Shown here: positions 1 through 64,000 of the stretch, piece by piece
Position numbering within the stretch: position 1 is the first letter of the stretch
How the letters are laid out: each line of letters begins with the position of its first letter
Assembly (NCBI GenBank): GCA_048571215.1
Contig: CP182352.1
Location: forward strand, 1,920,001-1,984,000
Source: Halarcobacter sp.
Lineage (GTDB): Bacteria; Campylobacterota; Campylobacteria; Campylobacterales; Arcobacteraceae
DNA length: 64,000 bases
Direction of reading: 5' to 3'
The notes under the pieces: generated by a model
Databases searched by the model: none
What the model was told of the DNA's origin: nothing
The model's input: the letters and a program-made list of their open reading frames with translations, nothing else
Made by a program: the position numbers and the translations under genes

Positions 1-342
1 TATAAAACTATTTTTCTCATCTTGTAAAAAAACATAATCTAAAGATATACCTAAGTTCAAACTCTCTAAATAGTTTTTAGCTATATATAGTACATAGCCA
101 TCTTTGACACTTTTGCTATTTAGTGTTGCATTATGGATTATATTTGCGTTAATTATTACTATTTCATTGGGGCTTAATATTTTAGAAGAGTCATTAAAAC
201 TTATATTTAATGAGCCCTCTTTAAGTGCTGTAATTGTAAGTTCTTCATGCAAGTGCATTTTTTCACATTGGCTTATATCTTTTATATATCTTAATTCAAG
301 ATAGGGTAAGTTTGTGTTTTTAAAAATCTTACTATTTTGCAT
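1..342 (-). CDS. AraC-family regulator, N-terminal cupin ligand-binding domain (partial; runs off window start)
   Basis: Manual minus-strand translation from ATG at 342: MQNSKIFKNTNLPYLELRY...CEKMHLHEELTITALKEG...IIHNA, a cupin HxH...H pattern; frame stays open to position 1. Confidence 0.6.
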   Translation of the reverse strand, partial: MQNSKIFKNTNLPYLELRYIKDISQCEKMHLHEELTITALKEGSLNISFNDSSKILSPNEIVIINANIIHNATLNSKSVKDGYVLYIAKNYLESLNLGISLDYVFLQDEKNSFI

Positions 343-382
343 AAAATTGATTTAATAAAAAGAGGAAAATCCCCTTTTTATA

Positions 383-1303
383 TTATGCGAATGCAGGTTC
401 TAAGAAAGGGATAATTTGTTTTTTTCTTGATAGACAACCATCTATCCATACTTTTCCATTTTCTAAGTTTTTATCAAAAGCTTTTTCAAAAATAGATGTA
501 TCTTCACTTGATACAAGTACTTCACTTCCCTCTTTTATAATATCTGTTAAAAGTAAACATGCTGTGTGTAAACCATCTTCTTTTCTTAAAGCATCTAAAT
601 CAGCTTGCAAATCAGCTTTTACCTCATCAAAAATAGATAAATCTACAACCTCAAGTTGCCCTATTCCAACTTTTTTTCCATGCATATCAAATGGTTTATA
701 ATCTCTTAAAATCAAATCTCTCGCAGGCACACCTTCAACAGCAGATTTTACTTTAAACATCTCCATACCTAAAGCACCAAAATCTTCTACTCCACAAATT
801 TCAGCTAATTCTCTTACTGCTTTGATATCAACATCTGTACATGTTGGTGACTTGAAAATAACTGTATCAGATAAAATTGCACACATCATAATTCCAGCTA
901 TATCTTTTGGAATCTCAACACCGTGAAAGTCATACATCTCTTTTACGATTGTATTTGTACATCCAACAGGTCTAATCCAACATTCAAGTGGTGCAGAAGT
1001 TGTAATATCACCTAATTTATGATGGTCAACTATACCAACAACTGTAGCCTCATCTAAATCTTTTGGAGCTTGTCCTCTATCTGAATAATCAGTAATAAAT
1101 AGTTCACAACCTGCAAATTCTGTTTTAAGTTCTGGCGCTTCAAAACCAAATTTTTCTAAGATAAATTGTGTTTCTGGATTTGGTTCACCTTGTCTTGCAG
1201 GGATTGCTTCTCTTCCTATTTTATTTAATAAATATGCTAATGAGATAGCAGAGCAGATAGAATCTGAATCAGGAGTTGTGTGTCCACATGTATAAATTGC
1301 CAT
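383..1303 (-). CDS. ppaC: Manganese-dependent inorganic pyrophosphatase (family II, DHH)
   Basis: GHTTPDSD, DHH, SDT and C-terminal SRKKQ motifs. Confidence 0.95.
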   Translation of the reverse strand: MAIYTCGHTTPDSDSICSAISLAYLLNKIGREAIPARQGEPNPETQFILEKFGFEAPELKTEFAGCELFITDYSDRGQAPKDLDEATVVGIVDHHKLGDITTSAPLECWIRPVGCTNTIVKEMYDFHGVEIPKDIAGIMMCAILSDTVIFKSPTCTDVDIKAVRELAEICGVEDFGALGMEMFKVKSAVEGVPARDLILRDYKPFDMHGKKVGIGQLEVVDLSIFDEVKADLQADLDALRKEDGLHTACLLLTDIIKEGSEVLVSSEDTSIFEKAFDKNLENGKVWIDGCLSRKKQIIPFLEPAFA

Positions 1304-1446
1304 ATATGTCCTTTTTAAAATACCATTAATTTTCGTGATTTTATCTAAAGTTTAGTTAGGAGAGTTTTAAAAACAATAAAAAGAAAAATGATTTAAAAAA
1401 ACTATAACCTTTTTTATGTAGAATGTATAAACAAAAGGAGTTTATT

Positions 1447-1950
1447 ATGATTAGTAAAGATTTACAAAAAGCCTTAATAGAACAGTTAAACAAAGAGTTT
1501 TACTCGGCATATGTTTACTTAGGTATGAGTGCCTATGCTTCTAAGGAGGGGTTTAATGGTGCTTCATCATGGTTTTTAACTCAATACCAAGAAGAGATAA
1601 TGCATGCTATGAAACTATTTAAATATTTAGAAGATCAAGATGCAAAAATATCTCTACCTGAAATAAAAGCAGTTAAAGTAGAATATAAATCACTACTTGA
1701 TACATTTAAAAAATCTTTAGCCCATGAAGAAAGAATGACAAAAAACCTTAATAATCTTTCAGATATGGCAATGAAAGATAAAGACCACGCCACATATAAT
1801 CTACTTCAATGGTATGTAACAGAACAAGTTGAAGAGGAAGCAACACTAAATAAAATAATTGATCACATTAATCTTGTAGGAGATAATGGTTATGGTTTAT
1901 ATACTATAGATAAAGAGTTAGCAACTAGAACATTTGAACATTCAAATTAA
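1447..1950 (+). CDS. ftnA: Non-heme ferritin
   Basis: EQLNKEFYSAYVY, EEIMHAMK and QWYVTEQVEEE ferroxidase motifs; AGGAG RBS before ATG at 1447. Confidence 0.9.
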   Translation: MISKDLQKALIEQLNKEFYSAYVYLGMSAYASKEGFNGASSWFLTQYQEEIMHAMKLFKYLEDQDAKISLPEIKAVKVEYKSLLDTFKKSLAHEERMTKNLNNLSDMAMKDKDHATYNLLQWYVTEQVEEEATLNKIIDHINLVGDNGYGLYTIDKELATRTFEHSN

Positions 1951-1953
1951 ATA

Positions 1954-1979
1954 AAATAAGAGGATTTACCTCTTATTTT
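1954..1979 (+). terminator. Intrinsic terminator hairpin
   Basis: AAATAAGAGG-ATTTA-CCTCTTATTT directly after the ferritin stop. Confidence 0.7.
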
Positions 1980-2053
1980 ACTCACTTAAGAAAACTTCTA
2001 TAAATGATAATTTTGATATAATTTCATACATTATAGAACATTTAGGAACTTTT

Positions 2054-3022
2054 ATGAAAAAACTACTTTTACTTACTTTTACAATTATATTTCCACTTTT
2101 ATTTACAGCTTGCTCTAAAAAAGAACAAGAAACAAAATTTTATGGCAATGTTGATTTAAGAACAGTTTCTTTAGGCTTTAGAGTACCAGGAAAAGTCAAA
2201 GAGGTTTTCTTTGATGAAGGGCAAAAGATAAAAAAAGGGGATGTTTTAGCAAAACTTAATGATGATTTATATATCCAAGCTCTAAATGGAATAAATGCAC
2301 AAGTACTTATGCAAGAAGCACAAATTGAAAAATTGGAAAATGGATATAGAAAAGAGGATATTGCTAAAGCAAAAGCAAGTTTAGACAAAGCTTTAGTTAC
2401 TTTAAAAAAAGCGAAAAAAGATTTACATAGATATGAAAAACTTCTAAGTACAAACTCTGTTTCAAAACAAAATTATGATGATATAAAACTTGTTTTTGAT
2501 AATGCAAAAGCCCAATATGATTATGCAAAAAGTAATCTAACCGAGCTTGAAAATGGTTATCTAAAAGAAGATATAAGTATGGCTAAGGCTTCACTGCAAT
2601 CCCTTCTTGCACAAAAAGAAGAAGCAAAAATACATCTTGAAGATACAACACTTTATGCTCCAAATGATGGAGTAGTACTTACAAGAGCATATGAAGTGGG
2701 TTCTATAATCTCTCAAGGTGCTCCTATATTTGAAGTAGCTTTAAATAAAGAGTATTGGGTAAGAAGTTATATAGATGAGAAGTATTTAGGTTTGATTAAA
2801 CCTGGAATGAAAGCAAAAGTTTTTACAGATAGTAAAGCAGATAGTCCCTATGAAGCAACTCTTAGTTTTATCTCTGCCCAAGCTGAGTTTACTCCCAAAA
2901 ATGTACAAACAGAACAGCTAAGAACCCAATTGGTTTATAGAATAAGACTTATTATAAAAAACCCAGATGAGTATATAAGACAAGGGATGCCAGTAACAAT
3001 TAAGTTTGAAAACTTAGATTAA
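2054..3022 (+). CDS. HlyD-family membrane fusion lipoprotein (YbhG-like)
   Basis: Lipobox FTAC, lipoyl-like and coiled-coil hairpin regions, AEFTPKNVQT motif. Confidence 0.9.
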   Translation: MKKLLLLTFTIIFPLLFTACSKKEQETKFYGNVDLRTVSLGFRVPGKVKEVFFDEGQKIKKGDVLAKLNDDLYIQALNGINAQVLMQEAQIEKLENGYRKEDIAKAKASLDKALVTLKKAKKDLHRYEKLLSTNSVSKQNYDDIKLVFDNAKAQYDYAKSNLTELENGYLKEDISMAKASLQSLLAQKEEAKIHLEDTTLYAPNDGVVLTRAYEVGSIISQGAPIFEVALNKEYWVRSYIDEKYLGLIKPGMKAKVFTDSKADSPYEATLSFISAQAEFTPKNVQTEQLRTQLVYRIRLIIKNPDEYIRQGMPVTIKFENLD

Positions 3023-3030
3023 GAGCTATT

Positions 3031-4728
3031 ATGGCACTTGTTATTGCAAAAAATCTTTCCAAAAACTTTGGTGATACACAAGCAATATCAGATTTGAATC
3101 TAGAGATAAAAGAGGGTGTTATCACAGGACTTGTAGGTCCTGATGGAGCAGGCAAAACCACTTTTATAAGAATGATGACTGGTCTTTTAGATTTTGAAAA
3201 AGGGGAACTTGAAGTTTTAGATTTCTCTTTACCAAAACAAGCAGTAAAGATACAAGAACAAATAGGTTATATGCCACAAAAATTTGGTTTATATGAGGAT
3301 TTATCAGTTTTAGAAAACCTAAATCTTTATGCAAATCTACAATCTATAGAAAAATCAAAACAAGAACAAAGAATAGAAGAGTTATTAGAATTTATAAACT
3401 TAGGAAATTTTAAAAACTTTTTAGCAAGGGATTTATCAGGTGGAATGAAACAAAAACTTGGACTTGCCTGTGCTTTGATAAAAAAACCAAAACTTTTACT
3501 CTTAGATGAGCCAGGTGTTGGGGTTGACCCAATATCAAGAAGAGAATTATGGAGTATTGTTGAAAAACTAGTAAGTGATGGAGTTGGCGTTGTTTGGAGT
3601 ACTGCATATTTGGATGAAGCAGCTTTATGTGATGAAGTTATACTTTTAAATGAAGGTGAAGTTTTATTTAGAGGGATACCAAGTGATTTAAGCAACTCAA
3701 TGAAAGGGAAAGTTTTTAAAGTAGTTGGTAATTTAGATGATAAAAGAAAAACCCTAAGACTTGCACTGAAAAATCCCCAAATTAAAGATGGAGTTATTTT
3801 AGGAGATAGTATAAAACTAATCTGTGAAGATGAATCAAAACTACCCTCTTTGGAAAGTATTGAAGCATCTAACTGCAAATATGAACCTTTAGAACCAAAT
3901 TTTGAAGATGGTTTTATGCATATTTTAGATGGAAACTTCAATGGAGAATCCCTTTTAGCAAAACAAATGGGAACTTTAGAAAAAAATGATTCTAAGTATT
4001 TAATAGAAGCTACAAATCTAAGTAAAAAATTTGGTTCTTTTACAGCTACAGATAATGTAAACTTTAAAATAAAAAGGGGTGAAATTTTTGGATTTTTAGG
4101 ACCAAATGGAGCTGGGAAATCTACCACCTTTAAAATGCTTTGTGGTTTGATGAAACCCTCAAGTGGTACAGCTCATGTGCTTGGATTAAGTTTAGAAAAA
4201 TCCTCACACAAAGCTAGAAGCAAAATAGGATATATGTCTCAAAAGTTCTCACTATATGGAGATATCTCTGTTTATGAAAACCTAAAATTCTTTGCAGGAG
4301 TTTATGGACTAAAGGGTAAAAATAAAAAAGAAAAAATAGATAATATGGTTGAGATTTTTGAACTAGAAAAATATAAAAAAACAGCTTCAAAAAATCTACC
4401 ATTAGGATATAAACAAAGACTTTCTCTAGCTTGTGCTGTTATGCATGATCCAGTAGTTTTATTTTTAGATGAACCAACTTCTGGAATCGATCCTCAAACA
4501 CGAAGAGAGTTTTGGAACCATATCTATGCAATGGTACAAAAAGGGATGACTATCATGGTAACAACTCACTTTATGGATGAAGCGGAATATTGTGATAGAA
4601 TTGCTCTAATTTACAAAGGAAAAGCAATAGCCCTTGATACACCCCATAATCTAATCTCCCAAATAGGAGAAGACTCTACAATGGAAGAGGCTTTTATTGA
4701 ACTTATAAAAAGAGAAGAAGATGATTAG
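3031..4728 (+). CDS. ABC transporter ATP-binding protein with two NBDs (YbhF-like)
   Basis: Two Walker A motifs (GPDGAGKT, GPNGAGKS), LSGGM signature, two LDEP motifs. Confidence 0.92.
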   Translation: MALVIAKNLSKNFGDTQAISDLNLEIKEGVITGLVGPDGAGKTTFIRMMTGLLDFEKGELEVLDFSLPKQAVKIQEQIGYMPQKFGLYEDLSVLENLNLYANLQSIEKSKQEQRIEELLEFINLGNFKNFLARDLSGGMKQKLGLACALIKKPKLLLLDEPGVGVDPISRRELWSIVEKLVSDGVGVVWSTAYLDEAALCDEVILLNEGEVLFRGIPSDLSNSMKGKVFKVVGNLDDKRKTLRLALKNPQIKDGVILGDSIKLICEDESKLPSLESIEASNCKYEPLEPNFEDGFMHILDGNFNGESLLAKQMGTLEKNDSKYLIEATNLSKKFGSFTATDNVNFKIKRGEIFGFLGPNGAGKSTTFKMLCGLMKPSSGTAHVLGLSLEKSSHKARSKIGYMSQKFSLYGDISVYENLKFFAGVYGLKGKNKKEKIDNMVEIFELEKYKKTASKNLPLGYKQRLSLACAVMHDPVVLFLDEPTSGIDPQTRREFWNHIYAMVQKGMTIMVTTHFMDEAEYCDRIALIYKGKAIALDTPHNLISQIGEDSTMEEAFIELIKREEDD

Positions 4729-5824
4729 TTTTCAAAGATTAACTGCTATTTTTATAAAAGAGAGTCTTCAAATAATAAGAGACCCCAGCGCTTTGGTTAT
4801 TGCACTTATATTACCTTTGATGCTTCTATTTTTGATGGGTTATGCTATCTCTTTAGATGCAAAACATATTCCTGTAGGAATAGTGGTAGAAAAAAGCTCA
4901 AAACACACCCAAAGTTTAGTAGAAGCTTTTAATGGAAGTGAAAGTTTTAAAGTAGAAGTTGCAAAAGATAAAAGAGTATTTATAAAAGCTTTACAAGAGG
5001 GAAAACTAAGAGCTATGATTGTAGTACCTGCAACTTTTGATAAAGATATTTTAAAAGGTAAACCTAAACTTCAAATAATCACAGATGGAAGTGAACCTAG
5101 TATTGCTGGGTATGTAAACAAATACACCAGTCAACTTTGGCAAAACTGGCTAGAGTTTGAGAAAATAGCCCATGGCTCTTTAATAGATATAGAAACCAGA
5201 TATTGGTTTAATGCCCCACTTCATAGTAGCTATTTTTTACTTCCTGGTTCCATTGCCATTATTTTAACTTTGATTGGAACTCTACTTACAGCTTTAGTTG
5301 TAGCAAGGGAGTGGGAAAGAGGTACAATGGAAGCTATTATGTCAACTCCTACAACTATTTTAGAGCTTTTGATTGGAAAACTATTACCCTACTTTATTCT
5401 AGGACTTTTATCTTTAGTTATTTGTATTCTTATAACTCTTTTATGGTTTCAAATCCCTTTTAGAGGTTCATACTTTTTACTTTTTATCACCTCAGCTGTA
5501 TATTTAATCCCATCTCTTAGTCTTGGTTTACTAATATCAACCTTAGCAAAAAACCAATTTGTCGCAGCCCAAATGGCATTAATAGTGGGGTTTTTACCCT
5601 CTATGATTTTATCTGGATTTATTTTCCCAATAAGTAGTATGCCCTCTTGGTTACAAGTTATTACAAATGTAATTCCTGCAACTTATTTTACAACTATCTT
5701 ACAAACTTTGTTTTTAGCGGGAAATATATATGAAATCCTTATACCAAATACCCTTTGGATGTTAACAATTGGAGTTGTACTTTTTACAATAATTTTTAAA
5801 ATAACAAAAAAGAAGTTAAACTAA
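4721..5824 (+). CDS. ABC-2 permease (YbhS-like)
   Basis: REWERGTME motif, multiple TM segments, operon context. Confidence 0.9.
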   Translation: MISFQRLTAIFIKESLQIIRDPSALVIALILPLMLLFLMGYAISLDAKHIPVGIVVEKSSKHTQSLVEAFNGSESFKVEVAKDKRVFIKALQEGKLRAMIVVPATFDKDILKGKPKLQIITDGSEPSIAGYVNKYTSQLWQNWLEFEKIAHGSLIDIETRYWFNAPLHSSYFLLPGSIAIILTLIGTLLTALVVAREWERGTMEAIMSTPTTILELLIGKLLPYFILGLLSLVICILITLLWFQIPFRGSYFLLFITSAVYLIPSLSLGLLISTLAKNQFVAAQMALIVGFLPSMILSGFIFPISSMPSWLQVITNVIPATYFTTILQTLFLAGNIYEILIPNTLWMLTIGVVLFTIIFKITKKKLN

Positions 5825-6906
5825 TGTTTTATCAACTACTAGCCCTGATTAGAAAAGAGTTCTTAGCAATTTGGAGTGACAAACGCTCTCGTTTAGTAAT
5901 AATAATGCCTCCACTTGTACAATTAGTACTATTTGCATTTGCAGTAACTTTAGAGGTAAAAGATATCTCAATTGGAGTACTTGATAGGGATGGGTCAAAA
6001 CAAAGCAATGAACTAATAAGAGCTTTAAAATATAGTGATAGATTTGAAAAGGTTTTATATCTAAAAAGCAATGAAGATTTACAAGAAAAACTAGACTCCC
6101 AAAAAATTTTGGTGGCTATAGAGATTTCACAAGAGTTTTCAAGAAATCTAGACAAAGGACAAAAAGCGCAAATAGGATTAATAGCTGACGGAAGAAAATC
6201 AAATAGTTCCCAAATAGCCGTAGGTTATATACAAAATATAATCAACTCAACCTTTTCTACTAATGGTCAAAGTATTATTATAAGAAACTGGTATAATCCA
6301 AATTTAGATAATTTTTGGTGGATACTTCCAAATTTAGTTGGAAGTTTGACTATGATTATTGCACTTATTTTAACTTCACTCTCTGTTGCAAGAGAACGAG
6401 AATTAGGAACTTTTGAACAAATCTCAGTAGCTCCACTAAGTCCAACTACTTTACTTATAGGAAAAACTATTCCACCTATGATAATAAGCATAATTGAGGC
6501 CGCATTTATATTCTTAAGTGCAATATTATTTTTCTATGTACCATTTCTAGGTTCATTTTCCATATTGGCAGTTTCTATAGTTGCTTTTGTATTTTCTATT
6601 GTTGGTTTTGGCTTATTTATCTCTTCAATCTCATCAACTCAACAACAAGGGATATTAGGAGCTTTTGTAGTTTTGGTTCCTTCGGTTTTAATGTCAGGCT
6701 TTGCAACACCAGTTGAGAATATGCCAGATTGGCTAATCCCATTTACAGATGTGGTAGCTTTAAAGTATTTTCTTGTTTTATTAAAAGGAGTATTTCTAAA
6801 AGATATCTCTTGGGAGATTGCAATCTGGGAGATAACTCCCATGATTGTTTTAGGTTTTATTACCTTAGCAATTGCAACTTGGTTTTTTAAGAAAAAAGTT
6901 ACTTAA
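5824..6906 (+). CDS. ABC-2 permease (YbhR-like)
   Basis: ARERELGTFEQ and SGFATPVENMP motifs. Confidence 0.9.
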   Translation: MFYQLLALIRKEFLAIWSDKRSRLVIIMPPLVQLVLFAFAVTLEVKDISIGVLDRDGSKQSNELIRALKYSDRFEKVLYLKSNEDLQEKLDSQKILVAIEISQEFSRNLDKGQKAQIGLIADGRKSNSSQIAVGYIQNIINSTFSTNGQSIIIRNWYNPNLDNFWWILPNLVGSLTMIIALILTSLSVARERELGTFEQISVAPLSPTTLLIGKTIPPMIISIIEAAFIFLSAILFFYVPFLGSFSILAVSIVAFVFSIVGFGLFISSISSTQQQGILGAFVVLVPSVLMSGFATPVENMPDWLIPFTDVVALKYFLVLLKGVFLKDISWEIAIWEITPMIVLGFITLAIATWFFKKKVT

Positions 6907-6914
6907 GTGATACT

Positions 6915-8105
6915 TTATTTATCTAAAATATGCTCTTCAACTACCCAGTTTGCAAATGGGATTGAAGAGGTAAAGGCAGGACTAACTGCATTTAATACAT
7001 GTACTGAATTTTCATCTGATTGAACTACAAAATCCTGTACAAGCTCTAAGGTGTGTTTATTTAATAGTTGTGCTCTTATTCCTGGTGTACTCCAAGAATC
7101 AAAACCATCATGATTCATATTTTTAGTTAGTTTCATCGCTAAATTTTTAAAGTATTTGAAATTGTACTTTTTTATCTCACTAAAAGCTAAACTTCTAAAA
7201 GAAAAAGCATCTGTAATAAAAAGCTTTAACTCATAATATGAAATTTCAAAAAACTCTTTTAAAGAAAAATTATCCAAACCTTTATAGTTTTCTCTCCAAA
7301 AAGCAGGAATTGCTGTTGGACCTATTTTACTCTCATTATCCACAGTTAAAGTATAATGAACTCCTAAAAAAGGATTTGCCAAGTTTGGTACGGGATAAAC
7401 ATTTGTTTTAAGATTAGAAACATTTGTTTTATCTTTTAAATATACTCCCTTAAAAGGGATAATTACATAATCTTTTGAAAAGCCATAATCCCGTGCTATT
7501 TTATCAGCATATAATCCTGCACAATTTATCACTTTTTTAGCATAAAACTCACCCCTACTTGTAAGAACTGCATCTTTACTTGAAGAGATATATTTACAAT
7601 CTAAAAGTAACTCAACTCCTAACTCTTGTATAACTTTTGCAAACTCTTTTGTCACTTCTTTTGGATTTACGGTTGCTGTACTTGGACAAAGAAGTGCTTT
7701 TTCATAAGTTTTTATATTTGGATATAGAGTGTTAAGTTCTTCTTCTGTTAGCCATTGAAGCTCAACTCCATTTGCGTCACCTCTATTTTTTAACTCTAAT
7801 AAACCACTTAGTTCATCTTCATTTGTAGCTACTACTACTTTTTTACATTCATTTAATTTTAAATTTCTTTGTTTACAAAACTTTTTAAGGGCAAGATTAC
7901 CCTCTTTTGTAAACTTAGCCTTAAGCGAGTTTGCAGTGTAATAAAACCCAGCATGTAAAACACCTGAGTTTCTACCACTACTGTGCATTGCAACTTCAGG
8001 CTCTTTTTCTATAACTAAGATTTTACTATCAGGAAATCTCTCTTTCAGATTTTTAGCAATATTAAGCCCAATAATTCCAGCACCAATTATTAAGTAATCA
8101 TGCAT
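6915..8105 (-). CDS. lhgO: L-2-hydroxyglutarate oxidase-like FAD-dependent oxidoreductase
   Basis: IIGAGIIG, HSSGRNSGVLHAG, PFLGVH, GIRAQ and NAVSPAFTSS motifs; start taken at MHDY. Confidence 0.8.
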   Translation of the reverse strand: MHDYLIIGAGIIGLNIAKNLKERFPDSKILVIEKEPEVAMHSSGRNSGVLHAGFYYTANSLKAKFTKEGNLALKKFCKQRNLKLNECKKVVVATNEDELSGLLELKNRGDANGVELQWLTEEELNTLYPNIKTYEKALLCPSTATVNPKEVTKEFAKVIQELGVELLLDCKYISSSKDAVLTSRGEFYAKKVINCAGLYADKIARDYGFSKDYVIIPFKGVYLKDKTNVSNLKTNVYPVPNLANPFLGVHYTLTVDNESKIGPTAIPAFWRENYKGLDNFSLKEFFEISYYELKLFITDAFSFRSLAFSEIKKYNFKYFKNLAMKLTKNMNHDGFDSWSTPGIRAQLLNKHTLELVQDFVVQSDENSVHVLNAVSPAFTSSIPFANWVVEEHILDK

Positions 8106-8106
8106 T

Positions 8107-8703
8107 TTAATATCCCAACTCTTCATTTACTAAAATTATTGTGATTCTATCTTTTTCATCTGCTTTTACCCAAGTAAATTTATTGGCAATAGTGTTTAAA
8201 TTTTGTCTTGGTTCTTTTCCCATCTCTATTGCTTTTTTATTCATTCTATCTATGTTTTTAACAGCAGCTACTTCCATAACTCTTTTAAAACCATCTTCTA
8301 AATTTTCAACAATTTTATTTACACCTACTATTGCTAATATCTTTTTAGGACCAAAACAAAAAGCAGCTACTCTATTTCCACTTCCATCAGCATTTACTAT
8401 TTTTCCATCTTTTGTTAAAGCATTTATTCCTGTAACAAAGATATCTGAAACTAATCCTTGTCTTCTTCTTTCTGTATTCTCTTCCATTGAAATACCAAGT
8501 TCATATTGGTTGTATAAAGTTATATCTTTTTTATTTGCCAAATAATCAAGTAAGCCTATCTCTGAAACAGTAACAGAACCTCCAAGTCCTACTTTCATAC
8601 CCTCTTTTATAAAAGTTTTAGCTAAACTAAAAGCTTCCTCTTTTGTCTGAACAAAGTGTGGATCATAACCACAAGATTTTAACGTATCAATAAGTTTTTG
8701 CAT
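8107..8703 (-). CDS. LUD-domain (lactate utilisation) protein
   Basis: GLGGSVT, NADGSGNRVAA, VGVNKIV and ELGY motifs. Confidence 0.8.
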   Translation of the reverse strand: MQKLIDTLKSCGYDPHFVQTKEEAFSLAKTFIKEGMKVGLGGSVTVSEIGLLDYLANKKDITLYNQYELGISMEENTERRRQGLVSDIFVTGINALTKDGKIVNADGSGNRVAAFCFGPKKILAIVGVNKIVENLEDGFKRVMEVAAVKNIDRMNKKAIEMGKEPRQNLNTIANKFTWVKADEKDRITIILVNEELGY

Positions 8704-8735
8704 CTACTTTTTCCTTAATATTGAGTAATCTTATT

Positions 8736-10643
8736 CTATTTTCCATTGAAGTTTTTATCTTCAATCTTAGATACTACTTCATCAGCTATTTTATTTACAA
8801 CCGATGCAACTTCATTTGTATTATTTGATACTATAACATTTTGTTTTGTTATTTTTTCTAAATTAGTAATTGAGTCATTGATTTGTACCATTTCATCGAA
8901 TTGCAATTGAAAAGAGGAAGATACATTCTCAATCAGTTCTAATGTTTTACTAATATTTAAATTAAGTTTTTCATAACCATCAATCATTTCATCAGAAATA
9001 ACTTTACCCTCGTCTGCTTTATTTGTTGCATTTTCAACTAAACTTTTAATCTCTTTTGCTGCATCAGCACTTCTTGTTGCCAAATTTCTAACTTCAGCTG
9101 CAACTACGGCAAATCCTTTCCCTGCTTCTCCTGCTGTTGCTGCTTCAACTGCTGCATTTAGTGATAAAATATTTGTTTGAAATGAAATCTCTTCAATAAT
9201 ATCAATAGCACTTGCTATTAAATTTGTTTGGGTATTAATTTCATTCATTGATAAAGATGTTTTATTTGCTAACTCTTGTCCTTCGAATACACAACTAGCA
9301 ACAGAATCAGTATATGATGCCATTTCAGTAACAGAACTACTACTCTTTCTCATATTAGCAGTTATCTCTTCTATTGAAGTTGCTATAGTTTTAAGTCCAT
9401 CTGCTTGGTAATTAGTTGAGTTTGTTAAATCACCAACATTTGAAGATAGTGTGTTTGCATTTGTTGATAAAATTGTTCCAATATTCTTATTATCTACTAA
9501 CATAGTTGTAACAGCATCACCTAGTATATTTATATCGTCACAAAGGGATTTTAAATCTCCATCTATTTTTGATATATCAATACGTGAAGTATAATCATAT
9601 TTAGAATACTTAGATAATACTTCACTTGCATGCTTAATATTTAAATCAATCTCATTTAATAACTCATTTATTAAATTTTTTAATTCATTTAAAACAGTAT
9701 TTGATGAATCTCCCATAATTCTTGTATCAAAGAATCCAAGTTTAGCTCTATTTACAGAATCAATTGCATTATTTACTAACTCTTTATCTTCTTCCATTGC
9801 AATTTTAGTTTTTTCAATATTATTATTTATACTTGTTGCCATTTCACATAACTCATCACTACCTTTTAGCTTAATTAATGCTACATCAGTAGTTTCTCCA
9901 TTAATATATCTAAAAAAACCTAGTAAACCCTCTTGAAATTTTTGTAAAGGTTTTTTTATTGAATTGGTAACAAAAGTACTAATTAAAAAAGATGATATAA
10001 GTGAAATAAAAATAATTATATATAAAACATATAAGGTTTTATCTATTTTACTCAAAGACTCTTTATATGTAATTTTATTTTGATTCCTAGCTTCAATACT
10101 AACGTTTTTAATTGTATCATTAATTTTTATAAACAAATTATCTGTAACAAATAGCATTGGCATCGACATACTCATATTAACAGGTTGACCTGGTATTGTT
10201 TGAGATGATGAGATTGTCAACATTGTCAAAGCACCATCTAAAGCTCTATTATACTCTTCTAGATCTTGTTGAATTGTTTTAAAAATCTTTTTATTTTTTT
10301 CATCTAAAAAAGTTGACTTATTGATATCTTTTATCTCTTTATTTATTTTTTCTTGTAAATTTTTTAGAACTTCTATCTCTTTGTCAACTTTTGATTTTTC
10401 AATTCCACTTGATACATAACTAAAAACCTTATACAAGACACTATTTAGAATATTAATATCTTTTAAAAAATTATTGCTATCCATATAAGTTTGAAATTTT
10501 ACTTCAACTATTTCATTTAATATATTTTTATCAGATTTTAAAGCACTAATTGAAAATAATGCAATAACACTTAACATCAAAGTTACAAAAAAAGGAGCTA
10601 AAATAATTTTTTTATCCATTTTCAAATCATTAATAGAATACAT
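8736..10643 (-). CDS. Methyl-accepting chemotaxis protein
   Basis: Two TM segments; [27 protein letters not shown] signalling hairpin. Confidence 0.95.
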
Positions 10644-10912
10644 AATTACCTTTCTATATTATCAATTAGTTCGAAATTTAAATAAATTCTGTTTAGTCTA
10701 TATCTAAGTTCATAAACTATTATTAAAAAATCTTTAGGAAGTTATTTTCATCAAAAAAAGGAAGAGATATATTTTTTCTTTTAGTTAAAATATACTCTTC
10801 CTTTAAATTCTTAATAAAACAATTTTGACTATTAAATATAAAGCTTTCAAAAAATTTAAATATCTTTATATCACTAAAATCATCACTAATAATATCTTTA
10901 AATTTTATTTCA

Positions 10913-12868
10913 TCAATTCAAATTAGCTGATTCATAAGTTTTTTCTTCTTTAAACAACTTTTTATGTAATACCATAGAAATTGCAAATATTCCAAAACCT
11001 ATAAGATGCGTATTTTGAACTATTCCAAAATATGTATCAAAATTATATGCTTCATCTTCTGTCAATAATAAAATAGCAGCAATTGCAAAAGCTACCCTTT
11101 CTATTATCATCATCTTTTTATCCCAAAAACCTTCCATTACAATAGAAAAACACATTATTCCAAAAAATGCGAAAGTAAATACTTCTATTCTTTCAAACCA
11201 AGTACCAGTCACTAGTGGAGTAAAGGCAAATAACAAAGGAATAATATACATCCCCTTACCTATTTTCCAAGATACAAGTCCTGTTTGCATAGGAGGTGTT
11301 TTGGCTATGGCTGCTGCTGCAAAAGCTGCTAAACAAACTGGGGGTGTCAGGTTTGAATCTTGTGATAACCAAAATATAATCAAGTGAGCTGATAAAAGAT
11401 ACATAGCAACCTCTGGAAGTTCAATCCCTGCATTTACAAGTGCTGCCATCTCTGGGCTTAGCATTAGTCCCACAAGAGCTGGAGCAGATAAAACTGATAA
11501 TACAACATAAGAAGCAGTTACTGGTAATCCCATCCCTAAAATAAGTGAGGCGATTGCTATCAAAGCAATTGCTATAAGTAAAGAGTTTCCTGACCACTCC
11601 ATAATAAGTTGAGAAAAAGTTATTCCAACTCCTGAGATATTTATAACTCCAACAATAATACCAACAGCGATTAATAAAACCCCTGTTACAATCATATTTT
11701 GACTACCAAGTGCAAGGGCTTCTAATATCTCTTTTATACCCATTCTTTTATTTTTTGTTAAATATGAAGATAAAACAATAGTGATTATTGCAATTGAAGC
11801 TGCATAAGTTGGTGAAAAACCATAAATTAATAGTCCAACTAAAGTTGCTAAAGGGATAATAAAATGAAAACCTTCCCTTAATATTGGAAGAATTTTAATA
11901 TTATTCTCTTCCCCTTTTATATTATTCTCTTTTGCATGAATATGAATATAAAAAGAGATTGATGCAAAATACAGTATCGCTGGTAAAATTGAAACCGTAA
12001 CAATTGTCACAAAAGGTATATGGGTAATTTGAGCCATAATAAAAGCTCCCGCTCCCATAATAGGTGGCATGATTTGTCCACCTGTACTAGCTGCTGCTTC
12101 AACTGCTGCCGCAAATGTGCCTTTAAACCCTGCTTTTTTCATCATAGGAATTGTAATGGAACCTGTTGAAACTGTATTTGCAACTGCACTTCCAGATATT
12201 GTTCCCATAAGAGCTGAAGAGAATACTGCTACATGACCAGTTCCTCCTATATATTTCCCTGCTACTGCATTTGATACATCTACTATAAAATCCCCTGCAC
12301 CTGATTTTAATAAAAATGCTGCAAATAGTATAAACATAAATACATATGTTGATGAAATAGTAGCAATTGGTCCAAAAAGTCCCTCACTTGTATAAAACAT
12401 TCTATATAAAAATCTTTCATAATCCATACCAGCAAATGCAAAAATTCCCTCAAAATATTGACCTAAGAAAAGTATATATGAGATACATAAAACAATAATT
12501 GCTGGAATAATATATCCAGTACTACGTCTAACTATCTCTATTGCAAGGGCTATTGTCAAACACACAACTATAATATCACTTAGTCTCATTTGACCATTTC
12601 CAGCTGAATATAAACTCTCTTCAAACAAGACCATATATACAAATGTACACACTGATAAAATTGCTAAGATGATATTTAATATACTAACTTTATTATCATC
12701 CTTAGATCTTCCTAAAGTTAAAAATCCAAGTGAAGCCAAAAATGCAAAGTGTGCAGAGTTAAACCATAAGTCACTTATTCCTCCCCATATATTTATATAG
12801 AAGTGAAAAAGTGATATTAGTATTGCATATACAAAGGTTATTTCTTTAAAATATTTTATTTTTATCAT
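10913..12868 (-). CDS. TAXI-type TRAP transporter fused 4TM/12TM permease
   Basis: GTISGSAVAN, EAAASTGGQIMPPIMGAGAF and TPPVCLAAF motifs. Confidence 0.92.
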   Translation of the reverse strand: MIKIKYFKEITFVYAILISLFHFYINIWGGISDLWFNSAHFAFLASLGFLTLGRSKDDNKVSILNIILAILSVCTFVYMVLFEESLYSAGNGQMRLSDIIVVCLTIALAIEIVRRSTGYIIPAIIVLCISYILFLGQYFEGIFAFAGMDYERFLYRMFYTSEGLFGPIATISSTYVFMFILFAAFLLKSGAGDFIVDVSNAVAGKYIGGTGHVAVFSSALMGTISGSAVANTVSTGSITIPMMKKAGFKGTFAAAVEAAASTGGQIMPPIMGAGAFIMAQITHIPFVTIVTVSILPAILYFASISFYIHIHAKENNIKGEENNIKILPILREGFHFIIPLATLVGLLIYGFSPTYAASIAIITIVLSSYLTKNKRMGIKEILEALALGSQNMIVTGVLLIAVGIIVGVINISGVGITFSQLIMEWSGNSLLIAIALIAIASLILGMGLPVTASYVVLSVLSAPALVGLMLSPEMAALVNAGIELPEVAMYLLSAHLIIFWLSQDSNLTPPVCLAAFAAAAIAKTPPMQTGLVSWKIGKGMYIIPLLFAFTPLVTGTWFERIEVFTFAFFGIMCFSIVMEGFWDKKMMIIERVAFAIAAILLLTEDEAYNFDTYFGIVQNTHLIGFGIFAISMVLHKKLFKEEKTYESANLN

Positions 12869-12956
12869 GATTATTGTCCTTAAGTTTATAGGATACATAA
12901 ATAATTTCTAATCACTTATGTATGATATAGATAAAGAGAGTAAAAACTCCCTTTAT

Positions 12957-13973
12957 TTACTCTATTAAAGATGCTGGTATTTTGACACCTTGCTCTCTAT
13001 AATATTTTGCTGCACCTTTATGTAAAGGCATTGGTAAACCATCTATCGCTTTTTGTAGAGACATAGCAAGTGTTGCTTTATGTACACTATTTAAAAATGG
13101 TAGATTTTCATAAATTGTTTTTGTTAAAAGATAAACTGTTTCTTCAGGAGTATCTTTTGTAACAACCAATAGATTTGGTTGAGCTATTGTATGGATATCT
13201 TTCGTTTGTCCAGGATAAGTTCCAGCTTTTATAGTAAATGGTGTCCAAACAGGATAATTTGCATCAATTTTTTCTAAATCTTCTTTAGAAAAATCCAATA
13301 CTCTTATGTTATCATTTCCAATTGAAGCAAAAGCATTTGTAACTGCTGATGTTGGAGGTCCTGATGGAGTTGTCATACCTTGTACTTTTCCATCTTGAAG
13401 TGCAGTTGAACTTGGACTATAACCTAAGTATTGTAAATCCATTTTATTGAAATCAATCCCAAGTGAGCTTAAAATAGTTTCAGATGAAACTCTTGAACCA
13501 GAACTTCTTCCACCTATAGAAAATCTTTCCCCATAAAGATTTTTCATATCTTTAATATTTCCTGTTTTTGCATATTTACTTTTTATAGTAAATTGTTCAA
13601 CATTTTGCCATAGCATTGTGATTGATCTAAGATTTTTTTGAGGATTGCCAGCATACTTATCTTTTCCTTGCCAAGCCATAGAACCAAATAAACCTTGTAA
13701 AATACCAAAGTTTACTTCCCCTTTCCCTAACATATCAACGTTTTCATTACTTCCTGCACTTGTGATTGCAGAAAATGTAATTTTATGTTTTTTTGCTAAT
13801 TTTATAGAAGCAATTGTTGCAATACCAACACCAACTGGATAATAAGTTCCCCCTGTACTAGCAGTTGCTATTACATACTTAGTCTCATTTGATGCAGCAT
13901 TTGCACCAGTTAGCATCGCTGCAGTTATTACTGAAGTTGCTAATAGTTTTTTAAAAATTGAAACATTTAACAT
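12957..13973 (-). CDS. TAXI-family TRAP solute-binding protein
   Basis: Signal peptide; ATASTGGTYY, SAGSNEN and PLHKGA motifs; GGAG RBS before ATG at 13973. Confidence 0.92.
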   Translation of the reverse strand: MLNVSIFKKLLATSVITAAMLTGANAASNETKYVIATASTGGTYYPVGVGIATIASIKLAKKHKITFSAITSAGSNENVDMLGKGEVNFGILQGLFGSMAWQGKDKYAGNPQKNLRSITMLWQNVEQFTIKSKYAKTGNIKDMKNLYGERFSIGGRSSGSRVSSETILSSLGIDFNKMDLQYLGYSPSSTALQDGKVQGMTTPSGPPTSAVTNAFASIGNDNIRVLDFSKEDLEKIDANYPVWTPFTIKAGTYPGQTKDIHTIAQPNLLVVTKDTPEETVYLLTKTIYENLPFLNSVHKATLAMSLQKAIDGLPMPLHKGAAKYYREQGVKIPASLIE

Positions 13974-14013
13974 GTTACTCTCCTTTTTTTTTATGTAAAA
14001 GAAGTATAACACA

Positions 14014-14046
14014 TTTTGAAACAAAATTGTTTCAAAATTGTTTTAA
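14014..14046. promoter_or_regulatory. Putative regulator site upstream of the TAXI operon
   Basis: 11-bp inverted repeat TTTTGAAACAA-AA-TTGTTTCAAAA overlapping an 11-bp-period direct repeat TGTTTCA-N4-TGTTTTA. Confidence 0.5.
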
Positions 14047-14284
14047 ATTTCAAAATTTATTTATAAAGTACGATTTTTAGGGATATTAATTTTTATAAAT
14101 TATATTACCTAGGCTCAAATTTGAAACAATTATCCCTTTATCTTTTATTTTTATCAAAGTTTCTAGTAGTATTTAATAAATCTACTCTATACTTACTTCG
14201 AGAAAAAAATTAAATAAAATACCAATTTAATCTTTAGTGTAATTTTAATTAATAGTTAATTTGTAGTTCTTTATTTAAATCTTT

Positions 14285-15147
14285 CTATTCTATATATTTA
14301 TTTCGTATTAGCAATGTCTTAAAAAGTATTAAACACATAATGACTAATAAAACTGCACTATATAAATATGTAGGTTCAAATAAGAATACTATTATCTGCC
14401 ATAAAGTAGCAAAAAAAGATGTAATAATAATCTTAAGAAAAACTCCTTTTAAAATAAAAAAAATCAACAAAATTAAACAAAATAAAAAGGTAACTAGAGC
14501 AAACCATAATAAGTCTTTCATAGGTGAGAATTTATTACTTTGTTCTGAGTGCATTTTAATACCTAATAACATTCGCCGTTCCATAATATAATGAAATGGA
14601 ATAATCAAATGATTTTTAAAACTTGTCCATAAATTTGTGCTTTTATTTTCTTGTGTTCTAACAATCAAGCGAGATTGTTTTTCATTTATACTTTTTACTA
14701 AAAATGTACCCCAATTCTCAAAACAAGGCTTCCTTCTGGTTTTACATATAGTACAGGAAAATTGTAAATACTTAAAGCACTTTCTTTATTTCTTGAGCCA
14801 TGGACAATATTCCCTACTTTTAAATTAGTGTTTTTAGATATATTTATAGTTTGATATTGGACTTTATTTCCTAATTCATGCTCAATAAAATCATAGCTAT
14901 AAAAACCTTGCCTATTAGCACCTAATTGCATAAGTAATTGCCAAACAATATGTTTATTTGCATCAATTTGTATTGCTCTTGTTGATGTGATGTTTAAATT
15001 ATCATTATCACCCACCATTAACATAGATATCTCTTCTTTTGAAGCTCCCCATTGTGTAATTATAGGTTCTATAAAAATAAAATATATTAACACCTGCAAA
15101 ACTAATATAAAAACTAAAACCAACAATTTTTTTATAAACTTGAACAC
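14285..15147 (-). pseudogene. Frameshifted membrane-anchored SRPBCC-like protein
   Basis: ORFs 14698..15147 and 14285..14668 join into one frame (...GSLVL[E]NWGTFLVKSINEKQSRLIVRTQE...) if one base is restored near 14720. Confidence 0.7.
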
Positions 15148-15164
15148 TATTTAAATCTTTGTTT

Positions 15165-15704
15165 TTATTTACTAGAAAGTACTAAATTTAATAAGAAATC
15201 ATCAAGTTCTTTATTTCTAGTACTTGATAATCTTGGTTGAATAAATAAAGTACCAAGAAATTTACAATAAATTAACAAAGTCATTTCTTCTCTTGTCTTT
15301 TCATCGGAACTAGGATTAAGTTTATCTTGAATATTTCGTAGTATTAAAATTCGTTCTTTATCAATCTTTTCCATATATGGTAAAACAAGTTCATTTCTAA
15401 GACCCCAGGCTCTAAATTCGATTTCGATATTTAAGTCTTTTGAATATATGGTATTATTTAGTAACTCTATTTGTTTTAAAGGATTATTTTCAAATTGTTT
15501 ACTTTTCTCAATAATATCCATTGTAAAAGTTTTGTACCAATACTCTAAAATCTCTTTAATAAATATTTTGTGGCTTTTAAAATGATGATAAAAAGAGCCT
15601 TTGGTAACTTTTAATTTTTTACAGAGTAAATCGATTTTTAATATATCAACACCATGTTTTGAAACTAATTTCAAAGATGAATCCATCCAATCTTCTTTTG
15701 TCAT
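15165..15704 (-). CDS. TetR/AcrR-family transcriptional regulator
   Basis: LKVTKGSFYHHF HTH; AAAGGA RBS before MTKED at 15704. Confidence 0.9.
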   Translation of the reverse strand: MTKEDWMDSSLKLVSKHGVDILKIDLLCKKLKVTKGSFYHHFKSHKIFIKEILEYWYKTFTMDIIEKSKQFENNPLKQIELLNNTIYSKDLNIEIEFRAWGLRNELVLPYMEKIDKERILILRNIQDKLNPSSDEKTREEMTLLIYCKFLGTLFIQPRLSSTRNKELDDFLLNLVLSSK

Positions 15705-15720
15705 AATATTCCTTTTTGAT

Positions 15721-15750
15721 ATCATACCATACAGTATGGTATTGTGTCAA
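15721..15750 (-). promoter_or_regulatory. tetR promoter with overlapping palindromic operator
   Basis: Minus-strand TTGACA-N18-TATGAT; perfect inverted repeat ATACCATAC-A-GTATGGTAT at 15724-15742 lies in the spacer. Confidence 0.7.
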
Positions 15751-15848
15751 GAGAATATAAAATACTTATTCTATTGAATGTATGATTTCAATTTACAATT
15801 AATTGGTATCCTATCCACGGATTTTTGTAGAGTATTTTCTTTATTGTT

Positions 15849-15917
15849 AGGTAACGTTTAAAATGAGCTGATGAATTGCCCGCAGAGTAATTTATTGGCT
15901 CCTCTGTTTAGTTAGAA
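15849..15917 (-). other. attC site
   Basis: Minus strand: TTCTAAC...GAGCCAATAAATTAC/GCAATTCATCAGCTC stem...GTTACCT; R'' contains the gene stop codon. Confidence 0.85.
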
Positions 15918-16198
15918 GATACCGTACCATGTTGCTCCAATAAATAAAATAAATACCTGTATCAATGCAAGTAAACTTGATAAAGTAACTCCTAACCAAA
16001 TAACAATATTCTTACCGTATTTTTTGATATGAAAGTTTCCATAGATTATACTTAATGTTAAAAATATAATAACAATCAATGCCATCAATATAAAATTGAC
16101 TTGAATATTATCAATCCACTCACTTTTCCAATTAAAGAATATCACTCCGCTTAGAAAAGCCATTGTAAAAGGTATAAATTCTGAAATTTTTTTTCCAT
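15912..16198 (-). pseudogene. Cassette membrane protein, frameshifted duplicate of 16656..16946
   Basis: Nearly identical DNA to 16656..16946; AAAAACGAAAAA after ATGG is reduced to A8, shifting the frame; internal ATG gives the 83-aa ORF 15912..16163. Confidence 0.75.
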
Positions 16199-16204
16199 TT
16201 TCTC

Positions 16205-16273
16205 TTCTAACGTTTAAAGTGAGCCGATGAATTACCCGCAGAATAATTTATTAGCTCCTCAAATTTGTTATGT
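16205..16273 (-). other. attC site
   Basis: ACATAAC...stem...GTTAGAA on the minus strand. Confidence 0.88.
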
Positions 16274-16576
16274 ACCTGTTCCTAAGCCAAGTACACCAAT
16301 AAACGACCAAAACAGTATTCCAGCCACTGCTAAAATCTGACCATGCAATTTTTGATGATTACGAAATCCATAAATCATAGCCCCAAAGGAGAGCAGGAGA
16401 CCAAGAATCATTCCAAGTTTCGTAAACAATGGAAATGTGTAAAGCAATCCCATTGGTACACCAACTGTAGCTCCAAGAATAAACATGAAGCCAAGCCATA
16501 TATTTTCTTTAAAAACAAAAGAAACAATGCTCAATATGAGAAAGATGCTGACTAATGCAATAATTATTCTTTTGAT
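16268..16576 (-). CDS. Cassette-encoded small membrane protein (start apparently ATC or mutated)
   Basis: Hydrophobic ORF; AGGAG RBS is followed by in-frame ATC AAA AGA at 16576 rather than ATG. Confidence 0.6.
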   Translation of the reverse strand: MKRIIIALVSIFLILSIVSFVFKENIWLGFMFILGATVGVPMGLLYTFPLFTKLGMILGLLLSFGAMIYGFRNHQKLHGQILAVAGILFWSFIGVLGLGTGT

Positions 16577-16591
16577 GAATACTCCTGTGGT

Positions 16592-16661
16592 ACATAACGT
16601 TTTTCGTGAGCAATAATTTTCCCGCTAGGGTAAATTATTGGTCTCCTCGTATTTGTTAGAA
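16592..16661 (-). other. attC site
   Basis: TTCTAAC...CAATAATTT/AAATTATTG stem...GTTATGT on the minus strand. Confidence 0.88.
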
Positions 16662-16946
16662 GATGCCATTCCATGTTGCTCCAATAAATAAAATAAACAC
16701 CTGTATCAATGCAAGTAAACTTGATAACGTAACTCCTAACCAAATAACAATATTCTTACCATATTTTTTGATATGAAAGTTTCCATAGATTATACTTAAT
16801 GTTAAAAATATAATAACAATCAATGCCATCAACATAAAATTGACTTGAATATTATCAATCCACTCACTTTTCCAATTAAAGAATATCACTCCGCTTAGAA
16901 AAGCCATTGTCAAAGGTATGAATTCTGAAATTTTTCGTTTTTCCAT
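16656..16946 (-). CDS. Cassette-encoded 3-TM hypothetical membrane protein
   Basis: 96-aa hydrophobic ORF between attC sites. Confidence 0.75.
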   Translation of the reverse strand: MEKRKISEFIPLTMAFLSGVIFFNWKSEWIDNIQVNFMLMALIVIIFLTLSIIYGNFHIKKYGKNIVIWLGVTLSSLLALIQVFILFIGATWNGIF

Positions 16947-17009
16947 TTTCTCTTCTAACGTTTAAGTTGAGAAATAAGTTGCCCGTAGGGTAACTTATTT
17001 CCCTCCAAT

Positions 17010-17603
17010 GAGACTGTGAAAGAACTCAGTCTCAATTTATATAAATATTCTACATAAAAACACCTAAAAATAATCATCCTAAAAATACTAAAATGTTATA
17101 ATATATTATATTTTAAAGGTGATTTATGGGTATATATAAACAAGGATTAGATAGAAATCAACAGTTACTTTTTCCACCAAGTTTGGATGAATTAATAGAT
17201 GAGAATAATATAACAAGAGCAATTGATTCTTATGTTGAGATATTAAATATTCATAAGCTAAATATAAAAACTAAAAAATCATTAATAAAAGATGGTCAAC
17301 CTGCATTTCATCCAAAACTACTATTAAAAATATATATTTATGGATATTTAATCTTGTGAAGCGAAGCGGTGCTTTAGCATCACTCTCTTTGAGAAAAAGT
17401 TATGTATAGCAATAAAAAATAAAGATTTAACTCAAATTACAAAAGATATAGAGGAATATATCTTAGTATTTGGACTTTATTTGGTTTATTTTTTACAAAA
17501 ATTTTTATATCTAAAAAATTTAAGAAAAAATGTCAGATATTCTGGAAGTTAATTTGGATTTTTACTGTAAATTTAGTTTATTTGGGACTAAATTCACAGT
17601 CTA
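17010..17603 (+). mobile_element. Internally deleted IS1182-family insertion sequence
   Basis: Terminal inverted repeats AGACTGTGAA (17011-17020) and TTCACAGTCT (17593-17602); flanking AAT(G) duplication; transposase N-terminus inside. Confidence 0.85.
17126..17359 (+). pseudogene. Truncated IS1182-family transposase (N-terminal part)
   Basis: RNQQLLFPPSLDELI...GQPAFHPKLLLKIYIYGY motif; a probable C-terminal remnant (..IAIKNKD...YSGS*) lies at about 17406-17552. Confidence 0.85.
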
Positions 17604-17635
17604 AATGATTTGTTAGAGGATTTTAGCTAGTACAA

Positions 17636-18106
17636 TTAATAATCAATGAAATCTGGAAAAGCAAATTGACTAATTTTCCACTCATTATTCTCTTGTTCAA
17701 GAAATATTTTAAAATAATTTCTTTGACGATTGTCAATCTTTGCTTTCATTTTCCCATAAGCAACAATGTTACCTTTATTAATGTTAGAAATATTTTCTGG
17801 ATAAAAAGCACAACTATAAATCTCAATTCCTTCGTAAAATTTGCTAAATTCATTTTTATATAATTCAAGGTGTGGTAATAATATTTCTTTAACAAAAGGC
17901 TTTTTTAGTGTAACAAGTTGTTTCAGTGATTTTATATCATTTTTTCTTATTGCAATTTCGAATTTTGTTACGATAATTTGCGTATTTTTTGTTGGTATTT
18001 TAACAAAATAGAAATATCCAAGGATCAAAAGTAAAGTAGAAAGAAAAATAAAAATTGCAGATACTTTTAATACCAGTTTTTTAATTGTACTTTCTTTTGA
18101 GTTCAT
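17636..18106 (-). CDS. Cassette-encoded membrane-anchored hypothetical protein (NTF2-like fold possible)
   Basis: True start likely MNSKES (the longer ORF runs through the attC); N-terminal TM; C-terminal LEQENNEWKI pattern. Confidence 0.65.
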   Translation of the reverse strand: MNSKESTIKKLVLKVSAIFIFLSTLLLILGYFYFVKIPTKNTQIIVTKFEIAIRKNDIKSLKQLVTLKKPFVKEILLPHLELYKNEFSKFYEGIEIYSCAFYPENISNINKGNIVAYGKMKAKIDNRQRNYFKIFLEQENNEWKISQFAFPDFIDY

Positions 18107-18114
18107 TTTTCTGC

Positions 18115-18186
18115 CTCTAACGTTTGTCATCACTGGTTTATGTGAAGCGCAGCGGAACACAAATCCAGTGCATGACATTGTTATGA
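18115..18186 (-). other. attC site
   Basis: TCATAAC-AATGTCATGCACTGGATTTG...AAACCAGTGATGACAAAC-GTTAGAG on the minus strand. Confidence 0.9.
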
Positions 18187-18549
18187 ATCCTTTTTATGTT
18201 CAACGTATTCAACTATAGATCCATCTGGATGTTGTATTCGCATATTCTTACCTGTTGGAACTTTTTTAGGTTTTTCTAAAATGGGTATTCCATTGTCTAA
18301 AAAATAATTATGAAAATCATCTAATGAATCAACAAGGAAAGTTGTTTTTGTTGATTTAAATTTTTCCAAATCTTTTTCTTCACCAGCTAATAACAGGATA
18401 GAAGAAATCTGGACTAATTCTATATTCATTTCTTTGTATATAAATCTAAGAGAACAAGTTTTCTTAAAAATATTTTCATAGAATTTGATTGTTTTCTCTA
18501 ATTTTGAAGGATGCAAAAATATTCTTGTAAGTATTTCTTTGATTTGCAT
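18181..18549 (-). CDS. VOC/glyoxalase-family protein (cassette)
   Basis: FYENIF, TFLVDSLD and PTGKNMRIQHPDGSIVEYVE motifs. Confidence 0.85.
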   Translation of the reverse strand: MQIKEILTRIFLHPSKLEKTIKFYENIFKKTCSLRFIYKEMNIELVQISSILLLAGEEKDLEKFKSTKTTFLVDSLDDFHNYFLDNGIPILEKPKKVPTGKNMRIQHPDGSIVEYVEHKKDS

Positions 18550-18559
18550 TTATTTCTCC

Positions 18560-18592
18560 TCATAACTATTTATTCAACGAACATTATATATA
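18560..18592 (-). promoter_or_regulatory. attI-like site with -10 box (copy 1)
   Basis: Minus strand TATATATAATGT-N6-AATAAATA-GTTATGA; core complements R'' of the first cassette. Confidence 0.65.
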
Positions 18593-18827
18593 AAATAGTC
18601 TGATATTATCAAATAAACAGACATAAAAAATATTTGTTTATTTGATAAAAATATTTCAAAATGCAATAATTTGATTCTTTTTTTACCAAAAGCATCAAAA
18701 TCTTTAAAATATAGATGAGCATTTAAAAATATTTTTGGCGTTATTTGAACAAAATGTCAGTTAATCGTAGGAAAAAAGTGTTAAATGTACATTATGCGGT
18801 TTATTTTCAAACCTTACATGTAAAAGT

Positions 18828-18989
18828 TTAGAGTTTATAGTTTCTTTCCCAACCAGAACGTCCAATTATAAAAGCTGTTGCTAAAGATGCATACTCTTCT
18901 TTAGATAACGAGTTGATATAATTTTTTATCTCATTTGATGACACTTGGAATTTTTGTATATTTTTAAAAATATTTTCTATTGGTTTCAT
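18828..18989 (-). CDS. 53-aa ORF, DUF3775-like fragment
   Basis: Manual translation MKPIENIF...EIKNYINSLSKEEYASLATAFIIGRSGWERNYKL; ATGA overlap with the upstream stop. Confidence 0.45.
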   Translation of the reverse strand: MKPIENIFKNIQKFQVSSNEIKNYINSLSKEEYASLATAFIIGRSGWERNYKL

Positions 18990-19534
18990 TTTTTTTCATT
19001 GTTATGTTTTGGCTTTGACGCTTCAAGGTAAAGTATTTGCTGAAACATCGTGTGAAACAAATGGCGCACCTCCGTTACAAAAAGTTTTGACAGCTTATCT
19101 TTCGATTTATGCGCTTTCCATATTTTATTGAAATTTTCAATAACGAGGCGTTGCTGCTCTACTGAAACCGAGTTTAGCGGCCTACTTTCTTGGCGCAAAA
19201 GAAGATTTTTTAACTCAACATCTATTACTCGATATTTTTCTGCATAGCAAAAATATGGAGTTTCGTATGATTCAACAAGAGAACTACATAAATCATCTAT
19301 TTTTTTAGCTACGCTTAACGTCTGCTCCTGTGTTTTTGTATCGAAAGCTGAAATAGTAGCTTCAGGTGTTGGTAATGCCTTCGCTAACGTTGATACAGAA
19401 TCAATAAATTTTGATACTGATATCACAATAATCCCAACGACAACCACAAAACCGACAGCCTTCAAGCTGAGTAGCTTGCCTAATATTTCCTTATGCGCTA
19501 CGACTGAGCCTTCATTTTTTACGTCATCTGACAT
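18986..19534 (-). CDS. Cassette-encoded hypothetical protein with one TM segment
   Basis: True start MSDDVK with AAGGA RBS after the attC; visibly GC-richer than host genes; only the R'' box (19001-19007) of its attC remains. Confidence 0.7.
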   Translation of the reverse strand: MSDDVKNEGSVVAHKEILGKLLSLKAVGFVVVVGIIVISVSKFIDSVSTLAKALPTPEATISAFDTKTQEQTLSVAKKIDDLCSSLVESYETPYFCYAEKYRVIDVELKNLLLRQESRPLNSVSVEQQRLVIENFNKIWKAHKSKDKLSKLFVTEVRHLFHTMFQQILYLEASKPKHNNEKK

Positions 19535-19549
19535 TGCGGATCCTTGTAA

Positions 19550-19618
19550 ACATAACGTTTGAGTTGAGAAATATTTGAGCCGCAGGGTCAAATATTTCTT
19601 TCCAATGATTTGTTATAT
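19550..19618 (-). other. attC site
   Basis: ATATAAC...GAAATATTTGACC-CTGC-GGCTCAAATATTTC...GTTATGT on the minus strand. Confidence 0.9.
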
Positions 19619-20100
19619 ATTTTTGATTGCATTATAACAATACTTCTTGATAGGAAGATACCACTTAGTGAACCATATAAAAAACTAATAGCAATAATAA
19701 ACCCTAACTCATGTATAATAGATAATTCCCTTGCAAGTGCAACTCCAACAAAATATTTAATAAAGAATATAACTAGTATAAGAACCATAGGCATCCAACT
19801 ACCTGGAATATAAAAAACATCTTCAGATTCATTATATTTAATATTTTTAGGAAACGACAATTTTAATCCTATAAGTAAAAATATAAATCCGCCAATAAAC
19901 CATAGTCCTACTGGTGTTATCATTGTTCCAAAAGCAGAAAAAACACCAAATAATGATAGTAGGATCATAGCAATAGGTAAAGTAAATATTCTTTTTAATT
20001 TTACTTCTCTATCTTTTGTTTGTGTATATCCTAAAAAAACCAAACCTATAAACAATATAAAAACCCATATGGGTGTATGCTGAATTATTTCAAGAATCAA
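19588..20100 (-). CDS. Cassette-encoded membrane protein (DUF6622-like)
   Basis: HTPIWVF and PGSW motifs, multiple TM segments; reads into its own attC. Confidence 0.7.
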   Translation of the reverse strand: MILEIIQHTPIWVFILFIGLVFLGYTQTKDREVKLKRIFTLPIAMILLSLFGVFSAFGTMITPVGLWFIGGFIFLLIGLKLSFPKNIKYNESEDVFYIPGSWMPMVLILVIFFIKYFVGVALARELSIIHELGFIIAISFLYGSLSGIFLSRSIVIMQSKIYNKSLERNI

Positions 20101-20115
20101 TCTTATTCCTTTTAT

Positions 20116-20148
20116 ATATAACTATTTATTAAACACACATTATATATA
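20116..20148 (-). promoter_or_regulatory. attI-like site with -10 box (copy 2)
   Basis: Minus strand TATATATAATGT-N6-AATAAATA-GTTATAT. Confidence 0.65.
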
Positions 20149-20433
20149 TAATAACCTAAAAATCAATAAATATCATACAATATAAATGTCGTATATTAAA
20201 ATAAATACAAAGCCTTTAAATAAAGTGTTCATCAGTATTTTACTCTAAAAAATACTGCAATACATAATATTTTTTAAATATATTTTAACTTTCTAATATA
20301 GTTTTTATGTACGTTTTATATCGATATTTAGATGATAATAGTACATTTTGTATGTATATTAAGATAATATCGTAATAACATACATTATGTTATATTTATT
20401 AAGAAGTCAATTATTAATCCAATTTATAACTAA

Positions 20434-21144
20434 TTAGCCTCTTTCTATCAAATACCCCAAACCTTTTTTTGAAACAATAAAATCGTCATCAGATATCTTA
20501 TCTTTAACCCTTTTTATAACTGTACGCATAGTTGCATCGGAAGTATTGATATCATTCCAGATGAACTCTTTTAGATACTCTTTTGTTTTTATCTCTTTTA
20601 TATTTTTAACTAAAGCTTCTAAAAGTAGTTTCTCTTTTTTTGATAAGTTTACTAACTCATCATTTCTATATAGAAGATTTGTTTTTCTATTGTATTGATA
20701 TGTGCTATTTAAATCTATGACTTCTTCCTCAGGGCTTGCATTTGATTTCTCTTCTAGAACTTTTGATTTTACTTTTTTTAACATCTCCATCATATTTTTT
20801 ACTTCCAAAGGTTTTACAAAATATGAGATTACATTTAGATTTATCGATTTGAAAAGGTACTCTTCATCTTTATATGCTGATACTATTATAAATTTTTGGT
20901 CTTCATTTATATTTGTAATATGTTCTATCATAGATAATCCATCAAGTTTTGGCATTTGGATATCTGTTAAAACTAAATCAAAAGTTTTATTATCTTGGTA
21001 TGCCTTCTCATAAAGTTCCAAGCCCTCTTTCCCATCACAAGCTATTGATACTTTATCAAAAACCGTATCAAGGTAGAAACTTAATATCTCTCTTGCATCC
21101 TCTTCATCTTCAACTAATAATACTCTTGTAATATATTCATTCAT
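20434..21144 (-). CDS. OmpR-family response regulator
   Basis: VEDE and TDIQMP receiver motifs; winged-helix C-terminus GLGY. Confidence 0.93.
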   Translation of the reverse strand: MNEYITRVLLVEDEEDAREILSFYLDTVFDKVSIACDGKEGLELYEKAYQDNKTFDLVLTDIQMPKLDGLSMIEHITNINEDQKFIIVSAYKDEEYLFKSINLNVISYFVKPLEVKNMMEMLKKVKSKVLEEKSNASPEEEVIDLNSTYQYNRKTNLLYRNDELVNLSKKEKLLLEALVKNIKEIKTKEYLKEFIWNDINTSDATMRTVIKRVKDKISDDDFIVSKKGLGYLIERG

Positions 21145-21161
21145 TTTATTATCCTGTGAAG

Positions 21162-23771
21162 TTAAATATTTAGTGTGATAATAAACTTCACACCATCTTC
21201 TATATTTTCTACTTCGATTTTTCCTTTCATATTAGTTTCAATAATTGACTTTGTCATATAAAGTCCTATTCCTGTCCCCTGACATTCAAACTTTGTTGTA
21301 AAATATGGCTCATAAATCTTGTATAAAATCTCTTCATCTATATTTCCTCCATTGTTTGATATTTCCAAGATTAGCTTAGTATCATCTTTGTGAAGTGATA
21401 TATTAATCAAGGCTTCAAAATCCTCTTTCTCTTTTTTTGCAAGTAAAGCGTCTTTTGCATTATTTAAGATATTTAATAAAGCTTGTTTTAGTTCATTTTC
21501 ATAATTAGTTATCTCTATCTTTTCATATTTAAAATCTATTTTGATATTTTCACTTTCATATTGGTTTCTAACCATATCCAATAGTGTATCAATAGACTCA
21601 TTTACATAAAACTTATTTTGTGTTTTAGATGGTTTGTAAAAATTTCTAAAATCATCTATTGTTTCACTCATATACTCTATATGTTTATTTGCTTTGTTCA
21701 TAAATTTATCAAGCTTTTCATCACTTACATCTTTATTTTTATAATTATCTCGTAAGAATTGAAGTATCAATGATACGTTATTTAGTGGTTGTCTCCATTG
21801 GTGGGCTATATTACCCAACATCTCTCCCATGGCTGCTAGTTTATTTTGTTGGATTAGGATTCTATCTTTGTCTCTATTTTTTGAAAGTTCCTCTTCAACT
21901 TTTAATTTAAGTTCCTCTTCACTAAGTTTTATTTTAGTTATATCATTTAAATAACCGTAAAATTGGCTTACCTGCCCTGAATGGTTTTTTATAAGTATTA
22001 CCCTACTTGATATCCATCTTGTCTCATTTGCAGCGTTAATCATTCGACAAATAAAAGTAAAATTTGGCAGGTCTTTTTTTACAGCTGCATTAATAGCAAC
22101 TTGTACCTTGTCAACATCTTCTTTATGAATAAGATCCATAAACTTCATATTCTCTTGTTCAAACTCTTTTTTACTATATCCAAAAGTTTGAATACTATTT
22201 GAGATATATTGCACTGACAAATCTTCATTATTTAGAAGTTTAAAAATTACAATTTTTCCATCTTCAACTAATAATTCAACATCAAGTAGTTCTTTTTTCA
22301 TTCTTTTATTTTTGTCTATATCCATAGACATCATAAGCATTCTATCTAGTTCACCATTTTCATCTAAAAAAGATTTACCCCTTGCTAAAACCCATTTAAA
22401 ACCTTCATTTTTTGTCTTTAATCTATACTCACAAATAAAAGTATCATCACCTTTTGCAAAGATTTTATCAAAGAGTTTTTCGACCTTTACTTTATCTGCA
22501 TTATGAATCAAATCAAACCAGTCCGAAAAAGTCAAAACTTCATCTTTTTCATACCCAAACATATCTAACCATTTATCAGAAAAATATATTTTTTCTGTCT
22601 TAAGATCAATATCCCACAATCCATCATTTGAAGCGATAATTGCCAGCTCAAATCTTTTTTTCCAATGTATTAAAGATACTTTTCCATCTTCGAGTTCATC
22701 ATTATATTCTGTAATAATATTTTTAATAAAATTTGTAAAAAGATATGTAAGTAAAATAAGAAATCCAGCCCCAACTAAAATATACATTAATATTCTAAAA
22801 AGTAGATTTCTATACTCCTTTTCGATTTTATAAATTGTATCTTTTAACTGATTTTCAATAATATCTTTATCATAAATAGTGGAAACCAAAAAATCAAATT
22901 TATCATAAAAATAACTAAAGTTTTTAAACTCATCATTGTAATCAAAACTATTCAAATAATGTTTTACGATTTCATATGATTTATTATTTTTTCTATTCTT
23001 AAATATATCACTAGAATCTTCATATCTCTTATTGCCATTAAAGTTATATGTCTTTTGAGAAATAATATCATAAAACCATATTGGAAAATTCTTATTATTG
23101 ATTGCAGTTATAATAGCTGTTTTAGTAATCTCTTTAATTGAATTTATTGTGGAAAAAGAGCCAATAAAATACTCTTTATTGTTGATAGTTAATTTATCAA
23201 AAAAACTCAATCTAACTGTTCGTGCAACATCATCTTTCCAATATTGAAGGTTATCATTACCTTGAGAATATATATATTTTAAAATAAACTCTTTGTATTT
23301 TTTATTTTTATAACTATAAATTAGATTTCCTAAATATAAAATTGAATTTTCACCATATAAAATTTTTAAATCATCTTTTGTAAAAATTACGATATTTAGA
23401 TCATTTGTATTTTCTATATTTTTTATATAGCTATCCAAGTTTTTTTTATCTTTTAATTTATTTGCTTGTATAAATCCAACTACTTTATAAGTGATATTTT
23501 TAAGGTGTATCTCTTCTTTAGAAAACCTATCTTTTAGCTTTTTGTCTATATAAGATCTAAATGCATTTATCTCTTCTTTTTTAGTAAATTCATAGTTTAA
23601 AAAGTATTTTTGTTTTAAAAGGTCTATTTCTCTACTTTGTTTAGAATCTAATATAAAAAAAGTAATAAGAAAAGATAATAGAGCAATTACAATTATAAAA
23701 ATAAGTGGAATCTGTGAATATAATCGCTCTATATCGTGTAAGCTATATTTTTTTTTGTTTTTTAAGATCAT
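21162..23771 (-). CDS. PAS-domain sensor histidine kinase
   Basis: Two TM segments, two PAS domains, IAHQWRQPL H-box, FTTK and GTGIGLY. Confidence 0.93.
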   Translation of the reverse strand: MILKNKKKYSLHDIERLYSQIPLIFIIVIALLSFLITFFILDSKQSREIDLLKQKYFLNYEFTKKEEINAFRSYIDKKLKDRFSKEEIHLKNITYKVVGFIQANKLKDKKNLDSYIKNIENTNDLNIVIFTKDDLKILYGENSILYLGNLIYSYKNKKYKEFILKYIYSQGNDNLQYWKDDVARTVRLSFFDKLTINNKEYFIGSFSTINSIKEITKTAIITAINNKNFPIWFYDIISQKTYNFNGNKRYEDSSDIFKNRKNNKSYEIVKHYLNSFDYNDEFKNFSYFYDKFDFLVSTIYDKDIIENQLKDTIYKIEKEYRNLLFRILMYILVGAGFLILLTYLFTNFIKNIITEYNDELEDGKVSLIHWKKRFELAIIASNDGLWDIDLKTEKIYFSDKWLDMFGYEKDEVLTFSDWFDLIHNADKVKVEKLFDKIFAKGDDTFICEYRLKTKNEGFKWVLARGKSFLDENGELDRMLMMSMDIDKNKRMKKELLDVELLVEDGKIVIFKLLNNEDLSVQYISNSIQTFGYSKKEFEQENMKFMDLIHKEDVDKVQVAINAAVKKDLPNFTFICRMINAANETRWISSRVILIKNHSGQVSQFYGYLNDITKIKLSEEELKLKVEEELSKNRDKDRILIQQNKLAAMGEMLGNIAHQWRQPLNNVSLILQFLRDNYKNKDVSDEKLDKFMNKANKHIEYMSETIDDFRNFYKPSKTQNKFYVNESIDTLLDMVRNQYESENIKIDFKYEKIEITNYENELKQALLNILNNAKDALLAKKEKEDFEALINISLHKDDTKLILEISNNGGNIDEEILYKIYEPYFTTKFECQGTGIGLYMTKSIIETNMKGKIEVENIEDGVKFIITLNI

Positions 23772-23781
23772 TTAATAACCT

Positions 23782-23799
23782 GTTTCATAATTGTTTCAA
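23782..23799. promoter_or_regulatory. OmpR-type direct repeat
   Basis: TGTTTCA-TAAT-TGTTTCA just upstream of the kinase start. Confidence 0.45.
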
Positions 23800-23834
23800 G
23801 TGATACAATTATATTGAAACTTTACTAAATATTG

Positions 23835-24326
23835 CTAATTAATTAAAAATTGTCCTACTGATCTATCTTTTTTAAGTCTGTTATGCTCTACAACAACCCC
23901 ATGCATTGAGATATAAATTCCAGCTTTAATATCTGCATTTAAAAACCCCAAAGCTTGTGAGAAATTCATAGTTGCTTCAACCTCATCAATACTCATTGGA
24001 ACCATAGCACCAGTGAAAACTATCTTTTTACCTTCGATTTTTTCCTCAAAAAACTTTGAAGTTAAATCAACGGTATCTGTTCCATGTATGATTATGATTT
24101 TATCACTTGTGCTGTTTTTTACCTCATCTAAAATAGTTTGTCTATCATCATCTGTAAAATCCAAACTATCTTTAGAAACTATATTTTTAATATCAAAAGT
24201 TACATTATGACAAGATTTTATTATCTTGTCTAAGGCTATATTATCACTAGGAACTTCAAGTTTCCCTTTGATAGGGTTATATCTTTTATTAAAAGTTCCA
24301 CCAGTATTTAGAACTGTTACGGTCAT
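23835..24326 (-). CDS. Short asparaginase-domain protein (N-terminal domain only)
   Basis: TGGT, HGTDT and TGAM motifs; 163 aa. Confidence 0.88.
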   Translation of the reverse strand: MTVTVLNTGGTFNKRYNPIKGKLEVPSDNIALDKIIKSCHNVTFDIKNIVSKDSLDFTDDDRQTILDEVKNSTSDKIIIIHGTDTVDLTSKFFEEKIEGKKIVFTGAMVPMSIDEVEATMNFSQALGFLNADIKAGIYISMHGVVVEHNRLKKDRSVGQFLIN

Positions 24327-25735
24327 TTAACTTCCTTTATTAGATTATTTACCATGTTTTCAGGTCTTAATAACTCATCTAACTCTTCTTTTGTAAATAG
24401 TTCTTGCTCTAAAATTATATCATATACTCTTTTGTCTGTTTTAAGTGCTTCTTTTGCTAAAGCTGAACTTTTTTCATATCCTAAAATTGGATTTAAACAA
24501 GTTACCAAAGTAACAGAGTTTAAGATATTGTTCATACATACATCTTCATTTGCAGTGATACCTTTTACACATTTTTCACCTAAAGAATAAAATGCTCTTC
24601 TCATCATATTTATTGAAGTAAATAGTTTATATGCAATTAATGGTTCAAATACATTAAGTTGTAATTGTCCACCTTCACTAGCTATAGAAATAGTTGTATC
24701 AGCACCAATTACCTCAAAGGCAACTTGATTTACAACTTCTGGAATTACTGGATTTACTTTTCCAGGCATAATTGAACTTCCAGGTTGCATTGGTGGAAGA
24801 TTTATCTCATTGAACCCTGCCCTTGGACCAGAACTTAAAAGTCTTAAATCATTACAAATCTTTGACATCTTGATTGCAACTCTTTTTAGTATCCCTGAGA
24901 TATGAACAAAAGCACCAGTATCTTGTGTTGCTTCTATTAAATCCCCTGCATTAATATAATCAATTCCAGTAACCTCTCTTAGGTTACTAATAACTTTTCT
25001 TTGATATGCAGGTTTTGAATTTATTCCTGTACCTATTGCAGTTGCACCTAGATTAACCTCTTTTAAAAGTGCTTGGGCGTCTCTTAATCTAAATATATCT
25101 TCATCAATCATAACAGCATAGGTTTTAAACTCTTGACCTAAGGTCATAGGAACAGCATCTTGAAGCTGTGTTCTTCCCATTTTAAGTACATCTTTAAACT
25201 CCACTGCTTTCTCTTCAAAACAATCCCTTAAAAACCGTAAACTATCTTTTAATTTATATATCAATTCATACAGAGTTAATTTTATAGCAGTAGGATATAC
25301 ATCATTTGTAGATTGACTCATATTAATATGGTTATTAGGATGGATAATATCATAAGAACTTCTTGGTTTTCCAAGTATCTCTAAAGCTCTATTTGCAATA
25401 ACTTCATTTGCATTCATATTTGTAGAAGTTCCCGCTCCACCTTGGATTGGATCAACTATAAACTCATCATGAAATTTTCCATCAATTATCTCATTACAAG
25501 CTTGAATTATTGCATCCCTTTGGATATCTGTTAAATCTCCCAATTCATAATTTGTTAAGGCACAAGATTTTTTAACCTTTGCAAGTGATTTAATAAAAGT
25601 TGGAAATAAAGATAAACTAGTATGAGTAATATCAAAATTCTCACTAGCTCTTAAAGTTTGTATCCCATAATAAGCATTACTCTCAATCTCTTTTTCACCC
25701 AAAAAATCTTTTTCAATTCTATATTTCTTTTCCAT
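24323..25735 (-). CDS. aspA: Aspartate ammonia-lyase
   Basis: GGAGTSTNMNANE, GRTQLQDAVP and GSSIMPGKVNP motifs. Confidence 0.95.
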   Translation of the reverse strand: MEKKYRIEKDFLGEKEIESNAYYGIQTLRASENFDITHTSLSLFPTFIKSLAKVKKSCALTNYELGDLTDIQRDAIIQACNEIIDGKFHDEFIVDPIQGGAGTSTNMNANEVIANRALEILGKPRSSYDIIHPNNHINMSQSTNDVYPTAIKLTLYELIYKLKDSLRFLRDCFEEKAVEFKDVLKMGRTQLQDAVPMTLGQEFKTYAVMIDEDIFRLRDAQALLKEVNLGATAIGTGINSKPAYQRKVISNLREVTGIDYINAGDLIEATQDTGAFVHISGILKRVAIKMSKICNDLRLLSSGPRAGFNEINLPPMQPGSSIMPGKVNPVIPEVVNQVAFEVIGADTTISIASEGGQLQLNVFEPLIAYKLFTSINMMRRAFYSLGEKCVKGITANEDVCMNNILNSVTLVTCLNPILGYEKSSALAKEALKTDKRVYDIILEQELFTKEELDELLRPENMVNNLIKEVK

Positions 25736-25934
25736 GTTTTCCCTTTATTTATAAATCATAATAGTATAAAACAAAAGTATGTAAAAAGTGTGCTTTTTGT
25801 TTTAAAGCAAAAGTATAACTACTTTGAGGAAAGTTTTTAATTATATATTAAAAGAAAAGTGATTTTTTAAAATAAAAAGAGTCACTTTTTTGTAAGTTAT
25901 AAATATATTGTTCACAATTTAAACACAAAATAAG

Positions 25935-25963
25935 TTGACATAGCACTTTTTTTTAGTTAGAAT
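25935..25963 (+). promoter_or_regulatory. Sigma70-type promoter of the ectoine cluster
   Basis: TTGACA-N17-TAGAAT. Confidence 0.75.
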
Positions 25964-25993
25964 TTTCTAAAATATACAAAAAGGAGTTAACAT

Positions 25994-26143
25994 ATGTGTT
26001 TTTATAATAATAAACTATTAGACTTAGAATATGTATTTGACTTGCTTATTAAATCAAATGATATGTATATTATTCCACGACCAATAAAACAAATTCAAAA
26101 CTTACTTATCCAAGATAGAAATTTTATTTTAGCTGCCAGGTAG
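25994..26143 (+). CDS. 49-aa putative leader peptide or small protein
   Basis: AAGGAG RBS; MCFYNNKLLDLEYVFDLLIKSNDMYIIPRPIKQIQNLLIQDRNFILAAR-TAG; below the ORF-track size cut-off. Confidence 0.55.
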   Translation: MCFYNNKLLDLEYVFDLLIKSNDMYIIPRPIKQIQNLLIQDRNFILAAR

Positions 26144-26296
26144 ACCCCACACAATTATCCTTGATTATTTTAATTGTCAAATTAAGTGATAAAATTTATC
26201 CTATATAAATAATTTATATATAAATATTATACTTAATTTAGCGGGTCTTATTTTAAAAATCAAAAAAAAAGTTATATTATTATTTAAGGAAAAAAA

Positions 26297-27541
26297 ATGG
26301 CAAACGAAACAAATATTTTTGAACAACACGAATCTGAAATTAGAGCATATTGTAGAGCAGTACCAACTGTTTTTAAATCTGCTAAAAATGCAGTGATGAT
26401 AGATGAAAACGATGATGATTATATAGATTTTTTTGCTGGAGCTGGAGTTTTAAACTTTGGTCACAACAATCAAAAAATGCAAGATGCAATTATAGAGTTT
26501 ATAAAAAATGATGGTGTAATCCAATCTTTAGATATGTTTACGGATGTAAAAAGAGATTTCATTCAAACTTTTGTAAAAACAATTTTAGAACCAAGAGGAA
26601 TGGGTGATTACAAACTTCAATTTACAGGTCCTACAGGAACAAATGCAGTTGAAGCAGCATTAAAACTAGCTAGAAAAGTTACAGGAAGAACTGAAGTAGT
26701 AGCTTTCCATAGAGGTTTTCATGGTATGACATTAGGAGCATTAGCTTGTACAGCTAATAATGCTTTTAGAAGTAGTTCAGGGGTTCCCTTAAACAATGTG
26801 ATTAGAGGTACATTTAACGATATGCATGCTTTAGAACTTATGAGACAACAAATAGAACATACAGGTTCAGGTCTTACACCTCCTGCTGCATTTTTAGTTG
26901 AACCTTTACAAGCTGAAGGTGGAGTTCATGAGGCTAGTTACGAATGGATTCAAGCTGTTCAAAAATTAGCAAAAGATACAGGTGCACTTTTAATTCTTGA
27001 TGATATTCAAGGAGCAAGTGGAAGAACAGGTAGTTATTTTAGTTTTGATGATATGGATTTAGACCCAGATATTATTGTTCTTGCAAAAGGTCTTGGTGGA
27101 CTTGGTACTCCTATTGGGATGTGCGTAAACAAACCAGAGCATGACAAGGCTTGGGGACCTGGACAACATACAGGTACATTTAGAGGTCAAGGCTTATCTT
27201 ATGTAGCAGGAAAAATTGGAATCGAATTCTTTAAAGATGAAACTTTTAACAATGAAACAAAAAGAAAAGGTGAAATTGTAAGAGCTGTTTTAGATGAACT
27301 TAACAATAAATATTCACAAGTTACTAGTGTAAGACAAAAAGGGATGATGCTAGCAATACAGTTTGATTCTCCTGCAACTGCAAAAGCTATCACAACTAAA
27401 TGTTTTGAAAATAAACTAATCATTGGTGCTTGCAGTACTGGTGAAATTATTAAATTTATTCCACCACTAACTATTGAAGATGAAACTTTAAAAGATGGTC
27501 TAGACAGATTTGTAGCTTCTGTTGAAGCAAGTTTAGGTTAA
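26297..27541 (+). CDS. ectB: Diaminobutyrate aminotransferase (EctB-like, class III PLP)
   Basis: ESEIRAYCR, YIDFFAGAGVLNFGHN, GPTGTNAVEAALK and HTGTFRG motifs. Confidence 0.85.
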   Translation: MANETNIFEQHESEIRAYCRAVPTVFKSAKNAVMIDENDDDYIDFFAGAGVLNFGHNNQKMQDAIIEFIKNDGVIQSLDMFTDVKRDFIQTFVKTILEPRGMGDYKLQFTGPTGTNAVEAALKLARKVTGRTEVVAFHRGFHGMTLGALACTANNAFRSSSGVPLNNVIRGTFNDMHALELMRQQIEHTGSGLTPPAAFLVEPLQAEGGVHEASYEWIQAVQKLAKDTGALLILDDIQGASGRTGSYFSFDDMDLDPDIIVLAKGLGGLGTPIGMCVNKPEHDKAWGPGQHTGTFRGQGLSYVAGKIGIEFFKDETFNNETKRKGEIVRAVLDELNNKYSQVTSVRQKGMMLAIQFDSPATAKAITTKCFENKLIIGACSTGEIIKFIPPLTIEDETLKDGLDRFVASVEASLG

Positions 27542-27550
27542 GGAGTTATT

Positions 27551-28945
27551 ATGGGATACAGTTCAACACACTTTAAATCAATAAATCCATACACTGAAGA
27601 AACAGTGTATGAGATCCCTATGAATACACCTGAAGAGGTAAAGGATATTATTGAAAACTCTCAAAAGGCATATTTAAATACTTGGAGAGATACTTCTTTT
27701 GAACAAAGAGCAGAACTTTTAAGAGCTGTTGCAAAAGAGATGAAAGATAATCTTGATGAATATGCATTACCTATGACAGAAGAGATGGGTAAACCTATAA
27801 ATGAAGCAAGAGGTGAAGTAAATAAAGCGGCTTGGGCTGCTGAACACTATGCCGAAAATGCACAAGAATACTTAAAAACAGAATATATTGATTCTGATGC
27901 AACAGAAAGTTATGTTCAATATTTACCATTAGGTGTAACCTTAGGAGTTCTTCCTTGGAATGCACCTTTTTGGTTGGCTTTTAGATATTTGGCTCCTGCA
28001 CTTATGTCTGGGAATACTTGTATTATGAAACATGATTCCCATACACCATTATGTGCAGTTAAAATCGTACAAGCTTTTGAAAAAGCTGGTATGCCTGCAA
28101 ACGTAGTACAAAATGTTGTGATAAACCACTCTCAAATTGAAGCAATCATTAGACATCCTTTGGTAACAGGAGTTTCTCTAACAGGTTCATCAAAAGCAGG
28201 TGCTGCAATTGGTGGTATTGCAGGAAGTGAAATCAAGCCAGTTGTACTTGAACTTGGGGGTAGTGATCCAGCTATTGTATTAGCTGATACAAAAGATTTA
28301 GAACATGCAGCAGATGTAATTGTATTATCAAGATATATAAATGCTGGTCAATCTTGTATCGCTGCAAAAAGAATCATTGTAGAAGAACCAATTTATGAAG
28401 ATTTTATCACTTTACTAAAAGAGAGATTTGAAAAACTAACTTTAGGTGACCCTAAAGATGAATCAACAAAAATTGGTCCAATAGCTAGACGTGAGTTAGT
28501 TGATGAGATGCATGAGCAAGTTAATAGATCAGTTAGTGCTGGAGCTAGACTGGTTTTAGGTGGTGAGATGCATGAAGGTCAAGGATTTTTCTTTCCAGTA
28601 ACTCTTTTAGCAGATGTAGAACCAGGTATGGTTGTATCTTGTCAAGAAACATTTGGACCAATTGCAGCAGTAATTAAAGCAAAAGATGCAGACCATGCAG
28701 TAAAAATTGCAAATGATACTGAATACGGTTTGGGTGGTTCTGTTTGGACAGGCGATGTTAAAAAAGGTCAAGAGATGGCTAGAAAAATAGTTACGGGACA
28801 AGTATCTATTAATGGAATTGTGAAATCAGACCCAAGACTTCCAAGTGGAGGAGTTAAAAAGTCAGGTTTAGGTAGAGAATTAGGACCTCATGGTATTAAA
28901 ATGTTTGTGAATACTCAACAAGTTTGGGTAGGTCCTGTTAAATAA
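27551..28945 (+). CDS. NAD(P)-dependent aldehyde dehydrogenase (SSADH-like; likely aspartate-semialdehyde oxidation)
   Basis: PWNAP, LELGGSD, catalytic GQSC and ETFGP motifs. Confidence 0.88.
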   Translation: MGYSSTHFKSINPYTEETVYEIPMNTPEEVKDIIENSQKAYLNTWRDTSFEQRAELLRAVAKEMKDNLDEYALPMTEEMGKPINEARGEVNKAAWAAEHYAENAQEYLKTEYIDSDATESYVQYLPLGVTLGVLPWNAPFWLAFRYLAPALMSGNTCIMKHDSHTPLCAVKIVQAFEKAGMPANVVQNVVINHSQIEAIIRHPLVTGVSLTGSSKAGAAIGGIAGSEIKPVVLELGGSDPAIVLADTKDLEHAADVIVLSRYINAGQSCIAAKRIIVEEPIYEDFITLLKERFEKLTLGDPKDESTKIGPIARRELVDEMHEQVNRSVSAGARLVLGGEMHEGQGFFFPVTLLADVEPGMVVSCQETFGPIAAVIKAKDADHAVKIANDTEYGLGGSVWTGDVKKGQEMARKIVTGQVSINGIVKSDPRLPSGGVKKSGLGRELGPHGIKMFVNTQQVWVGPVK

Positions 28946-28967
28946 TTAGCTATTAGTAAGGAAAAAA

Positions 28968-30152
28968 ATGAAAGCTAAATTGCCTTTTACAAAAAAAGAG
29001 TATATCCAAAGGGTTAGAAAAGTTAAATCGATGATGCAACAAAGAAGAATCGATGTATTAATTGCAACTGATCCAGGAAATATGAACTGGCTTACAGGAT
29101 ATGATGGTTGGTCTTTTTATGTTCATCAAGGGGTTATTATCTCCCTTGATGAAGAGGAACCTATTTGGTTTGGAAGACTTATGGATAAAAATGCAGCCTT
29201 AATAAAATGTTATATGAAAGAGGAAAACCTATATGGTTATCCAGAAAAATATGTACAAAACTTAGATGAACATCCAATGACTTGGATAGGTTTAAATATC
29301 TTTAATAAAAAAGGTTGGACAAAGTGTAATATAGCAACTGAAAGGGATAACTATTATTATTCTGCAGAAGCACACTTTAGACTAATTGCAACTTTACCAA
29401 ATGCAAACTTTATAAATGCAAATAATTTAGTAAATTGGGCTAGAGGAATTAAGTCTAAAAAAGAGATTGAGTATATGAAAATAGCTGGAAAAATCACTCA
29501 AAAAATTCATCAAAGAGTTTTAGATGTAGTTAGAGTTGGTATTCCAAAGAGTCATGTTGTTTCACAAATCTATGAAACTGCAATTGCAGGTGTTGATGGT
29601 TATGGAGGAGATTATCCTTCGATTGTTCCCCTACTTCCATCGGGAGCTGATGCTTCAGCATCTCATATTACTTGGGATGAACGACCTTTTAAAAAGAATG
29701 AGGCAACATATTTTGAGATATCGGGTTGTTATAAAAGATACCATGCTCCAATGTCTAGAACAATTTTTATGGGAAAACCTGAACAAAAATTTTTAGATGC
29801 AGAAAAAGCATTGGTTGAAGCAATTGATGCGGGATTAGAGCAGGCAAAACCAGGTAATAGAACTTGTGATATTGCAAATGCAGTTGATTTGGTTATGAAA
29901 AAATATGGAATAGATAGAAATGATGCCAGATGTGGTTATCCAATAGGGGTAAGTTACCCACCAGATTGGGGGGAAAGAACTTGTAGTTTAAGACCTTCTG
30001 ATTTGACTGTACTTGAACCGGGGATGACTTTTCACTTTATGCCAGGTATTTGGCAAGATAATTGGGGAATGGAGATTACTGAAAGTATTTATATTACAAA
30101 TACTGGGGTTGAAACTTTTTGTGATTTTCCAAGAGAATTATTTATCAAATAG
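28968..30152 (+). CDS. doeA: Ectoine hydrolase (M24 family, DoeA/EutD)
   Basis: TDPGNMNWLTGYDGWSFYVHQ and YPPDWGERT motifs; tea gene context. Confidence 0.88.
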   Translation: MKAKLPFTKKEYIQRVRKVKSMMQQRRIDVLIATDPGNMNWLTGYDGWSFYVHQGVIISLDEEEPIWFGRLMDKNAALIKCYMKEENLYGYPEKYVQNLDEHPMTWIGLNIFNKKGWTKCNIATERDNYYYSAEAHFRLIATLPNANFINANNLVNWARGIKSKKEIEYMKIAGKITQKIHQRVLDVVRVGIPKSHVVSQIYETAIAGVDGYGGDYPSIVPLLPSGADASASHITWDERPFKKNEATYFEISGCYKRYHAPMSRTIFMGKPEQKFLDAEKALVEAIDAGLEQAKPGNRTCDIANAVDLVMKKYGIDRNDARCGYPIGVSYPPDWGERTCSLRPSDLTVLEPGMTFHFMPGIWQDNWGMEITESIYITNTGVETFCDFPRELFIK

Positions 30153-30246
30153 ATTTAATCTAATAAGGAGGTATGATAATTAAAAAAATCACACTAATAA
30201 AAAGTATTAAATTAGAACTAAAATCAAAATAGAGAAAGGAATTAAC

Positions 30247-31254
30247 ATGAGATTATTTAAAGGTTTAGTAATAGCAGGACTTATTACTGTTACAAGTTTA
30301 AGTGCAGCAACGTGGAAATATGCATTTGGGGAGGGTGAAAGTGATCCTCAAGGGATTTATGCAACAGCATTCAAAAATTTTATTGAAGAAAATTCTAGAA
30401 ATAAAATAGAATTATATAAAGTGGGAAGTCTTGGTGAAGAGACTGACTTAATGGAACAAACAAGAGCTGGATTGATCCAATTTTTAGGACAATCAACTGG
30501 ATATATGGGTGGAACTATCCCAGAAATGGATATCTTTACAGTGCCATATGTTATGCCTACAGATACAAAAGAATTAGACTACTTCTTTAAACATTCTAAA
30601 GTTGTTAATGAGATGCTACCAAAAATCTTCCACAAACATGGCTTAGAGTTATTATCAATATTTCCTGAAGGTGAAATGGCAGTTACAACTTTTGAAGAGT
30701 TTCATTCACCTGCAGATTTACAAGGTAAAAAAATGAGAGTTATGCCTGGTTCTCCTATTTTAGTTGAAACATATAAAGCTTTTGGCGCTTCACCACAACC
30801 AATGTCTTGGGGTGATTTAGTAGGTGCTCTTAAAACAGGGATGGTTGATGGACAAGAAAATCCAACTGTATGGATTGAAGCTTATGGTTTAGATAACTTA
30901 ACAAAAGTTCTAACATATACTGGACATGGACACTTCAATGCATCTGTTAGTGCTAATAAAAAGTTTTATGATGGTTTATCAAAAAGAGATAAAAGACTAG
31001 TTCAAAAAGCAGCTGAATTTGCACAGAAAACAATTTTAAGAGAAGCTCAAAAACTTGATGCTTATGGATTAGGAAGAATTATCAGAACTAACCCAACATA
31101 TAAAATTGTTACATTAACTAAAGATGAAAGAAAAGTATTCAAAGAAAAAGCTAAAGCTGTTCAAGAGTCTTTTGCATCTAAAAGTGCATCAAATAAAAAA
31201 ATTATGGATCAAATGATGAAAGATTTATCTGCTGCGGAAACTAATGCTAAATAA
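30247..31254 (+). CDS. teaA: Ectoine TRAP substrate-binding protein
   Basis: DctP fold with TeaA-like N-terminus (MEQTRAGLIQF, PYVMPTD) and DGQENP. Confidence 0.82.
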   Translation: MRLFKGLVIAGLITVTSLSAATWKYAFGEGESDPQGIYATAFKNFIEENSRNKIELYKVGSLGEETDLMEQTRAGLIQFLGQSTGYMGGTIPEMDIFTVPYVMPTDTKELDYFFKHSKVVNEMLPKIFHKHGLELLSIFPEGEMAVTTFEEFHSPADLQGKKMRVMPGSPILVETYKAFGASPQPMSWGDLVGALKTGMVDGQENPTVWIEAYGLDNLTKVLTYTGHGHFNASVSANKKFYDGLSKRDKRLVQKAAEFAQKTILREAQKLDAYGLGRIIRTNPTYKIVTLTKDERKVFKEKAKAVQESFASKSASNKKIMDQMMKDLSAAETNAK

Positions 31255-31342
31255 TCTTTTTTAATTATAGTAATCCACTTTATGTGGATTTACTATAGTA
31301 GATTATAGGTTCTGTAATCTACTATGGTAAAAGGAATATGAT

Positions 31343-31915
31343 ATGAATGAAAACACAAAAAAAAATCCTTTATTAAGAGCTTTAGATACCCTAGATAGTA
31401 TTTTAAGTAAGTTCGAAGGGGTGATGTTAGCCTTAGGTGTTATAGCAATGGCAGTTACTACAATTGCAGCTGTGATTTCAAGATTTGTTTTTAATGATGC
31501 CTTAACAGTTACAGATGAGCTCAATATGATTTTTATTGTAGTTGTAACTTTTGCAGGTTTAAGTTATGCCGCAAGAAATGGAAGACATATTCGAATGTCA
31601 GCTATATATGATGCCATGCCAACAAAAATGAGAAAAGTTATAATGATATGTATCTCTTTTATCACTTCTATGTTTATGTTTTTATTAGCTAAATACTCTT
31701 TTGGTTATATTGTAGAAGTTTACCAAAGTGGTAGAATTCTTCCAGCTATTGGTATTCCTGTTTTTTATGTTTACATATGGGTTCCTGTGGGATTTACGGT
31801 TACAGGCTTACAATACTTTTTTACTGTAATTAAAAATATAAGTGAATCGGATGTATATCTATCTACTACTGTAAGAGATGGTTATAGTGATTCTAAAAAT
31901 GATATTGAAGTATAA
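31343..31915 (+). CDS. teaB: TRAP small permease
   Basis: 4 TM segments; GLSYAARNGRHIRMSAIYD. Confidence 0.85.
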   Translation: MNENTKKNPLLRALDTLDSILSKFEGVMLALGVIAMAVTTIAAVISRFVFNDALTVTDELNMIFIVVVTFAGLSYAARNGRHIRMSAIYDAMPTKMRKVIMICISFITSMFMFLLAKYSFGYIVEVYQSGRILPAIGIPVFYVYIWVPVGFTVTGLQYFFTVIKNISESDVYLSTTVRDGYSDSKNDIEV

Positions 31916-31924
31916 GGAAGAGCT

Positions 31925-33691
31925 ATGAAACCTAATTTAAAACAAATATTTATTTTACTTTTTTTAATACTAAGTTTTACAATCCCAAGTTTTGCTAAGG
32001 ATAATATAACTATGTATTTAGATGAAGTTGCCTTAGATAACAAAGAACTTAATCTATCAATTTATGGCTCAGCAGAATCAAAAGATTTTGACTCTCACAA
32101 GTGGCGAATTGTAAAAGTAAAAGTTACTGACTCAAAATCAAAAACTCTGAAATTTGAAACCCAATCAGATAAAAGAGGTCTTTGGGAAGTTGATAATATA
32201 GATATTTCAAACTTAAGTGATGGAAAACTTACAATAAAAGCTACTATGTTAGATGATAATAATCAACAACTAGCTACCTTAACAGATGACAGCTCAATCA
32301 AAGATACAAGCTTTAAATTAAGTGAATTTTTGAAAGAACATCTTGCTGCTTCGATTTTCCTTTTAATGGTAGTATTACTTCTTACTGGTTTTCCTATGAT
32401 GATACCTCTTATTTCAGGTACAACCCTTGGGATATATCTATTATTTGATGGTGATTTTTCAAAAATGGAATTCTTGATTCAGCAAATGATGGGTGGTATT
32501 AGACCAGCTGCACTTATTGCTGTTCCTATGTTTATACTTTCAGCAGATATTATGACAAGAGGTAAATCAGCAGAAAAACTTATTGACCTTGTTATGGCTT
32601 TTGTAAGACATATCAAAGGTGGACTTGCAGTAAGTACGGCAGGAGCATGTGCAATGTTTGGTGCTGTTTCTGGTTCAACGCAAGCTACAGTTGTAGCTAT
32701 TGGTTCTCCTCTTCGCCCAAGACTAAAAAAAGGTGGATATAAAGACTCATTTATCTTAGCTTTAATTGTAAATTCAAGTGATATTGCCTTTTTAATCCCT
32801 CCAAGTATTGGGATGATTATCTATGGTATTGTTGCAAAAACTTCTATTCCTGAACTTTTTATCGCTGGTATTGGTCCAGGGCTTTTAATCTTAGTTCTTT
32901 TTTCAATATATAGTATTATATATGCATATAGACATGATATTCCAACAGAACCAAAAGCAACATGGAAAGAAAGATGGATGGCACTTTATAAAGCCTTATG
33001 GCCTTTAGGTTTCCCTATAATTATTGTTGGTGGTATTTTTGGAGGGATATTTAGTCCTACTGAAGCAGCAGCAGTTAGTGTTGCCTACGCAATATTTTTA
33101 GAAGGTCTTGTCTTTAAAACAATGAAATTAAAAGATCTTTATGCAACTGCAAAATCAACAGGACTTGTTACTGGTGTTGTATTTATCTTAGTTGGTGCAG
33201 GTGCAGGTTTTGCATGGGTATTATCTTTTGCTCAAGTACCTCAAGAGATTTTAGATAGTATTGGTATTACTGATATGGGTCCTTACCAAGTTCTATTTGT
33301 AATCTCAATAGCTTTCTTTGTTGGATGTATGTTTGTTGACCCTATTGTAGTAATTTTAGTATTAGTTCCTATTTTTGCACCAGTTGTTGATTCAGTGGGA
33401 TTAGATCCAGTTTTAGTTGGGACTATTATTACTTTACAAGTTGCTATTGGTTCGGCCACTCCCCCATTTGGATGTGATATTTTTACAGCTATTGCTGTAT
33501 TTAAACGACCATATTTAGAAGTGATAAAAGGAACACCACCTTTTATTATTATTCTATTAAGTGTTTCAGTTGCACTTATTTTTATACCAGAAATTGCACT
33601 ATTTTTAAGGGACATTGCATTTAGAGATGTAAGTGTAATGGAAAGTATTCAAAAAATGTTTGGCTTAGTTCCAGAAGTAGTAACAAAATAA
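31925..33691 (+). CDS. teaC: TRAP large permease with an extra N-terminal signal peptide and Ig-like domain
   Basis: DctM motifs (GAVSGSTQAT, LIPPSIGMI, SATPPFG) begin at about aa 140; the first ~130 aa are a signal peptide plus a beta-rich domain. Confidence 0.85.
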   Translation: MKPNLKQIFILLFLILSFTIPSFAKDNITMYLDEVALDNKELNLSIYGSAESKDFDSHKWRIVKVKVTDSKSKTLKFETQSDKRGLWEVDNIDISNLSDGKLTIKATMLDDNNQQLATLTDDSSIKDTSFKLSEFLKEHLAASIFLLMVVLLLTGFPMMIPLISGTTLGIYLLFDGDFSKMEFLIQQMMGGIRPAALIAVPMFILSADIMTRGKSAEKLIDLVMAFVRHIKGGLAVSTAGACAMFGAVSGSTQATVVAIGSPLRPRLKKGGYKDSFILALIVNSSDIAFLIPPSIGMIIYGIVAKTSIPELFIAGIGPGLLILVLFSIYSIIYAYRHDIPTEPKATWKERWMALYKALWPLGFPIIIVGGIFGGIFSPTEAAAVSVAYAIFLEGLVFKTMKLKDLYATAKSTGLVTGVVFILVGAGAGFAWVLSFAQVPQEILDSIGITDMGPYQVLFVISIAFFVGCMFVDPIVVILVLVPIFAPVVDSVGLDPVLVGTIITLQVAIGSATPPFGCDIFTAIAVFKRPYLEVIKGTPPFIIILLSVSVALIFIPEIALFLRDIAFRDVSVMESIQKMFGLVPEVVTK

Positions 33692-33705
33692 TTTAAGGAG
33701 AATAG

Positions 33706-34158
33706 ATGTTTAAAAAAATTTTAGTGCCAACAGATGGTTCTCAACAGGCAAACAAAGCATTAAAAGTAGCTTGTGAAATGGCTATAAATAATGATGCTCA
33801 AATAAGTATTTTATCTGTTTTTAGACATCACAGTTTTATAGAGGGTTCCTTATCAATGTTGCCAAGACAGATAGATGATAAAGCTTATAATCTTGAAGAT
33901 GCCTTAGGAGAATACTCAAAAGAGATAGTGGGTGAGGCAAAAGAGATTGCTTTAAATTATGGAGTAAAAAAAGAAAATGTAAAAGGTTTTGTTCGTATAG
34001 GCCCTGTCACAAAAGAGATATTGGAGTTTGTTAAAGATAAAGATATCGAAATTGTTATTATTGGTAAACAAGGTAAAGGTGACCTTAGTGGATATTTGCT
34101 AGGTGGAGTTTCACATAAAGTTGCAGGACTTGCTGATATACCAGTTCTAGTAGTGTGA
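33706..34158 (+). CDS. teaD: Universal stress protein
   Basis: ILVPTDGS, VFRHHS and LLGGVSHKV..PVLVV motifs; directly follows teaC. Confidence 0.85.
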   Translation: MFKKILVPTDGSQQANKALKVACEMAINNDAQISILSVFRHHSFIEGSLSMLPRQIDDKAYNLEDALGEYSKEIVGEAKEIALNYGVKKENVKGFVRIGPVTKEILEFVKDKDIEIVIIGKQGKGDLSGYLLGGVSHKVAGLADIPVLVV

Positions 34159-34331
34159 TTAAAATTGATAAAATTTATAGAAAAAATGAGTATGTATTGT
34201 TTTAATCGTATATATTCAAAAGTAGTTTACTCGTCCAGTTAAATAAAGGGGTGATTCTTTATGTTTTGCTCCTGTAAAAAGAACGCTTTTTACAAATTGA
34301 ATAATACTAATAATTTTTTACTGGAGTAATT

Positions 34332-35489
34332 ATGGAAAATAATTCAATGAAAGCTATGGTCTTAGTTGGTCATGGTGGAATAGATAAGTTAATATATAAA
34401 GATGTTGAAATTCCTACACCCAAAAAAGGTGAGGTTCTAATAAAAGTAACAGCAACAGCTAAAAACAATACAGATAGAAAAGCCCGAGAAGGTTTATATC
34501 CAGTTGATGATAACAATAAAGAAGAGGTAACCTCTTTTAATATGACAGGAGATAATACCTTCACCTTTCCTAGAATTCAAGGGGCAGATATCGTTGGAGT
34601 TGTTGAAAAAGTTGCAGATGATGAAAATAAGAATCTAATAGGTCAAAGGGGACTTGTTGATTTTAATATCTATTTATCTCAAAATCCCGATTTAAATTTA
34701 ATACCTGATTATTATGGTCATGGAGCAGATGGCGGATATGCGGAATATGTAGTTGTTCCTAGTGAAAACTTTTATGCTATACCAAATAAAAATCTTGATG
34801 ATGCCCAATTAGCCTCTCTTGGTATGTGTTCATATCAAACTGGCTTTAGAATGTTAAATGCTTCACGGGTAAAAGCTGGAGATAAAGTACTAATAAGCGG
34901 TGCAAGTGGTGGAGTTGGAACTGCCCTAATTCAAATGTGCAAAGTCTTAAAAGCTATACCTTATGCCCTTAGTTCTAAGGATAAAGAAGAGGAACTTTTA
35001 GCTCTTGGTGCTGAAAAAGTGATTGATAGAGGTGAAATCTCAACTTTAAAACAAAGAATTCTAGAAGCAACAAAGGGTGAAAATATTGATGCTGTTATGG
35101 ATTTAGTTGGTGGAGAATATACAAATATTTTTATTGATACTATGATTATAGATATGAAAAAAAGAGATGACTACCCAAGACTAAGTATAGCAGGAGCTAG
35201 TTCATATAACATCACTGAAGTATTATGGTCTAAGATTTATCTTTATCAAGTGGAGATTCATGGAGTATCACATGGTACAAAAAATGAAGCAAAACAGTTA
35301 ATGCAATGGATAAAAGAGGAAAAACTAAAACCCATTTTACATGCAACCTTTAAACTTTCAAATCTCCATGAAGCAGAAAAATATTTTGTTTCAAGGGGAA
35401 AAGGATATTTAGGGAAAATAGTAATAGTACCTGATTCTCAATGGGAAGAGCATGGTGCAAAATACTCTTTAAAGATAGAAAATGAATAA
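34332..35489 (+). CDS. MDR-superfamily NAD(P)-dependent oxidoreductase
   Basis: PRIQGAD, DGGYAEY, GASGGVG and GKIV motifs. Confidence 0.85.
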   Translation: MENNSMKAMVLVGHGGIDKLIYKDVEIPTPKKGEVLIKVTATAKNNTDRKAREGLYPVDDNNKEEVTSFNMTGDNTFTFPRIQGADIVGVVEKVADDENKNLIGQRGLVDFNIYLSQNPDLNLIPDYYGHGADGGYAEYVVVPSENFYAIPNKNLDDAQLASLGMCSYQTGFRMLNASRVKAGDKVLISGASGGVGTALIQMCKVLKAIPYALSSKDKEEELLALGAEKVIDRGEISTLKQRILEATKGENIDAVMDLVGGEYTNIFIDTMIIDMKKRDDYPRLSIAGASSYNITEVLWSKIYLYQVEIHGVSHGTKNEAKQLMQWIKEEKLKPILHATFKLSNLHEAEKYFVSRGKGYLGKIVIVPDSQWEEHGAKYSLKIENE

Positions 35490-36516
35490 GCCACACACAA
35501 TAGGACTAATAGACACCCATGCGGGTGGTGATGTGAGTAGAATAGTATTTACAGGTATAAAAGAGTTAGAGGGTAATAGTGTAAGAGAACAGATGCTTTA
35601 TTTGCAAGAGCATGCTGATGATTTGAGAGAAACACTACTTTATGAACCTTATGGTATCCCTGAGATGTCTATAGATTTGGTAGTTCCCTCTAAAAATAAA
35701 GAAGCAGTTGCTGGATATATTATCATGGAAGTTATGGGTTATCCTATATATTCAGGTTCAAATACCATGTGTACTGCAACAGCAGTTATTGAAAATGGAT
35801 TAGTTGAGAAAAAAGATGGTACCTTAAACTTTAAACTTGAAGCACCAGCTGGACTTGTAGATATTGAAGCTAAAGTAGAAAACGGTGTTGTTGAATCTAT
35901 AACTTGTGAGGGACTTCCAAGTTATATTTATCAATATAAAGAAAAAATTGTGATTCAAGAGTTAGGTGAGATTACCTATTCTGTAGCTTATAGTGGAGGT
36001 TTCTATATCCTTGTAGAAGCTAGTGAGTTAGGATTTAATCTTACACTTGATGAAGAAAAAAGATTAAGTGATGCAGCTTATTTAATAGTTGAAGCAGTTA
36101 GAAAAAAAGAGTCACTAAGACACTATTTATTAGGTGATGTGGGACCAGTTCCTTTTTTACATTTTATGGGAGAAATTGAGAAAAAAGAAGATGGTTTTTA
36201 TACCTCAAGATCAACAACTTATGTTCACCCAGGAGTTATTTGTAGAAGCACAACAGGAACAGGTACCTCTGCTAGATTGGCATATTTACAATATGAAGAC
36301 AAGATTAAACCAGGTGAAAGATTAGAAACTGTAAGTTTAAGGGGTACAAAATTCATTGGTACTTTTGATGCAGTTGAAAATATCGATGGACAAAATGTAG
36401 TAAGAAATAGAACAACAGGCAAAAGTTATATAATAGCAAAATCAGAGATTTTAGTTAATTGTGATGATTGCCTAACAAAATATAATGAATTAGCAAAAGT
36501 GATTCAGCATTTATAA
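35482..36516 (+). CDS. Proline racemase-family enzyme (Ser/Thr catalytic pair)
   Basis: IDTHAGGD, YSGSNT and CRSTTGTGTSAR motifs. Confidence 0.85.
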   Translation: MNKPHTIGLIDTHAGGDVSRIVFTGIKELEGNSVREQMLYLQEHADDLRETLLYEPYGIPEMSIDLVVPSKNKEAVAGYIIMEVMGYPIYSGSNTMCTATAVIENGLVEKKDGTLNFKLEAPAGLVDIEAKVENGVVESITCEGLPSYIYQYKEKIVIQELGEITYSVAYSGGFYILVEASELGFNLTLDEEKRLSDAAYLIVEAVRKKESLRHYLLGDVGPVPFLHFMGEIEKKEDGFYTSRSTTYVHPGVICRSTTGTGTSARLAYLQYEDKIKPGERLETVSLRGTKFIGTFDAVENIDGQNVVRNRTTGKSYIIAKSEILVNCDDCLTKYNELAKVIQHL

Positions 36517-36531
36517 TAAAAAGGAGTCGGT

Positions 36532-37686
36532 ATGTATAAAAATTTTGATGAAGTAGTAGAGTTTGCTACAAATTTTAGACATAATTTACATAAAAATCCC
36601 GAATTGACTTGGGAAGAGACAGATACTGCAAAAGCAATAAGAGAGATATTAGATAAGCATAATATTACATATAAAACTTATGCAGGAACTGGAACTGTTG
36701 GCTTACTTGCCCAAGATAAAGAGGGACCTCATATAGCATTAAGGGGAGATATTGATGCTCTTCCATTAGAAGAGAAAACTGATGTTTCATATAAATCAGT
36801 TAAAACTCAATGTATGCATGCTTGTGGACATGATGGACACACAGCAACTCTAATGGCAGCTGCTATTTGGTTAAAACAAAATGAAGATAAACTAACAAAC
36901 CCAATATCACTTATATTTCAACCTGCTGAAGAGGGAGGTCATGGAGCTAAGAAGATGATTGAAGAGGGATGTTTAGATGGAGTTGATATGATTTTTGGTT
37001 GGCATAATTGGCCAGCTATTAAATTTGGTCAAGCTGTTTGTCCTGAGAGTACAGTAATGGCTGGAAATGGAACTTTTCATATTACACTTAAAGGTTCGGG
37101 AGGTCACTCCTCTCAACCTGAAATTTGTAAAGATCCAGTTCTTGCAGCTTCTGCTTTAACTATGGCACTACAACAAATTGTAAGTAGACAAGTGGCACCT
37201 CAAGATGCCGTTGTAGTTTCTGTTACATCAATAGATGCAATTAGTGGAGTAACAGTAATTCCTGATAATGCAAAAGTTGAAGGAAGTATTAGGGTTCCTA
37301 CAAATGAGTTAAAAACAAAAGTATTTAATCAAATAGAAGAGATATCAAAAGGGATTGCACTAGCATATAATGTAGATGTGGATATTGATTTAAGAGATAG
37401 ATATCAACCAACAATCAATCATAAAGATGAATCTTCAAAGGTGCGAGAAGTATTAAAAGACACCTTAGGGGAAAACTGGCAAAGCGATATTGCAACTCCA
37501 ATTATGGCAAGTGAAGATTTTAGTTATTACCTAAACAAAATCCCAGGAGCTTTTGCTCTTATAGGAAGTGATGATGGAGTTGAAAAACATCAAAAAGCTT
37601 GCCACAATGTACACTATGATTTCAATGATAAGCTAATAAAACCAGTTAGCATATCACTCATGAAATTAGCTAATTTTACTTTTTGA
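36532..37686 (+). CDS. M20D amidohydrolase
   Basis: LRGDIDALP, MHACGHDGH, FQPAEEG and ASEDFS motifs. Confidence 0.92.
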   Translation: MYKNFDEVVEFATNFRHNLHKNPELTWEETDTAKAIREILDKHNITYKTYAGTGTVGLLAQDKEGPHIALRGDIDALPLEEKTDVSYKSVKTQCMHACGHDGHTATLMAAAIWLKQNEDKLTNPISLIFQPAEEGGHGAKKMIEEGCLDGVDMIFGWHNWPAIKFGQAVCPESTVMAGNGTFHITLKGSGGHSSQPEICKDPVLAASALTMALQQIVSRQVAPQDAVVVSVTSIDAISGVTVIPDNAKVEGSIRVPTNELKTKVFNQIEEISKGIALAYNVDVDIDLRDRYQPTINHKDESSKVREVLKDTLGENWQSDIATPIMASEDFSYYLNKIPGAFALIGSDDGVEKHQKACHNVHYDFNDKLIKPVSISLMKLANFTF

Positions 37687-37699
37687 TTAAAGAAAAAAA

Positions 37700-38266
37700 A
37701 TGGTCTCTTTAATCGTAGCAATTTTAGGTGTTTTGGCTATTGTCTTAAATGGCATAGGAATGGCAATAAAAGATGTAATAAAAACAAAAATTTTATTGGG
37801 TTCCTCTATTGTACTTATTATCCCAGATTTATATAATAGTGGAGGGATACATGGAGTTTATCAATCAGCAATAATAGCTACAATGTATTTTATAGGTGCC
37901 TTGGAGTATAGGAAACTTGAAAGAATCATACTCTACTCTATCCCATTTTTTTCTGTATTTTTACTTTTGGGATTAAAAGAGTATGAGGGACTTTTTTTAG
38001 TACTAGCTTCAATAAGCACTCCCTTAGCAACTATTTCCAAAGACTCCTTTAAAATGAAACTTCTGCTTTTGGTTTCAACTCTGTCTTGGGGAACATATGC
38101 AATTCTTACACAAGCATGGTTTGCCTTAGCTTTTGATATATTAGGAGCCCTAGCCTTGATATACTTTTTTGGTCAATATAGAAGAGAAAAAAAAGCTATG
38201 CAAATGATAGATACAGTTTGTACTGAGATTGAAAAAACAAAAGATATTTTCCAAAAGGAGAATTAG
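37700..38266 (+). CDS. YgjV-like inner membrane protein
   Basis: Multi-TM small protein with a two-repeat pattern. Confidence 0.55.
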   Translation: MVSLIVAILGVLAIVLNGIGMAIKDVIKTKILLGSSIVLIIPDLYNSGGIHGVYQSAIIATMYFIGALEYRKLERIILYSIPFFSVFLLLGLKEYEGLFLVLASISTPLATISKDSFKMKLLLLVSTLSWGTYAILTQAWFALAFDILGALALIYFFGQYRREKKAMQMIDTVCTEIEKTKDIFQKEN

Positions 38267-38349
38267 TTTATCTACTTATTAAAATAAGACAAATGTAAAT
38301 ATATCACTTTATACATTTGTCTTAATTAGGTATCATGTCTACAAGTTTT

Positions 38350-38371
38350 TAGGAGTAGATTTCTACTCCTA
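38350..38371. terminator. Intrinsic terminator hairpin between convergent operons
   Basis: TAGGAGTAGA-TT-TCTACTCCTA. Confidence 0.65.
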
Positions 38372-38517
38372 GTTTAATTAGAAAACTACTTTAAACTCTT
38401 AAATTTCATCTTTTTTATGGTGGTGACTCGTATACTATTCAAATTATTATAATACTTGAATTTTTTTCATAGCTGATATTGGAAAAACAAAAGATATTTT
38501 CAAAAATATGGTTTGAA

Positions 38518-39201
38518 TCAATTGATAAGTAAAGTATATCCCTCTTGGGGAACATTTTTTATGATATTTATAGGGAGTTTTGCTCTTAACTCTTTTATAA
38601 AAGATTTAAGGGCATGGTTAGTCATAAATCTATCTATCCATAATTGGCTTTCTATCATCTCATAAGTTACTATTTTGTTTTTATTTTCAATAAGCATTTG
38701 TAAAAACTCTTTTTCTCTTCTTCTTAGAGGAATAGTTTCATCCTTATAAACTAAGGCTCTACTTGAAGGATCTAAAAACAAATCTTCACCTAATTGAATT
38801 TTTTTTGATAAGTTTTTATTTATATATTTGTTTAGGGCTTCAGTCAGTTTTTTGTGGTTTAGGGGTTTTAGGATATAGTGATTTATATTTAGATTAATCA
38901 AATCCATAAGATACTCTTCATTTGAAAAAGCAGTAAGCATAATAATTGTAGTATAAGAATCAGTTTTTCTAATCTTTTTTACCAATTCTATCCCATTTAT
39001 ATCCTTCATTTGTATATCTGACAATATAATCTTTGGTTTGTACTCTTCATATATATAAAAGGCATCTTCCACATTGCTTGCTTCATAAACCTCATCAAAA
39101 TAGTATTTCAAGGTATCAACTATTGCTTTTCTAATACCATCTTCATCTTCTACACATAAGATTGGTATATTTTTCAACTCATCTAATAGATTCTCATTCA
39201 T
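38518..39201 (-). CDS. OmpR-family response regulator
   Basis: VEDE and SDIQM receiver motifs plus winged helix. Confidence 0.92.
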   Translation of the reverse strand: MNENLLDELKNIPILCVEDEDGIRKAIVDTLKYYFDEVYEASNVEDAFYIYEEYKPKIILSDIQMKDINGIELVKKIRKTDSYTTIIMLTAFSNEEYLMDLINLNINHYILKPLNHKKLTEALNKYINKNLSKKIQLGEDLFLDPSSRALVYKDETIPLRRREKEFLQMLIENKNKIVTYEMIESQLWIDRFMTNHALKSFIKELRAKLPINIIKNVPQEGYTLLIN

Positions 39202-39203
39202 AT

Positions 39204-40379
39204 TTATCCCACCAATACTATTTTGAAAATAGCCCCTTCATTATCATTTTGTACACTTAACTCTCCACCCATATTTCTTTCAATAATAAGTTTTGAGATA
39301 TATAAACCAAGTCCTGTCCCTTTTGAGGTATCTTTTGTACTAAAGTATGGGTCAAAAATCATATCAATATTTTCTAAGGCAATTCCACCTGCATTGTCTT
39401 TTACAGTTACAATAGAGTTTAAACCTTTTGTGTCAATTGTTAACTCAATTTTAGGTTTACTTATATTTTTCTCAACTAATATATCTTTTGCATTTGAAAG
39501 TAGATTTAATATAACCTGCGAAAACTCTGTTGGATAGCCGAATATATCTTTATTTCTTATAACATTTACTTTACATTCTATGCCACTTTCATCTAAAGTT
39601 GCATCTATAAGATTAACTGCTTTTTGACAAGATTCTAGGATATTGAAATTCTCTTTTTTCTTATCTGGTTTATAAAAATTTCTAAAATCATCAATAGTAT
39701 TTGACATAAACTCTATCATATTATCACTTTTTTCAATAGAGTTTAGTATATGTTTATCATCAACTTTTTTAAACCTTGTGGCAGTTTCAAGCTCCATTAA
39801 TATTCCAGACAATTCACTTAATGGTTGTCTCCACTGGTGGGCTATCATAGATATCATAGAACCCATACGAGCTAGTTTTGATTGTGCTAAGATAGCTTTA
39901 TCTTTTCTTTTACCCTCTTCTATTCCAACCTTAACTTTTTGTTCTAGATTTTTATTTAGACTTTGCAGTTTATTCTCTTTGTATTCCACTTGATTTTTAT
40001 ATTTTTTTATAGTGTCATTTATAATTGTAGTCATCAAATAAGTAAATAAAATCATAAAAACTAAAACAGTGATAGTCAAAGTGATAACAAAACTTTTATA
40101 TTCATCTTTTCTTTGATTTAATTCATCTCTTTTTTGTTTTTCAAAAAGTTTGAAATTTGTTGATAGATTTTGCTTTGAATATAAAACTCTATACTCTTGT
40201 AAATCTTTTTCAAAGTTTTTATCTTCAAGTTTCAAGTAGTATGATAGAGAAAAAAAGGATATAAATATAACAGATAAAAAAGGTATCATAATAACAAAAA
40301 AAGGTATTCCCTCTTTATTAAACATATTTTGCTCTTTTTTTTTCATATCATATCTAAATTGTTTTAAAAAGTTTTTCAA
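39204..40379 (-). CDS. Sensor histidine kinase
   Basis: Two TM segments; AHQWRQPL, DNAGG and GTGLGLY motifs. Confidence 0.92.
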   Translation of the reverse strand: MKNFLKQFRYDMKKKEQNMFNKEGIPFFVIMIPFLSVIFISFFSLSYYLKLEDKNFEKDLQEYRVLYSKQNLSTNFKLFEKQKRDELNQRKDEYKSFVITLTITVLVFMILFTYLMTTIINDTIKKYKNQVEYKENKLQSLNKNLEQKVKVGIEEGKRKDKAILAQSKLARMGSMISMIAHQWRQPLSELSGILMELETATRFKKVDDKHILNSIEKSDNMIEFMSNTIDDFRNFYKPDKKKENFNILESCQKAVNLIDATLDESGIECKVNVIRNKDIFGYPTEFSQVILNLLSNAKDILVEKNISKPKIELTIDTKGLNSIVTVKDNAGGIALENIDMIFDPYFSTKDTSKGTGLGLYISKLIIERNMGGELSVQNDNEGAIFKIVLVG

Positions 40380-40432
40380 ATTTTTGCTGTTTTGTTATTT
40401 TGTTTTATAAAGTGCAAGCTTTCGCTTACACC

Positions 40433-41875
40433 TTATTTTTTAGATCTTTTATCGTTGATATTATCAACAATCTCTTTCCAAATTACTTTATCGATTTTAA
40501 ATTCATTGTAGTCATTATATCTTAGGACTGGATTTTTCCCTTCAGCAATTTGTCTATCATACCCTTTGATAAGTCTAAGAACTGGTTTATAAAGAAGTGC
40601 AATAACTACCATATTAATAACAGCTAATAATCCCATAGATAAATCAGCAAAAGAGAAAATAGAACCTAAATCTTGCATAGAACCCCAAATAATAAGTCCA
40701 ACAACAAACAATCTAAAACCATTGAACATCATTTTATTGCCTTTAGAGAAAAAGTTTAGTGAGTTTTCTGCTAAATAATAGTTATAAAGTATAGAAGAGA
40801 AACCAAATAACAATAAAGCAATAGTAACAAAATATCCGCCCCATGGTCCAATATGCTCAATTAAAGCATTTTGAGTTAGAAGAATACCTTGAACACTTTC
40901 ATTTCCAGGTACATAAACCCCTGATAAAAGGATGATAAATGCAGTACAAGAACATAAGATAATAGTATCAATGAATACTGAGAATGATTGAACAATACCT
41001 TGTTGAACTGGATGAGCCACATAAGCAACAGCTGCAACATTTGGTGCAGATCCTAATCCCGCTTCATTTGAGAACATACCTCTTTTTGCACCTTGTAACA
41101 TAACAGCACCAAAACCACCTGCAATAGCAGAACTAGGGTTAAACGCTTCACTTACAATCAAACTAATAAGATCAGGTATTTTTCCAAAATTTAATACTAT
41201 TACAACAACAGCAATAAGTAGATACCCAACAGCCATTATTGGAACAATAACTTCTGAAAACTTTGTGATTCTTTTTATCCCACCAAATACTGCAAAAGCA
41301 AATATAATAGTAAGTGCAATACCTGTAATCCAAGTTGGAATATTAAATGAAGATTCAAAAGAGTTTGTTATGATAAAAGATTGTGTGGCATTAAATGCAA
41401 ATCCAAAAGTTATCATAAGTAAAATAGAGATAACAACCCCCAGCCATTTTTGACCTAAAGCTTTTGTAGCATAATATGCAGGTCCCCCTCTATAAACACA
41501 AGAGTCTTGGGCATCTTTTTCTTTATAAAGTTGAGCCAATGAACACTCAAAGAAACTGGTACTCATACCAATAAGACCAATAACCCACATCCAAAAAACT
41601 GCTCCTGGACCACCTAGAGTGATTGCAACTGCAACTCCTGCAATATTTCCACCACCAACACGACCTGCAACACTTAACATCAGTGCTTGAAAAGAACTGA
41701 TATGTCCCTCTTTATCATGTTCCGTATGTCTTAATATATTGAACATCTTAAAAAAGTACCTAAATTGTACAAATTTTGAACTAATAGTGAAAAATAACCC
41801 AAGTGCGGGAAGTAAGTAAATTAGAATATTTCCCCAAATAAGGTTGTTTAGAAAATCATTAATTTCACCTAACAT
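40433..41875 (-). CDS. Alanine/glycine:cation symporter (AGCS family)
   Basis: GRVGGGNIAGVA, GGPGAVFWMW and FSNEAGLGS motifs; start at MLGEI. Confidence 0.93.
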   Translation of the reverse strand: MLGEINDFLNNLIWGNILIYLLPALGLFFTISSKFVQFRYFFKMFNILRHTEHDKEGHISSFQALMLSVAGRVGGGNIAGVAVAITLGGPGAVFWMWVIGLIGMSTSFFECSLAQLYKEKDAQDSCVYRGGPAYYATKALGQKWLGVVISILLMITFGFAFNATQSFIITNSFESSFNIPTWITGIALTIIFAFAVFGGIKRITKFSEVIVPIMAVGYLLIAVVVIVLNFGKIPDLISLIVSEAFNPSSAIAGGFGAVMLQGAKRGMFSNEAGLGSAPNVAAVAYVAHPVQQGIVQSFSVFIDTIILCSCTAFIILLSGVYVPGNESVQGILLTQNALIEHIGPWGGYFVTIALLLFGFSSILYNYYLAENSLNFFSKGNKMMFNGFRLFVVGLIIWGSMQDLGSIFSFADLSMGLLAVINMVVIALLYKPVLRLIKGYDRQIAEGKNPVLRYNDYNEFKIDKVIWKEIVDNINDKRSKK

Positions 41876-41963
41876 ATTATCTCCTTTTATATTGATAAAA
41901 GAATTGTAACAATCCAAAGAGGGTTAAAAGTGTCTTTAAAAATTACTTACTTATAGTTTTTAA

Positions 41964-43166
41964 TTAAATTTTAACCTCACTAGCATACATTTTATCATTC
42001 AGCTTTAAAGTGGTTTCAAAACCTTGTTTTGGATTTTTTGGAACTAAAAAAGATAAAATAAAAGATAAAACTGCAATTGATGCACCAATTACAAAAACTA
42101 AAGAACTAGAGTATAACCAAACCATTCCTAAAAGTACTGGTAAAAATACTGCTGCAATATGATTTATAGTAAAACTAACAGCACTCGCACTTGCAATATC
42201 TTTTGGATCTGCTATTTTTTGAAAATATGTTTTAAGGGCTATTGCCATAGAAAACAACAAATGATCAACTACATATAAACAAAAAGCAATATAGATATTT
42301 TCAACATAAGCGTATGAAACAAATACCAAGATAAGTCCTAGATATTCTAATCTTAAAGTTAGTCTCTCCCCTACTTTTGCAATAAACTTTCCAATTTTTG
42401 GCGCAAAATATATATTTAAAACAGAGTTTACAAATAAAAGTACAACCATATTGTGAACATCTACACCAAACTTTTCTACAAGTAAAAAACCTGCAAATAC
42501 AATAAATATCTGTCTTCTAGCACCTGCAAAAAAGGTTAAAACATAAAAAAGCCAATACTCTTTTTTTAAAACTAGTTTTTTTTCTTGTACCACATCATCT
42601 TTAAAATGTTCAAATAAAATCCAAGCTAAAATACCAATAATAAATGTTGTTCCGCCAAAAAATGCATACACATATTTATACTCAATAGAGTAGTTGCTCA
42701 TCATAAAATATATCAATACAAAAGCAAATAAAGAGGTAAAAGATTTAGCTGCTGTAATTTTTCCCAAAACTATAGGAGCTTTATCTTTACTCAACCATTG
42801 TAAAGATAGAGATTGGTTTAAAGTCTCCAAATAATGAAACCCCATAGACATAATAACTGTTGTGATATAAAGTCCAAAGGCATTTGGGAAAAATCCAGTT
42901 AGTAAAATTCCCAAACCTAATAACATCATAGAGATGAAAGCTAGCCTTTGTTGGGCTATAAACATAATAGCAAGTACCACAGTAAAAGCTAAAAAACCAG
43001 GAATCTCTCTAAGACTTTGTAAAATTCCTATTTGACTACCATCAAATGATGCTACTTCAATAACAAAGTTATTTAATAAACTCATCCATGCTGAAAAAGA
43101 AAACACCATAGATATTGACATAATATAAAGAAGTGCTTCACGAGACTTAAACATATTTTTTACCAT
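41964..43166 (-). CDS. MFS transporter
   Basis: About 12 TM segments; LREIPGFL and GARRQIF motifs. Confidence 0.85.
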   Translation of the reverse strand: MVKNMFKSREALLYIMSISMVFSFSAWMSLLNNFVIEVASFDGSQIGILQSLREIPGFLAFTVVLAIMFIAQQRLAFISMMLLGLGILLTGFFPNAFGLYITTVIMSMGFHYLETLNQSLSLQWLSKDKAPIVLGKITAAKSFTSLFAFVLIYFMMSNYSIEYKYVYAFFGGTTFIIGILAWILFEHFKDDVVQEKKLVLKKEYWLFYVLTFFAGARRQIFIVFAGFLLVEKFGVDVHNMVVLLFVNSVLNIYFAPKIGKFIAKVGERLTLRLEYLGLILVFVSYAYVENIYIAFCLYVVDHLLFSMAIALKTYFQKIADPKDIASASAVSFTINHIAAVFLPVLLGMVWLYSSSLVFVIGASIAVLSFILSFLVPKNPKQGFETTLKLNDKMYASEVKI

Positions 43167-43876
43167 AATATACCAGCTATCAATTTAATTGCTAAAGCTG
43201 ACAAAAGAATTTTTAAAACTATCATAAACTTTTTCCCATCTATTTTATCCCTAAGTTTTGTACCCATCCAGCTTCCAGCTATTGCTCCAATTATCATGGC
43301 AGTTAAAACTGTAATATAATCAAAAAATACAAAACCAAAAAACATAAAAGCAAGTACTTTTAAAGTATGAGTTATACTCTTCAAAGCAGCAGCTGTAGCT
43401 ACTATCGTATCTTTTTCATTGTAATCTTTTACAAGTAGTGATGTAGCTAAAGGGCCTGTTGCTCCAACAACTATAGATAAACCTGTTTGAAGGAAACCAA
43501 CTAGTACATAACTTTCATATCTTTCAATCTTAGCATTAAATTTATTACTCCATAAAGACAATAAAATATATACCCCAATAAATAAAGGAACATACTCTAA
43601 AGAGATAAAATACAAAATTGAAGCAAAAAAAGATATTCCTAAAATAGAACCAAGTAAAAACTTAGGTATAACTTCCACTTTAATATCTTTATATCCAAAG
43701 ATAGCTCTTGATAGGTTACTTGACATTTGGGTTAAACCATGTACAGGTATTATTGCATTTACAGGCAAAAATGAAGGTAAAACAGCAATAAGTATCATAC
43801 CACCACCAAGTCCAATGATTCCCGCAATAGTTGAAGTGAAAAAAGTGACAAGTCCTAAAATTAATTCTGTAGGCAT
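43160..43876 (-). CDS. Sulfite exporter TauE/SafE-family protein
   Basis: GLGGG and GATGP motifs; about 8 TM segments. Confidence 0.85.
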   Translation of the reverse strand: MPTELILGLVTFFTSTIAGIIGLGGGMILIAVLPSFLPVNAIIPVHGLTQMSSNLSRAIFGYKDIKVEVIPKFLLGSILGISFFASILYFISLEYVPLFIGVYILLSLWSNKFNAKIERYESYVLVGFLQTGLSIVVGATGPLATSLLVKDYNEKDTIVATAAALKSITHTLKVLAFMFFGFVFFDYITVLTAMIIGAIAGSWMGTKLRDKIDGKKFMIVLKILLSALAIKLIAGILW

Positions 43877-43987
43877 TTAACGTCTTTATAAAAAATTTAT
43901 CGTAAAATACCAAAATTAGACTTAGTGAACAAAATACTTTTAAAATATAGAATTATTTTTAAGAAAAAATTTACGTAAAGGAAAGGT

Positions 43988-44248
43988 ATGAAAAAAATAT
44001 TTTTAGTTTTTTTTATAGTGATTTTAAATACAACTATTTTTTTTGCATATGAAAACCAAAAAGGTAAGATTGATATGCATGGAGGGAAAAGTGAAAGACT
44101 CACTTCAAAAAATGCCTTAAATATGGCTGTGGGTTTAGGAACAGTCTTAAATAAAAAAGAAGATAAACAAATAGAAAAAAAAGATAAGAATTTTATCAAT
44201 GTAGATAAGATAGAAAAGATAGAAAATATAAAGGAAAAAAATGACTAA
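43988..44248 (+). CDS. Small secreted hypothetical protein
   Basis: Signal-peptide-like N-terminus, KIDMHGGK motif, RBS; overlaps the xth start. Confidence 0.55.
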   Translation: MKKIFLVFFIVILNTTIFFAYENQKGKIDMHGGKSERLTSKNALNMAVGLGTVLNKKEDKQIEKKDKNFINVDKIEKIENIKEKND

Positions 44249-45026
44249 ATATAAATTTGTATCATGGAATGTAAATGGAATAAGAGCAGTTGATAAAAAA
44301 GAAGCTTTAAAATGGGTTGATGAAGCAAATATTGATTTATTAGGGATCCAAGAAACAAAATCAATGAAAACACAAATTCCAAATACAATTTTTGATAAAG
44401 AATTCAAAACTATAACAGCAAGTGAATCAGCTATAAAAGGACGTTCTGGAACTGCCCTTTTTACAGATATAGATATAAATTTTGAATCTACTTGTCCAAG
44501 TGTTGATATCTTAGAAGAGGGAAGAATAAACGAAGTTCATTTTACTTTAGCAGATAAAGATATAGCATTTTTTAATGTTTATTTTCCAAATGGTCAAAGT
44601 AAAGAGGAGAGACTAGTATATAAAATGGAGTTTTATGATAGATTTTTAGAATATTGTGAAGCTTTAAAAAAAGAGGGAAAATCGATAATAATATGTGGGG
44701 ATGTAAATACAGCTCATACTGAAATAGATATAGCAAGACCAAAAGCAAATGAAAAAACATCTGGTTTTTTACCAATGGAAAGAGATTGGATAACAAAATT
44801 TTTAGCTCATGGTTATATAGATACTTTTAGACACATAAATGGTGATGTAAAAGATCACTATAGCTGGTGGAGTTATAGAGCAAATGCAAGAGCAAATAAT
44901 GTTGGCTGGAGAATCGACTACTTTTATGTAAGTGATGATTTAAAAGACTACGTAAAAGATGCTTATATTATGAGTGATATTATGGGAAGCGACCACTGCC
45001 CTATTGGTTTGGAAATTGAAGTATAA
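44241..45026 (+). CDS. xth: Exodeoxyribonuclease III
   Basis: SWNVNGIRA, QETK, GDVNTAH, GWRIDY and SDHCP motifs. Confidence 0.95.
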   Translation: MTKYKFVSWNVNGIRAVDKKEALKWVDEANIDLLGIQETKSMKTQIPNTIFDKEFKTITASESAIKGRSGTALFTDIDINFESTCPSVDILEEGRINEVHFTLADKDIAFFNVYFPNGQSKEERLVYKMEFYDRFLEYCEALKKEGKSIIICGDVNTAHTEIDIARPKANEKTSGFLPMERDWITKFLAHGYIDTFRHINGDVKDHYSWWSYRANARANNVGWRIDYFYVSDDLKDYVKDAYIMSDIMGSDHCPIGLEIEV

Positions 45027-45388
45027 GAGATCTCTCTTATACTCATGAAACTATTTAAAAACAATTCTTTTTAATATACTAAATATATGCACTAGACTAA
45101 AAATATCTCCTTAAAACCCGACATTTTATTAAAAATTCTTAAAATTTAGTATTAAATTTAAAATTAAGATACTTAAATAAGCATAATATTAATCTTTATT
45201 TAATAAAAAAGTAACAAAACTAAATAAATTAAAACAATATTAGCAACATAGAACTTTATGGGATTATAAGTTTTACAAATACTACTTTAAATTTAATTAT
45301 AATTTTTATATATAAGTAAAGATAAAGAAATTAAGTTTTTTATTATTTAACAAGCACTATAATTTTACATATCCACAAGGAGTTTGAT

Positions 45389-46975
45389 ATGTATCCTTTT
45401 AAACAAAAACTGTTCTTTTGCTCACTTGTAAGTTTTTTTTTGTCTTCTTTTTCTTTAATTGCAGATGAAAATCTTCCCACACTAAAAATAAAAAATGATT
45501 TTTATTTAGAGTACAATGATATTTCAGGTCCTAAGGCTTCAAGTTCAACGTTAACCAATGGATTAACATATTACAACCTAATTAACTTTTACACAAAAGG
45601 TATCTATTCTAATTATAGATATAATTTAAATTTGGGTATAAAGTTAACTGATAATAAAAATAAAGATGTAAAAAAAATATCTTTAGTTAATTTATCAGGA
45701 AAAGTCACTAAAAAAAATCATACATTAGAGCTTGGTGACTATATCAAATCTTTTTCAAAGTACTCTTTGAATAGTTCACTCAAAGGTGCAGCTTACACCT
45801 ACTATGATAAGGTAAATACTATTGATTTTCTCTATGGTATAGCCTATCCAAGATGGGATAGTTTTTGGGATAATGAAACAGATACCCTAAAAAGAGAAGT
45901 AGTAGCAGCTAGATATAATAAAAAAGTTAACGATGAATTATCTGTTGGTATAGATGTAGTTAATTCCAATGATAAAGATGACCCAAATTCAACATTAACA
46001 TTATTTGAAACAAACCTTATAACAGTAAATACAACATATAGACCAATTAAAGGACTAAAGCTTTATGGTGAATACTCATTTTCAGACAATGAATCAAATA
46101 CTTCAGGAGTCATAAGTAAGCAAAATGGTTCAGCAATATTTCTTCAAGCTATAGGGAATAAAAATCCAAGTAGAGTCCAACTAGAATATGAAAGGGTATC
46201 ACCTGATTATAAAACAGTTACAGGTTCTGCAACCCAAGATAGAGAAAAATTTAAAGCGAAATGGAGATATAAAATCACTAAACTTACTACAATAAATAGT
46301 GGTTTTTTATGGTTTAAAGATAACCTTAATAATACAAAAACAAATACTACAAATACTTATAGACCAGATATTGGTGTTACTTTCAAAAAATTATTTGATC
46401 GTAGATATTCTGTTCTTGACTTAAGTTATAAGTTAAACTATATTGATAAAGGTATAACTAAAACATCAGATGACATGTATAATATAAATTATAAAGATAA
46501 ATATGGAATAATCAATTCTGATACAAATTTAACTTATAATATTTATGATACAAAATCAAATATTAGATCTCAAAAAGATTTTAAATTTAATACTACCATC
46601 AACTCAAGACATACCTTTGATGATTTAGTTCTTAAACCATCATTGATTTTAGGAACTTGGGATATGAATGATGAATTAACAAATAATGGTGATAATAAAT
46701 ATTATCAAGCTGCCGTTGGTTTAGGAGTTCAAATACCAAGTAAAAAACTTAGCACCTCAATAAAAATAGGTAAAAATAAATCAACAAGAGATGTAGGAGA
46801 TGATTTAGATAAACTATTTGCATCTTTTGATTTATATTGGAGAATAGGAAATTATAATATATTTAAAGATGTGATGGTATATGTTAAATCATATTTAAAT
46901 GATTATAGTTATACTACATCAACAAATAATTACCAAGAAAGAAGTTTCACTCTTGGTGTAAGACTAACATTTTAA
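45389..46975 (+). CDS. Putative outer-membrane beta-barrel protein
   Basis: Signal peptide, amphipathic beta-strand pattern, C-terminal LGVRLTF. Confidence 0.7.
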   Translation: MYPFKQKLFFCSLVSFFLSSFSLIADENLPTLKIKNDFYLEYNDISGPKASSSTLTNGLTYYNLINFYTKGIYSNYRYNLNLGIKLTDNKNKDVKKISLVNLSGKVTKKNHTLELGDYIKSFSKYSLNSSLKGAAYTYYDKVNTIDFLYGIAYPRWDSFWDNETDTLKREVVAARYNKKVNDELSVGIDVVNSNDKDDPNSTLTLFETNLITVNTTYRPIKGLKLYGEYSFSDNESNTSGVISKQNGSAIFLQAIGNKNPSRVQLEYERVSPDYKTVTGSATQDREKFKAKWRYKITKLTTINSGFLWFKDNLNNTKTNTTNTYRPDIGVTFKKLFDRRYSVLDLSYKLNYIDKGITKTSDDMYNINYKDKYGIINSDTNLTYNIYDTKSNIRSQKDFKFNTTINSRHTFDDLVLKPSLILGTWDMNDELTNNGDNKYYQAAVGLGVQIPSKKLSTSIKIGKNKSTRDVGDDLDKLFASFDLYWRIGNYNIFKDVMVYVKSYLNDYSYTTSTNNYQERSFTLGVRLTF

Positions 46976-46984
46976 GGATTTATT

Positions 46985-48280
46985 ATGAAAAATAAACTAT
47001 TAATATTATTGATAACTTTATTGTGCATTGTACCAAGTATTGAAGCAAAATGGTGGATATTCGGTGGTTCAGAAGAAGAAGTTGGTTTTGATTATTTATA
47101 TGTAGGAGATTTATCTTTTGATGATATAAACCAAGAGGCGATTATCTTAAAAAGCAGTTTAGATGAGGGATATTTACATATAAGAGGGAAAGGTTATTCC
47201 GGTAAAAATCAAATTGGAAATATAAGTATATCTTTAGATGGTGCTAAAACTTGGAAGAAAATAAAATTTGAAAAAGATGGTGGATTTGATTATACATTCG
47301 AACCAAATCTTGATAGTACCTATGATATTTATGTAAAAATCATAGATACAGCAGGAAAGTCAAACGAAATTGAAGATTCCCATGTAAAAATAAGTTTAAG
47401 TGACCTTGATGTAGAAGAACAAATTGAAAAAACATTAAATGCATTAAGAGATGCTTACCAAAATGAAAACTATATAGACTTTATGAAATATGTATCTACA
47501 AACTTTGAGGGAGATGATGTAACTTTAGAAAGGGCTATAATAAAAGACTTCTCTGTACTTGAAGATATAAATATTGACTTCAATATTAACAGTGTAGCTT
47601 TTTCAGATAATAAATATTATGCTTCTATCTCTTTTAATAGACGTGTTACATCTGCTTATAATGCTTCTTTAATAAGTGATTCAGGAGTAACAGAATTTAC
47701 ATTTTCTGTAGGAAAAAATGGAGCAATGTTACTTTCAATGAAACACCCATTGATTTTTGGTTTAACTTATGCAAATGATGTAGCTACTGGAGTTGTAGCC
47801 TCTGCTTTAAATAATGATAAGTATTTAACTATAAGTGATGATGGTACAATAAAAGAAGAATCTCTACAAACTATAAGTGAAGGTGGAGCTGGAGATGATT
47901 ATTCTACTAGTGGTTCATTTACTTTAGAAACAAGTTGTACTCCCCCTTGTAATACAGCAGATGGATTTAATTTTACAGATGACAATAAAACAACACTAAT
48001 ATCAAATAGTGAAATCTATAAAGAGATAAATATGCTTTGGGGACAATCAGGAACTACTATGCAAGAATTAGGAGATGTAAGTATCTCTAATATAACTGTT
48101 CCTGATTCAGGTTATAATCCTAGTGCCATGTTAAATGACTTTGAAACTATTGCTATAAGATTGGCTAACAATACTTATGCAGTGATAAAAGTAACAAATC
48201 TTATTGATTTAGGTGGTGGTGCTTTTAGAGTTACTTTTGATTATAAATATAATCCAGGTGGGTCAAGAACCTTTCCTTAA
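46985..48280 (+). CDS. Secreted protein with Ig-like, NTF2/SnoaL-like and C-terminal beta domains
   Basis: Signal peptide; ISLDGAKTW...YVKIIDTAG; LRDAYQNENYIDFMKYVSTNF. Confidence 0.6.
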   Translation: MKNKLLILLITLLCIVPSIEAKWWIFGGSEEEVGFDYLYVGDLSFDDINQEAIILKSSLDEGYLHIRGKGYSGKNQIGNISISLDGAKTWKKIKFEKDGGFDYTFEPNLDSTYDIYVKIIDTAGKSNEIEDSHVKISLSDLDVEEQIEKTLNALRDAYQNENYIDFMKYVSTNFEGDDVTLERAIIKDFSVLEDINIDFNINSVAFSDNKYYASISFNRRVTSAYNASLISDSGVTEFTFSVGKNGAMLLSMKHPLIFGLTYANDVATGVVASALNNDKYLTISDDGTIKEESLQTISEGGAGDDYSTSGSFTLETSCTPPCNTADGFNFTDDNKTTLISNSEIYKEINMLWGQSGTTMQELGDVSISNITVPDSGYNPSAMLNDFETIAIRLANNTYAVIKVTNLIDLGGGAFRVTFDYKYNPGGSRTFP

Positions 48281-48298
48281 TCTCTAAAGGAGATTGTC

Positions 48299-51200
48299 AT
48301 GAAAAGATTAATATATATCTTATTTTTGCTATCTTGTTTCTTTATTAGTAATATAATTGCTGATGAAGAAACAGAAGCCTCACTAGCACAAATCAAAGCC
48401 CAAATAGATGAACTTGAAATTGCAAAAGTTAACTTACAAAAAATAATTAAAGTCAATGAACCAGAAATAGATAAAACCTCTAATATGATAATCCAACTAC
48501 TTAAGGTTGAAAAAGAGCTAGATTCAGCAATAAAAAAGAATATATATAAAACATTAATTGCTGGTAATATCAATGTTATATTAGAGATTCAAGGTTCATC
48601 AAATGCAGGTAAAATACTTGACTTGGGTACTTGGGTAGTTGGGAAAGTTGCAGGAGTAAGTATGGAAAAAAGTGGATTATTTAGTAGCCCTGCTTACTAT
48701 ACAAAAAAAATGACCCAACTAAATGAGCAAAATATCAGATTAACTGTAGAATTAAAAGAGTTATATGAAGCAAGTAAAAAATCTGATGATGAGATTCAAA
48801 AACATTATGATACCCATAAAAAGAATGATTTTTTTTATGATAGTGGCTTAGGTACTCTAGGAACTATACAATACAGAATGAAATTAGTTTTAAGTAAAGT
48901 TTCTCCTACTATTATGTCTCTAAAACAATTACGAACAAATCATAGACAAGTTGTAAATCAAGCAAAAAATGAGTTAGAATTGACACGTGAAGGTATCGCT
49001 CTTTTAAGAGATAGGTATCAAGAACTAAATAATGCTAAAGATAAAAAAGAGGATAAAAATAAACTTGAAGAAAAACTTGCAAAAATTGATGATGTAAAAA
49101 GAGAAATAAAACTCTCATCTTCTGATATTACAGTTAATGTACCTGACAAATGTAAATATTATGAAGATAAGGCAAATAGTTTACTAAATAATTATATTAG
49201 TCTATCAAAAAGATATGAAACTGTTTATGAAATTTATAATGAAAAAATGAATAAATTCTATGCAGAAAAAGAAGAAAAATTAAATAGTATAAACAAAGAA
49301 TTTGAGAAAAAAACAAAAGAGATATTTAAAAAATATCCAAATACTGCATATTATACTCCTCAAACAATGAGTTTTGAATATAATAGAGAATTACCTTTTG
49401 CAAAATTATTATCAAATACAAGATACTCACATAATGAATATACATCAGCCAAAAAATCATATATAAGCTCTATTAAAGAGTTATCACATAATATCTTAAA
49501 TGGTATTCCTGGAGAGTCTGAAGAAAAAATATTAAGTCAATTAATAGCAGATATAAATGCTACAGTCTCAGGATATTCTTCATTAATTAATAGCAAACAG
49601 TGTAGTTCAACAAAATCCGTAGAAAGAGAAATAGTTACCTATGAACCAATATATGAAGTAGTTGATGGTATTAATATCATAGTAGGTGAAAAAAAAGTTC
49701 TAAAAATAATCTATGTAGATGTTCAATATTTTAAATCAACAAACTATAGAACCTATGATAATCTATATCCATATTCTCAACTCAAAGAGCATTTAGTAAT
49801 CTCAAAATTAAAAGTATTGAAAAAGAATTTACTTTCAGATATAGAAAGAAAGACAACTCAAGTTAAAAATGAAGAGAAATCATTTGCAGACCAATACATT
49901 AAAATTAGAATCCATTTCAGAAAGATAGAAAATGAAATAAAAATAGCACTTAATCAATATATAGAAAATGAAAATGAAATAATCCCTTTTAATAGACAAT
50001 ATATACAAAAACTTAAAAAACTTTTAGATTATTATAAAAATAAAAACATATTTGATAGAAAAAGTGATGGAACACATAAAGAGTATCTCATTGTCAAAGA
50101 TGATTGGTTACTTCCAAAAGATATAGATGAAAAAAATTCTTGTGAAAAAATACAAAACATAAAAAATAAAATTCTTTCACCACAAATTCAAAATATTGTT
50201 TTATTAGAAAAAGAAATAGATTCCCTACAAAATTCTAGATTACCAAGGCTTTATATACCTACTTATGGATATGTACACTTCCCAGGACTCGCTGCAACAG
50301 CAGAAAATTTAAAAAAAACAAGTGATAAATTGTGGGGAAAACGTACTGATTTAAATTTGATAAGATTAGATAATTATTCTAATTTATCATCTTTATTTAA
50401 CAAAATTTCTAATAATAAATTCTATCAATTATCAATATTAAATGGTGGCATATTTATAGAAATCCATGATAATCAAGTAAAAGCAGCACGTGAAATAATA
50501 AATGTACTAAAAAATACAATAATAATTGTAAAAGGTGATATTAATCAAAAAAGAATCCACAGGGATACCTATAAAGAGAATAAATCTATTTATGACACTC
50601 AATTAAAAAAATTCAAAAATGAACTCTCATGTTTAGGAAAGGATGAATCATATAATAAACAAATTAGACCTTTATTTGAAGAACTAAAAAACCTTCTTCC
50701 AAAACTAAAATCAAAATCTGTATTTATAAATGCAAATAAATATATAAATCAATTAGAAAATTTTAAAAAAGAAGTTGAGAATTTTGGAATAAGTGATTCA
50801 TCAAATCATGAAAAAAAATATAAAGTATTATTAGCTAAGTATAATAATTATGATAAAGAGATAAACTCAAAAAAAGAGTTATTTTTCTCTTTAGACTTTG
50901 AAAAACTATATAAACTTTTAAATGAAATATATCCTCTTTTTGAAGCCCATAGAATACATATAGAGGAGAAAAATAAAAGTGGAAATGAAGATGCCAATCA
51001 AGAACTTATAAAAGATTTGTATAAAAACTTTACAAATTTTTATTCCAATAAAAACCTTCCATCTTTAATGAATCTATTATCAGACCAATGGGAAAGTAGT
51101 AGTGATGGAACTACACTAATGGATTTAGAAGAGACATTAGATAACAGTTTTTCAGTTTTTGATGAAATAAATTGTTCAATTGAAAATTTAGATATATTTA

Positions 51201-51373
51201 AACTATCAGCAAATAAATATCAAATTAGTTATGTAATTACTATAAAAGGCTATATCTATGACAATGATATAAAACATCTAGAAAAATCCTCAGTTAAAGA
51301 AGAAGTGTTAATAGAAAACTCAAAAGCTAAAATATCAAAAACTTTAAATGGTAATTTTTGGCCCAATAATTAA
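48299..51373 (+). CDS. Large secreted coiled-coil protein with C-terminal NTF2-like domain
   Basis: Signal peptide, long helical K/E-rich body, C-terminal IKDLYKNFTNFYSNKNLPSLMNLLSDQW. Confidence 0.6.
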   Translation: MKRLIYILFLLSCFFISNIIADEETEASLAQIKAQIDELEIAKVNLQKIIKVNEPEIDKTSNMIIQLLKVEKELDSAIKKNIYKTLIAGNINVILEIQGSSNAGKILDLGTWVVGKVAGVSMEKSGLFSSPAYYTKKMTQLNEQNIRLTVELKELYEASKKSDDEIQKHYDTHKKNDFFYDSGLGTLGTIQYRMKLVLSKVSPTIMSLKQLRTNHRQVVNQAKNELELTREGIALLRDRYQELNNAKDKKEDKNKLEEKLAKIDDVKREIKLSSSDITVNVPDKCKYYEDKANSLLNNYISLSKRYETVYEIYNEKMNKFYAEKEEKLNSINKEFEKKTKEIFKKYPNTAYYTPQTMSFEYNRELPFAKLLSNTRYSHNEYTSAKKSYISSIKELSHNILNGIPGESEEKILSQLIADINATVSGYSSLINSKQCSSTKSVEREIVTYEPIYEVVDGINIIVGEKKVLKIIYVDVQYFKSTNYRTYDNLYPYSQLKEHLVISKLKVLKKNLLSDIERKTTQVKNEEKSFADQYIKIRIHFRKIENEIKIALNQYIENENEIIPFNRQYIQKLKKLLDYYKNKNIFDRKSDGTHKEYLIVKDDWLLPKDIDEKNSCEKIQNIKNKILSPQIQNIVLLEKEIDSLQNSRLPRLYIPTYGYVHFPGLAATAENLKKTSDKLWGKRTDLNLIRLDNYSNLSSLFNKISNNKFYQLSILNGGIFIEIHDNQVKAAREIINVLKNTIIIVKGDINQKRIHRDTYKENKSIYDTQLKKFKNELSCLGKDESYNKQIRPLFEELKNLLPKLKSKSVFINANKYINQLENFKKEVENFGISDSSNHEKKYKVLLAKYNNYDKEINSKKELFFSLDFEKLYKLLNEIYPLFEAHRIHIEEKNKSGNEDANQELIKDLYKNFTNFYSNKNLPSLMNLLSDQWESSSDGTTLMDLEETLDNSFSVFDEINCSIENLDIFKLSANKYQISYVITIKGYIYDNDIKHLEKSSVKEEVLIENSKAKISKTLNGNFWPNN

Positions 51374-51456
51374 AGTATAGATTTAACTAGAATTTTTATT
51401 TTTTGAATTAATTTTTAAAAGATTCAATCTTTAAGATAAAAAATAAATAGGAAAGT

Positions 51457-53472
51457 TTAAAAACTTTCCCATTCATTATTATCATTATCTTTTGCTTTTA
51501 TTTCTAATGATGTTTTTTGTGGTTTTTTAACAGTTGCACTAGGCTGTTGTTTTACCATCTTCTGTGTTGTTGTATTTTCATCCAAAGTAATCACCTTTGC
51601 TTCAACACTATCTTTTCCAATAAACTCTTTTTGATTTGTATCAGAAATGATTAGTTTAGCAATCTGATCTGTTTGAGCTGCTACATCTCTTGTTTGGTTT
51701 GCTACAGATGCATTTTGTTGGGTTTGTTGATCAAGTTTAGTGATTGCATCATTGATTTGTTCTATACCACTTTGTTGCTCTTTTGAAGCACTTTCAATAT
51801 CATTTATTAAGCCTATAGTTTTAGTGATATTATCATTTAAACCAGTATATCCCTCAATCATTTTATCAGCTATGATTTTTCCATTGTTTGCTTTTTGAGT
51901 AGCATTTCCAACTAATGTTTTAATCTCATTTGCTGCTTCTGCACTTCTTGTTGCTAAGTTTCTAACCTCTTGGGCAACTACTGCAAACCCTTTACCTGCT
52001 TCACCAGCAGTTGCTGCTTCTACAGCTGCATTTAAAGAAAGTATATTTGTTTGAAATGCAATTTGGTCAATTACTGTAATCGCTTCATTAATTGCAGTTA
52101 CTTGTTGATTTATTTCATCCATAGATATAGTTGTATCTTTAGCTAAAGACTCACCCTCTTTTGCTGATGATGTAACATGAGAAGCAAAATTTGCCATTTT
52201 TATTACATTTTCAGTATTGCTTGTGATTGTACCAGTCATCTCTTCTAAAGCTGCTGCTGTTTCTTCCAAAGAAGCTGCTGTTTCATTTGAAACACTATTT
52301 AACAAATTTACATTTTTAAGAAGAACATTAGCACTATTACCCAAGGTTAAACCATTAGATTTATTTTCTACAAGCATATTATTGATTATATCTGCCAAAC
52401 TATTAAGACCTTTTGCTACACCACCCTCATCATTTTCTATTCTTTTTGTAAAGTCAAAAGATGCGTAACTATTTAAGACTTCAGTGATTTTATTTACATC
52501 TTCACAAATATTTTTAGATGTACCTTTTATCATCTGATTAAAAGTAACTTTTAGCTCTTCAAGACTTTGATTTTGTGTACTTTTTTCTATAGTTTTAGTA
52601 AATCTTCCTTGATTTACCTCTTCTACAACATCTTTTACATCTTCAATTAAAGCATTATCCTCTTCAATTAAATCTTTTGTTTTTTTAATATTCTCATTTA
52701 CTACCTCAGCCATTTTTGATATTTCATCTTTTTTTGAAGTATCAAGTAGTTTTATATCTAAAACCTCTCTATTTAGAAACCTAAAGAATTCTAAAAGACC
52801 TTGTTGGAAATTTGTAATTGAAGAATTAATACTTTTACTAAGAACTATAGTAAAGATTATTGTAACTACAACAATTATTATAGAGATAATCATAAAAAAT
52901 ATAAATGAATCATCAATAATAGCTGTAGTATGATTTTTATTTGTCTCAATTACACTATACGTTTTCCCTGTAAAATAATCCATCGCATCTCTAGTTGATT
53001 CATAGTTTTTAAGATAAGAATTATAATAAAGGTTTTGTGCTTCCTCAATCCTATTTGATTTAACCAAATCTATAGCATCCTTTGTATCTTTTTCCCAAGA
53101 AGAATAATATTTATCAAATTCATCAAATTTAGTTTGTTCAGCTTTTAAATCTTCCAAAAGAAGTTTTTTAAATTTGTCAAACCTTTGTCTAACTTGTTCA
53201 AGGTTATCTAAGACGCCTTTTTTTATAGTCTTTTCAATATTTTTATTACTATTTATTATTTGTAGTAATGCAACATTTGATTGATATGAATCCCTATCAG
53301 CTTCTAAAAGATAAGTAACACCTTTATAATCTTTTTTAGTTAACATATCTACATTCATTTGTATCTTTGATATATTAAAAGATATAAAAATCGCCGAAAC
53401 CAATGATAGTATTATTAGAACACTAAAAGTAATTATTATTTTTTTCTTAATATTCATTCTTACTTCCCCCAC
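51457..53472 (-). CDS. Methyl-accepting chemotaxis protein
   Basis: Two TM segments, MCP signalling domain, C-terminal EWESF pentapeptide. Confidence 0.95.
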
Positions 53473-53502
53473 TATTTGATATATACAAATTATATTTGTA
53501 AA

Positions 53503-53523
53503 TAGTCAAGAAGTAGTCAAGAA
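53503..53523. promoter_or_regulatory. 11-bp-period direct repeat upstream of the MCP
   Basis: TAGTCAAGAA-G-TAGTCAAGAA. Confidence 0.4.
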
Positions 53524-53563
53524 TATAAAAGATTAAAATTTATTCTTATAAAGATGCTTATTT

Positions 53564-55228
53564 TTAAGAATATGTAACTTTGTTTTTCCCCTCTTTTTTA
53601 GATTGGTACATTGCTTTATCTGCTTTAGATAAAAGATCATTAAGATTCTCATTTTCTTTATAAGTAGAAACACCAAAACTTGCAGTTTTAGAACCTATTA
53701 ACTCAAATTCATGATTTTGAATTTTAACTCTTAAGTTTTCTGCTAAAGTTAAAACCTCCTCTTTATTTGTTTTTGGACAGACTATTAAAAACTCTTCACC
53801 ACCCCATCTTCCAACAAAATCTACATCTCTTGTACAAGTAGTTAAGATATTTCCTAATTCTATTAAAAACTTATCACCTACCAAATGCCCAAAAGTGTCG
53901 TTTACTTGTTTAAAATCATCTATATCCAGTAAAATAACAGAAAAAATATCTGAATATCTTTGGGAAATACTTTGACTTTTATAAAGTATAGAATCTATCT
54001 CTTTTCTATTATATAGTTTCGTTAAATAGTCAGTTGATGATAAAACAGTTAACTCCTCTTTTGCATCTTCAAGTTCTTTTGTATAATTTAAATTTTTTAC
54101 TACTGAATAAGATAAAAGTAACAAACATAAAAAAACAGCAATATCATTTGGATATTCTACCCAAGGTACAACTCCATACGCAATCAATGATGAATAAAGC
54201 CAATAAAGTGATATTATTAAAAAACTTGAAGTGACTAATTTGGTTTGATTATCTCCTTTAAAAAAGAAATAAATCAAAAATACAGTTATAATTGGCAAAG
54301 ATATAAAATTGTAAAGAATATCAAAATACTCATAGGTAGAAGAGATATCATAAAAACCAAAAATAGCTCCAAAAACGGCAACTAAAAGATAAGTCAAATG
54401 AATTTGCCATAATCTTCTTATAATATTAAATGGGGACTTGCATTTTATAGTTTTATCTATAAACATACACATTCCAACAGGAAAGAAAAAGAAAACAATT
54501 GCTAATATATATTGATTTAATAATGGAAAATAGAAATACATTTGGATAATTTTTGCTGAAATTAATACATCTAATCCTTGGGTTAAAAATAGTAAACCTA
54601 AAATAAATAATTCTACTCTAATAAACTTTGATAAAAAAGATAATAAAAATATAACTCCCACAAAAATAGAAACAGAACCCACCATAATCTTTGGAATACT
54701 ACTGTTTAGTACTTTTTCTAAAATATATCCTTTTGAAGCTACTAAAACTTCTCCCCATAATCCAATATCTACATAATTTGAATAAACCCTAAAATATAAA
54801 TACTTTCCTGCACTATTATTAGGAATAGAAAACATATGCCAAGGCCAGCCTTCAAACACATCTTTACCATCTTTATTAAAGTTGCCAAAATGATATATTT
54901 GTTTTTCATCACAATAAACTTGTGTGATTAAATCAACACTGAAAATGTATATATTTGGGTCTTTTGTCAAAGTATTAGGAAGTTTAACTCTAAACCAAAC
55001 ATTTGTTTTGCCATCTCTATTTGGTGGATTACTAGGAAAATTGATTTTTTCCCATTTTGAAGAACTTTCTTTTTCTTTAGTCCACAAAGGAACACTCTTT
55101 TCAAAAGGTGAATCACCCCATCTGTATTCCCATTTACTTTGTGATAAATCTATTACATCTAAATCATTTGCAAATAGATTAATAACAAAAAAGAAAGGTA
55201 AAAAAAATAAAATTAATAACTTTTTCAT
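53564..55228 (-). CDS. Membrane diguanylate cyclase (extracellular beta domain, multi-TM region, GGDEF)
   Basis: DIDDFKQVND and RWGGEEF motifs; multiple TM segments. Confidence 0.92.
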   Translation of the reverse strand: MKKLLILFFLPFFFVINLFANDLDVIDLSQSKWEYRWGDSPFEKSVPLWTKEKESSSKWEKINFPSNPPNRDGKTNVWFRVKLPNTLTKDPNIYIFSVDLITQVYCDEKQIYHFGNFNKDGKDVFEGWPWHMFSIPNNSAGKYLYFRVYSNYVDIGLWGEVLVASKGYILEKVLNSSIPKIMVGSVSIFVGVIFLLSFLSKFIRVELFILGLLFLTQGLDVLISAKIIQMYFYFPLLNQYILAIVFFFFPVGMCMFIDKTIKCKSPFNIIRRLWQIHLTYLLVAVFGAIFGFYDISSTYEYFDILYNFISLPIITVFLIYFFFKGDNQTKLVTSSFLIISLYWLYSSLIAYGVVPWVEYPNDIAVFLCLLLLSYSVVKNLNYTKELEDAKEELTVLSSTDYLTKLYNRKEIDSILYKSQSISQRYSDIFSVILLDIDDFKQVNDTFGHLVGDKFLIELGNILTTCTRDVDFVGRWGGEEFLIVCPKTNKEEVLTLAENLRVKIQNHEFELIGSKTASFGVSTYKENENLNDLLSKADKAMYQSKKEGKNKVTYS

Positions 55229-55332
55229 AGTAACACTTTATTATCTATCATTTTAATAATAATCATTAAATCATATAAATTTATAATTTTCGCTAAAATA
55301 TAATAACTAAATTTTATACAAGGGTATATCTA

Positions 55333-55998
55333 ATGGAAAATTTTGACTATGAATCATATGTAAAGATGGTAAAAACATACCAAAAAAATGATAATCCTAC
55401 AGGTTGGTTTGATTCTATTTATAAAAGTGCAAAGGGTGATTATACAAAAGTATTTTGGGCAGATTTAGAACCAAATCCATATCTAATAGAGTGGTTAGAA
55501 AAAAATTTAATAAAAAAAGAATATAAAACAGCCTGTGTTATTGGATGTGGTGTGGGTGATGATGCTCAAGCATTAAGCCAATTTGGATACAAGGTTACAG
55601 CTTTTGATATAGCCCCAAGTGCAATAGAACTTTGTAAAAAAAGATATCCAAATACAAAAGTAAACTATCTAGTTGCAGACCTATTTGATTATCCAAAAGA
55701 GTGGTTTGAAAACTTTGATGTAGTCTACGAATGTAATACAATTCAAGTATTACCAGATGAATATAGAAAAAAAGCAAGGGTAGCAATGAGTTCTTTAATA
55801 GCAAAAAATGGTTATATCTTAGTTTCATGTAGAAGTAGAGAGGAAGGAACAATGGAAGATGTAATCCCCCTACCCCTTAGCAAAAAAGAGATGGATGAGT
55901 TTGTGACAATTGATAAACTAAAAGAGATAAGTTTTGAAGCTTATGATGACACACAAGAACCACCAGTACCTCACTTTTGGGGAGTTTATAGAAAATAG
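55333..55998 (+). CDS. Class I SAM-dependent methyltransferase (TPMT-like)
   Basis: VIGCGVGDDA and AFDIAPSAI motifs. Confidence 0.85.
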   Translation: MENFDYESYVKMVKTYQKNDNPTGWFDSIYKSAKGDYTKVFWADLEPNPYLIEWLEKNLIKKEYKTACVIGCGVGDDAQALSQFGYKVTAFDIAPSAIELCKKRYPNTKVNYLVADLFDYPKEWFENFDVVYECNTIQVLPDEYRKKARVAMSSLIAKNGYILVSCRSREEGTMEDVIPLPLSKKEMDEFVTIDKLKEISFEAYDDTQEPPVPHFWGVYRK

Positions 55999-56021
55999 AT
56001 AGGTTTATTTTAAACCTATCT
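55997..56021. terminator. Terminator-like hairpin at the distal end of array 2
   Basis: AGATAGGTTT-ATTTT-AAACCTATCT. Confidence 0.6.
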
Positions 56022-56373
56022 TATGAGATTTTTCAAGTTTATTTATAAATATATTTTCATCTTTTTCAATATATTTAAAACTTCCATTTATTTTGTTTGT
56101 ATCTAAGTTATGTGTTTCTATGATTTGATATGCCGAGTCAGGGAGTATTTCTGGAATCCAATCTCTTTAAGGATTTAAATATTCTGTTTCAGAAGCATAT
56201 TTTATTGCTTTTTTTTTCTCCTTTTAAGACAGCTTCATCAAGGTTACGAGCTTTTATGGTAATGATGCGTTCTTCAATTAAATCAATATTTTCTGATAAT
56301 ATTTATCGGTTTTTTTTTGTTTACCCAAAGTTGTTGTTATATATAGTGTTTTAATTGCAAATACTTTTTTTAT
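56005..56373 (-). pseudogene. Decayed cassette gene(s): DUF4288-like fragment joined to a second gene remnant
   Basis: AAGGAG RBS followed by ATA instead of ATG; frameshift; EERIITIKARNLDEAVLKGEKKA..YLNP* then WIPEILPDSAYQIIETHNLDTN... Confidence 0.55.
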
Positions 56374-56391
56374 ATTAACTCCTTTGGATGA

Positions 56392-56523
56392 TGATAACGC
56401 CAAGCTAAGTGGCGACTGATACGGAGTGACATTTGTGAAAAAATGGCGAAGCCATTCGCAAATGCAGTGGAGTATCAAGCGTCCGAGTGAGCATAAGCGA
56501 ACGACTTGAGCACATTGTTATGC
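56392..56523 (-). other. Long (132-bp) attC site of a different, GC-richer type
   Basis: GCATAAC-AATGT-GCTCAAGT...ACTTAGC-TTGGC-GTTATCA with internal hairpins. Confidence 0.88.
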
Positions 56524-56976
56524 GTTGCACGATTCTAGCCTCGTAGTGATTTCTTCACCCAACCCGATCATTCGATTGTGGTGATTCTCGCACAGCAGCC
56601 AAGCCCGAGACTTGGGGACAAGGTAATACTCAAACCCATAGCACTCGCCAATAACCTTTTGAATTGCAACTGGCGTGGCTTCATAGATTGGATAGAAAGG
56701 CATTTGAACATCTTCAACCACAAACCAGACCACTTCGACCGGATCGGGTACCAACTCCGTGATTCTTTCGAAACCTTTTCCATCCATGAACTCTCTCGAC
56801 GCACTTGGTATTGCGAAAGCCTCCCACCACCAGCGCCTATCACCACCTACGACAAAGTGTGCAACAAGTTCTTTGTAAAGCCGTTCGCCCTCGATGCTTG
56901 GAACCTGCGAAAATTCTCTCTGGGGAATGGATAGTGAACGCAAGGCGTTGGCAATTTCTTCAGTGACGATATCCAT
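56518..56976 (-). CDS. Cassette-encoded hypothetical protein (DUF6756-like), foreign GC-rich DNA
   Basis: True start MDIVTEE with AAGGA RBS; WWWE and FEYYLV..WLLCENHH motifs. Confidence 0.7.
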   Translation of the reverse strand: MDIVTEEIANALRSLSIPQREFSQVPSIEGERLYKELVAHFVVGGDRRWWWEAFAIPSASREFMDGKGFERITELVPDPVEVVWFVVEDVQMPFYPIYEATPVAIQKVIGECYGFEYYLVPKSRAWLLCENHHNRMIGLGEEITTRLESCNA

Positions 56977-56991
56977 ACTCTTCCTTTTTAC

Positions 56992-57060
56992 GCATAACGT
57001 TTGAGTTGAGAAATATTTGAGCCGCAGGGTCAAATATTTCTCTCCAATGTTTTGTTATAA
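56992..57060 (-). other. attC site
   Basis: TTATAAC...GTTATGC; almost identical to the attC at 19550-19618. Confidence 0.9.
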
Positions 57061-57282
57061 CTTTTTTTCAATTTCAGTTTTCAAATCACTTTCAATACAT
57101 TCTTCAAAATATTCTAATCCAAACTTTATAATAGCACTAATTGGAATTTTAAAATCTAAAGTCATCTTTTTAGCACCATTATCATCTAATAGTTTCCCAT
57201 GAAAAGTTTTACTTGCCAAATCAATATTCCATTCGCCATTAATTTCATACTTTTTATTTTTAACTTCTATATTTTTTTTCAA
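57055..57282 (-). CDS. Cassette-encoded 75-aa hypothetical protein
   Basis: TAAGGA RBS, TTG start, stop codon inside R''. Confidence 0.65.
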   Translation of the reverse strand: MKKNIEVKNKKYEINGEWNIDLASKTFHGKLLDDNGAKKMTLDFKIPISAIIKFGLEYFEECIESDLKTEIEKKL

Positions 57283-57297
57283 TTCGTATCCTTATGG

Positions 57298-57366
57298 TTA
57301 TAACGTTTAAAATGAGCTAATAAATTAGCCGTAGGGTAATTTATTGGCTCCACTGATTTGTTAGAC
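57298..57366 (-). other. attC site
   Basis: GTCTAAC...GAGCCAATAAATTA/TAATTTATTAGCTC...GTTATAA; same family as 15849-15917. Confidence 0.9.
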
Positions 57367-58608
57367 ATTGAGTTTTTCAAAATCAAAATCCTCATTAAAA
57401 TACTCTTTATAAGCTATTATATGGGTTTGGGGAATTCCAAATGTGTATTCAAATATATTGATAATCTCATCAGGCTCAGGATTAACAATTACTACTTTAG
57501 GAAGTTCCATTTTCTTACAAAAAGCCTCTCTAAATAATTGAATAGTTCTTGTATCAGTTCTTGGAAAAGAATATCCTATGATAATGATTTCATTAGCATT
57601 GATAATTTCATCTTTTGCAGTTTCCCATAGCTCTATAAAGAGATTTGCAAATAAGGTATATTTTTTATCCTTAACAGGTGGGATAATTAAAGGCATAGTA
57701 ATTACACCTTGTTCTAGTCCTGTACGCTGTGGAATATTAAGCTCAGCTCCAAGTAGTTCTTCGTATATTTTTTGTGCTTCTGGTTGATTTGTTACTCCAG
57801 CTTTAAACATCACTTTATTTTTATTTTCTTCTAAAGCTATATCATCAAGAATATTTGGTGGGTAATAAAAATATGAAAATGGCTCGTATGGGCCTTTGAA
57901 TCTTCCGTCATAACAGTGATAGGGACTATATGTATGCTCGTAAATATAAAAAGATGAGTTATCAATTTTTTGATTTAATTTAAGTAGCTGTTCTCTGTCT
58001 GGCTGAGGGTATGTAGTAAGCCAATTTGTTGAGCCATGAAGCTTTATTAACTTAGTATATTTATGTGTACAATCTTCTACATCAGTCCATTGGTCTTTAT
58101 ATATTTTCTCAGGTTTCAAACAATAACCAAAATCAGTTTTCCAATTTGTGTTTTCAGACAATGCCCGATCTATCAACGTATCCCAGTTAAAAGTAATAAT
58201 GCTGTCATCTTTTCTAAGAGACTTGACTAATTTAACATGTGCATTGGAAGTAGGTCCATTTTGTATTTCATTAATGATTGACGTATATAAAAAGATAAGT
58301 TGTAAATATGCCTTGTAGTAGTAGATGTTATTCCATATTGAATTTTCTTTCATTTGTTCTAAAAGCTTTTTTTCTACATGAGTATGAAAATCTTCGATGT
58401 CAAATGAGGAAGTGAAAAAGTCATTAATATCTATATCGAAATCCTGTTTACCAATGTTGATTATATCTCCAATTAGTACCCATAAATCATCACTGATATC
58501 CAAATTTTGAAACGTATTAAAAAAATCATTTGCTATAGGCATTGTGCAATTTGTAGGTGATGAAGAATAGGCTTTTGAAGCTCCTGCTCCAATAATAAAT
58601 GTTCTCAT
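57361..58608 (-). CDS. SIR2-like (NADase-type) domain protein, first cassette of array 2
   Basis: IIGAGAS, IITFNWDTL, IKLHGS and IIGYSFP motifs. Confidence 0.85.
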   Translation of the reverse strand: MRTFIIGAGASKAYSSSPTNCTMPIANDFFNTFQNLDISDDLWVLIGDIINIGKQDFDIDINDFFTSSFDIEDFHTHVEKKLLEQMKENSIWNNIYYYKAYLQLIFLYTSIINEIQNGPTSNAHVKLVKSLRKDDSIITFNWDTLIDRALSENTNWKTDFGYCLKPEKIYKDQWTDVEDCTHKYTKLIKLHGSTNWLTTYPQPDREQLLKLNQKIDNSSFYIYEHTYSPYHCYDGRFKGPYEPFSYFYYPPNILDDIALEENKNKVMFKAGVTNQPEAQKIYEELLGAELNIPQRTGLEQGVITMPLIIPPVKDKKYTLFANLFIELWETAKDEIINANEIIIIGYSFPRTDTRTIQLFREAFCKKMELPKVVIVNPEPDEIINIFEYTFGIPQTHIIAYKEYFNEDFDFEKLNV

Positions 58609-58628
58609 ATGCAGTCCATCTTTCAGTT

Positions 58629-58661
58629 GTCTAACTAATTATTAGTAATACATTATATATA
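58629..58661 (-). promoter_or_regulatory. attI-like site with -10 box (copy 3)
   Basis: Minus strand TATATATAATGT-N6-AATAATTA-GTTAGAC. Confidence 0.65.
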
Positions 58662-58925
58662 AATAATATATAAAAACATCTAATATCTTAACATTAAAAA
58701 TGTAAAGATATTAACTCAATTAAGCCTTAAATAGTCTAAATTTAATGAAATACAAAATAATATAAGAAAAAGTAGAATATTTTTTATGTTAAATTATCAA
58801 GGTATATCCTTAATATCTTATCATTTTGTATGACTATTGGGTGAAAATCTTGATAGTTTAACAAAATGATAAATATATTATATTGTGTTATTGTGAAACT
58901 ATTATCAATATATTTAGGTGTAAAT

Positions 58926-60680
58926 AAACTTTTGCTGTACCTCTTGGCTTTCTCGACTTTCTTTTCTGAAAAAGAAAGTAGCAAAGAAAACATCCCACAG
59001 GTTTCGAAGGTGAAACTTCCCTCGCTTATTATTCATCCCTTTTGAGTGCCTAAAAACTTGCTAAAATGTGCTCCCAGCACATTTCTTTACGCTTCAAACA
59101 GTTTAGTCACTTGTTTTCAAAAGAGATAAATAAACACTCGGCTTCTCAAATGCGGGAAGCTGGGATAAGGACCTTTGCATTTTTTGTTACCATTTTATTT
59201 AAGCTGGTGTGATACTCAAATAGTATGAGAAAGTTCAAAGCTAGTGTATTTAGTCCAGACTTTGTTGAAGCCGGAAGTTTTCTAATTATTTTCGGAAAAG
59301 ACTGAGGACCGTTCAACTGGATAAAAGGTACTGAATGTACCTTTTAGGAAGGCGTTTCGCAGGTCAGAAGATAATTAGAAAGCTGTAGGGAACTTTAGCT
59401 TCAACAACCGTCTAGTTGCTTTTTGTCTTACTTTTTACAACTAAAAAGTGAGAAAGCGGAGAGCTTTGCTCTACAAGACAATTGCAGACAATAAAAACTA
59501 TTTTCAAAATATTTGAGTAAAGTTAAACTTTTACTGTACGTCTTAACTTATTCCGACTTTCTTTTGTAAAAAAGAAAGTAGCAAAGAAATTATCCCACAG
59601 GTTTCGAAGGCGGAAGCTCCCCTCGCTTATTATTCATCCCTTTTGAGTGCCTAAAAACTTGCTAAAATGTGCTCCCAGCACATTTCTTTACGCTTCAGAC
59701 AGTTTAGTCACTTGTTTTCAAAAGAGATAAATAAACGCTCGGCTTCTCAAATGCGGGAAGGTGGAATAATGACCTTTTCATTTTTTGGTACCATTTTGTT
59801 TGGATTTGTGTAATACTCAAATAGTATGAGAAAGTTCAAGGCTAGGGTATTTTAGTCCAGACTTTGTTGAAGCCGGAAGGTTTTTAATTATTTTCGGAAA
59901 AGCCTGAGAATGTTTGAGGAGAGAAAAGTGACTAGATGTCACTTTTTCGACGAGTTTCGCAAGGCAGAAAATAATTAAGAACCTGTAGGGAACTTTAGCT
60001 TCGACAACGCGTCTGGTGGCTTTTATTTTACTTTTACCACTAAAAGTAAAGAAAGCGAAGAACTTGTTCTTCAAGAGGGTGCATACAATAAAAACTATTT
60101 TCAAAATATTTGAGTGTAGTTAAATTTCTACTGTACGTCTTAACTTATTCCGACTTTCTTTTGTAAAAAAGAAAGTAGCAAAGAAATTATCCCACAGGTT
60201 TCGAAGGTGAAACTACCCTCGCTTATTATTTATTGTTTCTGTTTTGTAAAACTCACATAAAAATATGCTCCCAGCATATTTGTTCTGTTCAAACAGTTAC
60301 AAAACTTCTCCGAAACAATAAATAAACACTCGGCTTCTCAAATGCGGAAAGGTAGGAAATTGACCTTTTGCATTTTTAGTACCATTTTATTTGGATTGGT
60401 GTAATACTCAATATATATTTTGAAAGTTCAAAGCTAAGCTATTTTAGTCCAGACTTTGTTAAAGCCGAGTGCTTTGCTTTTTAAAGCGGAAAAAGTCGAG
60501 AATGTTTGACGAGAGAAAAGTGACTAACTCACTTTTTCGAGGAGTTTCGCAGACTAGCTTTAAAAAGTAAAGTGGGAGGGAACTTTAGCTTCAACAACGC
60601 GTCTGGTTGCTTTTTTGCTTCTTTTTTACAACTAAAAAAGATGAAAGCGAAGAACTTGTTCTTCAAGACAAATACAACAT
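58926..60680. repeat. Three tandem ~600-bp non-coding structured repeat units, each with two convergent ~200-nt elements
   Basis: Units start at about 58926, 59525 and 60122; shared blocks such as AAAGAAAGTAGCAAAGAAA, CCCACAGGTTTCGAAGG, TAGTCCAGACTTTGTT and GGGAACTTTAGCTTC recur three times. Confidence 0.93.
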
Positions 60681-60741
60681 TGATAAAAAACTAAGCTACA
60701 ACACACTAGAATTCCAAAAATTTAAAACAAAGTTACTTTTT

Positions 60742-61893
60742 ATGAGAAAACAATTATTGCCACTTGCTTTAGGTGGTCTTGCTATTGGTACTACAGAATT
60801 TGCTATTATGGGATTATTGCCAGATGTTGCAAATGATTTAGATATTAGTATTCCTGTTGCGGGTCATTTAATCTCTACTTATGCTTTAGGAGTGGTTATT
60901 GGAGCACCTATTTTAGTAGCTTTAAGTGCAAAATTTCCTGCTAAAAATATCTTAATAGTTTTTATGGTGTTATTTACATTTTTCAACTTTTTATCTGCTA
61001 TTGCACCAAATTATTCTACACTTTTGATATCTAGGTTTTTAAGTGGTTTACCCCATGGTGCTTTTTTTGGTGTGGGTACTGTTGTTGCTGCAAAACTTGC
61101 CCAAAAAGGTAAATCAGCACAAGCAATTGCTGTGATGTTTACGGGGCTTACTATTGCAAATGTTGCCATGGTTCCCCTTACTACATACCTAGGTCATACT
61201 TTTAGTTGGAGAATTGCATTTGCTATAGTTTCACTTATTGGCTTAGTAACAGTTTTCTTTTTATATAAAAATCTTCCAAAACAAAAAGAGGTGAAAACTA
61301 TAACACTAAAAGATGAATTCCAATTTTTAAAGACAATTAAGGCTTGGCATATCTTAGCTATAGTAGCAACAGGTTTTGGTGGCTTGTTTGCTTGGATTAG
61401 TTATATCGCTCCACTACTTATTCATGTTACAAATTTTGAAGAGGGTAGTGTCTCTTATTTGATGATAGTTGCAGGTCTTGGAATGTTGGTTGGAAATATA
61501 GTTGGTGGATATTTAGCAGATAAAAGAAACCCTATAAAAGTAGCAATTTTTCTTTTATCTATGATGTTTATATGTTTAGTATTAGTATTTTTACTATCTG
61601 AATATAAGTTTGCAACTATAATTCTTACCTTTTTATGTGGAGCCTTTGGTATGTCTATTGGAGCACCTATCAATATTATCATGTTAGATAGTGCAAAACA
61701 CTCTGCCCTACTTGGAGCGGCATTTTTACAAGCTGCTTTTAATGTAGCAAACTCTTTAGGTGCATTTTTAGGAGGTATCCCTTTATTTTTAGGATTAAAT
61801 TACAACTACCCTGCACTAAGTGGCGCGTTTATGGCTTTATTAGGGGTTGGACTATGTTTATATTTTTTAAAAAGATATAAGGTTGAGAAATAA
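60742..61893 (+). CDS. MFS transporter, DHA1/AraJ-like
   Basis: LAIGTTEFAIMGLLP and GLPHGAFFG motifs; start at MRKQ. Confidence 0.9.
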   Translation: MRKQLLPLALGGLAIGTTEFAIMGLLPDVANDLDISIPVAGHLISTYALGVVIGAPILVALSAKFPAKNILIVFMVLFTFFNFLSAIAPNYSTLLISRFLSGLPHGAFFGVGTVVAAKLAQKGKSAQAIAVMFTGLTIANVAMVPLTTYLGHTFSWRIAFAIVSLIGLVTVFFLYKNLPKQKEVKTITLKDEFQFLKTIKAWHILAIVATGFGGLFAWISYIAPLLIHVTNFEEGSVSYLMIVAGLGMLVGNIVGGYLADKRNPIKVAIFLLSMMFICLVLVFLLSEYKFATIILTFLCGAFGMSIGAPINIIMLDSAKHSALLGAAFLQAAFNVANSLGAFLGGIPLFLGLNYNYPALSGAFMALLGVGLCLYFLKRYKVEK

Positions 61894-61942
61894 TTTCAAA
61901 TATCAATACTTCTATAGATAATGAGACTTAAAAGTTGAAATT

Positions 61943-62830
61943 TTAAAAAGATCTTAAAAACTTAGGTCTTAACATGCTACTATCATCTATTGCCATATCT
62001 AATACCTCAAGCAAATTAGCTTTATCTTTTGGTAAAGTCCCTTTTAGAGGCAATGCATTTGAAGCATGATTTGATCTAAAGATTATTGGATTTTTAGGAT
62101 TGATTAGGTTTATAAACTTTTTTTGTTCATCAAGCATATCCTTATCACTACAAAAAATAAACTCTTGATTTTTCTTTTCAAATCTTTTAAAAAAATCATC
62201 CTCTTTTGTATCACTTAGTCCTAATTGTAAGGTTGATAAATAGTTTATATGTTCACACTTGTTTATTAATTTTGCTGTGTCTTCTATATGTTGTTGTGAA
62301 AGTTTTTTTCCCCCAAGACCTAGTATAACTGTAGCTGAAATCTTTATATTTGCTTTTGCTGCTTTGTCTAATCCCTCTTTCATTTTATCTGGATTCATTG
62401 GTTTATTTATATATTTTAATAACTCTTGATTTCCTGATTCTATCCCATAATAAACCAAACTTAAGCCATTTTCTCTTAATAACTCAAGTTCTTCCAAAGA
62501 TTTTTCAAGAAGATTATAAGGGCTTGCATATGAGGATACCCTTTGTAGTTTTGGAAATGTTTTTTTTAGATATTGTAAAACCTCTAATAAAAACTCAGTT
62601 TTACAAGCAAATGCATCTCCATCTGCTAAAAAAACTCTTCTTATATCTTGATAATAAGATATTTCATCTATCTCATCTTTTATCTCTTCTATATCTTTGA
62701 TTTTAAATTTTTTTGTTTCATACATAGAACAAAAGCTACATTTATTGTAGCTACACCCCAATGTCACTTGCAATATAAGTGAATTTGCTTCTGCTGGTGG
62801 TCTATATACTGGTTCGTGATACTCAATCAT
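61943..62830 (-). CDS. Radical SAM protein
   Basis: CSYNKCSFC motif, RPPAEA, FRSNHASN. Confidence 0.9.
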   Translation of the reverse strand: MIEYHEPVYRPPAEANSLILQVTLGCSYNKCSFCSMYETKKFKIKDIEEIKDEIDEISYYQDIRRVFLADGDAFACKTEFLLEVLQYLKKTFPKLQRVSSYASPYNLLEKSLEELELLRENGLSLVYYGIESGNQELLKYINKPMNPDKMKEGLDKAAKANIKISATVILGLGGKKLSQQHIEDTAKLINKCEHINYLSTLQLGLSDTKEDDFFKRFEKKNQEFIFCSDKDMLDEQKKFINLINPKNPIIFRSNHASNALPLKGTLPKDKANLLEVLDMAIDDSSMLRPKFLRSF

Positions 62831-63251
62831 CTTTAAAAGTCTCTTCTTCCTCTTTTTTACCAAACATATATCTTTGTGAAGTTTTAACAGCAAGATACCT
62901 TACAAACAATAAAAAGATAATAACCCCAGATAATACTAAAATATTAAAGTTTAGACTACTATGCATCAAAGAATCCAGGGTATCTATATTTTCTGCATTT
63001 ATCTTAACTACATTGACTATTAATTCTCTCAATGCTAAAATTATAAAAGCATCAACAAGTATTGCTAAAACAACCCTTTGTTCTCTTATAAAATTAACCA
63101 CTGCTCTTACTATCTCTAAAAAGATAATAAAATACAACATATAGATTATAAACTCCATCAACATATTTAAAGATAAAGCTACTAGAAATAAAACAGAGGC
63201 TATGGATAGTTCTATATAAAATTTATCTTTTATAAACTTAATATTATCCAT
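62823..63251 (-). CDS. PsiE-family membrane protein
   Basis: IFLEIVR..LVDAFIILALRELIV pattern, 4 TM segments. Confidence 0.7.
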   Translation of the reverse strand: MDNIKFIKDKFYIELSIASVLFLVALSLNMLMEFIIYMLYFIIFLEIVRAVVNFIREQRVVLAILVDAFIILALRELIVNVVKINAENIDTLDSLMHSSLNFNILVLSGVIIFLLFVRYLAVKTSQRYMFGKKEEEETFKDD

Positions 63252-63262
63252 AATATATCCTT

Positions 63263-64000
63263 TTAGATTACTGCTTTTATATTTAACCAAGAGCTTGGAA
63301 TTTGACTTAAAGTTTTATCCTCTTGTGCCATAAATATCATAGTAGCAACCATTCCTCTTGCACTACTATCTCCACCAGCTTTTGCATTGTTTATTAACAT
63401 CTCTTTTAGATTATCGTATTTTGCTAAAAGATGCATAACTCCTTCAAAACCACCATTTATATCACAAGCTGGTCCAAAGTCTCTTATAGCTACAAAACTA
63501 TCTTTATCGTTAGATGAAGAACCATCTACTATATATGATTGAATTTTCATATCAAAATCTTCTCTTAAAAAACTTATTGCCTCTTGAATCGTTTTTCCAC
63601 CTAAGACTTCAAGTAAAAGTTTGGCAAAAAACTTACCACTTGTAGTTGCTTCATATGAGTTATGACTCGCTTTTATAAATACCTCAACATTATTCAAAAA
63701 CTCATCTTTATCTTTTGATACCAAAAGTAATGGAGCAATTCTTCCAACAATAGATAAATCAGTAGAATTAGAACCCGTAGGAGAAATACCTTTTTCTATA
63801 TTTTCTAAAGTATTTTTTGAGGCAGAGTCAATATATCCACCATAAATCTCCATTTTTGTTTTCCAAAAATCTATATACTCTTGTAGATCAAAACTCTCTT
63901 TATCTTTTATAAACTGATAAAGCCAAAGGGTTTGATCTCCATAATGGGTAAACTCACCTGCAACTTTTCCTTTATGCCAAATAGCTTGAGGAGCATTTAA
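63263..64000 (-). CDS. ADP-ribosylglycohydrolase-family protein (partial; starts beyond window end)
   Basis: Frame open to the window end with GEFTHYGDQ; C-terminal NAKAGGDSSARG. Confidence 0.85.
   Translation of the reverse strand, partial: LNAPQAIWHKGKVAGEFTHYGDQTLWLYQFIKDKESFDLQEYIDFWKTKMEIYGGYIDSASKNTLENIEKGISPTGSNSTDLSIVGRIAPLLLVSKDKDEFLNNVEVFIKASHNSYEATTSGKFFAKLLLEVLGGKTIQEAISFLREDFDMKIQSYIVDGSSSNDKDSFVAIRDFGPACDINGGFEGVMHLLAKYDNLKEMLINNAKAGGDSSARGMVATMIFMAQEDKTLSQIPSSWLNIKAVI

Follow-up and report, generated by a model that had tools for sequence, protein, structure and literature searches.

A tandem array of inverted doublets of one non-coding motif, with a predicted triple-helix pseudoknot end, beside an integrase-less integron platform

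The array at positions 58926..60680 of the window (the whole 64,000-nt stretch of Halarcobacter sp. DNA analysed here, in whose numbering positions are given unless marked as genome positions) is built from one ~220-nt non-coding motif, two inverted copies of which form a doublet that is repeated three times head to tail. The three ~600-bp repeat units claimed in an earlier reading of the letters (the original prediction) are there, with 87% mean column identity in an alignment of the three units; the A hairpins start at 58956, 59556 and 60153, giving periods of 600 and 597 (599/597 by the repeat finder), and the G+C content of the array is 35.6% vs 28.5% for the genome. An A and a B element had been placed in each unit, and both are present in all three, but they are not two distinct elements: A aligns with the reverse complement of B as one family (mean identity 0.695 between subtypes and ~0.83 within each), which rules out separate families and means that every ~600-bp unit is an inverted doublet, with three such doublets in a row. 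The quoted stems can all be found in the sequence, although the perfect AAAAGTGAC/GTCACTTTT hairpin lies in unit 2, and unit 3 has a shorter variant. The claimed absence of a credible ORF also holds, since the ORF list gives only two short frames overlapping the array (69 and 95 aa) and indels in the stems shift the frame between copies, so that both are read as chance ORFs and a coding-repeat reading is ruled out by the ORF list and the unit alignment together. A type I toxin-antitoxin check found no evident conserved reading frame in the motif alignments, with ORFs listed systematically from 60 aa upward. The features of the array and its right flank are as follows.

58956..59157, minus strand: motif copy A1 (116.7 bits with the model; alignments, folding); the predicted minus-strand fold is a rod with a three-way junction, then a pseudoknot/triple-helix end at 58956-58994, with a predicted knot hairpin at 58956-58979 and mirror third strand at 58983-58989
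59253..59472, plus strand: motif copy B1, an inverted, diverged homolog of A (157.1 bits with the model); knot hairpin 59429-59449, small terminal hairpin 59459-59472
59556..59758, minus strand: motif copy A2 (106.7 bits with the model)
59855..60072, plus strand: motif copy B2 (178.4 bits with the model, whose training set includes B2)
60153..60349, minus strand: motif copy A3 (139.7 bits with the model); inner stems differ from those of A1 and A2
60447..60664, plus strand: motif copy B3 (159.0 bits with the model, whose training set includes B3)
60742..61893, plus strand: MFS transporter gene, right flank, outside the element (ORF list, Pfam)

The original prediction had missed the inverted A/B family, its 17 clusters in this genome, the predicted pseudoknot with base triples, the adjacency to attI and the occurrence in several phyla. 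With a confidence that stops a little short of even, we read the doublet as a REPIN-like non-autonomous mobile element whose ends would act as folded single-stranded DNA of an unprecedented fold.

That selection maintains a multi-stem single-strand fold, as had been predicted, is supported by modelled folding energies and by covariation. B2 folds with z = -6.35 (RNA parameters) and -6.69 (DNA parameters) and A1 with z = -3.41 (RNA), and for each copy none of 200 shuffles was as good. The proposed covariation check was made on 33 dereplicated homologs, drawn from 93 anchored cores of this genome and its relatives after long and near-identical ones were removed: 41 of the 49 pairs vary on both sides (shuffled mean 29.4; 0 of 500 shuffles reach 41) and 82% of cells pair in the 49-pair structure vs 38-57% with slid partners, values which, since the structure was drawn from the same alignment and the shuffles ignore kinship, are strong indications and not probabilities. 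For A it is the minus strand that folds, for B the plus strand. The rod has its three-way junction at a near-invariant AGGGAA/CCGA and a conserved UGUUUGA loop, and the conserved internal loops of the folded strand read as tandem G-A pairs in the motif alignment.

The end of the motif is predicted to be an H-type pseudoknot with a pyrimidine loop in the major groove (U.A-U and C.G-C triples; T.A-T in DNA). The loop of the outer hairpin is complementary to a segment adjoining the rod, the longest complementary loop-to-linker run averaging 4.38 in distant copies vs 3.22 when shuffled (max 3.53) and 3.35 in Arcobacteraceae vs 2.78 (max 3.04), and between this loop and its complementary segment sits a mirror copy of the hairpin's purine strand. 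Counted over distinct parsed motifs (58 from 86 distant and 57 from 99 Arcobacteraceae sequences), the full mirror is present in 55/58 distant motifs (shuffled mean 18.6, max 28) and 55/57 Arcobacteraceae motifs (shuffled mean 30.6, max 42), and the position of its first G agrees in 51/58 (shuffled 17.1) and 35/57 (shuffled 18.8), respectively; the pattern used to find the distant set required three A at the start of the third strand but left the G position and the run length free. Since a mirror is unable to form Watson-Crick pairs with an asymmetric stem, the mirror points to base triples, and several A copies in this genome alter all three triple positions together. Even RNAs seldom show base-triple covariation of such clarity.

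Pyrimidine-motif triples and H-type pseudoknots are best known from RNA, and the telomerase RNA pseudoknot has the same topology as the predicted knot, with a pyrimidine loop in the major groove of a purine-rich stem; the likeness is a structural analogy only, as we found no template, reverse transcriptase or transcript here. Among DNA repeats, the nearest in design are BoxC, PIT and TM, dispersed intrastrand triplex repeats made of a hairpin and a mirror-repeat third strand (Holder et al. 2015, PMC4666352). Like the present motif they have no function assigned in the portions of that paper drawn on here, in which BoxC/PIT are linked to unstable loci, but their motif is G/C-rich and the word "pseudoknot" is absent from the paper, in contrast to the A/T-rich, knotted motif with a 170-nt rod and a doublet arrangement found here. 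Membership in BoxC/PIT was rejected because it needs a G/C-rich motif, whereas the present third strand consists mainly of A, with one or two G.

Each half might instead be the gene of a large structured RNA, in two divergently transcribed subtypes, whose 3' triple-helix pseudoknot, comparable to telomerase RNA or ENE elements, would stabilise the RNA or serve as a core for catalysis or protein binding, and whose copies would spread via RNA or by hitch-hiking; we place this on the unlikely side. It would fit the folded strand being lower in energy with RNA parameters in 93/99 Arcobacteraceae and 51/53 distant copies (74/99 and 50/53 with DNA parameters), the excess of G-U over A-C (359 to 96 and 103 to 35, in an alignment fitted to the model), the invariant junction residues and the tandem G-A pairs, and a pyrimidine third strand on the folded strand is of the type able to form in RNA according to the consulted part of PMC4666352. 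RNA-library contigs overlap parts of relatives' elements, but they are unstranded, come from other organisms and may be DNA; 14 runs had shares of 0.05-0.10, and the four of them inspected all gave unstranded contigs of other organisms. A promoter-like motif conserved in the doublet spacer across genera was not found, two spacers are only ~35 nt long, and divergent promoters in the spacer were rejected for want of conservation, all of which count against an RNA gene, as does the lack of a reverse transcriptase (no RVT_1 match) in this genome; the same result, together with no Rfam intron match, led us to reject a group II intron or retroelement.

The hairpin loops bear on the same choice. The C-GNA-G mini-hairpin is a signature of DNA hairpins; in 53 GC-rich homologs it makes up 77 of 284 triloops on the folded strand vs 5 on the other strand, and GNRA plus cUNCGg loops account for 4 of 192 folded-strand tetraloops, an excess and a near-absence that favour DNA over RNA. 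The loop signal in Arcobacteraceae is weak and partly reversed (C-GNA-G in 14 of 415 folded-strand triloops; 36 GNRA on the other strand), and the GNA loop of the junction hairpin lies on the non-folded strand. These sequence features put DNA somewhat ahead of RNA as the acting molecule, though not decisively. The original prediction had offered a non-coding RNA and a non-autonomous mobile element, and both stay live options, the "large ncRNA" part of it now lacking a conserved spacer promoter. Should the acting molecule prove to be DNA, this would be a conserved, naturally occurring tertiary fold of DNA that greatly exceeds REP, attC and BoxC in complexity.

A model search for further copies gives 78 matches in 17 clusters in this genome (54 matches cover at least 170 model columns). 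These copies are ~83% alike on average, and so show no sign of very recent movement. By blastn the element is present in 19 of 36 other Arcobacteraceae genomes and in 0 of 24 genomes from other families, and the covariance model finds it in 2 of 151 genomes of the phylum, both Arcobacteraceae. An exact pattern for the knot end, used on GTDB genomes, matches in at least 123 stretches, including Burkholderiales, Pseudomonas, Parabacteroides and Desulfobacterota by their record titles; 53 of 86 such matches extend into the full motif, and a model built from Arcobacteraceae only yields, in 82 distant loci, 42 matches with E no higher than 0.001. Relatives thus occur across Arcobacteraceae, Beta- and Gammaproteobacteria, Bacteroidota and Desulfobacterota, with patchy presence. 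One Parabacteroides genome has 21 pattern matches listed. Two-subtype doublets with knots outward are found in this genome, Azonexus, Parabacteroides, Pseudomonas and others; by a strict pattern, 27 of the 77 distant loci that could be assessed have a partner and many look solo, a count to be read knowing that the pattern misses some partners that the covariance model sees. Neighbours in the 82 distant loci are mostly unrelated housekeeping genes. In another class the exact pattern occurs in 9 of 301 genomes vs 2 for the reversed control, and for at least one of the nine a chance match seems likely. A query from the window had no match in a plasmid collection, and a betaproteobacterial query matched five plasmid records and no phage in the plasmid and phage collections; viral contigs gave 4 and 2 pattern matches, of which 3 resemble the knot end by eye, and on the first four the covariance model gave two chance-level matches only.

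That the original prediction could match the array to no known family holds for Rfam, where a search of window 56000-64000 with Rfam 15 gave six matches with E 1.7-4.6, all under the gathering score. No description of this fold was found in the literature, mostly the subscription-free part of it, and the supplement of PMC11109978 may list the motif; the repeat family is apparently undescribed, and it is widespread yet has no Rfam model. Could it be a known repeat under another name, such as Pseudomonas R200 or a Breaker-lab mobile/repeat candidate, that ordinary RAYT or IS enzymes move, its link to integrons having arisen by local chance and been multiplied through homologous recombination? 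The sequence of R200 may resemble this motif, and Pseudomonas loci do carry the motif. REP-like hairpins often flank distant copies. R200 is a 320-bp intergenic repeat of Pseudomonas fluorescens with tens of copies (Silby et al. 2009, PMC2718517), which puts it in a similar size class and copy range; Narunsky et al. list 250 mobile/repeat candidates in the consulted part of PMC11109978. We consider this quite improbable, given the Rfam and literature results and Y1 transposases that do not track with the element, and even if the motif were R200, the available part of PMC2718517 gives no structure or function for it.

Left of A1, the stretch 56392-58885 reads as an integron platform, with an attI core and co-oriented cassettes that have complementary boxes; it has no adjacent intI, and A1 occupies intI's place. 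Its features are the following.

58629..58885, minus strand: integron platform without integrase, with attI core GTTAGAC at 58629-58635 and a region like that upstream of intI (blastn, profile)
57361..58608, minus strand: cassette 1, a 415-aa SIR2-like protein (weak Pfam SIR2_2 and PADLOC SIR2 matches)
57298..57366, minus strand: attC 1, with a GTCTAAC box complementary to the attI core
57055..57282, minus strand: cassette 2, a 75-aa protein (no Pfam match)
56992..57060, minus strand: attC 2, with close copies elsewhere in the genome
56518..56976, minus strand: cassette 3, a DUF6756 protein (Pfam)
56392..56523, minus strand: probable attC 3, GCATAAC ... GTTATCA by eye (no match to the attC profile)

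The region left of A1 is homologous to DNA upstream of the genome's single intI (a blastn chain of 71%, 68% and 87%), which is intact and lies at genome 895242-896201 (398 bits). The pairs GTTAGAC/GTCTAAC, GTTATAA/TTATAAC and GTTATGC/GCATAAC bound the three co-oriented cassettes, and the complementarity of the attC 1 box to the attI core is as expected after integrase-mediated capture. The SIR2-like protein of cassette 1, judged by its sequence, is possibly anti-phage; the start of its cassette (window 58500-58635) is ~97% identical to wastewater RNA-library contigs, which suggests that the cassette is common to other bacteria. An attI platform profile built from 12 regions finds 19 platforms in the genome, one belonging to intI and 18 without intI, and 16 of these 18 are closely followed by an A copy (one interrupted by IS110); the native integron and two other platforms are without the element. 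Four platforms retain the intI ribosome site and first codons directly before the element, and adjacency of attI and element is also seen in loci from 7 other genomes, which had been chosen for holding the element. Cassettes at the other platforms include TIR-Mrr, Mrr, HNH and kinase genes with PADLOC matches, several of the 16 element-capped platforms have defence-like first cassettes, and one methyltransferase cassette is present in two arrays of this genome with 95% identity.

The locus shares with integrase-less integrons (CALINs) an attI with three cassettes and complementary core boxes, here to the left of the array and in a genome with a single intact intI; it differs from them in that intI-less attI platforms recur at 18 places, of which the motif caps 16. 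No attC boxes are present in the motif itself: an assignment to integron attC was rejected because RYYYAAC ... GTTRRRY boxes are unconserved in the motif alignment and the local attC profile has no match on motif copies. With the element in intI's place, the 16 capped platforms offer a testable route for the origin of integrase-less cassette clusters. A second cassette array, around window 19552-20401 (genome 1935852-1940401), has an attI platform without the element and five attC matches at genome 1935852-1939617. A different, ~105-nt palindromic repeat lies downstream of intI (genome 895070-895175), and related sequence occurs at four other places.

The adjacency of A to 16 of the 18 orphan attI sites could also mean that the host retains the doublet as a single-strand scaffold for platforms of gene capture (fork stalling, ssDNA holding or replication priming), beside the sites on which single-strand recombinases act: IntI in this genome and, possibly, a transposase of REP type in Gallionellaceae-like ones. 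At least 10 distant doublets enclose 0.7-1.6 kb of mostly low-GC, unrelated cargo, and Gallionellaceae-like doublets enclose single low-GC genes (KilA-N, RelA/SpoT-domain, LprI, 8xMP and unknowns); the cargo begins at a common junction in 4 of 9 loci examined and often ends in a REP-like hairpin, which would also suit a scaffold, as would the reported in vitro block of polymerase by BoxC/PIT triplex repeats and their occurrence at unstable loci (PMC4666352). We nevertheless regard a scaffold as improbable, because most distant copies lie between housekeeping genes without a cassette, the native integron and two further platforms do without the element, and intI and the element are not co-distributed. 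The Gallionellaceae-like cargo doublets (loci L118, L123, L157, L168, L324, L340, L343 and L383, with no attC seen) are possibly a separate REP-based gene-capture system. Mobile insertion cassettes and transporter IS likewise have two ends bracketing variable passenger genes, but no terminal inverted repeats of a known IS and no cognate transposase were found here.

Signs of mobility, which the preferred reading of the doublet as a non-autonomous mobile element calls for, come from the distant doublets that bracket cargo and from sites just after rplT, carA and one other gene, which are occupied by the element in several species but not in others. At the same sites after the rplT and carA stop regions, subtypes or orientations differ between species, as for repeated insertion or exchange, and the same-site copy is never the closest one in this genome (ranks 2-21 for the 7 copies compared). 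Insertion solely after terminators, in the style of group IIC introns, fits three Arcobacteraceae sites and was rejected as not general. The element ends are ragged on the outside and no target duplication was seen there by eye, although a short one could be missed with no closely related empty site to compare, and a MITE of a DDE transposase was rejected on the same inspection, which showed neither matching terminal inverted repeats nor a duplication. Two IS110 families have inserted in the elements, one at a fixed position in A (327 aa; genome 1467773, 1705108, 2521627 and 2826742) and the other at a fixed position in B (323 aa; genome 383537, 424877 and 969584). In relatives G006, G012 and G016, B is split at the same point as by IS110, by 1.2-1.4 kb.

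Candidate enzymes were tried in turn against the distribution of the element. A Y1/RAYT mobiliser was rejected because no such gene was found in 7 of 15 relatives that bear the element, and 3 genomes where the element was not found have one, and this genome's single Y1 gene has no element match nearby; IntI was rejected because intI was not found in 10 of the 15. A tyrosine recombinase beside one partial copy was rejected as well, being present in genomes where no element was found and absent from the element-bearing G009 and G027. Scans of 209 ORFs beside distant copies (ORF subsets, partly at E 1e-15) found no transposase or reverse transcriptase, no TnpB zinc-finger domain was found in this genome, and no TnpB/IscB was seen beside distant copies. 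The distant neighbourhoods had no gene family in common beyond shadow ORFs of the element and housekeeping genes.

The doublets share with REPINs/REP-BIMEs and their RAYT the inverted arrangement, the many intergenic chromosomal copies, the tandem arrays, the rarity on plasmids and phages and the invasion by IS110-family elements. REPIN halves, however, are 20-40-nt palindromes, and the halves here measure ~220 nt, contain a three-way junction and are predicted to form a pseudoknot with a triple helix; unlike those of a REPIN they are subtypes ~70% alike, and no RAYT tracks with the element. Membership in REPIN/RAYT was therefore rejected, the palindrome size and a cognate, co-distributed Y1 being the points of disagreement and the dispersed extragenic copies (78 in 17 clusters) the point of agreement.

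From the observed doublet anatomy, covariation of stems, mirror and loop-to-linker contacts, dispersed copies, patchy spread and attI link, we infer the molecule, an enzyme, the movement and an order of events at intI as follows. With the halves on opposite strands and the knots facing out, the lagging-strand template would expose one folded copy whichever way the doublet is oriented (the GC-skew extremes of the genome are too lopsided for a reading of replichore bias). The fold would be recognised by an enzyme acting in trans, which would cut close to the knot and paste in the doublet, at times along with a cargo gene enclosed by the halves. For this genus, we suppose that a doublet came to sit at the beginning of an intI gene and that the module of doublet, promoter region and attI was then copied to many loci, where each attI platform could catch cassettes with the help of the single IntI still present, acting in trans. 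The tandem arrays and the mosaics of stem modules would result from recombination among copies. A broader extrapolation, which we hold to be unlikely, is that these are pan-bacterial self-folding nucleic-acid machines, DNA or RNA, whose rod and triple-helix pseudoknot would drive their own copying or gene capture with host enzymes alone, and which in Arcobacteraceae would have taken over integron attachment sites and scattered integrase-less platforms.

Several smaller features accompany the elements. Two kinds of 20-23-nt hairpin insert occur at different points in many elements, each beside an A run (e.g. genome 958066, 971114, 1711671, 963605 and 2523277), and one kind is found twice outside elements (717695 and 724671); they are possibly footprints of another mini-element. 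At L011:2049-2260 a B half is joined at the apical hairpin to an inverted A half, beside a tyrosine recombinase and an ORF6N gene, which suggests recombination at the hairpin tip. A separate ~30-nt motif follows solo A copies and also occurs alone (genome 548517, 2204759 and 3396737), and some copies of it have short direct repeats. Elsewhere in the window, a 1024-aa ORF at 48299-51373 has an apparent signal peptide and no Pfam match.
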